Shown: positions 1-63,757, counted from the first letter of the whole stretch. The stretch: 63,757 nucleotides of DNA, filler included, from Reticulomyxa filosa (GCA_000512085.1; 19 parts of 19 records of this genome joined end to end with filler, not necessarily neighbours in it); one strand, 5' to 3'. Notes: generated by a model not told the origin, from the letters alone. Translations and numbers: made by a program.

Positions 1-27
1 GTTTTGTGTGATATCTAATTTTATAGA

Positions 28-51
28 AATAACAATAATAATAATAATAAC

Positions 52-104
<53 letters not shown>

Positions 105-152
105 TAATAATAATAATAATAATAACAATAAACAATAATAAACAATAATAAT
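28..152. repeat. (AAT)n/(AAC) microsatellite
   Basis: Near-perfect AAT triplet run with occasional AAC. Confidence 0.95.
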
Positions 153-231
153 TAGAAAAAAAGAGAAGAACTTTGTGCAAAAAATAAAGAACAAAAAAAG
201 AAATTGAAACTTTGAAAAAAAGTAAGAAAAA

Positions 232-2034
232 ATGGATGTTCAAATGGACGTTTATTTGAAAGAAATTCAATATTGTGAAGATATAACTCGTGAAAAGGAC
301 AATCAATTAAAAGCGACTATGGTAAAATCTATTTCTTTGTTATGGTGTTTGTGTTTGTGTTTGTTTAGATGGAAGAACATTAGAGTATTTGCAATGACCT
401 GGAAACAGAAGGCAAGTCTCATAAAGATCGAGACATTGAGTACAGAGAAAAAAAAGATGGAAGAAGAAGTGAAACTCAAACAAAAACAAATTTTGGAAAA
501 AGACAATGAGATTGAAAAGATTCAAAGGGATTCTCAACAAGAATTACTCAAACTACGTGCAGATTTGGAATTGATGAAAAGGGATTTTACTAAAAAAGAA
601 AAACAAATATTGGAACAAAATGAGCAATTGATGCAATTGTTGGTACAAAAGGACGAACAGTTTAGCAAGATGTTAAGACAAAAAGATGAACAATTTAGCG
701 AAATATTAATACGAAATGAAGGACAGTTTAGCGAGCTGTTAAGACAAAAAGATGAACAGCTTAATCAGATTTTGGAACAAAAGGATGCGCAGCTTAACCA
801 AATTCCAAAACAGAATGGCAACATCCAAGATAATAATAATAATAATAATCAAAACAATATTCAAGACAATAGCCAAGATAATGTCCAAGAAAAAGCAGAT
901 CAGGATGAAAAGAAGGATTTATCACTAGATATACCCAACCAATCTTCTGATTCGAATGTTGAATTATTATTATATCCCTTCAAATATCTCAAGACTTTCA
1001 CTGGACACACGGCTCCGGTTTGCGGCATTGATTATTCGACATTCGATAATGGAAAACTCCTTTGTTCTGGATCAGGTGATAAAACAGTTCGCGTATGGGA
1101 TGTAGAGACCACCAAGCAGATTCGATCATTCAATGGACATTCACATTACGTATTTTTTGTGGCATTTTCACCATATCATTATTATAATCATCATCGCACT
1201 GTCATCTGTTCTTCATCCGCGGACAAAACGATTCGTTTTTGGGACATGAATGCTGACAAAGATTTTCAAATGCTTAATGGACATGCTGGTGGCAGCATTG
1301 CATTTTCATCGTTTAACGGCGGTCAATATCTGTGTTCTGGATCATATGACAAAACTATTCGTCTATGGGATGTTGAGACGGTCAAGCAATCACATATTTT
1401 TACTGGACATACACGTAACGTTTGGTGTGTGAAATTTTCACCATTGCACAGCAGTGGCAATGATAATGACAATAACAAAAGTAATAGTGCTGGCGTGTTT
1501 GGAGGTAATGGATATACCCTTTGTTCGGGGTCACATGATAGTACTGTTCGTGTATGGGATATTGAAACGGCCAAAGAACTACTTGTTTTTGAAGGACATG
1601 AAGATTGGGTGCGGGGAGTACAATATGCACCATATCAATCGGGGATTAGTGGTGGTGCAAATACAATATTATCTGGATCGGAAGACAAAAGTGTACGTTT
1701 ATGGGACATTCGATCTAAAAAAGAAATTCAAGTGTTTAAAGGACATACAAATGGTGTCACTTGTGTTGAATATTTGCACGTTGGGAGCTGCAACGATAAT
1801 GAACCTGAAGTTAATCGTGCAAACATAGTATGCTCCGGATCATGGGACAAGACGATTCGTTTTTGGGACGTTCGGGCCAATAAGCAATTGTATGAAATCA
1901 AAGGCAATAATAATGATGGCGGAATATACTGTTTCCAGTTTTCTCCTTTCGAAGTCAAATCGGATGTAAAAAATAAAAACATCCTAACATTGTGTTATGG
2001 ATCTGCCAGTGGCCCGATTCATGTTTGGGGATAA
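232..2034 (+). CDS. Coiled-coil + WD40 beta-propeller protein (lineage-expanded family)
   Basis: 600-aa ORF. N-terminal Q/K/E-rich coiled coil with repeated (L)RQKDEQ units, then about 7 repeats of GH...CSGSxDKT(I/V)R(V/L/F)WD. Probable short intron starting at GTAAAA, 322. Confidence 0.93.
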   Translation: MDVQMDVYLKEIQYCEDITREKDNQLKATMVKSISLLWCLCLCLFRWKNIRVFAMTWKQKASLIKIETLSTEKKKMEEEVKLKQKQILEKDNEIEKIQRDSQQELLKLRADLELMKRDFTKKEKQILEQNEQLMQLLVQKDEQFSKMLRQKDEQFSEILIRNEGQFSELLRQKDEQLNQILEQKDAQLNQIPKQNGNIQDNNNNNNQNNIQDNSQDNVQEKADQDEKKDLSLDIPNQSSDSNVELLLYPFKYLKTFTGHTAPVCGIDYSTFDNGKLLCSGSGDKTVRVWDVETTKQIRSFNGHSHYVFFVAFSPYHYYNHHRTVICSSSADKTIRFWDMNADKDFQMLNGHAGGSIAFSSFNGGQYLCSGSYDKTIRLWDVETVKQSHIFTGHTRNVWCVKFSPLHSSGNDNDNNKSNSAGVFGGNGYTLCSGSHDSTVRVWDIETAKELLVFEGHEDWVRGVQYAPYQSGISGGANTILSGSEDKSVRLWDIRSKKEIQVFKGHTNGVTCVEYLHVGSCNDNEPEVNRANIVCSGSWDKTIRFWDVRANKQLYEIKGNNNDGGIYCFQFSPFEVKSDVKNKNILTLCYGSASGPIHVWG

Positions 2035-2375
2035 CTTTATTTCGTGGGGGGGGGGGTTTGTGTTGTCATATAAACCACAAATTCGCTTCATCACAAAATT
2101 ATACGTCTTTCTGATATTTCTTATTTTTTTCTACGTTTTTTTTCAACACTTGGTTAAATATCGCGCCAAAGCAAATGTTTGAAAATTGTTTTTTATTTTT
2201 TAAAAGACAAAGGGACATCAACTGAGTTGTAAAACTTTGTTCCCCACGGAAAAAAAAAAAATGCAAAAAAGTTGATCTGCTTAATTTCATACAACTATCG
2301 TGGTGAACACAACAAAACAAACTTTTTTTATTTTTTTTTTCTGCACACCCTTAAACTTCAGTCAATTCAGAATAA

Positions 2376-3426
2376 ATGACATCAGAAAAAATCACAAAAT
2401 GGGGTCCTTTGGCATTGAGCACACTCAGTTTCGCGGTTTCGAGTTATGTGTTGTTAAAGTATCAAAAGCAAGAAGATAAGCAGTTGCCACCAACGGACGA
2501 GTCGTCGAAAGAGTTGAAAAAGATAGAAAAGAAGAGCGAAGAAAGAACAGTGATCTATCCAATTCCAAGCCAAGACCGAGGCCATGGTCATTTATCACGA
2601 ATAATGGCAATCGACGACGCAAACGCATATGGAAATGTACACGGCGGGACGATACTGAAAATGATAGGCCATTGTGGTTGGATCGCAGCGAACCGATGGG
2701 TGCACCAACGAACGAAAAGCAACTCTAACGGCGATGATGATGACGGCAAGGGGGAACATGACACCATAATGGACTCTTCCATGGTGCGAGCAGTACTAGG
2801 TCGAATGGAACAAATGAAATTTCGCGAGCCTATGTTTGTAGGCGAACTCGCGTCATTATATGCCAAAATCACATACACGTCGAAACATTCTTGCGAAGTG
2901 CAAGTTCAGTGTGTGTGTGTGCGACCCCCCTTTTCCCCTCAAATTTAAAAAAAAAAAATGTGCAAACAATTTCTGTGATAATAATAATATAATAATATAA
3001 TAATAATAATAATAATAATAAAAGGTCGATGTGTTTGCAGAGAATGTTGTGAAAGGCATTCGTCGACATACCAACCATGCAACCTTGTGGTTTGTCAGCG
3101 TACGAATGGAACCTCATGTGTTGGACCGGTCTGCGGCGTCTTTATCGAGAGGCTCGTTCTTGAACATAAGCAAAAGCCAAATTATTGACGTCAGCAACGA
3201 CACCAAAATGGTGTTGATAAAGATGCCCCAGATGGACAGAATAGCCAGTGAAGAGCAAAGCGACGGAGATCGACGCTACCAATTCCAAAAGTATGAACGC
3301 GCCCACGTCGGTGAATTCAGTCAAATCGTCCAATCCTTCGAACTTTCCGAGTGGATGGATCGAATGTTCCAAACCCAAGATTTCGACCAATTAAGGCCAG
3401 GGCCCACTGTCAGCACTTTATCTCAT
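2376..3426 (+). CDS. Hotdog-fold acyl-CoA thioesterase (ACOT7/YciA-like), 3' partial
   Basis: Motifs DANAYGNVHGGTILKMI and F.EPM.VGE...A.ITYTSKHSCEVQ. Intron 2904-3024 joins SCEVQ to VDVFAEN. N-terminal hydrophobic anchor. Confidence 0.88.
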
Positions 3427-3437
3427 GTTATTGCTAT

Positions 3438-3473
<36 letters not shown>

Positions 3474-3476
3474 GTT

Positions 3477-3576
3477 NNNNNNNNNNNNNNNNNNNNNNNN
3501 NNNNNNNNNNNNNNNNNNNNTTAATTAATTAANNNNNNNNNNNNNNNNNNNNNNNNNNNNNNNNNNNNNNNNNNNN
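3477..3576. other. Artificial contig-joining spacer N44-TTAATTAATTAA-N44 (first of 18)
   Basis: Identical 100-bp spacers start at 3477, 5457, 8344, 11772, 13483, 16150, 17650, 21651, 23027, 24163, 25828, 29536, 33970, 37509, 43025, 47028, 55550 and 62295. The core places a stop codon in all six frames. Confidence 0.99.
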
Positions 3577-4956
3577 AATCGAACAATTTGAAAGTGATGA
3601 GCTGATTATTATCATGTCATTTACGCAACCTATATTTCAAGTTATAATATTTTCTTATAATGTGATTGAAATATGTATGATTAATTACATACGTATATAA
3701 CATAGACCTCCAAAGATACCTGTCTATCGAGCAATTGGAAAGTGGTTGTAGTGGTTGCAGTTCCAGCAAGCAAGAGGGAAGTGAAATTCGAACAATGTCA
3801 AGTTGGTGTGATATTTATCGCAAGTATTTGACACTTGCCTCAAATTTTTTGATTAAAAATTTCTTTTGTGTGAATTGAATTGTGTTTGTTTGTGCATTTT
3901 TTTGGAATAATAATTTCAACTATCAATCTCCAGCACCTGATATCTTTAGTCTAATTAAATTTCTTGCAAAAAGTTTCTTTAATATTTAAAAATAGATTGA
4001 TTTTGTTCGTCTAGTTTTCACTTGCGTCTTTGAAAAAACTGATTACTGAAATTAATTGCAATTGGTAATATGCAATAGATTGATTTTGCTCTCTTTTATT
4101 GTTTAGAGTTGGTACCAAGAAGATGATAAAGAAAAAGAGGAAAAAGAAGTAGAGTTTGAAGCCAATGAGAACAAAAATAGGAAATCCCAAAAAAAGAAGA
4201 TGATGGTAAATAAGACAAGGAAAAAGAAAGCAAAAATGGACAAAAAAGTATAGAAATAAGAACAGTGAAAAAAAAAAACGGATGAAGAGAGGCCAACAAT
4301 GATGACAATGATAGCCGTGATAATAAAATCATTCGTGTTTGGAATATTGAAAGTAACCAATGAGAAGGAATGTATGTGATAAAAAGATATTTTAAAGTAT
4401 TCTATTTTAAGAAAAAAAGAATCAAAAGCATGGTGAAAGTGGTATCGTGATCAGATTACATTCAAATATAGGCATTAAACTATATTTCGATTACAGTAAC
4501 GATATGATCTGATACTCGAACTTTGAAATGTGATATGTGTATTCAAATAGCAATAATATTCACTTATCCAATTGTGCTGGTCTCTTTCACATCTTAGTCA
4601 TTTCCAAGCAAAGCAAAAGATGTATACGCTATGATGACAACATAGTTAACAAATATGAAAGTAATTTATGATTTAAAATTGTAACATACCAATCGTAACG
4701 CATCACAAATTTAAAATTAATTTTAACAATCTTTTTTGGAATAATTATTACATATATTCGTATCATTCAATTTTTTTCAATCTTTCAATTTAACAAAAAA
4801 AGGTAAAAAAGTTGGTAAATTTCATAATTATGAGACCGACGCAAATGAAATAAAAAATCAAAATGAAAGCAATATTTAAAGGAAAAATGATTTAGAGATA
4901 TTTGAATTCTGCTTCTCGATAAAAAAACGAATTATCTCTATATGTAAAAATGTATT

Positions 4957-5456
4957 TCATTTACTATATTTTATAATAATTTTATCAAAATCATCGATCC
5001 ATCCTAATTTTATCTTTAAAATTTGAGTCCAATGTTTAATAATATATTTTATTTCATTCTTTGACTGTTCATTATTTAATACAATTTATTTATGTTTCAT
5101 CAAAATAAATAAACAAATCATTACCAACTGTAAAGGATCCCATACACGCACTTTAGTCTTTACATGAGTTGATACTAGTGCCCTTTTAGAATCTTTTCCT
5201 CCAATAATGTGTATATAGTTATCTTCTTCATTCAATATTGCAATAGAATCATATAATGGACTGGGTAAAGTGTTTTCAAATGTTATCCATTTGTTTTCTC
5301 GAATTAAATACATATGAACTGATTTTGAAACAATCAATTCAACATCATTCCATCCACCAAAGAACAAGATGATATCATTAACACGCACATATGCATAACG
5401 ATATAATGGTGTAATATCATCACAAACAGGTAGTTGATAAAATTGAAAAGTGTTGT
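4957..5456 (-). CDS. Kelch-repeat protein, 3' part
   Basis: YAYVRVNDIILFFGGW and YIHIIGG Kelch blades. Intron 5065-5124. Last exon reads SKNEIKYIIKHWTQILKIKLGWIDDFDKIIIKYSK*. Confidence 0.85.
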
Positions 5457-5556
5457 NNNNNNNNNNNNNNNNNNNNNNNNNNNNNNNNNNNNNNNNNNNN
5501 TTAATTAATTAANNNNNNNNNNNNNNNNNNNNNNNNNNNNNNNNNNNNNNNNNNNN

Positions 5557-5720
5557 CCAAACACTTACATACTTCATTATCAATGTGTGTTTATGATAAC
5601 TACCAAAAGATAATAAAGTAATATCAATGTATTTAAGAGTATGATAATGAATAGCACCTTTAAAAATAAATAAATCAATCATCATAAGAATTCCATCAGA
5701 AGATATTTTATTCATTATTT
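5557..5720 (-). pseudogene. Degenerate Kelch-family fragment
   Basis: ITLLSFGSYHKHTLIMKYVSVW matches VMLLSFGGLHRHTLQMRYRSVW in the 35080-36348 gene. No intact upstream frame. Confidence 0.7.
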
Positions 5721-6687
5721 AAAGTAATACCTCCATTTACATTGATTACGACATACATGTTTACAACGAAAGATCAAGACCTAACTGTTTCCTTTTTCTT
5801 CTTCACCAACACATTCATTTGTGTTCAATGTGATGTGTCTTAACACATTTGCATCAGAGATATCATCATCGACACATGCATATCAACAGCTAGTTGGTTC
5901 AATTAAAAAATGTAGTTATCTTCATTATATCCAATTATCGACCTTATTTGGTAAAAAACAGCAATATTTCATTGTTTTTTTTGCTTTTGTTTTTCATTCG
6001 TTTTCATCACTTATTATCCATGTTTTGAATGTAACATAACGCATGCAAATGATAGCCCACTTTGAATTAAATTATAACACTACATTTATTTTTAATTAGA
6101 AAAAAAATTATTACAATGATTTGTATTATTTAAAAAAAATAATAAAAAAAGGACGTTTGTCAATATCTACATTAATTTAATCAGCAATACGACTATCTTT
6201 ATAACAACGTGTTCTCTTACAATCAAAATTTTCCATTGCTTTTCACTTAGCTGCATCGTGGCTTGTTGCATCAAATACAAATATTGGGACTTCTCTTTGC
6301 TTCATATCATTTGCGTACGTCCTTCTTCGTCTTTTTGTATGATGTCATTTGGGAATTATGTTTCTATTTCAACCATTTTATCCAATCCACCCCAAAATAT
6401 CATGCTTTAGTTGAAGAATTTTAAATAAAATGCAAAAAAATAACTCTTTGCTTGTTTTCGCGTTTTAATTGAAAAAATATTAACCCAAAAAAAAAAAGTT
6501 TGTTGATTGTTTATTTTGTAGGAAACCAATTAAATTTTTCAAAATTGGAAGAAAGACAAACATTATGTTTGCAAACAAAGCGAAACATAAAGGGGTGATT
6601 TTTTGACGGGTTAGAGTTCAAGTGGTGAGACTCAATAATTTGAATTTTATTCCCAAGATAAGTCGAAAATAATATACTAAGTCAAGA

Positions 6688-7592
6688 TGGATTACTGTCA
6701 ATGCTGCAAAAACTACATGAACCGTGAACAATTTGAACACGAAAACGCAGAAATTCAAAAACACGAGAAAAGGCGTGGCCCTGCAGTTGTCGCTCAGCAC
6801 TACAAATCAAATCCATTTTCTTCGTAATGGTATTTGGTTACTTTTAGTCACACAGTGTTCTTATGTTTTGATATAAAAGGATCTAAATCATACAATGCAA
6901 TTCTTTTTTTTAGATAAATAAACTCCTATTGATGGAAGTCATATGGACAATATCGTGGCAATTGTGGCACAAATGAAGCAGACGACTGCAGCACTACCGA
7001 AGATAATCAGAAGACTCAGTCGAATTCTATGTTCGATTTGGACACAACTGCCAACAGTGATGTCCCACACGCCACGTTTGTTGAGGTGGCTCGCAAACCA
7101 ATGGAGGTTATCTATTCTTTTTGATTTACACATATGTGAATATGTATACACATGTTTTATCTTTCATCCTCCTTTTTGTTTTATAAAAAAGAGATATCCA
7201 AATGATGATTTTAATAAGTTTTTTTTATTTATTGAAAAAAAAAAAGAGACAGATAAACATTGAATAATTTTTTTTATATAAAAATGTGAAATGGAGTGAA
7301 GAATCTCAATAGAAGTGGGAGTATGAACGTCGAAGTTTTGTCAACAAAAGAAGAAGAAGGAAATGAGCAAGAGGATGACAATGTATTATCCGGTTATGCA
7401 TTAATAGACGTGGAGTTGCCAACTGTGGTGTTAATGGCACCTTTTTTCAATGATATAGTATACGTGCAGTGATCAACCACAAATGCTTGAAAGGCTTGCA
7501 GCCGCAGCTGGCAAACGTCCTAAGCGAACTTGGAGCGTGGTTATTGCCAATGTACTCGATGTATTCCTTTTCAGATCCATTGTTGGAGTCTG
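6688..7592 (+). pseudogene. Fragmented gene of unknown family
   Basis: Exon-like GC-richer blocks between AT-rich intron-like blocks, with in-frame stops. Confidence 0.3.
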
Positions 7593-8443
7593 ACTCTTTA
7601 AAGTATTGGATGTGCGAGCCTTAGAAAAAAATTCACATTGATCGTTTATGAAGAATTTTTCTTGTTGTCCCTTGTTGGACTGTTTTTGTTTTATTTTTGT
7701 GCAAAAATATTGTAAATGAAATAGATTTTTATTATTTTCTTCGTTCGCGTTGAAGAAAGAGGAATTTCTAATGTGCAACGGTTAATGTTGAATTATTGAA
7801 TAAGATAAAATGTGGAATATAAAGAATTCTTTATGAAATGTAATTATTGTTATATTTTATTTATTTATTTGTACGATTATATAAATGAATAATTATTTGT
7901 TATGAAATAACAATTTGACCAACTGATCAAATAAGTATTTTTGATAACATTATCATACCCTAACTTTTTATTTTTACCAAAGCAATAAGTTTTTAAAAAA
8001 TTTTCTCCTGATGTCTAAGTGTTGATCAATTATTTTACATTTTCAATTATTTGTGCTGTTTCATAAAAGCAAAAAATAGTTTTAATTCTTTTTATCTTAT
8101 TTCTCTGTTTTTTGTTTGATGTTAAACTTTCCAAAGTCAAATTGTTTGCACTTTGGAATATAGCACAATTGTACTATATTCTGGAGATTTGCTTTTATTA
8201 CAGCACGCTCAACAATTGCGTTTGTATTCTAAATTAACGCACTTGACTTGCAGGTGCTCATGTAAGCCTTGGATTTTTTTAAAAAAATTTATAAAACATT
8301 TTGAGAATGAGACTTTTAACACTCATTCTATTTTCCAAAAACTNNNNNNNNNNNNNNNNNNNNNNNNNNNNNNNNNNNNNNNNNNNNTTAATTAATTAAN
8401 NNNNNNNNNNNNNNNNNNNNNNNNNNNNNNNNNNNNNNNNNNN

Positions 8444-11385
8444 TATTATTATTATTATTATTATTGTTATTATTGCTCATATCATTGTCAGACGGATGCT
8501 CCTCAGTTGGACTGTGACGATTGGAACCAATCACTGGGAATTCAATGGTCTGACTCGAAGGAGAGAGTGGAGATAAAGGGATCCATGTCTCTTTGGGTGA
8601 CTCGGGCGGCGGCGATGCCGAGTTGGCCTTTGGACGCGAGGAGAACGACGACAGCTCGTGGAAAGACAGCAATGTGCGTCCCGTGGTCTGACTTCGCGTT
8701 AATTGTGAATCTGCTGATGTCGATGATTTTTTCGGGTACCAATGCAGCAGTGTGTAGCTGTCTTCATTCCCGGAATGCGAAAACAACACTTCGCGTGTTG
8801 TGTCAATTTTTTGGATCAGCGCTTTGCTCACTCCTTCGCTGCAAAGTTTCGTTATGTCTTTTTTCAATCCGCGCAGTTCTTCCAACACAATCTCCTTTTC
8901 GTTAAAATCTTCCCATGTCGTCTTCATCCAGTCGATTACCAACATTATCAAGCGGTATCGAAAGTTTTGCGCTTCGTTGGGGTTTGGATATTCTTTTAAG
9001 GCGTTGCGAAATAATATGCGAATATCTCGCAATAGTTTTCTTTTTTTTTTTTTTTTTAATGCACCCCGATACACACACACACACATACATACCTACGCAT
9101 ACACATACTTTACAAACGAAAATTTTTTTAAAAAAGTATACGTATCGTGTTTTTGTTGTGTTTCTTAATCTTCATCCCTTTTTTCCTTTTTTTTTTTTTT
9201 TAATCCTCCTCCTCCTCCTCCTTCTTCCCTCTTCCCTCTTCAACAACAAAAACTTTGAAGTTGTAAATTCAATGTGATATAAGATGACAGCCTCTTTCAT
9301 CTTTCCTCCGCCCACGTTTTCGGCCATCTCTTTAATGAGCTCGTTCATTGAGATTCCTTGCGTCGCTTCATTGTCGTGGTTTTCTGAAAACTCAATCTGA
9401 GACAAACTCCCCATGTGCTGCTGAATTTCGTGCTGCTCGTCATCCGTGTCGTTTGTGTCTTTCACTAATGTCATTCTTCGATTGGCCACGTGGTCTGCTA
9501 TGTCTTGAGTAAATGTCTCCTGTCGAACTTCCACTATGTTCCCTGTTTCTCGATCTTTTATTCTCAATATGTTCCCATTGCTTTCCTTAGTACTCTCTTG
9601 TCCATTCTCGCCCATCTCATTGTCGTGCTTGTCCGAGTCGTTACTCAATGACAACGATTCCTCATGCTTTGTGTCTGCCTCTTCGGGGCTTGTCCCATCT
9701 TTCTCTTTGTATTTTGCTTCTTCTTTTGTCGGAGGGGGCTGTTCGTTTTTGTGTGTGTATTTGTACGTGTGTCACAAACTTCTTTCCAATCCTCTGTCCT
9801 CCAAAACTGTGCTTGCCACATCTATGATCGCATCTGTTGTTTTTATTGTTTGATCCACTTGTTGTACGTTCATTTGCATATTATTTGCTAGTTTTTTTTC
9901 TCCATATCCCTTCCCTTTGGCTTTTTTTAACTTTTGTTTTCTTTAAGATTACTGACACCATTTAGTAACTGTGCACCGAAATCAGAGTAATGAGAGATGA
10001 ATTTATACCAAACATGTACTTTAAAAAAAAGAAAACAAATGTACAATCCCGCCAATTTTATTGTTTTTTTTTTTTTTGAACACAAGCCGTGTTGATTTGT
10101 GTCATGATAACTTTGAAATATCATGGTACAACACAACGAATTTGCAACCTCCGAAGGGTTCCTTTCTCTCACCCCGAGGAACTTTTTCCCGACAAAATAT
10201 GTTTGAAACAAGGAAAAAAAAAACGCAGCAGCGAGTTTTGTCATGCTTCATTTCTTCTGACCTCTTTGCTCATTTCATATAGCATATCATCAGTGATCCT
10301 TTCTTGAATTGCCCATTCCTTAAATAGCAACGCTTGATAGTCATATTTTTTCTTGAAATTGTACTTTTTCTGTGCAAACACACAACAGCACAAAAAAAAA
10401 AGGAATATACGCATATGTACATATACATGTATATATATGTATATATATTGTATATAATGAACAAACATGAGAATAGGATCGAAATCGCTCGGCTCTGTCA
10501 GCCAAGTGCAACAATTTGTTATAATTGATACTTTGATCAGGAAGAATATATTCCTCCAATTCTTCAATTCGAAAGAATTGTTTGCAAAACAAGGCCAAGT
10601 AAGGAATGGCAGGCGAGGCTGCTTTTTCTTGTCGATCAAAGAAATCTGTTTTTTTCCAATTGTCAAACAAATTGCGAAAATCCTCATATTTTTTGCTGTT
10701 AGCGTTATTTAATTGATCCCAAGGTAAATTGACTATCAAATTGGCAGTCAATGCTGAATGAATGGCGGCCAATGAATTGAAGTTGCGAATTTCTTGGCAA
10801 TGCTTCATGACGTATAAACACATATATGAAAATGTATATATGTATATGTATACAAAAAAAAAGGGTCAATTTTTTTTTTTTTAACCAAAGTTTAAAGTGG
10901 AAAAAACATAGTAATAAAGAGAAAGTACCAAAGCGATATCAATAAATTTTAGGAGAAAACGACAGCGACGAGAAACTTTTCTTTCTGTCAGCAATGTATA
11001 TTGGACCCATTTCACTTCCGTGTTGTATTGCTCAATGAATTTACAAATGTTGGGTGCTTTCTGCCATTTGGAGTCGTCTTGTTTCCACGCCTTTTTGAAA
11101 AACTCTCGCGCTTGGATTTGTTCAAAAATGTGATAGCTCATTAGTGTAATCTGCTGTGCCAGTTCTTGTGCGTTTAACAATATCGCCACGAATCCTTTTG
11201 GGAAACATGGCTCAAATCTCTGCAAATACAAAAAGCGATGAGCAAATTCAGATACCTTTGGCAAAGCTTTTTTCCCATTTTCTGTGGTCTCTTGTGTTTT
11301 GTTGTCATTTTCAGAGTTGTTCCAACTGCCAAGAGTCTGGCTAGGCCTTTTTTTTTTTTTACACAACATAAGCATATATATGTAC

Positions 11386-11427
<42 letters not shown>

Positions 11428-11771
11428 TATTATATGTATGTATATTGCATATTGTAAATGATAAATAAGAGGATATGTCTATTACGTACACTTATAAGCA
11501 TATCATATACACATAATGTAAAATGCATAAACATGTGAAATACGCAACTTGATAACGACAGTTTCGATGACTTTGTTTTGTGAAAACTTGGCTTTCAAAA
11601 AGCCTTGCTCTTTTTTTACATATTTCCAATAGATATCCTTATCATGTCGACTGTCCAAATATGTCATGGTTAAATAGTCACCCCTCCTTTCTTTTTTTTT
11701 TTGCGAGCAGAGAGTTTGAGATATTTATCGTCATCGTTGCTTGTATTTGTAGTTTCGTTGCAATTATCCTG
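8444..11771 (-). CDS. RasGEF (CDC25 domain) protein, multi-exon, partial at both ends
   Basis: CDC25 motifs ELAQQITL...FEQI...EF, KAPNI..FI..YN...WV, RNFNSLAAIHSAL, PAIPYL and INYNKL. REM-like motifs follow downstream (ILYHIEFTTSKFLL; RYRLIMLVIDWMKTTWEDF). Confidence 0.88.
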
Positions 11772-13582
11772 NNNNNNNNNNNNNNNNNNNNNNNNNNNNN
11801 NNNNNNNNNNNNNNNTTAATTAATTAANNNNNNNNNNNNNNNNNNNNNNNNNNNNNNNNNNNNNNNNNNNNAGGTGTCGACTAAATTTCAATGTCGCGAC
11901 CCAATGGAAAATTATAAATGAATGCGGCAATTTCAAGCAGTTGTAGTCCAAATTATCGTAAAGAGCGTTTGCAATCAACATATGCGCATTAAAGTCTCTG
12001 CGGATAATTATTGGCGAAGCAAGGCGCTGATAGATCGCAGTTCGACGACTTCTTTGATGCTAATGGAACAAGGGAACACTAGTCGTTATGAAAATTGAGC
12101 TAATTTTGTTAACGTAGAGATTAAGCACTCGTGCCGAAACTAGTCGTATGCGTGCGCACATGCACAACTTGGATTTTGAATCGTCAGCTCGTGAAACATT
12201 GAACATTGTTGATTAGTGAAGAAGGAGATAGAGTTTTTTGCATTTTCAGACTCTATATCGCTGCAAGAATTATGTGCCTTGGATTTGTAGAACAAGCACA
12301 CATTATCTTTGCTGAACTGCCTCCGGGATCGATTATTGACTAGTGACGGCGTGTCGGATGGCAATCAAGAAAGCAAGAAAGCAAGAGAGCAAGAAAGAAG
12401 AGCAAGAGCGAATACTATCAAAAAAAGGATGTACAAATGATCCCCTCACTTATCTGATCATCAATCCAAAAGTTGTTGAATAAACACATTGAGAATTTCC
12501 AGCAAACGACATTATCCAAGGCCAAAACGTGTCTCTCATTACAATGGCGACAAGATCAGATGAATTTGGTATTTCAGAAAATATCAATCACATTGACTGC
12601 ATTTGAACAGTTGAAAAAAATTATCACAGTTCAATCATCGACGATCAGGATCTTGGTGATGTCTGACTACGAAGACAAGTTCATCAAAAAGAAAGAAAAA
12701 AAAATATGTGATAATATCATTCAAAGCGGAAACGATATCAATATTGGCGGTATCGCAACAACAGCAGCGACTGGATTGGTAGAAAAAATGGAAGACAAAC
12801 AAGAAAAGGACGCGGACGTTATATGAAATAAATAAGCACACATGATAATCGAGTGAGCCACTCTCACATGAAACTATCCTTCTGATATTGTTGCTCAATT
12901 TGGTGGAAATTCAAGCCAACATCACCATAATAGAAAGAGGGTCCCGAGGGTATCGTGTTGGATTTGTTTTAAAACATAAAAAAGGTCGCCTATCAACTTT
13001 ACTTCAGTTATGAATGCTCTTCATCCCCACAGTAGCGGATTTGCGCACTCTTATTCATGGACTAATTTCACATAATGCGCACCCAATGGCAGATGTGACA
13101 ATGTCAAGTGCAGCTCTAGTAATGCTTGTAATGACGACGACGAAACGCAATCCATATCATGTCTTACTCATTTGTCAATTGTTTCAATATATTGGACTGG
13201 TGTTGTGCGCGTCAATATTTGTGTGCCAATGCTATATTCCACGATTTGATTTTGGTGCGCACGGAAAAGCTAATGTTGTTGCGCATTTGTTATAAAAAAC
13301 AACAACATCATGCCAGTCGATAATTGGATCGACGATTCAAAAGTCGCTCAATTATTTGACAAATCAAGATAAAAGCATGGATATTGGCAATGTGTTGGCC
13401 CTGCTGAGTGGATATACGAACAACATTTTGTACCCTCCCCTCCCAAAGACGTCGTCGCTATGGCTATGAATTGTTTGGTTGCNNNNNNNNNNNNNNNNNN
13501 NNNNNNNNNNNNNNNNNNNNNNNNNNTTAATTAATTAANNNNNNNNNNNNNNNNNNNNNNNNNNNNNNNNNNNNNNNNNNNN

Positions 13583-13594
13583 CATATATACATA

Positions 13595-13632
<38 letters not shown>

Positions 13633-14375
13633 TAAAAAAAACAAATGCAACGCAACAGAGTCTTTCAATTTGAAAACAAACAAGACATGTTTGCAATGTA
13701 GTTTGTGAGAAATATTTTGAATGGAAGACCGACTTTTGCTTTGAGCGTGATGAATGAGGTTATTTTTGAAAAGGTTTTTGTGCGAGGTGTTGGGAAAAGA
13801 TTCTTCGGTGATAATGGGTTGAAAGCGGATGGATTTGAAAGGAGTTCTGTTGTTATCGACCATGGGCGTGAAGACCATCGGAGTGGCCATGGCCGTGGCA
13901 GGGGTGGTAACAGCAGTGTTGGTGGCGGTGGCCCCGACAGTGGCCCCTCCAGTGCTGGTGGTGGTGGCCGTGGTCGGCGTGGCGCTCAAGAATTTGTTTT
14001 TTTCGGCGATGAACTTCTCGTAGTTGAAGCGATATTTGTATTTGATTTTCAAGCGCAGACGATGTCGTCCCTTGTCGACTTTGCAATTGAGCTCTTTGCA
14101 CTTTACTGCGTGGGTATTGTTGTGCCGGAGATTCTCGTAGTGCAGCGCCGTCACGATCATGTCGCACACCTGCTTGAGGTCTTTGAAGTAATGTTCGAAT
14201 GGCAGCAGATGAACGGCTGGCAGAAACCATTTGCGACGAGCATTGACATCTCTTACCACGATATACATTTCATCATTTTTGCCTTGTCCAAATTGACGAT
14301 TGCGATCATTGTTATTGTTATTATTATTATTATTGTTATTATTATTATTATTATTATTATTGTTATTATTATTAA

Positions 14376-14416
<41 letters not shown>

Positions 14417-15192
14417 GTATTGGCAGTCAACATGGATATATTATCTTGACTATATTCCATTTCGGCGTTTTCGTCCATAGTCACCGTCTCCAGATCTTTG
14501 GATGGTCCCATTCTCCATTCCATGAGATACTTGTTGTTCCAATATGGTCCCAAAGCATTGTTCCATTGGTAGTCTCGTATCCACGGCGCCGACTCCTTCT
14601 TCTCTTCGTTTGCTTCGTTGGCCGACTTGGACTGTCCATTCGCACCGTTGGCGTTATCGTTGCTCCCGTTCGTGTCGTTGCCGTTGGCGTTGTTCCAACC
14701 CTGCGACTTACGGTTTTTCTCTTTGCTAATCTCCGATGCCACTTCTGTCTCTGGCAACTTGAAGTTGTAACGCACCCATGCTCTTCGCTTATTCTTTGCC
14801 ACTTTCAAGTTTATCGTCTTCTTCACCTTGTTCAAACGGATCTTACATTTGATGTGCAGACGATTCACGCCGCTCTCTTTCGTCTCCGGATCGTCTTCTG
14901 ACTCCAGCTTCACTGTCACGCTGGCATCCTGATGATCGATGCTTCCATTCATCATCGACTCAAAAAATTGCATCACTTCTTCTATCGATTCAAATTTTAT
15001 CAACTTGTTCTTCTCCGATGAAAACTTTTTTATACTGTATGTCCCGCAGTACACCTTCTGCGATTGCAAATTCTCCGCTACCATCAACAGCGTATTGTCC
15101 AAGGCTCGCATTCGTAACTCATAGTCTTCTCCTTCTTCATTTGACAAATGAACTACTTTATCCCTCTTGCTCTGTGTTCTTTGATGCGACAT
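13583..15192 (-). CDS. Hypothetical protein with poly-Asn and Thr/Ala-rich tracts, 3' partial
   Basis: Long ATG-initiated ORF with coding-like composition. No family recognised. Confidence 0.7.
14307..14415. repeat. (ATT/GTT)n coding microsatellite (poly-Asn)
   Basis: Triplet run encoding about 35 Asn on the minus strand. Confidence 0.95.
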
Positions 15193-15453
15193 GACAAAGA
15201 TTCTAAGATTATTATTATATTATTATTATTGCTATTATTATTACAAGGGGCAATAAGGCGTTAAAAAAATAAAATAAAAATAAAACACGTGATTCATGTT
15301 CATCTCTGATTTTTTTTTTTTTTTTGAAGCGCTGGGACATTTTAAAAAAATAGGAGAGTGCGAGATGAACAATGCAAGCTCATAGTAAAAAAAAAAACCG
15401 ACATTGCAAAACAAAATAACAACAAAACACGGTAAAGCACTGTTACACAGTGC

Positions 15454-16049
15454 TTAAAAGTCTGTAACTTTACCAACTTCGTCACAATGTTCATGTAACA
15501 TAACATAGAGCTGTGTTAAACTGGATTTTTCCAAATTCCAAGCGTGGTCCAACTGAGGGTTGGATGGCCACCAGTACTGTCGCATGAGGGAATATATATC
15601 GTGCATTTGATCTTGAATGTCCGAATACTCATGGTACATATTTGCACAAACAATTAGCCAAAGTTTAACCACGTAATCAAAACTCGGATTCCAGTTGTAA
15701 TATTCCCATGGCTTTGTGTGTATCAACAACCACAAAAACGCATATATTATATATATATGTAAATATGTACGTACAATTTATATAAAAAGCAAATAACAAA
15801 ACTTTGGCAGTTCCATAACAAACTAAATGAACCGAATCAACAGAATCGACGGATTGCTTGGAATTCATTCGCTCGGAATTGATGACCTGTGCAAATGTGT
15901 CTGGAAAGGATTTGAAAGTGCCATATTTGCTGACAATCAATGACGATATTTGAACGGGTGACATGGTCTCGCTTGCGCTGGAAAGCAACGCACTGTACAC
16001 TTGATGATTCGGTTTATCAGCATTGCACATGGTCTTTTCACATTTGACA
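15454..16049 (-). CDS. Hypothetical helical-repeat (possibly PPR-like) protein, 3' part
   Basis: Two exon-like ORFs. KPNHQVYSALLSSA resembles a PPR motif; weak evidence. Confidence 0.4.
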
Positions 16050-17119
16050 CCAAACAAACAAATAAATAAGTAAGTCGATTTAAATACAACTAAATGACAT
16101 TTTATTATATGTATATATATATATATGTACATATATATATATATATATANNNNNNNNNNNNNNNNNNNNNNNNNNNNNNNNNNNNNNNNNNNNTTAATTA
16201 ATTAANNNNNNNNNNNNNNNNNNNNNNNNNNNNNNNNNNNNNNNNNNNNTCCTTTCTGTGGAAATTCGCAAAAATTTTGAAAAAACTGTTTTAGGTTCCA
16301 ATCTGCGCGTGCTAAGCTTTTTGATTTTGATTCTACTCGATATTTGAATATTTCTGTCATTCTTGTAAAGATAAGAATAAGATGGTAGATAATAGGTATG
16401 AAAGGCAAAAATTCTAAAACTTTTTTTTATGTTTTTTTTTGGAGAAAAAAATTCTAGGTTTGAAAGCCCTTTTAAAAAACAAATTTCATCAAAACCACTA
16501 AAAAATGATGATGCAGCCATTGGATTATATGTCCCATGACTGAATCGTATTGCACTCATTTTAATTTCATTGTGACTTCTATTGGGTGTGAAGCAGTTTA
16601 TTTTGATTTATTTGAAACAGTGCATTGTTTCTCTTAAATTTCTTCTATGAAATGAATAGCACGTGAAAAAAGTTAAAAATTTTCCCCGTTTCAATGTATC
16701 GTAAAACTTCTTCCAAACGGAGTTTACAAGGCTGATTCTGGACTCAAAATATAAGTTAGATATTCTAAAGAAGTTGTCAGAAATTGCAAACGCGTGCTTG
16801 CGCTAAAGTTTTTTTTAATCAAAGCAGAAACCATAATTTTATAAAAATACTTTCAAACGAATGTTATAATTGGTGGTACTACTAAGAAAAATTGACATTT
16901 TTACTCTTCAGAAACTCACAAATCTCTTTAAAAAGTGTTTCAAAAAATTACAAAAGGTAATATTTCGAATTGGAAAGAAACATATGTATTAGTCTATCTT
17001 TTACTTTGTCTTTCAATTTAAGAAATGATAAAACTTTGACATCAATTCTTACTTTCAAGTAAATTAACTCTTTTATTTTTTTTTATGCTTCTTCAAAATT
17101 TAGTTCATCAATGTATTTC

Positions 17120-17345
17120 ATATTGATTTTATCAAAATCATCGATCATACTAATTTTATCTTTAAAATTCGAATCCAATATTCAATAATAGATATGATTT
17201 CATTTTTTGACTGTTTATAATTTATTTGTCAATCGTTTCATACAATAAAATATATTCTGGTTTCATCAAAATAAATAAACAAATCATCACCAATTGTTAA
17301 ACATCACACGCAATTTAGCCTTCATGTAAGTTGATAATGGTATCT
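17120..17345 (-). pseudogene. Decayed 3' end of a Kelch-family gene
   Basis: Paralogous to 4957-5170 (SKNEIISIIEYWIRILKIKL...IDDFDKI) with a frameshift/stop. Same intron position. Confidence 0.75.
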
Positions 17346-17480
17346 TTTTGCAAAAACGCTAAACATTAATGATAAAATATGTTAACACAATAACACAAAA
17401 TCTTTTCAAGCGCAATCACTACTAAAACAAATCTTTTCATTTTCACCAACAACCTGATTATGCATGCACATTTAAAAAAA

Positions 17481-17581
17481 AGGAAAGGAAGGAAAAAGAA
17501 AAAAAGAAAAAGTTAAATCAGGCGGCGCCTTCAGGCGCCGCCCGAACTAACATTTTCTTTTTGCTTTTGTCTTCCTTTCCT
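17481..17581. repeat. Imperfect ~100-bp palindrome with GC-rich core hairpin
   Basis: GGCGGCGCC-TTCA-GGCGCCGCC (17521-17542), with outer arms AGGAAAGGAAG (17481-17491) and CTTCCTTTCCT (17571-17581) on the same axis. Confidence 0.85.
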
Positions 17582-17749
17582 TTTCTTTAGCTTTCCAAGT
17601 TCTAAAAAAGTGTGTTTTTGGTATATCTTTTGAAATGTCAACTGTATCGNNNNNNNNNNNNNNNNNNNNNNNNNNNNNNNNNNNNNNNNNNNNTTAATTA
17701 ATTAANNNNNNNNNNNNNNNNNNNNNNNNNNNNNNNNNNNNNNNNNNNN

Positions 17750-17790
<41 letters not shown>

Positions 17791-17869
17791 GATAAAGAGG
17801 AAAAAAAGTTTTTTTTAATAAAAAAAAAAGGAGACCAGAGGGGGGTGCGAAAAATATACGTTACACAAC

Positions 17870-19107
17870 AGCGTATATTTATGAAGTCTCTAAGGCCTGG
17901 GAGTTTGTATACTGGGCATTTGTGATATCAGTGGTAATGTTTAATTTGGGTTTGGTGATATTGCTGCACCGTCGACCAGCGATTGATAATTTTGGATGTC
18001 GAGAAGAGTTGACGTGGTATTTTATAATTATTGTCATTTGGACGGTGCCAACATTGCCTGTGTTGTTAGCTGTTATTGATAATCCTTGGGAACAAGGTGC
18101 TTATGTGATGGTGGTGATTAGTGGGATTGTCACTTCGCTTGATGTGTACATTATGCGTTTGGCCATTCGCTGTTTTGTGATCTTCTTTGAATCACTTTGT
18201 TGTTTGCACTTTTGAGACGTGCTCTTATAATTTTTTTTTTTTTTTTTTAAATTTATTTATGTAGACGTAAAAAAAAAAAAAACCTACCACATGTACGCAT
18301 ACACAAACAATTTTTTTTTTTTTTTTAGATGCAACGGATAACCCTCAAATGATGAGCGGGTCTCATGGCGATTCTGTGGTAAATTTGGTGCACACGGAGA
18401 ATACTGAGGAGAAAGGGTTATCGCTAATTGATGTCGTTCGAAGTGATGCTGGATTGTCATTGTTTGCGGCCTATTTGGTGAGAGAATATGCACATGAAAG
18501 CATATTGTTCATATTGGAAGTGTTTCAATTTCGAAAACAATTTAAACATTTACAAACTGTTCGTGATGACGATAGTCCAGAATTTCAGATTAGTGACTAT
18601 GTTCCAAAGTGTCGAACACTAACCGAAAATCCGGACGATTTTTACAAACAAGCAGAGGTTATTCGAAATCGCTTTATTCCATATTCAAGCAACTTATGCA
18701 TTAATATCAGCTCTTCGATGCGTAAAGATCTCGAAAACCTCAATTTTCACGACTTGGAAGTTGAGCAATTGGCCATAGTGTTTGACGACGCATACAAAAG
18801 AATATTTTCTTTGCTGAGGGATCCCTTTCTTCGATTCCGTGAGACCTATGAATATCAAGCTTTGCTTAAAGAGACAAAGCCGACGTCTTCTGGTACGCAC
18901 CCTTCTCACAACACTTCCTTAAGCGTTCCATCACCAGATTCTAAACCACGGTTGTCTGAAGACATCAACGTCAACTTGTTTCAATTTATACAAGCTCAAA
19001 ACGATGACAAAATTCATAATGCGCTGAAATCGGTTGGTGATTGTTTTGTAAATTGCTGCACATCTCGACAACAGCCAGCTAAATCTCGAACAAGCACGTT
19101 TACTTAA
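17870..19107 (+). CDS. Transmembrane RGS protein (7TM-RGS type), 3' part
   Basis: Hydrophobic helices followed by an RGS box: GLSLFAAYLVREYAHESILFILEV...FIPYSSNLCINISS...VFDDAYKRIFSLLRDPFLRFRET. Confidence 0.88.
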
Positions 19108-19797
19108 ACAGAGATTAGGTCGCCCCTTTTTTTTTTCTCTTCTTTTTGCCTTGTTTGTATCTGTCCTTCTTGTGTTCCTACTGTATACTTGTGAGTTGAA
19201 ATATTTGTCTGATGAGAAATTTGAACACGGTATTATGGTGTCATATGCACACACTACTGTACATGTTGAAAGTGAAGATTATTTCCCCTCCCTCCCTCCT
19301 TTTTTTTATGGCCAGCTTCACTTCTCTCTTTTTATTTGATCTTTTCACATCCCAAATTGGTATAGAGATTTTAAAAAGGCTAGTATTAGTGAGAAGAAGA
19401 GTGTTTTACTTAATCTGGAAAGTCATTTTTTTCTCCTTTGTTTTGTTGCAAATTTTTACTATCTCAAAACACTAACTCTTCATAAATTCATTATCTGGCT
19501 CTGTATTGTAACAATGAGTAAATGTTTTTTATTCGTCAGAGGAAGTATGGACTTCTTTTGAAGACTTTCTTCATATATGCCACTTGTAGAAAGAAATAAA
19601 AGTCAATTTCTTATTTCAAATTCGTAATGCTGTCGGTTTATCGATTACAATCTTTTTTATTTTCAAACAGAAGAACATGCAAATTTTTGTACTTTAGACA
19701 GTACAAGTTGTATCGGAGTTTTGAAACAAGGAGGGGAGGCGTGAATTGTATTCCTTCTTGAAACTACAAGAAAAGGGAAAGCAAGATCAACACATTG

Positions 19798-21522
19798 ATG
19801 TCAGAAGCACAATCTACAGACACACAGAATAGTGCTTCTGTTGTTTCGCCAACCACCACAAATCCTCGTCTCTGTGAATATTTTGCAGTTCTGGGGTTGG
19901 AACAAACTGATCTCTCTTTGTCATTTAAGGCCCAGGTCTCGATCGATTCGAAAGGTACCCAGCAAAAAAAAAGATGGATTTAAGACTTGGAGAAGTGTAT
20001 ATGGGGAAGAAGAGGGGATTGCATAGCCTTAAAAAAAAAAGCCCTCCATACAAACAATAAAAATTGAAAGATGTAGGATTTCGACCGATCGTGAAATATG
20101 TATACAATGGAAAGAGAATTGGAACAACGACAACGACGACGACACAATCGACGTTGCCACCATTAGCACAAAGAACAAGTAGCATAAAGAAGAGCAATAA
20201 TAGTTTGAACGTAGTGGAATTAACGCCGGAACAAATACAAGAGGAATGCGAAATATTGATGCAAATACGAAAATATTGTTTTCCAGATCTGACAGATATC
20301 ATAAACAAATCCCTTGCAGTAATGGATAAATTTCGAACAGGGAGCAAGTGTTATCAAGCATTGTTCGAACACTCATTGCAATCAGAAAAATTTGACTTTG
20401 TGCTTGCTAGACCCGGTTCGCAAAGGTTGTATGGGCATTGTCGACGAATTTATAACATTTCAGGTTTGTTTTTAAACATATATGTGTATATAATAAAGTA
20501 ACATATACATGAACATATACATGAACATATACATGAACATATACATGAACATATACATAAACATATACATATACATCTACTTTAAGCTTGTTTTGATATA
20601 TTTTTTCTTATGTTAAAAAAAAAAAAAAAAAAAAAAAAGAAAAATGAAAGCTCTCTTCAAATGCCCATTTGCTTATGTTTGATTTCCAAGTATCAATTTT
20701 TATTGCTGTTTGATCAAATAATGGACCACGTATTGGCAAGGTGGCTGTGTTCTCCGGAAGCCATCTTCCCCTTTCTTGACAGTCTTCTCATGCATCCCAC
20801 CCCCTCTTTGGGTGACATACTCCATGTGGAGATCAAGTCACAATTTCCAAATGTCCCCAATGACGTCACCATGTTGTGGCTGCACGATACTCATAATATT
20901 TCCTTGCGACCTTTATTCATGTGTTTGTCCATCGACATCATCATTCTGTTGTTATCATGCATTCTGACAGAAAAAAAGTTTGTGCATTAAATTACACACA
21001 TATTTGTATACATATATACGTATACAAATATATGTATATGTACACATCTCTATTGTGCCATTTTTGTATTCGATGACACACTTATTCTCAGAATAGTGTT
21101 TGTGAGCCAATCTTTGGAGAAATTGAGTGGCTGTATTTATGGGATTGTGGCCATACTTTATCCATTTCGCTGGCCTCATTTACTTGTTCCGATATTGCCA
21201 GAATCACTACTAAATTACCTAAATGCTCCACTCCCTTTCATCGTTGGGTTGAAGGCGTACTTGGTGCCCTATTTGGACCGCTATTCCATGAAGAAATGCT
21301 GATGGTCGACTTGGATAACAATAGCATGAAGTCAAGTTACAAAGCGCCGCTGTTGAAACTGCCCTACGAACCGACGTGGAAGCTAAAACGCGAATTGATA
21401 CGACTCGTCAAAAAATCCAAGGAACTGCTGGCTGCGAAAGATAGCAGCACCGCTGCAAATCAGTCACAAAGTGCTTCCAGCCTTAAGACCAAGACCTTAA
21501 AAATTTTTGAAAATGTTCATGG
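19798..21522 (+). CDS. DENN-domain Rab GEF, multi-exon, 3' partial
   Basis: LCEYFAVLG, KYCFPD, FVLARPGSQRLYGHCRR, ICLCLISKY and LYPFRWPHLLVPILPESLLNYLNAPLPFIVG, then VDLDNN. A 1-nt frameshift near 21290. Confidence 0.92.
20501..20570. repeat. Intronic 12-bp tandem repeat (ACATATACATGA)n
   Basis: Four exact copies plus two variants. Confidence 0.9.
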
Positions 21523-21750
21523 TGAACGTTCATTTTTTTTTTTTTTGATATATTATTTGTGTGGTCCCCCCCTCATTTTAATCATCACTGTTTGAGGTTC
21601 AATGCAAGAGGGGGAGGGAGGGGGGGGGGGGGGGTCTTTTCTGTCCATTTNNNNNNNNNNNNNNNNNNNNNNNNNNNNNNNNNNNNNNNNNNNNTTAATT
21701 AATTAANNNNNNNNNNNNNNNNNNNNNNNNNNNNNNNNNNNNNNNNNNNN

Positions 21751-21944
21751 GCGAGCGTGTGATGCAGCCAGCCATGCCATTCGGCCGGAACGCGCGAAGC
21801 TTCGGCGGCGCCGTTGTACATGACCCACCGCTTGCGCCGCATGCCGGGAACGACGCGCTTGTCCTGAAAGTAGCGGTTGCCTTCCGCATCCGTGCCGACG
21901 AGGTCGCCGCGCATCTTCGTGAAGAGCCAAGTACCGATGATCAT
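21751..21944 (-). CDS. Bacterial NADH:ubiquinone oxidoreductase 17.2-kDa subunit (NDUFA12 family), 3' partial
   Basis: MIIGTWLFTKMRGDLVGTDAEGNRYF...RRKRWVMYNGAAEASRVPAEWHGWLHH is the family signature. GC-rich and intronless. Confidence 0.92.
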
Positions 21945-22123
21945 GAACCAACCACTTCGTAGGTGATGCGCGCTTGTACGCGGGCGCTTCGACGCGTGCA
22001 ACGCGACGCGAGCGACCGGCAATTCGTGTCGTTCGACGACTGGCGAACAGAGCGATTCGATCAACTGTTGCGCTCTTGCATCATCTAGTACCATCAACAG
22101 GTCGGTCTCAAAATTAGTTGCAA

Positions 22124-22170
22124 GCACAAGATTTTGTAATTTACTATCATCTCGTGCCCATATGTGCGTG
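22124..22170 (+). promoter_or_regulatory. Tandem NrdR boxes upstream of nrdJ
   Basis: GCACAAGATTTTGTAA (22124-22139) and weaker TGCCCATATGTGCGTG (22155-22170) compared with consensus acaCwAtATaTwGtgt. Start-to-start spacing is 31 bp. Confidence 0.7.
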
Positions 22171-22238
22171 TTCGATTTTGCATCGAGCACCCCCCGCGAC
22201 AGGGAACCAGTGACGGGAGTGGGCACGGGGGATCGTCG

Positions 22239-23026
22239 ATGCGCTTCGAGCGTCGGTATACGCAAGTAGGAAAATCGCCATTCGCAGGGATGGCTTTTCG
22301 TGTTGCCAACTCCGAAATTCGCAATCCTGACGGCTCGATCGTCTTTCAGTTGAAGAATATCGACGTGCCGTCGGCGTGGTCGCAGGTTGCGTCCGACGTT
22401 CTCGCCCAGAAGTATTTCCGTCGCGCCGGCGTGCCCGCGCGCATGATTCGCGTCGCCGAAGCCGACATGCCCGAATGGCTGTGGCGTTCGATCCCTGACG
22501 AAGCCGCCCTCGCCGCGATGCCGGAGGCCCACCGTTTCGGCAGCGAGACCAGCGCGCGTCAGGTTTTCCATCGCATGGCCGGCGCCTGGACCTACTGGGG
22601 CTGGAAAGGCGGATACTTCGACAGCGAGGAAGACGCCCGCTCCTTCTACGACGAGCAGTGCTTCATGCTCGCGGCGCAGATCTGTGCACCGAACTCGCCG
22701 CAATGGTTCAACACCGGATTGCACTGGGCCTACGGCATCGACGGCCCCGGCCAGGGCCACTGGTTCGTCGATCATCTCGATGGCGAAGCCTGTCCGTCGG
22801 GCTCCGCCTATGAACGGCCGCAGCCGCATGCCTGCTTCATTCAGAGCGTCTCCGATGATCTGGTGAACGAAGGCGGCATCATGGATCTGTGGATCCGCGA
22901 AGCACGTCTCTTCAAATACGGCTCCGGTACGGGCTCCAACTTCTCGCGCGTGCGCGGCGAAGGCGAGAAGCTCTCGGGGGGCGGGGCATCGTCCGGCCTA
23001 ATGTCGTTCCTGAAGATCGGCGATCG
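22239..23026 (+). CDS. nrdJ: Adenosylcobalamin-dependent (class II) ribonucleotide reductase, 5' part
   Basis: MRFERRYT...SEIRNPDGS...WSQVASDVLAQKYFR, APNSPQWFNTGLHWAYGI, PQPHACFIQSV and EARLFKYGSGTGSNFS. GGGGGA ribosome-binding site before ATG 22239. Confidence 0.96.
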
Positions 23027-23285
23027 NNNNNNNNNNNNNNNNNNNNNNNNNNNNNNNNNNNNNNNNNNNNTTAATTAATTAANNNNNNNNNNNNNNNNNN
23101 NNNNNNNNNNNNNNNNNNNNNNNNNNAAAAAAAAAATGAAGTTGAAAGCCCCTGCAACTTTTCTGTAGCCTGAAACTGAAGTTTATTAAAAAACTTCTCC
23201 TGAAACAGCTGCTTAGTACTACGTGACTGTGGGGAAAGGTGGTCAAGAGAACTCAAAAAAAGGTACCTTTTTCTCTTGAAAAGAA

Positions 23286-24087
23286 ATGCGTTTGTGTTAC
23301 TTTGCTTTCCTTGCGGTGACTCTACTGGGACATTTTGGGGCTTCAATATTTACTCCCGGTTCGACTGATCTGCCAAATGCTATTAGCTATCACGTAACAG
23401 CTGCCGTGGGGGACGAAATAATCGTTGCCGGCGGATACCTAACAGATAGCGGTTGGTAACTTTTTGTGAGGAGAAGAAAAAAAAAAAAAAGGTAAAAATT
23501 CGCTGTGTAATTGCTGTTCCCTCAAACAAAAAAAAATTTAATCGTGCGTAGGAGAATACAACAGCGCGATATATCAATTGAATATTTCAGCAGCAGCGAA
23601 CAACAGAACATTGATTGGATCATTATCGTGGCAAACCAATGTATCGAATGTACCGAGCGTACTCAATGAAAAGGTTTTCATCGGTCAAGTGTCAGTCAAC
23701 ATTGACGACACAGTCTATGTATACGATGAGCATACGTCTTCCTGTTACGTGTGCATGAAGAGAGAGAGAACAGAAAAGAGGGATTGTTCCAAAAAACCTA
23801 AGACACATACAAAACAAAAACAAACAACAACAACAATAAAAAATACGAATTGGGTGTACTCTTTTTAGTTATAATTTACAACGCAAGTAAATCAGCTGAG
23901 TGGTATCGATCAGCACCATTCAACTTGAGCACCAGTGGCATTAATCAATTGCAAGACACTTGTGTGGCATTCAATGCGGTAAATGAATCCATCATTGTCT
24001 TTGGACACAACGCTAGCCATTCTTATTTGTTGGAATACACGCCATTATCAAACTCGTGGGGATATTCTTTTGGAACTATTCCAAGCG
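23286..24087 (+). CDS. Secreted/surface Kelch-like glycoprotein, 3' partial
   Basis: Exon 1 is absent from the ORF track: MRLCYFAFLAVTLLGHFGAS (signal peptide)...LPNAISYHVTAAVGDEIIVAGGY. Intron 23452-23551 joins in frame to GEYNSAIYQLNIS. Many N-x-S/T sequons. Confidence 0.7.
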
Positions 24088-24712
24088 GTTTGTATTTTTT
24101 TTTTCTTTCCTCAAAAGGAGGGGTATGATAAAGCGAAGAATAGGGGGAAGGAAAAAAAAAAANNNNNNNNNNNNNNNNNNNNNNNNNNNNNNNNNNNNNN
24201 NNNNNNTTAATTAATTAANNNNNNNNNNNNNNNNNNNNNNNNNNNNNNNNNNNNNNNNNNNNGTTTTGTTAAAAGGACTCTGACACTTTCCAAGTCAAGG
24301 GTTTTGTGTAAAGGGTTCCATCTTGGTAAAAGTTTTTTTCCAATCTTCAAAAAAACATTAAGAAAAACTATTTTTGAGCATTAACATAACCCTTCCCTTC
24401 GACTATTCGGAGAAAGATATTTCCTGGTTTCATTTTGTACGAAAACGACATGAAACGCAGCGTATTTTTATACAAGTGTGCAATCTGTTCGACATTATTG
24501 ATTTACAATTTATTGACACAAAGATTAGAAAAAACAATATTTCATTAATTTTTTTTTGAGTAATGATCCTGTTTTAGGTTGTCAGTTGCTACCTTCTACA
24601 CCAAAAAAAGTACACATTAGAATAATTTTAGTTTAGTACCACAGAAAAAACAAACAGGTTAAAAAATAGAAAGAACTTTGCGTGCTCTTCCCCTTGACAA
24701 CTCTGAGAAATA

Positions 24713-25720
24713 ATGTCAACAAACAATGCTCAATTATTTTTTAATACAAGAACTTCACAGTATAAGCTTTCATCTTTGGTAGCTTTGTCACTTTTGACTC
24801 ACTTCCAAAGACGAACAGATAAGTCTCCGTCACCAGAGCTGGACACTTGCGACTTTGTCATTGGAGCAAAAGAAAAATCATGTGTTTGTGTCACATCCAG
24901 TTTCCCCCATTATGTCTATCAAACGAAAAAGGTGAATCCAATGAAAATAATTATGTACACATATATATATATTGATTATTACTAAAATTACATGTCACAT
25001 ATATACATATATATGTCTATTAATCTAGGACGCTCTAACATTGCCACCAGATCAAATAGTTGAAGTAATGGAACTACACTCTCAAGGCTACTCAAAAGAC
25101 GATAAATTGGTAGGTTGGTACAAGACAGACACGATACCAGAGTCATCAATGCACAAGTTGTTGCAAGGCGAAGAGGTGAAGATTGCGAGTAAACGAAAGA
25201 TAAATTTGCAACGAGTTATTGCAATTGTTGGTGGATACCGAATTGATCGACGACACAATATGTGTCACTGGCTTTTGGAAATTACATATGGATCCACGTC
25301 CGACAGTCAGGTAATAAAAAAAAAAAGTAGCAATATTGCGCAAAGTGCAAAAGTGGAAAGAGATAATTTGGAAATTTGAATCCGTGATCATATTGAGTAC
25401 TCCATTCGATGGGGAAAAAGCGGAAGAGATTGTGAACACAAGATCACAAATGAAAAGACGAATTGGACAGAGTTGTTGACATGTTGAATGATGGCTGAAA
25501 ATAATTCAACAAGCCTAAGTGAAATAGAAAAGCAAAGTTTGTATGGCATTGATGGGATAAGATATCAACGAATATGTTGGGAGCAGTATAATCGAAGACA
25601 TACTTGCATCAACTGGGCAGACAATTGAACAAGTGAATGGACAACAAATGAGTATCGCATTGATGTCCTATGTGAAATATAGATCAACGAACTAACGAAG
25701 AAAGTGTTTGGATATCATTT
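24713..25720 (+). pseudogene. MPN-domain (eIF3f/Rpn8-like) gene with frameshifts
   Basis: LSSLVALSLLTHFQRR, VTSSFP and MELHSQ...LVGWY, then in a shifted frame LLQLLVDTELIDDTICVTGF. Motif order matches eIF3f. Stops and frameshifts downstream. Confidence 0.55.
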
Positions 25721-25950
25721 TATCTATTTCAAACAAAAAAAGACCACAAGGACAAGGAATAATCAAAATAGTAATTATTTACCTCAAGTATTGGTCCAAT
25801 TGATGATTGTTCAGAAAGTGGGAGAAANNNNNNNNNNNNNNNNNNNNNNNNNNNNNNNNNNNNNNNNNNNNTTAATTAATTAANNNNNNNNNNNNNNNNN
25901 NNNNNNNNNNNNNNNNNNNNNNNNNNNAAAAAAAAAAAAAAAAAGAAAAA

Positions 25951-28900
25951 TTACCCTTTTTCGACTTTTTTTTGTTGAAATCCAGTGTCTGTAGCATAAT
26001 GATCCCCTTGCGTTCCGACTGTTTCGCCACACATATTCACAGTGCATTTGACCGAGACCAGAGGATGCCCACATTCAGTTACAAAAAAAGGATGCCCTTT
26101 TTTACAATAGCGCACAGTGTAGGTTTCTCTCATGGCTCTTCCAATTTTCGAAAGAAGATCGTCTGGCATGCTTGGGATGAACCCATTCACAAATTGTTTC
26201 GGATTGTTTAGCAGTATGGCAAATGGATTTTCTAGTGGAAATGAAAAGCCAAACAACACAACATACCAAATTGTAGTGTCGGTTTGTTCAGATAAGAGAT
26301 CACGTATACACAAGCGTAACTGTTCATAACATGCAGCACACCAAGGAAATGGAAGCATAGACGGGCAACAATCACACCTAAGGAGTCATTATTCCCAAAT
26401 CGAAATAGTTCTGCGCTGGGGGAACCATTTGGAGTGGTGACCATTTTCCAAAAATTTATTTCAGTTTCGCCATTGAAAACGTTCTTCTGCAGCACATATT
26501 TTTGAACTTCTATTTTTATCAAAAAAAAAAAAAAGGGGTTACAATTTTGAATCGAAGGTTTCCATGTCTTACAAAAAAAAAAAAAATAAACCTTTTAATT
26601 GCTGCGAAGAATAGTGACGAGTGGGGAAATAACAGACAACGGACAACGCAGCTAAACAGGGGATAATATTGCTTTTTTCATCGGAATTGTCATTTGATGG
26701 CCGTGTCTGCAGGAGAATGGCATTAAATCGTTCTTTGAAGGACAGATAAGTTTGCTCGTAAATGGCAAGGAAGGGATCAAAGGAAGGGAGATTATGTGGC
26801 TGGGAGTTGAATTTGGAAAACACGCTACTCAGTTCAGACTTGTGGAACAATGGGAATTGACTTCGCACCCACGGATGTGTAATAAACGCCTCTGCCCAAT
26901 CCATACCTTTGAGCATGCGAATTTGCTTGAGGAACCAAAGATGTAAGCTGCATTGATACTTTTTATTTATGTCCTGGAAATAGGACAGCCATTTGCACAT
27001 GCGATCGAGCCTTTCAATGTTTTCGCGACTTTCGTGTTCAATTGTATTGAAGCGTACATGCTCGGTCATCCAAACAATGTCATTGGTTAAAAACACTTTC
27101 AGTTTGGATATTTCTTGGATTAGATGATTGTTTTGGTTAATCTTGGCCTTTAAGGTTTTGTTCGATGGTGTTTTGTCCATATACAAGCGTTCCAACATAC
27201 GATTATACAAAACACTTTCGCTACTAGTTAAACTCAATTGTTTTCCGATCCATTCATTTTTGTGCATTTCCTCCAATCGTTGCAATTTGATAAATTTTTC
27301 GCTTGATTAGGAAGGGGAATGCCAAGCGCCTGTTCCGTATTCCAAAACAAATTTTCGACAATGTACTGATACTCTTTTTCGCTGCTGTTCATTTTGCCCA
27401 AGGCATTGGACATGGCTAACAGATCCAAAATGACATGAGGGAGTCTCTGACTTGCAAGACCAGCTTGCTCGCTCCAATGTTTGACTATCGCCGGAATGGC
27501 TTCTTTCTTTTTCAAAAGTCCTTGTTGCGACCATGATAATATGTGTGGCTCGACACGTGCAAAGGACACAGATGTCAAGTGTTTTGCTGCGATACGGCGC
27601 ATTTCCATTTGCTGGGATAAAAGCAACAGCTCTTGCTGGAGCTTATTGTCTGTCGAAGGCGCGAAATCTTCAATGAAATTCGAAATCGGACTCACGCCAC
27701 GACACAGGGACTCGGTTAGGGCAATGACGTTCGTAAAATTGTTTTGTTTGTCACGGAAAGGGAATCCCCAAATTTCTAAAGTCGTTTGAACCACTTTTTC
27801 AAAGGGTCTCGATTTGAATGAGGTCAACAATGCCCAAAGTTTTCGATTCAGAATTGCATTGTCGCAAACCAAAATCGATTGAACGAACAATGCGACAATG
27901 TGTTGATAATAATACCACGTAGCCTCAATGCACGCCACAGACGTTTGTTGGCATATCATTTCCACCATGCAAGCCAATATTTTTTGCATTACTTTTTTTA
28001 CATCTTCGGGCGCCGACGTAAAGTTCTCCGAGATCAAATCAAACAGGTAATGATCGCAGTATGTGAGTTCCATTTTGTTTAGGAATTCGAGATCATTCAA
28101 TACCGTTCCCAGCATTTTCGCACTTTGACAAACTTTACGTTTCCACCCGTTTTCATTGCTTTTCTTGCCACCCCTTTTTTCATTTGTTATTGCCACAATC
28201 TTAGGGTTCGCTCCAATCGCCGACATTTTATGCTCACACCAAACATGTAGACAATGACTGAAAGGAAATTTTGCCTGATGCGATCCCTTCACGTCATACA
28301 TTTTTTCATCACCCGCAATTACTTCGGCTATGCAGTTATTAATGTGATCCATTGGAACCACAGATACATTTTTTAGGCTCTCCACAAACAATCTGTCAAG
28401 CTTTTCATCTTTGCCATTGAACCGAGCCTTATATCAAACAAGCACATTCCCTCATTTTTTTTCAATATTGTCTCACTTCACTTCAAAAGCTACAAAAAAA
28501 AAAATAAAATAAACATATATATTATATATAGTAATAACTTGGAGATAGCCATTTTCATAAAGTGACAATAGCAAATTAATTAAAACCATTGTCAACGACC
28601 TGTCAATTGCGTGTTGATACTTTTCGAAGAAGTTGTATCCAATGGAAAATTTTTCAGTAGTTTTTCTTTTTTTGCATGTCACGTAAAATCGCGGATATTG
28701 ACTTATTAAAACCCACACCCGAGGTAACAAATTTTTGAATGCGCACTTTTATCGCTTCTGCGAGTTCGCGAAGCTTGGGATCTTTAAAAATATGAGACAA
28801 TTTCTCGAGTTCCATCTGCACATCAACAAAGGAAGGGAATCGGATATGCGCTAACGCACGACGCATATTTTTTAGGATTTTTTCTTCATTCTGTCAAAAC

Positions 28901-29500
28901 ACGTATATCACAGATATGTATACATATGTGGCATTTGATGTTGTCCATCTATAAACAACATAGAAAAATAAAAAACTCAACAAATTCCTTGCTAGTCACG
29001 TCTCCCAACGTTTGGTTTAATAGGATAGATAGTTGAAATGGTTCACCAGACAAACGATCCACGTATACACATTTCCATTTCCTTTTTTTTTTCCCCCCAA
29101 AAAAAACAAACATAAGCAATTACATATATCCCTAATAACAATACAAACAACACATGGTAAACTCACCTTGAAAAGACGAGTGGAAAAGGATTTGTAGTCA
29201 AGTTCTTGTCAATGTGCACGATCAAAATGAACGATTTGGTTAGTGCACCTTGATAATGTTTTTTTTCAAGAATATGTTTAATTTGCGCGTATTGTGTAAA
29301 GTTTTCTGCTTTGTGCCAATAGTGCAAGATCAAATGTTTTCGAACGGCGTCCGTTACAAACCGGTCAATTGCTCTTTTGAAATCATTTACCGTTTGGTAA
29401 GCAGCCACGTTTTCAGAGTACTGCCGCCATTCTTGCGGCAAATTGCTTTCGAAATCAGATGTCAGTACCAACAACAATTCATTCTTCTGTTTTTTGAGTA
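25951..29500 (-). CDS. RNF213/mysterin-like giant E3 ligase fragment with RZ zinc finger
   Basis: FPFSH and FIPSMPDD motifs, then YCKKGHPFFVTECGHP...KC....CGETVG...H (RZ finger, 25999-26109). Several exons; homopolymer frameshift near 27295. Confidence 0.8.
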
Positions 29501-29660
29501 GTGATTCCTATCATCATTGTTATTATTATTATTATNNNNNNNNNNNNNNNNNNNNNNNNNNNNNNNNNNNNNNNNNNNNTTAATTAATTAANNNNNNNNN
29601 NNNNNNNNNNNNNNNNNNNNNNNNNNNNNNNNNNNAAAAAAAAAAAAAAAAAAAAAAAAA

Positions 29661-32079
29661 GGTAAAACGTTACAGGCGATCACATTGATCATAACGTTGC
29701 TTGAACATGGGTTAATCAATCGCTGCTTGGTCATCGTTCCGTCGTCGTTGGTGGACAATTGGCGCAACGAATTCGTCCAATGGATTGGGGAGTTGAAAAC
29801 ACAGCGCTTTGTGATGACATTGAAATCGAATTTGGGTCGAAAAAGAAACTATTCAAGAAAACGTAAGCCGCACGTAAGTATGGCCCACTGCAGCAATGCA
29901 ACCAACAAAAATCCAATGCAAACGCAAGAGGCATTGGCGGATCAGCTGAGAACATTCCACATGAAAAATGGCAAATCGATACTGATTGTTGGATATGAGA
30001 TGTTTCGGAAATACTATCAACTCATCAAGATGAAACCTAAGACACTTGTGCCGGCAACTCGAAGTGAAGGGGAGGATAGTAATGTCGTGGATTTGATCGT
30101 GTGTGACGAAGGACACCGTTTGAAAAACAAAGCCGGGAATCAAACCATGGATGCCTTGGACGCAATGAATACGCCCCGAAAGATAATAATCACAGGGACG
30201 CCAATTCAAAATAATCTAAGCGAATTGTACACCATGTGCAACATTGTAAATCCGGGGATATTGGGCTGTGATTACCGCGACTTCCAAAGCAAATATGGGA
30301 AAATCATTGAAAAGTCAAGAGACACCAGCAGTGAAGCGTATGACAAACACTTGGGAGATTGCAAGTCCAAAGAATTGAATAGCGTTTTAAATGATTTTAT
30401 TCTGCAACGAAGCAATGACCTTTTGATGAAGTACTTGCCCATCAAAGATGAGTTCATTGTGTTCCATTCCATTAGTCGCTTGCAACAAGACTTGTACACG
30501 CAATTGTTGTCGTGTGCCAAAATGAAACCTTGCATGGAATGGCTGGAAGTGGAATCGGCTCATAATGATATCACATCACCAATTCCAAAGCGTGGCATGG
30601 GCCATGTCAACAAAAAAGAATGATGGATTGCGTGCTAATTTGTATCACCTATTTACGATTGTTGTGTATCAGTCCTCAATTGCTTTGGAAAAAAGAATTC
30701 AACATTACGAATTCGTTGGGCGTACAATTGAAGTTTCCCTCGCATTATGGCAAATCCCAGACTCGTAAAAACGCCAGTGAGGACTGGCAAAGTGACAAAT
30801 TGCAACTATTACTCCAAATGGTTGATGGCATCATGGCGGAATCCAAATGCAAGGACAAAATTGTTATTGTCAGCAATTTCACCTGTGTGTTGGATGCCAT
30901 TGTAGAAATGATTCATCATGAGTCCCGTGGGAACAAAAAATATCCTTTTCTGAGGTTAGATGGCAGTGTGAAACAAAGCGATCGCATTAAATTGGTCGAA
31001 CAATTCAACTTTCATTCCAATTTCAATGATACCAAATTGTTCTTAATTACTTCCAAAGCTGGCGGAGTGGGCTTAAACTTGATTGGAGCCAATCATTTGA
31101 TTATGTGTGATCCGGATTGGAATCCTGCTACGGATAAACAAGCAATGGCCAGAATTTGGAGGTTTTTCATGATTTTTTTACTTTGTCTGTTTTTTTCTTT
31201 CGTGGGCACGTGGCCCGATGTTTGTGATTTACACAATAGAGATGGACAGTCAAAACCCTGCAAAATTTATCGATTGATTACTATTGGAACTATTGAAGAG
31301 AAAATTTTACAAAGACAAATCAACAAATTAGAGTTGAAAAATTCCATTATTGACCGAAACACAATCGAGTTTAACAATAATCGACATTTTAGTGCCAGTG
31401 AATTGAAATCTATTTTTACGCTGCATCATTGGAGCGACTTGAAAGATGTTGGTTGTCATACTTTACAATGCATGGAATCGAAATTAACACAATGGAAAGT
31501 GATCAAAAATCAAGATATAATTAAATTGAATTTGTCCTTACAGCAGAAGAAAAATCCAGTGGCTACAAATATCAATCAATCTACTAGTGGTAATTGCAAG
31601 GACAATCAAGTCCATGTCTCAGCTCTATTTGGGAAAAGATTTGATCCATCTCAAATTAACGAATGGAATATTATGGAGTGTGTCATTTCTGATGATGAAA
31701 ATAATGCACACATGAGTGAGAGTGACAGTGACAATGAGGGTCCCGTCAGGACGGACGTGAAATTGCTAAAGAGACTGATACCGCAAGTGATAGCGGTGAA
31801 GAACTTTACGATTTTGGATCATTGAGTGATTTTGAAGATGCCACCGAATCGACAAATATTTGTAATGAAGAAACCTTAGAAAAAAAAGAAAGTTGCATAA
31901 CTACGTCTCTAGTCGATGCAAAAAAAAGAAAGACTAAATTTGAAGAAGACAGCAGCGATGAAGATGAAACAAAATCGTTTCATCAAGACAATAGCTCCTT
32001 AAAAGAGAAACAAGAAAATATCTCTCAAGCCGCAGAACAATTTATTGGTGATCCCTCTGACCTCTGCTTTGATTTTTGA
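29661..32079 (+). CDS. RAD54: RAD54/RAD54B SNF2-family DNA translocase, 5' partial
   Basis: GKTLQAI, DEGHRLKN, TGTPIQNNLSE, LRLDGS and SKAGGVGLNLIGANHLIMCDPDWNPATDKQAMARIWR|DGQ. Frameshifts near 30615 and 31740; intron starts at about 31162. Confidence 0.92.
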
Positions 32080-32499
32080 AGGTTACCCCGTCATCGTTTG
32101 TTACTTTCTTAATTGAATTTTTTAACCGTAAAAAAATTGTTCATAAAAGAAATAAGATCAAAAAATTTTCATAATTTAAAATTGACAACCATTTTTAATC
32201 TCTTTTCGTCACATCAACATATTCTTCAGGCATCTGTTTGTATTGGCAGTAACAAAAAGTTTTCTTTTCCAACCGTTATCAGTTCGTTTTGTTAATTGAA
32301 CCTTTTAAAAGGAAATATTTGGCACTTTTAGGGATTGCGCATTAAAATTTTTGAAATTATCATCGAACATTATTAGAGAAAAATTGTGACCATAAGAAAA
32401 GTTTAAACTACAGAGTCATTTCGAACTGTAAATGCTTTTTTTTTATCATTAAAGAAAAAAATAACAACATTTATTTTTGCCGTTTTTTTCTTCAATTTT

Positions 32500-33890
32500 T
32501 CATTCTTCTTGTTGCTTTTTGGCTCCCGATTTCGATTTTTCCTGTTTCATTTCACGTTTTTCTACATCACCATGCGCTTCCGCTGGCTCATTTGCTGGTT
32601 CATCTGCTGGCTCGTCTACAAGCAAATGTCGTGGCAACTGTTTGAAGTACTTGATGTCATCCGGGGCCAATATGCTTGGCATCTTCGGGCCCCCAACAAA
32701 CAATTGTACAATATAAGCAAACAAAAATGATGCTTTTTGTCATGAAAATTCTGTTACAAAGACGGTTCACAGAAGAGGAAAAAAAGATTAACCTTGGGAT
32801 CACCGGTGATGACGTCAGTAGGTCTGTGGCGCAATTTGATCTTTTCATGATATTTCGCATAATAAACTTCATCCTGACCAATGACCAAGAACTGTGAATC
32901 AATTGGATATCTAGAAGTAGGAGTGTACTCACTAACCCATTCATATTCTTTGACATGGTCAGCGTTTTTCTCACTTTCAGGATTTGGAGCATACAAAGAA
33001 AACCAATGATTTTCCCATTCTTTCGCCTCCAATTCGGCATGTCGTGGCGGCTCATCAGAGGTTTTCATGGCTTTTCGCTCTCCATCATCGTCATTGTCAT
33101 TGTCATCATGTTCACTCTTAATGTTGGCAGTACCTGAATTGAAAGTATCGGGTTTGTTGTGGAAGCTCTCTCGCAAAATGGCATGCTCAATGACCTGGTT
33201 AGCCATTTTGGCTTGTTTCATTTTGGTCTTAGGCATGAAGGGAAGTTTTTTGGTCTGAGTGTTGGGATGGTGACTAAAATGGACGTGAGTATATTTTGAA
33301 AGGAATAGCTGATCATGTGGAAATACATCCAACGCCTCGACCAAAGTGACATTGGGTTTTTTTGGATGTTTGTGCATATTTGCGACAGCTATCTTCACAT
33401 CTTTGAATGTCTGTCGTATCTCCTTAATCAATCGTTGTTTATCAGATGCTTCACTTGCCACGCTAAGTCACATCACACAAACACATATAAAGCGCGTTTT
33501 TCCCGGTATTTTGTCATCTGTCAAATAAAACAACTTAAGAAACAAATCAACATACTTTTGATCGCCTGTGGTCTTCTTGATTGGTCTCGCTAATTTGCAT
33601 AAACAAATAGGCCAAACAGAAACAAAAGTTAAATAGAAGTCATGTTTGACATATATATATAACATATACATATATGTATATATATATGTATATACTAATA
33701 TATGAAAAAAGTTACACATATATGTTGTGACAATGACCATATATGTTCTATTAACCTTTTCTAGAAATTTCATGGCCAGATGTAACATAAGTAGTGTCTG
33801 CAAAAAAGGGGGCATCCAATATATTTTCCTGTTCTTCTTTCTTCTCCAGCAGTTTCAATATCTGTTCGTCATTTGGATGATTTTCTGAAC
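32500..33890 (-). CDS. PAF1: RNA polymerase II-associated factor 1 (Paf1), 3' part
   Basis: APFFADTTYVT, IKEIRQTF...KHPKKPNVTLVEALDVFP, EYEWVSEY and VYYAKYHEKIKLRHR occur in Paf1 order. Confidence 0.75.
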
Positions 33891-33928
33891 GACAACATAC
33901 ACATATTTTCAAAAAAAAAGTTACAATT

Positions 33929-33969
<41 letters not shown>

Positions 33970-34069
33970 NNNNNNNNNNNNNNNNNNNNNNNNNNNNNNN
34001 NNNNNNNNNNNNNTTAATTAATTAANNNNNNNNNNNNNNNNNNNNNNNNNNNNNNNNNNNNNNNNNNNN

Positions 34070-34637
34070 AAAAAAAAAAAAAAGCCAATAAACTGCTATT
34101 GACGCCAAAGTAATAAGCGACGAATAACAAAATGGCCACTTGTGGAAAGAACAACGGCAGACACACGTAGGTAAGCATCCAATGCTCATTGCCGAAACGC
34201 AGCCGATTCTTGGGCTGCAAATACCAAACATGCTTGCCCACTATGTCTTGCGAGTATTTGTTGTTCAGGTTGTAAATCCACTGCTTCATCGACTGCAACT
34301 GGGCTGATCGGAAGTTAAAGTATATGATCCATGCGATGTTGATCCAATACATATACATTCCATGCAACAAAAAGGGGTACATTGTGTACACTATCAATAG
34401 TAGTGTCTTGTTTTCGTACAACAGCGATATGCATCGAAGCGGGATAAATATCGCCAAATACCACAGTCCTAGGACAAACATTGACATTATTGTTCGAATT
34501 GGTCTTGATCGAATTGCCGGGTGGTCACGAACGAGATAAAATTTATACATTGTGATCAACCAGATTGGCGTTACTATGCCTAGAAGCCAAATAAAGGTTA
34601 CAATGCTCACTATCAATTTTACTGTTGCGGAGGCCAT
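34070..34637 (-). CDS. Multi-pass membrane protein, probable N-terminal half of a 7TM-RGS
   Basis: At least four TM helices. FYLVRDHPAIRSRP after TM1 resembles 7TM-RGS N-termini. Truncated by a spacer. Confidence 0.55.
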
Positions 34638-35079
34638 TGTTATATGTTATCACCTCGCACCAAAGTGCCCAGGAAAAAAAGGGACAGCATAATGGAGACA
34701 CTACAAAGCTTTGCTTTGTCGGTTTGTTACCATACGAAATTTTTTAAACAAATATTTATCATGCAACAAAATTACATATACATTGATTATCAGAGTAATG
34801 GATGTTGGACATGCTCTTGCGTCTGGGATGCTTTTATCACATATACAAAAAAAAAAGTGTAAGATGATAGCCACGAAGACGTGCGCTGCTTGTATAACAT
34901 TTGTTGTTCCAATGTGTTGTGTATGTGGTTGGGCTGTGTATTTAATTTTTGTGTATAAACCCTCCAAAAAAGAGAAAAAAAGGCCTCTAAACTTTGCTAA
35001 AGTGCGAAAACAAGAAAAAACAAAAAAAGGACAACAAACAAATACGACATTGACCAAAAATGGCAAAACAAGTGTAAAG

Positions 35080-35997
35080 TTACAGAGTCGATAGAAATTG
35101 TGCAATCATGGCATCGAATTCTTTAATCCATCCAAAACGATGCATTTTAATGCTTCGCAGCCAAGATTGCATGAGAAGTGTAACTTCAATTTCAGTCTTT
35201 GCATTTTTATATGAAAAAACAAACAATTTTTCCTTATTCAACATTGATATCTCTTTGTGTTTATACATACATACATAAATACATATATATGTATATATAT
35301 GTATATATGTATATATGTATATATGTATATATGTATATATGTATTTATATATATATATATATGTATGTGTGTATAAACAACTAACAATTGGAACGACATG
35401 AAAGAGTCGAATTCTGTAATGCTGCGTGCTCCTCTCGACACCATTGAACCCTCCAATGAGATGAACGCAAGTATTGTCGTCATTGATAATGGCGAAGCTG
35501 CTGTCGAGCGAGGTGGGTAACTTGAAGGTCAACTCCTCGCAGGCGCGTTTTTTGAGGGAGTACACGCGGACTTTGTTCAAATAAAAGCTGTCAAATCCTC
35601 CAAACAACACAAGCAAATCTTTGACATAAATGTAGGCATAGTTGAACGTGTATCTCACCAAAGGGTGCATGGCACAGGAATCGAACTGAAAGGAGCATGT
35701 GCGTTCGTCAAATTTGATGAGTAATACTTCCGTGTTGCTCAGCAACGCCATCTCACAAGGGCGCGTCCTCACAAAGCAGCATCCACTCATTATGCTTGTC
35801 GTGGGTAAGTCCCCTTTCGTGACGTATTTCACCGAATCGGATAAGTCGAACACAACCATTTGATTGGGTTGGTGGAGTACAAACAATAAGTGGTTCTTGC
35901 TTCCTCCTATCACCCCTCGTGCGTCAAACATGTTGTCACCGGGTTTACCGATGGTGCAAGGGCAAGGTATCCATTCATTTATCTTTTCTTTTTCTTT

Positions 35998-36029
<32 letters not shown>

Positions 36030-36348
36030 TCCATACGCTTCGATATCTCATTTGCAATGTATGTCTATGAAGTCCTCCAAATGATAACAACATCACGTCC
36101 CCACTCTGATTTATATATTTTACGACCACGTGGCGCTTTAGCTTTACGCTCTTTGGATACGCGCATATCTCTTTGTACGCGTTCTTCACTGTGTGGAACG
36201 AGTAACACTGGTTGTTGTCTGAACCCCCGCACACGAGTATTTCTTTTCCTACTTGCACGCATTGGGGATTGAGATACGATGTTGGCAACTTCGCCAGTAC
36301 TTCATGGGGGACTGTGATTGTTTTTTCATTTTTATTGCTACTTGTCAT
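35080..36348 (-). CDS. Kelch-repeat protein
   Basis: ILVCGG, LLSFGG, GVIGG, LVLFGG and VHLIGG blades. TA-rich in-frame intron at about 35200-35385. C-terminal W.R....GWI.EFD module. Confidence 0.9.
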
Positions 36349-36678
36349 TGATATTTGGCTATTATTAAAAAAAAATTTAAAAACTTGTTCACTTAAAACA
36401 AAAATTTCTAAGCTTGACTACTTTGTTGCATTGTCTTGATCATGTTATACAAAAGCAGAATTGCAATTAAAAACCTTTCAAAACCTGTCGATTGTTAATA
36501 CCTTCTTACTCAACTTTAGAAACAAGTAAGGTTCAAAAATTTTGTGTTAAAAACATTTGACTTGGATGTGTAATCGAGTTTTTGTCAAATCAAAAAAAAA
36601 AGCTTATTTAAAAATCCCATTCTACTGACAATCTTTTTTTTTGACATGACAAAATTAAAAATAGCTTCAAAATTTTTT

Positions 36679-37379
36679 TTACATATATTTCCAGAGAAGG
36701 CTAAGAATGGTAAGGGACACAATTCCCAAACCAATAACTTTTGGGTTCAATGTTTTGGTCACATTTTGATTCTGATTTTGGACATCTTTTAAAGTCCAAT
36801 GATGAGCACCAGAATGCTCATACTGACTAGATTTCGATTTGGGTTTGAAGTTTTTCATTTCTTCCAAATATTCACGTCTTTTTTGTTGAACATATGGATT
36901 GTTCAAAATCCCATGGGTTTTTTTAATTTCTTCTAACTTTTCATTTAATATGTGTGCAGTTGGTCCCTGCACAAAAATTTTTTTTATTTTTTCCAATTAT
37001 TCTATTTAAAAATTTTTGAAGCTCGACTTTTTTTAAAATGGTGTGACTTGTTTGGCATTGATTTTTAAACATACAAATAAATGAGAAACGTAGCTCCTTT
37101 GTTCTTTATTTCTTCTCTGAAGTTGTTGTTGTCAAAATTACTGGAATTAAGATTTTTATACGCTTCCACAACTTTAGCGTCTGGGTCTTTGCGTGGTTTT
37201 TTGTCGGTTGGACCCTTGGAAACATTCTGGGTATTGCCTGTTTTGGGGCTGTGTCGCCGTACCGACAAAAGAGTGGCAGACGCACTTTTGTACCCCATTA
37301 AAATGCTTTTTTGACCAAGAAATTTTGTCCAAAACAGGCGACTAGGCCAAGCTTTGAGTGAAATGCAGGCAAGGGTCAT
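36679..37379 (-). CDS. Hypothetical two-exon tail-anchored protein (possible mitochondrial presequence)
   Basis: Basic/hydroxylated N-terminus and C-terminal TM segment VIGLGIVSLTILSLLW. Confidence 0.55.
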
Positions 37380-39406
37380 TTATTTCTTCCTTGAGTTTTT
37401 TTTAAAACAAAAAAGTCTTGCAACTCTTTCTGTTCCCTGTTTAATCGGATTTCTATGAGTGCCCACAGCATTTAAATTAGACAAAAATTCCTTGTAAATT
37501 ATGAAAAANNNNNNNNNNNNNNNNNNNNNNNNNNNNNNNNNNNNNNNNNNNNTTAATTAATTAANNNNNNNNNNNNNNNNNNNNNNNNNNNNNNNNNNNN
37601 NNNNNNNNAGTAGATATTTTTTAAAAAAATTAATTTTAAATCTTTATTTTTCATTTAGAAAATCGACCCTCTTCATATAATGCCATTTAGTTATGTCAGT
37701 TTTTTTTGCAATATATGTATTAATTTTTTAAAATATGTTTATTTGGCACATTCATACAAACATTTTTAAAAATAAAATAAAATAATCGTACTGAATTGCT
37801 GTTGTTCAAAAATTATCTGTGATAGCGGAATAAAGAATAAATTACTTATGAAAATGACACATCAAAGGCAATTCTAGTATGTTACAAATTTAAATTGATA
37901 AAATGAAACTAGTTGACAAATTTCATGCATTTGACAGTGCTGCGACAATATGCAGTGCATACACTTTCATATTGCCAACACATAAGCGTGAAAGATATCG
38001 TGAGCCCTCATGGTCTTGCGCAGATGACTTTGTAGCAAAGCATTGATATAACAATTACTAAGTTCCAAAGAGAATTGTACGAATTTTGATTACTGCCACA
38101 TTTGAATGATCAATTGCTTTTGTGGCGTTGGCAGACTCTTGCAACTGGTCGTGCAAATAAATGAAGCCCAAAGAAGATGTGCAAATGGTTAACTTCAATA
38201 GCCGCAAATTCGAACAACAAAATTACAATAATTATGTTTGTTTCATTTTCAGTTGCATCCTTTTAAAAAAATTATATTTTGTTCTTAAATTGTTTTGGTT
38301 TTGTAAGTTTTTTAGAAAACAAAACAAAGCATTGGCCAAAGTGAATATGCTTAGTGCTAGAAACATCAACATTACTATGCATAACAACTTGTTTGAAGAA
38401 AAACTTGTTCAAAGTTTTGATCTTTTCCAGGTAGGCAATACAAATAAATTGGTCTAAATTGATTTGCACGAATCTTTGTCTCACAAATGCATGCATATTG
38501 ATAAATACAACATGTTCGCGCTCAATCTGCAATGCATGGTCTTGTTATGACTTATCGTAATGTCAACTTTGGCCCACTGCGGACTTGCTGTGCGTGTGTC
38601 CATCGCTGTAGTATTTACTAGAAAAGTCAATCACTTGTAGCTGCTTTTGGAACAGACTATACTAAGTGACTACTTTTTCGCCACTACATTGTAATATTAC
38701 AAAGCTAAATTGCAATCTTGGTCGTAATTCTTTACCATTGAACCGATGATAATATAGTCAGACAAGTTCATGATCATACACAAACAATCACCAAAATGCT
38801 GCTAATATCACCTACGCTTACGCCGTCAACGAAAAAGTTTCTTTGTTCAATACAAATCACAGCTAAATGCGATAATTGAATGAATAATTCGCTTGCAAGC
38901 GCATTTTGCTTTGTTGATACTTGCTACTGGAACGCTACATATGACAATGACTTTTTTTTGAAAAAAAAAAAAAAATTTGTTAATATAATAATATCAAAAA
39001 ATAAGCTTTGTAACTAAATTTAGATTGCATGAATATGCTACGAAAGTACATATTACTTGCACAGTGTTCGAACCACTGACAAACTCGAATAAATTTTTTA
39101 TTGTTAACAAGAATTATTGCAAATTATGCTAAATTTTATGTTTTTCTTAAATTTTACATGAAATATTTAATGTTGATAAAATTAATATGTGATTATTTAT
39201 TTATTATTAATGAAAAATCAATATTTATTTTAAAAAAGAATGCTGAATAAATACTGATTTCATGATAGACATAAATATTCATATTAATTCATTTTAGGAT
39301 ATCTTTTTTTAGATGTCGATTGTACATTGAAGACGAAAATTGATAAATAAATTTAATGCATTGAACAAATTATATCAAAAATGTCAAAAAAGAAAATTAT
39401 GTGTAT

Positions 39407-41145
39407 TCACAAACCATCTGGATTTGTTGTGTTTTGACATGATTTTTGTTTTGCTAGTAATCTTTCCTGAAAAGTCATTTCCATACTGTCATCAAGACCA
39501 TTGTCATCCTTTTCATTCCTAATTGTGGAGGAGACAATATCAAATGAATCTAAAATAGGAAGTGTTTGTTTTGGAGAGTGATCACTGTCCGAGATTGTAA
39601 TATCATTATCATCATCATTGGACAAATTCTTGTAGACATTGGAAAGATTTAATTTCACAGAGGATGCATTGACACCAGAATTTGGAGAATGTTTTTTGCA
39701 TGTATCCACAAATTCATGACGCTGAACAGACTCCAGACCAGCCATCGACCGAGAAGTCAATATGTCGGGGCAATGGTAATCATTGTGGTCAACACTATAT
39801 TGACAATCATTTTCTCCAATTTCATTTGCTTTTGCTTTGTGGCTATGATTTGCGTTCTTGTCATTATCATCATTGTCATCATCTTCCTTACCACCCTCGT
39901 AATCATCATCACTATCATCATCATCAAAATCAATGTCAATAACAGTGCTATTATTTTTGTCGTTGTCATTGTCATCATCACCATCAAAAGTTGCTTGTGA
40001 TAGCTTTACAATGTTTGCAATGAACTCGGCCCAGTGAGAAAGATTCCCGCATTTCGGACAGCTCATTATCTTTGGTAGCAAATTGGAGCGATCAAATGTT
40101 TCATCAAAATCTTCCTTTTTTTTTTGATTTTCTCTTTTCCTAATTTTTTTTGTTTCAATCAATAATGACAACAATCGCAATAATAAGAATAAAACTAAAA
40201 GCAATAACAATAGAATGTAAACTTTAATTCATTGGACACATGAGCTTTAGCCAAGCACAAAATGTGCAAAAATCCGAAACACTTTGGGCACTTGGTCAAT
40301 CTATTTTGCAGCAACGAGATATGTAAAGAGGGCTGTGAATGTGTGGTGATGGCCACATCACTTGTTCTGTCCACTTCGCTGGTGTGTTTCAAAGGAGAAA
40401 GAATGGATTGTTTAAGATCGGTCAATGACACTGTCAAGCAACAACAATGGCAAAACACAATTTTGGGGAGCATCGCCCGCGACGCCCAACAATGACGTGT
40501 CAAAATATCCTGGTCGCTTGGATGCAAAATGAAACTCGCATTTTCACTTAACACCAATGACGTATCATTGCTCCCGTCATTAATATCTGTCTTTTCGTTT
40601 TCATTTGCATTTGCGCTTTCTTTCTGCTGAGAGCCTTTCGTAAGGAAATAGGTGAGCACATATAAAGGGCGTACGTATATGTTCATGTATGCTGGAATGT
40701 GTGACAAATAATGATCTTTTATGTGCAAAAATTGATCCCAATCGTCCTTGAATGCTTGCTTTGTAAAGTTGAGATGCAATGGATATTGTCGCCATGGATT
40801 TATATTTAACATTTCCACCAACACTTCAAATTTTTTTTTCACCGAGTTTTGATTCTTTTTAAATTTGTGTTTCAAAATCCTCGAACTGTTTGGGTTTTGC
40901 CAATGCCATTCAAATTGCAATGCACTATGCTTCGTTGGAAAACCATACACAAATACAACCATTTCCCATGGCCTTTTCCAGCGCGTTTTTTTGGCCCCGT
41001 TTTCGAGCAACCCATTGTGTTGCTTGATACGACGCACCGGATTGTTTGTGAAACCAATGTATATATAGTTCTCCCATTCTTGATTCAAACATTTTAGTAA
41101 GTAGCAACAGTACACATGCGAATCGTGATTTGCTTTCGGATTCAT
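39407..41145 (-). CDS. SLX1: SLX1 structure-specific GIY-YIG endonuclease
   Basis: YCCYLL...YIGFTNNPVRRIKQHNG...GAKKT...RPWEMV..VYGFP....ALQFEWHWQNP. The C-terminal Zn finger (CPKC...HILCLA | LLP...CPKC...W) is split by an intron. Confidence 0.93.
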
Positions 41146-41494
41146 TTCAAATTCCTCAAAGTTGATTTTGTTCTGATTGCATTGCTAACAATAAGAAAAT
41201 TTTTTTTGATGAACTTGAACCTGTTCGAGGCTTGTCCGTCAACGTTCCAAATTTGATTTACCAAAATAAGTAATTCATTTGTTATGCTTTGAGTCAAAGT
41301 AAGAGGTTTTTTATATTTGCATGCAAGTACAAAAATCTTTAAAGCCAAAAGGAGGACGAGTCTAAAATATATCACAAGCCTTGAGTGAATAAGCAACATT
41401 CAGTTGGAAAGTTTAACTAAGGAAGCCGGTAACAAAAAGGCACGAACAAGAGGTTAAGCAAGGAACAAGAAAAAAAGTTGATCTGAGCATTGTA

Positions 41495-42966
41495 ATGGAG
41501 GCAGGAAATTCTGGGCCACAATCTGAAATGATCTCTCCGAGCGAAGCGAAGACAAGTTCAGATCAAGTGGCATCATCACAAGATGCAGCCGTGCCACAAG
41601 CGGTAGAAAACCCTGCGGAAACAGTGTCCAATGCGGACGCAAACACAAGGACAACTGCGAGTATAAATGCAAATGTAAATGAAGGTGTAAAGGAAAATGC
41701 AAACGGGAATGTAAATGCAGATGTAAAAGCAGCCACGAATGTAGTTGTAGAAGTAGATGCAAAAGAAGTAGAGAAAGAGATATCAGAGGAGGTGAAAGGC
41801 AGAGACAAAAGAGCGTCGACAGTGGACAATGACATGCCAAAAGAGATGGAGAACTTTGAGATGGTGGACAGTGGGGATTACCATACGGACGGTGCGGACT
41901 CGAATGTGGACACGGACGTGGAAACAGAAGCGAGTCATAAGCAAATGAAGCCAATTGACTTGGAGACCACGCGACTGCCGACAGTGGATAACGACGTGGA
42001 AATCGGTCCGAATTATAGCCGAATGCCTTTGGCATTGAAGCCGAGAACAAGTGATAATCCAAACGCGACCAACGCCGGCAATAATAATAATAATAATAAT
42101 AATAACAATAATCCGGTGAATGCAATTGTGGTTCCTTCCAATGTGAGCCGAAGTCGTAATAACAGCATGAATCGAGATAAGAGAGGCCAGAGCACACAAC
42201 AAACGCCAATCGAAAGCGGCCCATCCGAAAGCTCGATCCTAAAAAATGGGTTGGACAACAACTCCATTGCCACGGGTGCAGTGATTTCCTTTGCGCCCAA
42301 CAACCCCAACAACCCCAACAACCTCAACAACCTCAACAACCTCAACAACCTCCCCAATCCCAACAACCACAACGACACCGACAATAATAACAATCCAAAC
42401 AATAACACCACCGCCACTTTAACTGATCGACATTCCAATAGTGCAAGTGGGGACCGAATGCCAAGGTTTTTTTTTTTTTTTTTTAAAAAAAAAAAGGGGG
42501 AAAAAAAATTTGTATGGGTGTCATTGCAATAACATATACATATATATATATATATATACATATGTATATGTAAGTATATTATATATATATATATATCTAT
42601 ATAAATTTACACAAATAGCTTGTCAATGAGTGGCGGACGGAAATATGAAAATGACTTGGCGGAGGTTCGACGGGCCAGTCGTCGGAAATGGTGGTCTCCC
42701 TCGCGCGTGTTGGACTATTGCATGCACCAGTCGATACTCGGCAAACTCGCGGTGGTCTTGCTCACATGGACGACGGTAATCGACTATGGCAAGGACTTTT
42801 ATGTGTGCTATTATCTCAGTCAAATCGAAGACTCTAGTTTCTTCATCATCACACTTGCCCTCATCTTCTTGTCCCTGCGCTTAATGCTTTATTTGAAGGC
42901 CACCGATGACGCTCCGACCTTGCCCAAACTGTTCATTTTTTATCTTCCAGGATCTGTTTTGGCAGG
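41495..42966 (+). CDS. Protein with long disordered N-terminus and XK-related-like membrane domain, 3' partial
   Basis: 345-aa low-complexity exon, then VIDYGKDFYVCYYL...FFIITLALIFL, which resembles XK TM1-TM2. Confidence 0.5.
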
Positions 42967-44890
42967 TTTGTGTTGCATTTCAATATTTGTTACATTTTAA
43001 GCATTACATGGTATTTATATATATNNNNNNNNNNNNNNNNNNNNNNNNNNNNNNNNNNNNNNNNNNNNTTAATTAATTAANNNNNNNNNNNNNNNNNNNN
43101 NNNNNNNNNNNNNNNNNNNNNNNNAACTATTCGTATTACACTTGACATTCTAGTTGGGACTAGCTACCAAATTCCTACAAACGCTCATGCAATACCCACT
43201 GACGACATACAGTGAAGAGTTAAAATTATTTTCAAAGATATGTTCCTTTTGGGACGAGGTGCTTTTTTTAAACTAGGATAAGATCTTAATTCTCAATAAA
43301 AAGATTGTAAATCTATAAGTCATTTTCATATTATTTTCACATATTTTTCGAAGATCTAGTGACAATTCGATTGTAATCTTTTGATTTAAGACTATCTTTA
43401 ATTGTTCTGTAAATGTGAATACAACTATTAGAAGCTTTTTCATTTGATACATTTTACTTTGCTTGGACATTTTATGAGATCTCGATGTTGATATCTTTTT
43501 GAGATAATGAAGAACCTTGAAGTTTTGCCAACAGGCTTTCACTTGAAATACGTCGGATCGTCACGATTATTAGTAAAAAAAATTTTTTTTTGATAGCTTG
43601 TTTTCTTTAAATATTGTCTTTGATATTAATAATGAAAGATGTTAAAAATGAATTTTTATTTATTTAATTGCTCCATTTCAGAATGCACATTACAAAGATG
43701 GCATAATAATGTGAAAAAAAATATCAACAATCATATCATTAAGACCAAACTTAAAGGAGTGGTCAATGGAGATTTTGAGATTGAAAGTCCAGAAAAAGAA
43801 AATTTTAGGGTGGTTGCCGATCCGAAGATTCGACGGCTCCAAGGCCAGGAAACATAGTTTGTTGATTAAAATTGTAATGTGTTGTGTTTTTTAGTAACGT
43901 GTTCGTTGGCGAACAAAGTGCTTGTTTCACAATATCTTTCTTTATGAATTCAATTATAATATTTTGCTATATCTAAAAAAAAATAAAAATATATTATATA
44001 CGGACAAATCCTTTGTAGGAGCATGTGAATTATTTTTTTACATAGGAGTGTCAAATATCCAAGTTTCTTTGATGTTTTCCATAAATATGGTAAATTCATT
44101 TCAACACAATTCATGTTCAATATTAACTTTTGCCAAAAAAGTTGTATTTTGAAGGTAAAAACTTATGAAGTTGCAAGATACTTCGACATTTAAGTGTTTT
44201 TATTAGAGATTTCGAACTAGTATAGTCAAGAAATTTCGCAAAAGTAAAAACAATATATTGAATATTCTGGCTCCAGCCATTGTGGCAAATATGGATCTTG
44301 GATGACAAGCACTGCAACTCAAATTCAAAAAAAAAAATTAATATTACCACCTTCATAATTGAGATTAACTTTTGAAAAAAGTTGTATTTTGAAAGAGATT
44401 TTGGTTGAAATCGTCAAGATACGTCAACATCTATCAAATTTGAAGGAGACTTTGAAATAAAGTTCAAGTATTTTAAAAAATCTTTTATAGTGATATAAAG
44501 TTTTTTTTAATAGTGTTTGGAGGGTGACTTCTTACTGTTTTTTACTCCTTTTGGCAACGTATTTTTGCAATTCATCTTTGTGAGGGTTTCGCGTTGATTC
44601 AGCATAAACTTCCCCCCCCCTCCCCCACTTTGAGGCATGCGCTTTTAACAGAAAGAGTCTATTATAGCGAAGTGCAAACAAGAAAGCCGTTTAGCAAGGC
44701 TTGTTGGCTAAATAAAAGTTAGTCAGCATCATCATTCTTTGTGAGGTTGTTACGAGGTTGAATATATTCCCTTTGCAGACCTAATCGAGAGCTGCTATAC
44801 CTAGGTCTAGGAACACATGCTAATAAAAGAATTTCTGCTTTTATCAGCCCGTATTTTGAATTTGGAAAAAATGCTATCCTGGAGGCCGTT

Positions 44891-45500
44891 TTGATTGCCG
44901 AAAGCACCAGAGTGAAAACAATACTAACAAAGACAACAACAGGGACATCATTAAACATATTGCGACATTCTGAATTGAGTGTTAATCAATCGAACAAACC
45001 AAAAGTACGAGAACAAAAAAGGAGAAAAGAAAAACAAGAAATAAACGAAAAGAATATTTGGAAGCAGAAAATGAAGATAAGGAAAGAATTTTTCTACAAG
45101 AATTATCCAACGTTGGTAATTGGTCCTGTAAATGGACATCAATTGGAATCTCAAACATCGATATTGAAGATATTTGAGAGAAAAGGAAAGACATTGGCAA
45201 CGTTGATCAAAGCATATACATATTTCTCAATGACTTGGAAGACGGTATTTGTGCATTTTCAAAAATCAACAACACAACAATTGGAGAATCTTGTGAACCA
45301 TTTCAATGAAATGCAACAAAGACAATGGAAAAATTTAAAGGGTTACCAATGGTGAAGGTAACCTTTTCAAGTACCAATGACGCCAAAAGAGCCATTCAAG
45401 AGAAAAACATTTGTATTGGATTTAATGTAGCTGAATGCGAATACTTTGATAAATTTCGAAGTAGACCAATATCACATTTCCACCAATGCAAGAATTGAAA
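44891..45500 (+). mobile_element. Decayed non-LTR retrotransposon ORF1 (gag-like) remnant
   Basis: LPMVKVTFSSTNDAKRAIQEKNICIGFNVAECEYFDKFRSRPISHFHQCKN is paralogous to 46733-46900. Frameshifted. Confidence 0.55.
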
Positions 45501-46399
45501 AAGATATGTAAATATTGTGGAAGATCCAATCATTCATCTGAGGAATGTTTCCACAAGAAGAACAAGAAAAGATGTATATTGTCCTGCTATTCAAAAGACA
45601 AGACAACAAATTAGAATCAAGTTATCTCAACGTGAACAAATTAATCTGAAAAACCAAAGACATAAGTCAATTTGGAAAGGAAGAGGAAGGAAACAATCAT
45701 TTTCAACCTCCAAGACAAAATAAAATTAACCAACAAAAGAAAAAAGAACAAAAGAATGTTGTTTTTTTTTGCGTGGAAGAATGTAATTGCCGAATTGACA
45801 AAAAGGCAAAATATTGTAAAACAAGCACTTCAATCAAACTTGAACACAGTACTAAATAATACAATACGTTACAAAAAAGTAACCAACAAATAAAATTTAA
45901 GCAATAATTTTATTTTAGAATTTGTTTAAAACTTTTTGATAATCACACAGCAGCATTGCCCACCTCTGTGCAGCTCAGAGGGAATCCAAGGGACCACGCT
46001 CAGACTTTACGAGACTTCGGTAAATGGTGACATCATATGCTTCAAAGGTTAAATATCAATCAAATTAAAATGAAAAAATTCAACATTCTCAATTATCACC
46101 TTACAAAATTAAACAAAACTATAGCACTCAAAAAAAAAAGCAAAACAAACATAAAAATTGTTGAAGCATTTTATTTTTTTAGTTTCAGGGCCTTTGGGGC
46201 ATTTTCGTTGATCTCCGGTCGTGGCTGGCTTCTCGCTGTTTTTGGCACAGAGTCCGAAAACATTTGTTAATGAGATGCCGAGCAGCGATTGAAGGATGTA
46301 TTTGGCATTTTTGTCACTCACTTTCGCTTCGGCATTTGCCCTTGTTGGCTTTTTTAGATTTTTTTTTTAATTAAAAGAAGGTTGAAAACAAAGAAATCA

Positions 46400-47027
46400 A
46401 GCATATTTGAAACAAGATAAGACAAATTTCAAGTATTAGGATATGAATCGTGTTATTGGAACTTGAAGAATAAGAACATCAGATATAATCCAGAAGATGA
46501 AAATGACATTGTCCCGGCAATCGTCTCATTCAATTTGGATGTATTTGAAAAAGAATTGAAAGATTAGTCATTGGCGGAGATTGAAATTCACATAAAAGTG
46601 TGAAGAAGCAGTGACTAATCCTGAAGTGAATATATATATTCTGTTTCGAGGAGTATCAACTCACGAAAGCGAGTGCGAAATTAAGGAGACATTGGTAGAT
46701 TATGGGTACAAGAAGTAAAACAATTACATAAGATGCCAATTGTCAAGGTGTTTATATCCAAGACTGAAGATGTTGTCAAGATATTGAAAGACAATGATAT
46801 TCAGATTGAATATTCAATGGTGAAAGTGAAATTATTCAACAAAGTCAAATCAAGACAAAAATCTCATTTCAAAAAATGCAGGAAATGCTACAGGTTGAAC
46901 CATATTGTTCGTGAATGTATAAAAAAGCGCAAAGTATGTAAGTATTGCGGATTGGCAAATCACGAAGCGGCAGAATGACGATACAAGAATGACCCAAGCA
47001 AACACAAATGTGTATTATGTCGAAAGC
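46400..47027 (+). mobile_element. Decayed non-LTR retrotransposon ORF1 with CCHC zinc knuckles
   Basis: CRKCYRLNHIVREC, CKYCGLANHEAAE*(C) and CVLC form a triple knuckle typical of LINE ORF1. In-frame stops. Confidence 0.75.
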
Positions 47028-47127
47028 NNNNNNNNNNNNNNNNNNNNNNNNNNNNNNNNNNNNNNNNNNNNTTAATTAATTAANNNNNNNNNNNNNNNNN
47101 NNNNNNNNNNNNNNNNNNNNNNNNNNN

Positions 47128-47998
47128 TGTATATCCATTACCACCAATCAAACCAATACTATTACTTTTATGATTATCGTTCTTGTTGTTATTATTACTT
47201 TGCAACGGTGAAATATCCAAACATCTAACAGTTCTTGTATGTCCATTGAAAATATTTAATGATTTAAACGTTTCAACATCCCATAAACGAATAGTTTTGT
47301 CATATGATCCAGAGCATAAATATCTACCGCCATTAAACGATGAAAATTCAATTCCACCAATCCACCCTGTGTGTTCATTGAGTACTTGGAACTGTTGATT
47401 ATATTTGGTATCCCAAAAACGAATGGTTTTATCAAATGACGAAGAACAAATAATAGTACGACGATTGTTATGATAATGATATTGTGAAAATTTCACACAA
47501 TACACATCACCTGCGTGCCCATCGAATGACCGAATTTGTTTGTTGTTATCAATATCCCATACACAAACTGTTCTATCTTTTGATCCAGAACAAATGAATT
47601 GACCATAATCAAATGTCAAATGGTCAATACTCATCACATCGTTTTTGTGTCCAGTGAAAGTCTTGAGTAATTTGGATGATGAACAAAATGCATCAAGCAT
47701 AAAAAAATTAGTTGCCTATATTAAATTATAAACAACAATGAATATTTGCCATTGAATAAACAAAAACTTAACATATTTAACAACAAGTTTGTCAAAATCT
47801 TGGATCCATCCTAATTTAATGTTCAATATTCGGATCCAATGTTGAATAATTGTTTGGGTCTCTTCTGGCTGGTTCAACCGTACACAATAAAAACATAAAC
47901 TTATCAGCCCCTTGAAAGATTGAAAAGAAGCTTACCAATGATAGTCGCATTGACATTTCTTTTTGTTTTTCCTTTTGAGATCTTTTCAGATGATGCAA
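47128..47998 (-). CDS. WD40 family gene, 5' part
   Basis: Exon EETQTIIQHWIRILNIKLGWIQDFDKLVVKY (47773-47865), intron 47716-47772, then WD repeats closely paralogous to 232-2034. Confidence 0.88.
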
Positions 47999-48399
47999 GA
48001 TGAAATGTTTGAACTTTTTTAGCTAAAATCAAGGAAGGAATGCCAAAAAACACAGACTAATTTTTCGTTTCCTTGTGAAGAAAATTAATTATCTCTATAA
48101 AGCATCATTTTAGATGTCATTTTCTTTGTATCCTACTGCATCTCATTTAAGAAAATTATCACCATATACTTTATTTCACTTTTCCACTTGTTTCTTTGTG
48201 TTGTTGTCATTTTTTTCTTTACTTTTTCTTTATTCGGTTTGTTATTGTGGAGTGATTGCTCAAGAGAGCAAAAGCCTTAGTATCATTTTGTGACGCAAGT
48301 TTTTCAGTAATAATCAAAATTAATGATGAATAATTCAAATAAATCTATTTTTCGTTCGTATTCTGTATTTTTAAACAAAAAAAAACACTAATAATCATC

Positions 48400-48843
48400 A
48401 TGTCTTCCATATCTGAGGAATCTGAAGTATTAGATGCCTTAATTCTTTCTTATTTGGATGATTTGGAAGGTAGTCCACAAGACTTGAGTGTGAATATTGA
48501 CTGGGGAGAGAGTAGTGCTAGTGAATTAGTACAAAAAACTCAAAGATTCTGTGACATTGAAAAATATATCACGAATGATACATTAATAATAAGTAGAGAA
48601 GATTTGACATTAGATATTATATTGGAATGGTCAAAAATAATATGGAAAGAATCAATAATTACAATATTGTGTGAAACATTAAATCAAGGTATAATTGGAA
48701 CAGATAATAAATTTAAGAAAAGAAAATTACAATATCAAATACCCACAAAAATGGAATGTATTACTATTATTCATTTAAAATTAAATTATTGTATATTTGA
48801 AGGAAAAGGTCTTTATTTCATAATCGGTGTATTCATACACTAG
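48400..48843 (+). CDS. Hypothetical protein (possibly a fragment)
   Basis: 147-aa ATG ORF in AT-rich DNA. No family recognised. Confidence 0.35.
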   Translation: MSSISEESEVLDALILSYLDDLEGSPQDLSVNIDWGESSASELVQKTQRFCDIEKYITNDTLIISREDLTLDIILEWSKIIWKESIITILCETLNQGIIGTDNKFKKRKLQYQIPTKMECITIIHLKLNYCIFEGKGLYFIIGVFIH

Positions 48844-49565
48844 ATTTAATTGGAATGACTCTTTCTAATTTCTTGATTTTGCTCATTCTCCAAATATTTT
48901 AAAAATTACATATCGATGATGCATCCAGTTTATAATGAAAGAATATCTTTTTTTGGTGGGATATGAGCGAGAAATCGCAATGTTCTTTGGGTTGCTTCGC
49001 TTCAGTTTGGTTCCAATTTTTTCCACTCTCCCTTTGAGCGTTATTAAGACTATTGTTGCAATGTTTATACAAACAAAAACTTTTTTTTTTTTGAAAGTAG
49101 AATTGCAAAGATCAATACACTACGAGGGTATATGCAAAAAAAAATCTAAAAAAATACAGTGTGGTAAACAAAAAAAAAAAGGGAGCTAGTAAACAAAAAA
49201 ATGTTACAACGTGCGTTTTTTTTTGGGGGGGGGGGGGGATGATTTTGAACTTTTGAAATTAGATTAAAGCTTAACTGAATGGATTTATTACACCGAGTAC
49301 AGAACAGGTATTCAATGGAAAGATGATCAGGTGCAGCCTCACTGGCATGATTACAGACAGTGAAGAAGGGTCTGAAGTAATTAATTGAGTATATTATTAT
49401 CCCGGATAAACGAAACCTGACGAAACTATAGGCTGGAATGAAACTACTGCCTAAGCCGTTGACAAAGACCAACTTAGATTCAATTGTCATTTCGTATCGT
49501 TTTGAAAGCCTCCCGATACAAACAATCTCGGACACGATGCTAAACATTTCATTTCCAATCGCAGA

Positions 49566-49844
49566 TGGGATTGTAGGGGACAATGATTTGCGGAGGGACG
49601 CTATGACGCGTGTAACAGCGCTTATAAATCTAGTATGGAACTGGAGAATGTTCTTCCAAATGTTACGCAAAGGATTAACGTTTTCAACTGACGCGAGCTG
49701 AATACCAGCGATCATTTTACGTGTTATCGTCGACAATCAGCATGCATCCTTTTCGACTGCTTCGTTTGTCGATGAAACAGATATCTGCGTGAGTGACGCA
49801 CTCCAACTAATTTTAGTCATGTCCCCCCCCGGCTGACAATACCA
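49566..49844 (+). ncRNA. Candidate structured RNA or inverted-repeat element
   Basis: The ends pair over about 20 nt with bulges. Internal stems GTGTAACA/TGTTACGC and AAAGGAT/ATCCTTT. Confidence 0.3.
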
Positions 49845-50302
49845 ATTACAACTTTCAAGCATTATTTGCATTTAAATGTACAATTTGTTGTTATTATTAT
49901 ATCTTTTTCTTGTGATATTGTCCAATAACAAACAATAAATTATATCAATCTAATGGTGTTGCAAAACTTTGCAAACTACAGAACTGTATGTGCTACACAA
50001 ATTACAACAATCTCATAATTACAATATCGCTGGCATTTGCCACAATCTCAAACATAATCGAGCGTGTCCACATTTGGCACAATCTTCAAAGGAAACATTA
50101 ATATTGGCATTACTTCATAAGTCAATGTGCGAATATATAAATCTAAAATTAAAAATAATTCAATCGACAATGCATGGACCAAATTTTTAGCTAATGATGA
50201 ACTGAATAATCTGCTAAACATATAATCAACTCAAAGTGTGTGTGAAAAAATATGTTTTGTTTTTTTTAATATAAAATAAATAACAATTTTTTTTTTTTCA
50301 AA

Positions 50303-50619
50303 GGTCAGCGGAGGGACTCGAACCCAATCTCCGCTACATTATAGTGAGCTGGAGCATTGCACGACCAACCACAATGTTGATATTGCTATCAACAATATAG
50401 CAAAGTCGTGTGCCAGTGTGTAGGCAAGGATGTACAAGACTCTGCGACTTAGTGCGAATACATCCAAGACGCACCCCAACACACTGGCCAGCCTATCAAC
50501 CCTTTTGAGGTTGAACCACCTCCAAGAAGTTCCGAAGAACTTCACAAAGATGGCTGGCCCTAATGCAGCCATGGTCACTATAAATTCAGCGGGCTTTACA
50601 TATTAAGCTACGCCGCCGA
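50303..50619 (-). ncRNA. tRNA-scaffolded structured ncRNA with a ~240-nt insert replacing the anticodon loop
   Basis: Acceptor stem, D arm GCTT-AATATGTA-AAGC, stem CCGCTG/TAGCGG and T arm GGG-TTCGAGT-CCC (B box). The insert is closed by TATAGTGA/TCACTATA and contains UUCG and GCAA tetraloop hairpins plus a pseudoknot. Confidence 0.8.
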
Positions 50620-50902
50620 ATTAGTTAATATTGGCCATTTGCATTTCCTCCCCACCCCCCCCCCCCCCCACACTTCCATCACAATAAGAAATTTTATAAA
50701 AATTAAAAAACACACAATAGTCCGACTCCGAAGCGTTTTTTCGGAGTTAAATAAAAAAAAGGTGCGAAAACAAAACTTTTTCGTCATACGTCCGGCAGCA
50801 GAATAGTGAAAGTTGCAGAGCCTGTATTCAAATCAAACAAAACGTTTTTTTTTCAACATTGTTCAAAGCATGAAAAATGTTGGACTTGTTGTTCTTCGGC
50901 TT

Positions 50903-50944
50903 AAGTCCGAAATGATAAAGTCAAGTCCGAAATGATAAAGTCAA
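50903..50944. repeat. Exact 20-bp tandem duplication AAGTCCGAAATGATAAAGTC
   Basis: Two adjacent identical copies. Confidence 0.9.
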
Positions 50945-51658
50945 ACAAATAAAAATGCACTTAACTTTTACTTTCTTTATTGGGAATCAATAAAGAAAGG
51001 AATTTGAAAAAAAAAATAAACAGTAAACAACAACAAAAAAAAGGGCAATCAAAACTTTGCTCACAACTTAAAAATTTTATTTCATCTTTTTTTTGAATTG
51101 ATTTATTCTGCACTTAACTACAACCAATCTTAAGTAAAAAACTATATTTTATTATCTAGAAATTATTGAACAAAACTTAATTTAATTGCAAAAACTATTG
51201 AAAAAAATTACAGCAGCTATTTATTCTTAATAGTAATGTTTGATTATGGAAAATATGACTTTGCAAGCATACATGAATTTGATAGTTGTATTTTCCATTT
51301 ATTTGTAATATTTTTCATTTATTTGAATTGTTGCCATTCAACATTTAATTAGTCATCACAAAAAAAAATTAACAATTGTGCAATGATAACAAATATGCGC
51401 TTCAAATTTGTTTAATTTTATTTACTAAAGCTTGATCACTGATTTTTTCATTTATTGATTTCTATTTTGAGAGATAACTCTACTGAAGACTTACACAAAG
51501 TGTAATAAGAAAATAGTGCTTTCGAGTAATTTTAAAAAAGAAATGAGATGACAAAGGTAAGGACAAGAAGAAAAAGAGAGTGAAAGAGTTAAAAGAAGTA
51601 ACTAAGTTTTTTTAACAAAGGACTCTATTTCTTTGAGTTTCGCTGTTGCTAGAGTAAC

Positions 51659-51877
51659 TTGTACTACAATGTTGATTTTGCTTGTTTCATGGGAAAAAAA
51701 CAAACAATTGTGTCGTGTTCAAGTGATAATACTATTCGATTGTGGAATGTAGAATCAAGAAAAGAAATGCAAACGTTGAATGGGCATTTACATGCTGTAA
51801 AATGTATAAATATTTCTCCAAATGGAAATACAATGATAACAGGCTCTGCTGATTGTGAAATTCGAATTTGGGGATAA
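51659..51877 (+). pseudogene. Isolated C-terminal WD40 fragment
   Basis: IVSCSSDNTIRLWN...GH...ISPNGNTMITGSADCEIRIWG*, with no upstream repeats. Confidence 0.75.
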
Positions 51878-53265
51878 AAATATATACATAAACAATAAAT
51901 GCTTTTGAATAATTTCTGAAGTGAATTTGTGTAAAAAAGAAATGCACACTAATATGTTGAACTTTTAGTTTTTTAAATAAATTCATAGCCCATTTTCTTC
52001 TTGGCAACGTATAACTTTCGTAATGCAAATGAAAAATTGTTTTATTTTTGGATTTAACTATAAAAGTAGAAAACACCAAGAAGTGTTGTTGATTTTTATC
52101 GAAAATTTTTGCTTCTAAATGAATAAAGAACAGTATATTTATTCAATTGATTTGTATATTTGATCAAATACTTTTGTAAAATGTTGCCAATTTATGAAAT
52201 TTACTTACGTCCATTTTTAAAAATTTTTTGAGTGATTGCAGAATAAAATGTGCTTCATATGATATTGATTAACAATAATTATTAATTTTGAATATCAAAG
52301 ATATAATTTGGTCACAATCGAGAAAATATTGCAGCTAGAAGTAGATGTCTGTAATAATACTCGGCTTCCACTTTTATCTGTTCCAATTCATTTTTTTCTT
52401 ATTTTGACGTATGATCAAAATAAAAAAATGAAAAAATTGTCATCTATCTACTTTTTGTGGATCATCACTTTTATTTTCATTTAAACAAATTTGAATGCTT
52501 GCGTTGTTTATATTGCCATTCTCCTTTTTGTTTAAAAAATCTAAAATTGGAAAAGATAAATTTAATGAAATTTCACTACAGATAAAGGTTCAGAAATGAG
52601 TACATAAACAACACATTTTTTTTACAAATTGCTTGTCTTTGAAACCAAAATTACATTTAATTTGTAATTCATTGAATTGATGTATTTGAGGAAATATCAA
52701 CAAGCTTTTATAAACGTTAATTGAAGCAATTTTCAAAAAGTAATCATGCAGTCTACTTGTTGTTATATTTTGCATTTTATATTAGAAATTAAAACTTTTT
52801 CCGAGTGTTTTTGTTTTAAAAACGTTTTTACGAGTTAACGTTTTTATTAAATTTTTAGAATACTCCAATTTTTTTGGAGTAGAAAATTTGACAAAAATTC
52901 TACTTTTATAAAATATTGTTATTACCAAAGAACAAGATAATTGCATAAGACAAATTATTTCATGCGAATATTATCTATTTTTTAAATTAATTGAATAAAT
53001 TAATGGTCACATAAAAACGTTTTATATCATATAACAACATCAAAATTTGTTGGATAAGAAAATAAAAAAGTGCAACTCAAGTGCTTAGTTTCGAGCATAG
53101 AAGACACTTAGTTTTATAATTGAATTTTCTCGTAGTATTTTCGCTTGTTTTTCAAACTGAAATGTACATTATTCGTTTAGTGTTATGTATAATTTTGTGA
53201 AAGTTGATCCTAAGTGTATTAAAGAAAATCTCAAAACCTTTTTTATTTCATCTTAATATCATTTA

Positions 53266-53514
53266 TTGGAGTCCATTAATTTCATCATTGAAACATTGAG
53301 ATATATGAACATAGATGGAAACGTATGTGTTGTCGATTGTAAATTACAATGTGAAGGAAAAGTATCCATTACAACGCAGTTATTTGTTACAAAGAATGCA
53401 ATTATTGATCAGCAGTTGAAACAATCTATTTCTCCAATTCAATGGAATAGCAAGATACATTATGATATTCCAATGAGACTCCAAGATCTCGAATATAAAG
53501 CAGAAGAAAGTTGA
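53266..53514 (+). pseudogene. Fragment of a lineage-expanded family (recalled as the N-terminus of TPR proteins)
   Basis: IDGNV...CKLQCEG...ITTQLFVTKNAIIDQQL...PIQWNSKIHYDIP ends at a stop with no continuation. The family assignment is from memory only. Confidence 0.4.
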
Positions 53515-55748
53515 AATAAAAAATTGCTCAACAAATCTCTTATTTTTTGCAAACGTATTTATAAAAAATTTTTACAAAAGAGAAGATGGATAAAAAAAAG
53601 ACATTTGCTACAATTAATTTTAAAATTAAATCGCGAAGGAAAATTAAAGTATTATACAAAAAATTAATTTTGCCAAATACATTATTTATTAAATCCATAC
53701 AAAAACAATAACTATGCAAATAAAATTGTAATTTCTTTTTTTGATTGTATTAAAGGGAGTTTTTTCAAAGAAGAGTTGGAAGCATTCACCTTAAACAAAA
53801 AAATCTTGAGTGCTTAATGGAATGTCTTCAAGAATCATTCAATACAATTGAAAAGAAATTGCTTCAAAGACATGGAATTTGTGTAAGTGAAGCATTCACA
53901 AAGCAACTATGGTCTGGGTTCCACCGTAGAAAACAAGTTAAAACTAATACAATGCAAATCAATAAAATTGTTCAGATATCATTTTTCTTAAATAAATACG
54001 TCATTATAGAATAACTTATCAATGACAACTATGTTTAATGGATTTATTGGGAGCATTCGGGTTGATCTTTTTTTTGACATTTGATACTTTTGAGAAAGCA
54101 GAAATATATGAAGTTGATTTTGTGATAATAATAAACACATTTATTTTATTGGAAAATGAAATGCATATAACTGTTTAGTATCTAAAGATGTTGTTCAATG
54201 TTTTCCAAAATAACATTGTCATGGAAATCAATAGATCTAAACATACAATATTCAAGCATTTCATGTAATTCAATAATACTCTGAAGTTGGAAGATCAAGT
54301 ATTTAATTACTTTCTTTACAAAATAATGGTTTGCAAAGTTGTACAAACAGACTTAAAGAACAAAATTTTTCTTTTTTGTAGCTGTCATATAGTATTTTGC
54401 AAACAAAGGGCAAAATCTATGAATTATTTGAACAATGAAATTATGCATTTGTTTATAATAAACAACTAAAAACAGCAAATGAAGGAAATTATTTCTCTCT
54501 ATTTATGGAAGCATTTTTTCCAAAAATATTCAAATGAAAAGACAAAAACAACAACTCTCAAAAGTACAATTGCCATTTCACAATAAAAAAGATTGAGAAT
54601 ATTATTAAAGGATAAGTTTGGACTTTAAGGTTCCTTCAATTTGTATTTTTTAAAATATTTTGCATATAGTCCTGCTTTGTTTTTTTTCTCTGTTAATCAA
54701 AACGTGTGAAAGAAATTACAACAAGTATTCAAGATATATTGCAAAGGTTTATTTAGATTTAATAAATAGAAATTTTCTTAAATCTTTCCAAAGAGTGCAT
54801 CTGCCAACTATGTTTTCTTTTTCATAGAAAAAAATTCTGCATTACTATTTTTGGTTGAATTACATAATTTCGACAAAGAAAACAAGATGAAAGAGTTTGA
54901 TTTTATATTTTATATTATTTACATTAGCATTTCTGAATAATAGAAAAGGAGAAACTTTGTATTCTGTTATTTTTTTTATAGATAACAACAAATGGTAATT
55001 ATACACGGGAATGCTTGAAATATTTTTTATATTGTATCCAAATGATAACGCACATGATCATATAAAACAAATAAGAGATTGAAACGTTGATTTGGTTATT
55101 TGGAGATTCATCGCCGAAGAAGAACCGTAAGAAAAAATACAGCATCATTGTAAAATATTGAAGATGATTAAAGGCCTTGTCCAACAATCAATTGAAAAAG
55201 ATGTATTTAAATAACAAAAAAAAAGTTAATTTTGTCAATGTTGGAATATGTTATTATTTTAAAGAACAAATTAGAATCAAAAATCAAAACTAATAAATTG
55301 AAGAACGCAGGCAAAGCAATAATCAATTTAAAAACAAAGAACAAAACATATTTAAAATTATAAAAGCTGTGTTAAATTATACTCTTCGTTTCAACATCGA
55401 TATTCCTTTTTTGTTTTCAAACATTTTTCAAAAATTGCAAAACACTATTTTCAAAGTTTCTGGTGAAAACCTTTTGAAAAAAAACTTGTGGATACGTGCG
55501 TACTCAGTTTTGAATAAATTTTTAAAAAATTTCTTGTCATTGAAAAAAANNNNNNNNNNNNNNNNNNNNNNNNNNNNNNNNNNNNNNNNNNNNTTAATTA
55601 ATTAANNNNNNNNNNNNNNNNNNNNNNNNNNNNNNNNNNNNNNNNNNNNTTTTTTTTTTAATTTATTTTTTTAAAAAAAAAAAAAAAAAAAAACCCAGTC
55701 AAAAAAAAAATTTTAAAAAATAACAATGATAGAAATAAAAATAAAAAG

Positions 55749-56289
55749 GCAAAGTCGTTGGACCAGGAGAAACTGGCACGGTTGCTGTGAAGAGACCTGA
55801 TCCCGTAATGTTTTTAAAGTATTGGAATAATCCCGAGAAAACTGCAGAAAAGTTCATTGGCGACTGGCTGTTGACGGGTGATCAGGCGCAGATCGACGAA
55901 GATGGGTACTATTGGTTCGTTGGCAGGGACGATGACATCATCAAGACAAGTGGCTATCGCTGTGGACCGACGGAGATTGAACAGGCGTGTATCAAACATT
56001 CGTCTGTGGTCAATGCAGCTGCCATTGGAAAACCTGACTCTTTGAGAAATGAAATTATCAAGGTCTTCATTGTTCTTAACAACGACATAAAAAAACAAAT
56101 ATCGGGCAACTCCGCTGCTGCACAGAGCTTGGAAAAAGAGATCAAAGAGTTTGTTTGTAAATTTTTGGGAAACATGAGTACCCTCGAGAAATGGAGTTCG
56201 TTGATGAACTCCCCATGACTGTCACTGGCAAAGTTCAAAGAAAGGTTCTCAAACAACAAGAAATTGAAAAAATGAAAGGAAAGAAATAG
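55749..56289 (+). CDS. AMP-forming acyl-CoA synthetase, last exon
   Basis: WLLTGD...DEDGYYWFVGRDDDIIKTSGYRCGPTEIE; after a 1-nt slip near 56170 it continues KHEYPREMEFVDELPMTVTGKVQR. Confidence 0.92.
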
Positions 56290-56728
56290 CCATTCTATCT
56301 TCATTTTTGTCACTATGTACAAGTTTACACTTTTGATGTTGCCTCAATCCAATGTGAGGTTCTTGTCTTTTTTTCCTCTCATGGTCATATTTGATTTTAT
56401 TTTTTCTTCACTGTTCTCCATTTTGAAATACTTTCTATCAACAATATGAATGCAAACAAGTACACTGAGTATCTATCTACACAATAAGATAATCTCACCT
56501 CATTAGAATACAATTTGTAATTTTTTATTGTAGTAATTGATTAATGTGACACACGCAAATAAACAATTCATGGTCTTTTCTTTGTATCTCGTACATTGTA
56601 AAAAACTTAAAAGTGCTATGATCTCCCAAGTTTAAGCTTTTGAATACATTAACATAGCCCTCTTTGAAATTATGTTTTGACGTTGGGAAAAGGGGGAGAG
56701 CAAAACTGAAAAAAAAACAAAAACTCAG

Positions 56729-59700
56729 ATGTTTCTCCCAAAAGATATCGAGCAGCAAATGGAAAGCCCAGGAGGGCGCCGACAGTCCTTGAGCTATGCA
56801 TCTCATCATTTGAATAGCTGGGCTCAAGAGACAGGTTTTGAAAGGTCGTCATCCGTGGCCATTGGAGTTTACATAGGAGAGCGGTGGACATATGTCTCTG
56901 CTTTTCAGGAAGGCGTCATATCGGACGTGATAAAAAAAATGCCATCTGTGATTACGTTTGCAAAAGAAAACACATTTTTTGGACACGACGCATTCAAGCA
57001 CAGCTTTAATAATATTGAAAATACAATTTACGGATTTTTTGCACTTTTAGGAAAAAGGTGTTTTTATTTTTATTTTTTTTAATTTTTTTGCATTTTTATT
57101 TGTATTTTTAGTATACGTTTTTTTTTTTTTTTTTGGGTATAATGTTCTCTCAGATATGAAGACCGCTCAGTGCAACGTATCACGCGTCATGTAACATACA
57201 AAATAGGTCGATTGGACCGAAAATATAAAGGGAGTGAGGGAATGATGAAAGAGAACATAGGAATTCCAATCCGACAAAGTGAAGAAAGTGTAGGGAAAAA
57301 AGGAAGGGGATCGAACGAAAATAAAAACTCAAATCAAATAATAATATACACTCCTATCCAACTTGTTTCGATGTTTTTGCAGCATATTGTCAAAGAGTCT
57401 TCACAAGTGCTGTCTTGTGACATCCACAACATAGCCCTAGCTACGCCTAATACATTTGGGCAAAGACAAAGACAAGTTATGTTTTATATACATATATACA
57501 TATAAATGTATATATATATATATGTATATACATTTTTATATATTTATATATATTTACATATTTATATATTTTATATATTTTTTTTATGTGCAATATAATT
57601 GTAGCGTATAATAATGTGTCTGAAGAGAATGATGTTTTATATGCTCTATGGATTTGTTGCACTTGCATTAGTCAGGCATTAGTACACGCAGCCAAACTTG
57701 CCAAAATTGAAAATGTGCGCATTGTCAGTAGCTGTCTCGCGACGGGAGTATACTCGAGATTTTACCTTAAACACTTACGTATGTCGTATATCCATTTGTT
57801 TGCTGTTGTTATTTGTTTGAACAGCCAATTGTTTATTGCTGTTGGATAAAAATCGCAACAGAAGAAGATATGGCCACACAAGCCGAAAAAGACTTTCAAA
57901 AAAAAAAGTTCCCTGGAAAGACATTGATTGTCGACGTCTCACATATGGCGTGTTCACTCGCTGTGGTGGAAGCTAAGACCAGTCGTGGTGGAACTGAGAT
58001 TGTCAAAGGTTGTTTTTTTTTTTTTTTGAATGTTCCCCCTTTTTTTTTTTTTTAAAAAAAAAACTGTACCGAAAATAATAATAATGATTTATATTATGGG
58101 GCATGATTTACCTTTTTTTGTTTCTCCCTCCAAAAAAAAAAAAAAGTTCACAGTACGGCAGGGAGCGATTTGGGAGGCGTAGGTACCATACTAAATGATT
58201 TATCATTGCATGTGGTAACGCGATTTGTGGAGCAATATCAGCGACATCACGAAGACAACTTGCATGCAAATGATGAGTTGTCAAGCTATGCGAAGGACAA
58301 TGGCCTCGACACAAAACATCCTCTCGATGATATGAATCATTTGCCAACAGAACATAACGCCAAACAATTGAAGGAAATAATAAAAAATAATGTGATTAAA
58401 GCAGATGTGGAAAGCACTAATGAAATAACTCATCGCAATAATGTGGACATTGGCAATGAGCGAAAGCGACACAATGACGAAAAAAAAGTGGTCGAAAATG
58501 GTAATATTGAAAAGGTTAGTAAGCATCACAAAAAACTGTCTATGGCGAATCGAATATTAGCACAGTATGGCTCTTTAACAACTTTGGAGTTGTCTGATGA
58601 TTACATAGATAAAAATGCCTCTTTGTCCAATGGATATAATGGAACAAAAGAGGAAAAAGAGGAGGAATTGATCACACATTGGAGGAGGCAATCCTTGTTG
58701 AATGGACAAAAAGTTTGTGTGTCGATGACAAATTCTTTTTATTTATTTAATACAAAAAAAAAACAAACTTTGATCCAAGTCTTTATTATTATTATTTTTT
58801 TTTTGTGGATGATATAGTGGAATGAAAATGATGATGACACAGGAAATGATGAAAATCAGATAAAAAAAGCTTTCGAAAATTATGAGAAAAGTGTCGAACA
58901 AAAAAAACAAGACGAGGCAATGAAATGTCGCTTTCGCGCACGTATGATATGCGCGAGTGTATTGGAGCATTTGCATGATAAGTATAATAAGGATATCTCG
59001 TTGCATTATGACCGCTTTTATGGCGACTACTCATTGCATTTGATTATGAAGTTGAAAACCCTGGAACAATTGATCATTGAACCTTTTGTATTTGAAATTC
59101 GACAACAAATTGATTTGGTTGGTTTACTCTGATCTCCTCTTTTTTTTTTTTTTTTTTTTTTCTCTCCCCTCCCCTCCTCAAACTATATTTTTATGTGTGT
59201 ATAAATTGCACATGAATACAGCTGCTTCAAGATACAAAAGAGACAGAAATACACGATTTGAATACGTGCATTGTGACTGGGGATGGTGCCGCAATCCCAG
59301 CAGTGTCCGATTGCATTGAAGAGTACTTTGACGTGAATGACTCTTTGAAAAACAAACCTGTCGTTTCTCGGGGTTGTGCACTGGTCTGTGCTGGAGATCT
59401 AGGTGTGATTTTGTCATGGGGGAGGATCATGTTTGTTTGTTTTTTTCCTCTTGTTTTGCTTTTTGACTCATCACAATTTACACGCTTTATACGTATATAA
59501 ATATAAAAATATATGAGTATATATGTACATTTGAAAAAAAAACAAAACACACAGGGCTAATGTCTCAGCCTTTGAGTTTTGAGAAATTACCAATGACGAT
59601 AAAATTATTGGATCCGGTCAATGAAAATAAACTGTTGGTGATGTTGGCTAAGCAGTCCGCATGTCCTTGCAAGAGGATGGAAATGATGACTACCTGGATG

Positions 59701-60017
59701 GATGACCAAACAGGTATTTGTTTATTTTTTCCACTCCTTTTTTACAAATATCGCTCATCCTTTTTTTTTTTGGTGCAATAAACACAGAAATTCGATTGAA
59801 ATTTTACGAAGGAGAAGGTTTACGACCACAACAATGCAACTTCATTGGGGAGTACAGTGTACGCGGTATACAGCCACGAAAAGCAGGAGTATCTCGGATC
59901 GCACTGATACTCAATGTAGATAGAAATTGTTTGTTTGTTGTCAGTGCTGAAGATATTACTGACACGACATCTGTGGTGTCACTTGCCGTAGTCAGAGGCA
60001 CAAGAGAAAAAAACTGA
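56729..60017 (+). CDS. Highly divergent Hsp70-family protein, multi-exon
   Basis: MPSVITF, NTIYGF..LLGKR, TPIQLVSMFL, ATPNTFGQRQRQ|AL..AAKLA and SBD motifs TTWMDDQT...FYEGE...NFIGEY...GIQPRKAG..RI...NVD.N....VSAED. Confidence 0.82.
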
Positions 60018-60489
60018 CAATATGGGTTTCTTCATCCCAAAACTTTGTTTGTTGTTGTTAAAAGCCAAAAGTTTGTTTTTTTGGAAGGTAGCATTGTGCA
60101 AATGATGTCGAATTCTTAATTTTCTCTTTTGTGTTCCTTTTCAGAACTTTTGCCCTGTGTGGCCTCCCTTGAAGATTGTCAAAGCACGATACGCGTGATT
60201 ACTCACAACATATTTTACTTGCCGTACCATTTAGCACATTTATGAAAAAGACCGATTCACAAAAGCAAAACGAATTCTACTTTCTTAAAGTATAGTATCC
60301 TTTTTTGTCGGTATTGTTACACAAGACACTCGACATTCCCTATTTGTTGAAAGTTTTTATGCTTCTTTACCGCAATTTTTGGGGTATTACAACGCCTACG
60401 ATCAGGTAATGTAACAGCAATAATTTTTGTCAACAAGGGGATAATTTGAAAAACGTTAGTGCAAAACTCAGCAGGCATTAGAAAAAGAT

Positions 60490-61366
60490 ATGGCAGAAAA
60501 ATCCGAAAAATCGAAAAAACAGCAATTAAAGATTAACATTGTGAGTGATCAAGTGTGTCCATGGTGTTTTGTTGGAAAACGCAACTTAGAAGTGGCGTTG
60601 AAATACGTTGACTCCGAGAAAGTCGATGTCAATATTAACTGGTTGCCGTTTCAACTGAACGGGCAAATGCCTTTGGACAAGCCCTACGACAAAATGGGGT
60701 ATTATATTGAAAAATTTGGAAAGTCAAGAGTGGAACAAGTTAGTGTAGCATTTTAACGTTTCCAAAAGGAAGAAGCAAAGTTATCACAATTGCTTTGCAT
60801 AACAAGAAATAAACCCTAAAAAACAAAACGCAGATGTTACCACATATGAAAACGGTCGGTTTGCAATGCTCACCAGAGATAAAATTCAGTTATGGAGGAA
60901 AGATAGGCAACACATTAAACTCACATCGATTAGTTACTTATAGCAAGCAATTTAACAAATCGAATGAATGTGTTGAATTATTAATGAAATATTATTTTGA
61001 AATGGAAAAAGATATTTCCGATATTAATGTCTTAGTCGAGATTGGTGACAAATTAAATTTACCAGTTGATAAAATAAACGACTACTATACTTTGATATTA
61101 TTTTTTTAAAAAGGGGTGCATTGATTGAATGCATACAGAAAGTGAAAGCTGCGTTGGAAAGTAAAGAGCTTTGCGAAGAAGTAAATAAAGAATTAAAGCA
61201 CTCCAGAGATTCGCTTGGAGTGAGTAGCGTTCCAACTTTTTTTATCAATGAGAAAGCACGTATTAGTGGTGGACAGAGGCCCTTGGCTTTTTTGGAACAG
61301 TTTGCAAAATTACGTATTCCATTGCTTACGGAGCGCATTGAAAAAGAGGCTAAGAAACTTGAATGA
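60490..61366 (+). CDS. DsbA-family FrnE-like thiol-disulfide oxidoreductase
   Basis: SDQVCPWCFVGKR, WLPFQLN, NTLNSHRL and GVSSVPTFFIN...SGGQ. Introns 60739-60833 and 61065-61138. Confidence 0.92.
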
Positions 61367-62394
61367 AGTCATTGTTTCAGTGCCAAGCCACTTTGTTTTC
61401 GTATTTTTGTCATAATTATTCCAAAAAAATTAATCAAAGTAATTTTTTTAACTAGTTCATTTCACTTTCTGACTACTCCTTTTTGCATTGCCACTCTTAC
61501 TTTTGCTGTAAGTAGTCTTTTTTTCCATTATATAACCAATTAGATGATACAATAGAAAACAATAATTTGCAGAGTAAGTGTCACAGTTCGTTAATAGCGT
61601 AGATGAAAACCTCTTTGTCAAGGACACAAACCCTCGAGTAGTTTGATCATTCCTTAAACACATAATAAGGAGGAACTTTCTGCTCACCTTCGTTTGGCCC
61701 GTTTTCCCTTATTTCATATTTTTTATTTCTTTTTGAGCATTGATAATATCAGACAATGAGAACGTGTGTCGACAAACAGTTTTTCAGCGAATCGTTGTAT
61801 CTTGAAAGAAGAAGTGTTGTAACTTTTGAACGCTATCTTCCAAACAGCACAAGACAAACTATTGCAAATGTAGTGATTATATAATGTGGTAATACAGTGG
61901 TCACACTAAACAAAGAAATATGCTCAATATCATATCTTTGTTTTTTATATATAAATAATATATGAACAAATTATGTTTCGAAATTTAAAATTGTGTTTTA
62001 ATATTATTTGAAATTGATGAATATACAACAAAGTATGTTGAAGCAATATATAGTGCCAAACAATGTTCAATAAATATTTGTGACGTTGCCAACACACTGT
62101 AGTTAATCTAATAAAGTATATTGCAAAAAAAACTGACATACCTAAATGGCACTATATATTTCTCCATGAAAAATAAAGATTTAAACCTAATTTTTTTTTT
62201 TAAATATCTACTAATATTATAGTTTTAATTATAATTTTTTTTTTTTTTATATTTTTTTATTGTTGATATTTTTAATTGACATTTCAAAATTTTGNNNNNN
62301 NNNNNNNNNNNNNNNNNNNNNNNNNNNNNNNNNNNNNNTTAATTAATTAANNNNNNNNNNNNNNNNNNNNNNNNNNNNNNNNNNNNNNNNNNNN

Positions 62395-63735
62395 GCGGAG
62401 TTTTGGAAAAATTAATTTGCATGATTGGAGGCAAGTAAACACCTTTAGCATCCAAGTCAGATGGAGTGATGTCACTGTCACCAGCAACAACCTTGTGTTG
62501 TTGAGCACGTTTCTGTAATATTTCATCATGGTGTTCATCAATCCAACTTTTAATTTCCTTATCACGTTCGCAGGCACTAGTAAGAGACGCGCATTTGAAA
62601 ATGGGACGGAATTTGTTTTGAAAATAGTCATGATAACGTCGAATGATGAACAGCAAGGGAATCAAGAAAGCAGCTTCCCAATATGCTTCCTTCAAAATGA
62701 AAAGTCCGATCATCGTAAACTACAGATACACACAAAAAAAAAAAGAGTCACGACATTTTATGTACATAAACATACGTACATATATATAATGTAGTGACTC
62801 TAAACTACAGACAAGTGCATGCCAATGACGATACGATCAAAGATGATAGGAAAGACCATGGCGCCAGTATCGAAATGTGGAATGAAGCAGAATGTCTGTT
62901 GATAGGTATTAATGAGCATAATGAAGGCGAAGTAGATGAAACCAAAGATCCAGATCAAAGGGGTCATAGCGCCATAAGCGAGACAGATGATGAGGATGAG
63001 CATGATCTTGGGATACCTGGTGGAGAACGAAAAGCGATGTCGATCGGATGGGTCGAAGATGAGATCTCCCCAATACCCGGGACGATAGAACTCCAAGGGT
63101 GCCCATATGAGTGCATTGAGGAGTACGTACAGAATAAAGTACGTAGACATCCTAGACAAGCCCTCTGCCAAAATATGGAGCCAGGAAGAAGCAGAGTGTG
63201 CCAAATCATGGACAAATCGATTGATATTATACGAACCAATGCCTGCAAACACGCTGACCAACAAAACCATACAAAGCAAGCAGTCAAAGTATTTGCGCAA
63301 GGTATGCTGTTCGACTTTGGCCAGAGTGGTTTTGTATTGCCACGAGGACAGCGTGCGACAGAGTCCGGGCAAAGAGATGAGCCAGACATCTAAAATCAAC
63401 ACGGCAAACCATGCTTGCACAAATGACATTAGATTTTGACCAAACACCTTTTCGCAATTCCATTTGGTTACGTCGCAAAACGTGTTCAAATTGGCCAATA
63501 CTTGGATCGCAGTCACAGGCACTGACCAAAATAGCAGCATCATCACAAACAATACCATTATGATCACATTCCTCGACCATAGGTCCCTGCGCGAATACTG
63601 CAATGTGTCCCATCGCAGGTTCTTTGCTGCCTCCGCTTTCTCCACTTTCAATGTGCTTAGGCCAAATCGCAATGGCGTTGATATGCACACCGTTGTCGCA
63701 AAGAGACTGTTGAAGCGAACAAATGCTGTCTGCAT
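62395..63735 (-). CDS. OSCA/TMEM63 (CSC1-like) mechanosensitive cation channel, internal/3' part
   Basis: TAFVRF, NLRWDTL, FWSVPV, YPKIMLILIICLAYGAMTPLIWIFGFIYF, DTGAMVFP and MIGLFILKEA. Confidence 0.92.
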
Positions 63736-63757
63736 ATATGCATATTCATTTTTTTCG

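Follow-up and report, generated by a model that had tools for sequence, protein, structure and literature searches.

The DNA analysed here, referred to as the window, is a stretch of 63,757 nucleotides from the foraminiferan Reticulomyxa filosa (GCA_000512085.1), in which positions 47128-55549 correspond to the complete 8422 bp contig ASPP01002691.1. Three genes are annotated on this contig, at window positions 47230-48210, 48400-48843 and 54038-54940, and a WD-repeat ORF, whose product is 100% identical to an R. filosa protein, is situated at the contig edge. An element of 317 nt lies on the minus strand at 50303-50619, outside the annotated genes and inside an unannotated intergenic stretch of 5 kb; all of the features described below are on this strand, and element positions (el) are numbered such that el position p is window position 50620-p. 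The element forms a GC island, with a GC content of 46% relative to 22-30% for the surrounding intergenic DNA and about 28% for the genome as a whole, and such islands are typical of non-coding RNA genes in AT-rich genomes. The context is nuclear and eukaryotic. We considered a NUMT or other mitochondrial origin, and this is unlikely because tRNA genes are absent from retarian mitochondrial genomes (PMC10127745).

The element is composed of a tRNA-like shell and a structured insert, and its predicted folding is unusually stable. The minimum free energy (MFE) of the whole element is -134.4 kcal/mol, as compared to -97.0 +/- 4.8 kcal/mol for dinucleotide shuffles (z -7.72), and none of 100 shuffles folds as well; this comparison, which the first-pass annotation had named as a check on its proposal, places the fold far beyond chance. 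Computed separately, z is -7.8 for the insert, -3.6, -3.0 and -6.3 for its domains i, ii and iii, and about -2.1 for each half of the frame, and in a scan of the whole contig in 160-nt steps of view, the lowest z of all, and three of the lowest five, fall over the element. The two strands are not equivalent. The opposite strand of the whole element folds at -107.2 kcal/mol, 27 worse, and the insert by itself has an MFE of -106.3 in the minus sense and -83.1 in the plus sense, a gap of 23 kcal/mol; it is on the strand with the better fold that the tRNA frame and the B box read correctly. This strand asymmetry, taken with the G.U pairs of the fold, is expected under selection at the RNA level and not from a DNA palindrome. 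We regard the observation itself, that of a structured and tRNA-framed element, as confirmed and statistically robust.

The shell is a genuine tRNA-like frame, and all of the motifs listed for it and for the insert in the first-pass annotation were recovered on the minus strand at their reported coordinates. The 5' acceptor strand UCGGCGG (el 1-7, 50613-50619) has two potential partners, el 309-315 and el 28-34, and in the computed acceptor pairing it is matched with CCGCUGA (el 309-315, 50305-50311), which is followed by CC. This UCGGCGG/CCGCUGA pairing, with a G.U at pair 3, stands as originally described, but the alternative register put forward with it, GGCGGCG/CGCUGAC, contains a G.A mismatch; the register preferred by ARAGORN starts at el 3. 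The acceptor can be drawn either with six of seven positions paired, because of the G.A mismatch, or with all seven paired but separated from the D stem by 4 nt instead of 2. The D arm, GCUU-AAUAUGUA-AAGC (50593-50608), has no G18G19 in its loop, and an A-box-like sequence in this region, TAGCTTAATAT, starts at 50610 and matches the TRGCNNA part of the consensus but not the GTGG part. An anticodon-type stem of 6 bp is formed by CCGCUG (el 28-33, 50587-50592) and UAGCGG (el 284-289, 50331-50336). On its 5' side, 4 nt of internal loop (AAUU, 50583-50586) abut the next helix, and together with the first bases of that helix these read UUUAUA, which is what remains of an anticodon loop of the Ile-UAU type. 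On the 3' side, a 3-nt bulge, AUG (50337-50339), separates the stem from helix P-a of the insert, and it occupies the position of the 3' splice-site bulge of eukaryotic pre-tRNAs, for which the rule is a bulge of 3 nt together with an anticodon-intron helix (PMC6614914).

The 3' portion of the shell combines an intact promoter element with a defective stem. The T arm, UUGGG-UUCGAGU-CCCUC (50311-50327), contains a perfect B box, GGTTCGAGTCC (50314-50324), which matches the consensus for a T loop and B box, and only three Watson-Crick pairs, with mismatches at U49.C65 and U50.U64. The distance from A box to B box is about 285 nt, far above the usual spacing. The element is followed by UUUG and a run of 12 A residues (trailer 50287-50302, with the A12 run at 50287-50298), such that its 3' end reads ACC-UUUG and CCA is not encoded; there is no T4+ terminator directly 3' of the element, and the first run of four T residues on the same strand is about 30 nt further downstream. 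The anatomy fits the proposal in the first-pass annotation that the shell could act as a promoter or processing scaffold for a cargo.

The heptamer CCGCUGA is present twice in the element (el 28-34 and el 309-315), and because of this duplication, and the mutual complementarity of the four terminal strands, the unconstrained MFE structure has two terminal hairpins in place of a cloverleaf. The cloverleaf-type frame, enforced through the anticodon-type stem, has an energy of -133.3 kcal/mol, only 1.1 above the unconstrained MFE. With a T stem of 3 bp, no G18G19, and no acceptor register that offers both full pairing and normal spacing, the shell cannot be regarded as a canonical tRNA in working order; the first-pass annotation had likewise set aside a canonical tRNA, on the basis of the short T stem. 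On the genomic sequence ARAGORN reports no tRNA genes in its default, -i, or -i0,400 modes, and the Rfam tRNA model has no match to the genomic element (391 nt) at E<=10. A tRNA-Trp with a 231-nt intron, which ARAGORN offers at -ps80, was rejected as one of 15 junk-level calls and for its poor anticodon stem.

Removal of the insert changes this outcome. In a deletion series that took out each possible segment running from el 27-60 to el 254-291 (1258 constructs, ARAGORN default threshold), 18 constructs are called as tRNAs, with Ile-tat, Leu-taa, and Ile-aat identities, whereas the identical procedure yields no call in any of 250 windows of 347 nt taken at random from R. filosa contigs; with these calls and the intact B box, the tRNA frame that had been proposed is borne out. 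The best-behaved construct joins el 37-41 to el 277-281 and has the loop UUUAUAA, with U33, the anticodon UAU, and A37, as would result if a gene of the tRNA-Ile(UAU) type had received an insertion at its canonical intron site, 37/38. Genes for tRNA-Ile(UAU) often contain introns. One configuration that we considered is a working tRNA that decodes with UAU (or as Lys-UUU, by strict ruler counting) and that carries an intron of about 240 nt, a record length, simply as baggage to be removed by the tRNA splicing endonuclease. Removal of el 42-280 leaves the 7-nt loop of a tRNA that ARAGORN names Ile(tat), the insert sits at the 37/38 site, the predicted precursor pairs its anticodon region with the 3'-terminal part of the insert, and the 3-nt bulge adjoins the anticodon stem on the 3' side. 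However, the UUUAUAA loop demands a 7-bp anticodon stem with an A.G mismatch, and a stem of 5 bp gives either an 11-nt loop or A33. The 5' splice geometry is also not similar to a bulge-helix-bulge (BHB), in that the expected cut falls within a stable 8-bp helix and there are four additional unpaired nucleotides on the 5' side. Together with the defects of the T stem, D loop, and acceptor, and the failure of both ARAGORN -i and the Rfam tRNA model to detect the gene, this makes a decoding tRNA improbable. The earlier suggestion that a giant intron lies in a gene similar to tRNA-Ile(TAT) is retained as the best account of the origin of the frame, since a cut at 37/38 yields UUUAUAA, but the product of splicing would still be non-canonical as a tRNA.

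The structured insert spans 243 nt (el 38-280, 50340-50582) and consists of a long irregular helix that leads to a four-way junction, with 180 of the 243 nt paired in the minus-sense fold, including 13 G.U pairs. The arm between the anticodon-type stem and the junction has about 25 bp and is irregular but almost continuously paired, and comprises in order an A-U and a U-A pair in the loop, a helix of 8-9 bp, a C-G pair, UGG/CCA, and GCAUU/AAUGC. The first helix, P-a, is formed by UAUAGUGA (50575-50582) and UCACUAUA (50340-50347) with pair probabilities of 0.94-1.0, and the last, P-b, by GCAUU (50562-50566) and AAUGC (50354-50358) with probabilities of 0.81-0.96. P-b closes the four-way junction, which is compact, with linkers of 0-3 nt, and from which three domains emerge. 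Domain i (50488-50561) is a three-way junction that contains a cUUCGg hairpin (50526-50543) and the hairpin UCAACCU-CAAAA-GGGUUGA (50496-50514), with probabilities of 0.7-1.0 that are mostly 1.0. The sequences of the 8-bp helix GGCCAGCC/GGCUGGCC previously assigned to this domain are present, but the helix shares two C residues with the 9-bp helix CCAGUGUGU/ACACACUGG, and the two are mutually exclusive at full length; the ensemble retains the 9-bp CCAGUGUGU/ACACACUGG helix, and domain i is closed by GGCC/GGCU together with a G.U-rich helix of 9 bp. Domain iii (50359-50412) is the best defined of the three, with pair probabilities of 0.96-1.0, and is built from CACGAC/GUCGUG, a middle helix rich in G.U pairs, and an 8-bp hairpin capped by GCAA (50375-50394). 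Both of the 4-nt terminal loops in domains i and iii are thus of special stable classes (cUUCGg and GCAA).

Domain ii (50413-50487) has an outer helix of 9 bp and an ambiguous interior. The components of the H-type pseudoknot proposed here were all recomputed, including GGUGCG/CGCACU, GGAUGUA (50465-50459), and UACAUCC (50434-50428), as were CACGAC/GUCGUG of domain iii and the A12 run that follows UUUG. Stem S1 would pair 50470-50475 with 50451-50456, and S2 would pair 50459-50465 with 50428-50434, with stacks of -11.7 and -12.9 kcal/mol respectively as compared to -13.1 for the nested alternative; the loops of 4, 2, and 16 nt are geometrically feasible. The pairing segments are present and compatible in space, and the pseudoknot keeps the status of a candidate. 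The probabilities in the nested ensemble are 0.23 for S2 and 0 for S1. In this modelling it is plausible, being sterically sound and energetically comparable with the nested fold once a knot penalty is applied.

Searches against known families place the element in none of them. The Rfam set of 4227 families, which includes tmRNA, SRP, RNase P/MRP, Intron_gpI, and small ribozymes, gives no matches at E<=1 across the 8.4-kb piece, and at E<=10 on 391 nt gives only chance-level matches (E 0.09-5), which are to a fragment of a pestivirus IRES, an H/ACA snoRNA, and, in the incorrect orientation, a C/D snoRNA. ARAGORN in its tRNA, intron, tmRNA (-m), and mitochondrial modes makes no default call at the locus, and on inspection we rejected SRP RNA, RNase P/MRP RNA, telomerase RNA, box C/D and H/ACA snoRNAs, and the hammerhead. 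A group I intron was similarly set aside, there being no RF00028 match (E<=10) and, on inspection, no guide complementary to the end of the 5' exon within the ~30 nt with which the insert begins. Metagenome contigs were scanned for exact patterns from the insert core and from the 5' frame, and viral contigs were scanned twice in this way, with no match in either, and our literature search returned no work on tRNA introns or tRNA-like RNAs of foraminifera.

A scan of prokaryotic genomes did return one resemblance. The 3' 21 nt of the element are identical in three alphaproteobacterial tRNA-Arg(CCT) genes and in two orphan fragments of tRNA 3' ends, and these tRNA-Arg(CCT) genes also have the U50.U64 mismatch and agree with the element at about 18 of 27 positions in the 5' half, with an unrelated anticodon arm. 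The flanks of the element are eukaryotic, and we take the match to reflect a resemblance of frame, without reading transfer into it. In some bacteria tRNA-Arg(CCT) genes are hosts to group I introns, and the match can be added to the arguments for an RNA of the trans-translation type similar to tmRNA, or for a very divergent member of a known family (SRP, RNase P/MRP, or group I intron), along with the tRNA-like ends, the G3.U70 pair available in one register, the long helix in place of the anticodon loop, and the one candidate pseudoknot. The tmRNA-like architecture seen in the first-pass annotation does not survive beyond a topological analogy, as ARAGORN -m and the Rfam tmRNA models are both negative, and nothing meaningful is found at E<=10 on the 391 nt among the other families. 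Moreover, nearly all of the fold is nested, and it offers neither a tag frame in single-stranded form nor conserved catalytic-core joiners nor P1/guide pairing, and the context is nuclear and eukaryotic in a lineage whose mitochondrial genomes are without tRNA genes (PMC10127745). Assignment to tmRNA or a divergent known family is very improbable.

A 77-codon ORF beginning with ATG in an ACCATGG context (50342-50572) covers nearly the whole insert and would encode a hydrophobic peptide, and a small protein gene with this Kozak-like start could in principle account for the locus. It does not look coding, however, as judged from its composition and its relatives. Its GC3 is 0.58, relative to 0.19-0.25 in R. 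filosa genes, and its CAI-like score is 0.33, relative to 0.64-0.76, and not above that of other frames. The ORF is unannotated, has no relatives in a word-indexed set of 5.8 billion proteins or, with HMMER, among 1.84 billion representatives, and belongs to no Pfam family, and RNA structure as extreme as that observed is uncommon in coding sequence. We consider a protein-coding explanation to be extremely improbable.

The main rival to a functional RNA is a dead tRNA gene into which an element has inserted, for example a non-autonomous copy of a transposon directed at tRNA anticodon arms or a hairpin-forming repeat; nothing at the locus would then be functional, and the structure would derive from palindromes of the inserted element. 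The shell has the appearance of a pseudogene, with its 3-bp T stem, its missing G18G19, its acceptor that has either a G.A mismatch or the wrong spacing, and changes in the direction of A/T, and it is without a proper terminator. Insertions of this type have precedent, as in animals there are DNA transposons whose insertion is specific to the surroundings of the tRNA anticodon loop, and Dada families directed at tRNA genes (nucleotides 8-13) are reported from one protist, Perkinsus (PMC8869645). The insert termini moreover constitute an imperfect inverted repeat, TATAGTGA...TCACTATA, the insert is flanked by an imperfect direct repeat of 7 nt (TATAGTG/TATAATG), and the near-perfect helices would fit a young insertion. 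Against this, no clean target-site duplication of 6-7 bp is present around the insert, and none of any kind is visible around the element. A second copy, a tRNA gene, or a perfect B box is likewise absent from 76 kb of R. filosa DNA in nine further contigs, although this sample rules out only repeats of several thousand copies or more; within that limit, the SINE alternative of the first-pass annotation gains no support. The insert also consists of local hairpins around a tight four-way junction and is not a single foldback, the B box is untouched, and the strand asymmetry of 23-27 kcal/mol, the G.U pairs, and the stable tetraloops all speak for RNA-level selection acting on the strand of the tRNA. 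On balance we think it unlikely that the locus is a dead gene with an insertion.

We tentatively favor a model in which the element is a tRNA-derived Pol III gene whose shell serves as promoter and provides end processing for a selected structured RNA module, and we would place this somewhat short of an even chance. The parent was most likely an intron-bearing tRNA gene, as the UUUAUA|A loop remnant of the Ile-UAU type suggests, and the anticodon-loop insertion would have become an autonomous and selected RNA module of about 240 nt. The intact B box and partial A box would recruit TFIIIC and Pol III, and RNase P and RNase Z could define the ends by way of the acceptor/T minihelix. The anticodon-type stem and the irregular helix of ~25 bp would then hold out the compact four-way junction with its three domains, and this junction would be the functional cargo. 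The cargo may be retained in a chimeric RNA of ~317 nt, or it may be excised by the tRNA splicing endonuclease in a linear or circular form, the latter in the manner of tricRNAs (PMC4536317). We infer from the single sequence at hand that the element is transcribed and processed, and any function assigned to it is similarly provisional.

The distribution of sequence changes is one reason for preferring this model of a tRNA-derived gene with a selected insert. Those parts that serve only decoding, namely the elbow contacts with G18G19, two T-stem pairs, and the geometry of the anticodon stem, have degraded, largely through changes toward A/T, whereas all helices of the GC-rich insert are intact, as are the D stem, the B box, and the pairings at the termini, in a genome that is ~28% GC. 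This decay pattern, with the strand-asymmetric fold and the tetraloops, suggests that constraint acts on the insert, on the promoter, and on the minihelix that defines the ends, and not on decoding. The geometry at the 3' splice position, the small energy cost of the cloverleaf-type frame, the GC island, the tRNA calls after deletion of the insert, and the non-coding character of the ORF also count in favor of the model. Several observations count against the model. It draws on a single locus, for which the searches above returned neither a homologue nor a paralogue; there is no T4+ terminator directly 3', the A-B box gap is ~285 nt, and the 5' site is not BHB-like; and helices that are almost perfect could equally mean a recent insertion as long-term selection.

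The more specific proposition, that the element represents a natural tRNA-scaffolded RNA in Foraminifera, in which a degenerate shell, used as a Pol III promoter and as a handle for RNase P/Z and possibly the splicing endonuclease, makes a ~240-nt RNA of a new family that is chimeric (~317 nt) or excised, possibly circular, and has its own function, is possible but rather unlikely. We know of essentially no exploration of foraminiferal non-coding RNAs, and the element, provided that it is both transcribed and conserved, would constitute a new structured RNA family from this group, and would be to the engineered tRNA-scaffold and tricRNA expression systems what a natural equivalent is to a designed one. 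Under that condition it would further extend several-fold the known size and complexity of insertions tolerated by a tRNA frame, and would offer an example of a tRNA gene whose selected product has moved from the exons to the insert. If it is instead a dead tRNA gene with an insertion, then it is an ordinary genomic relic.

Comparison with known systems shows partial similarities to several of them. Those bacterial tRNA genes that contain a group I intron (tRNA-Arg(CCU), Ile(CAU), and Leu(UAA)) likewise have a structured anticodon-loop insert of ~240 nt, and the last 21 nt of the frame are those of alphaproteobacterial tRNA-Arg(CCT), but the element has no Intron_gpI match, P3-P7 core, or P1/guide pairing, its anticodon arm is unrelated, and its locus is eukaryotic and intergenic. 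With tmRNA (SsrA) the element has in common its tRNA-like ends, G3.U70 in one register, a long helix in place of the anticodon loop, and a possible pseudoknot; it differs in having a D stem and an anticodon-type stem, at most one pseudoknot, no single-stranded tag frame or encoded CCA, and a nuclear eukaryotic location. The tRNA-derived SINEs and BC1-type non-coding RNAs are similar in their tRNA descent, their B box, the A-rich tract just downstream, and a 5' tRNA part that is able to refold into a hairpin. In those RNAs, however, the tRNA portion is a 5' head, whereas the tRNA halves of the element are split around its body, and unlike SINEs it is without target-site duplications or copies in the 76 kb sampled. 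Interruption of tRNA genes by Dada also places foreign DNA in the anticodon arm and is accompanied by decay of the disrupted gene, but the element has neither a transposase nor a clean 6-7-bp duplication, and has a strand-asymmetric RNA structure with stable tetraloops.

The closest parallels are with the intron-bearing and tricRNA-producing tRNA genes, such as those for tRNA-Ile(UAU) and Drosophila tRNA-Tyr. There are differences, in that tRNA introns are usually about 10-110 nt long and the insert here is ~240 nt, with an independent four-way-junction fold and no BHB-like bulge on the 5' side, and in that the tRNA body is non-canonical, which makes it unlikely that selection is for the exons as the product. 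Nonetheless, the element resembles these genes in having its insertion at the anticodon loop, in the pairing between the anticodon and the 3' end of the insert, in the 3-nt bulge on the 3' side, and in its internal Pol III promoter elements, and if the insert is excised it could, as with the products of tricRNA genes, be a stable RNA.

The heptamer CCGCTGA is present twice in the tRNA-like shell of the 317-nt element (window positions 50586-50592 and 50305-50311, minus strand), and as a consequence two folds are open to the ends of the element, a cloverleaf-type frame and a pair of separate hairpins, which lie within about 1 kcal/mol of each other. The doubling could reflect chance, the trace of a duplication, or a conformational switch.

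The upstream flank contains a run of 15 G residues (50655-50669, minus strand), which TRF reports for the plus strand as a C tract of 20 nt, and this run is followed by an octamer-like motif, ATGCAAAT, within the region 17-50 nt upstream of the element (50636-50669, minus strand). A TTTATAAAA stretch lies approximately 75 nt upstream. These features may be promoter-related, or may merely be homopolymer-rich intergenic DNA.

Elsewhere on the contig, the segment at 50888-51047 has a z score of -5.8 on the minus strand in the sliding 160-nt scan of folding against shuffled sequence, but only -2.9 over 221 nt; it includes a perfect 20-nt tandem repeat of 2.1 copies (50903-50944) adjoined by an AT-rich, perfect 12 bp hairpin. 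An unannotated 72-residue ORF (51659-51877, plus strand) encodes part of a WD40 repeat protein (Pfam WD40, 1e-16). It probably represents either a fragment of a gene or an exon missed in annotation, belonging to the WD-repeat family, which is hugely expanded in R. filosa. A second, milder rise in GC content (40-44%) at 49146-49736 (minus strand) holds a 196-residue ORF for which searches of Pfam and of the protein collection gave no family and no homologue, respectively.

In the prokaryotic genome collection, the last 21 nt of the element recur in orphan tRNA 3'-end fragments on a Faecousia contig (L009:1438-1458) and a Nonomuraea contig (L010:7418-7438), which are possibly integration-site remnants. 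The same 21 nt, encompassing the U50.U64 T-stem mismatch, are common to the element and alphaproteobacterial tRNA-Arg(CCT) genes (L006:4822-4898, L007:1844-1920, and L008:1127-1203, all minus strand).
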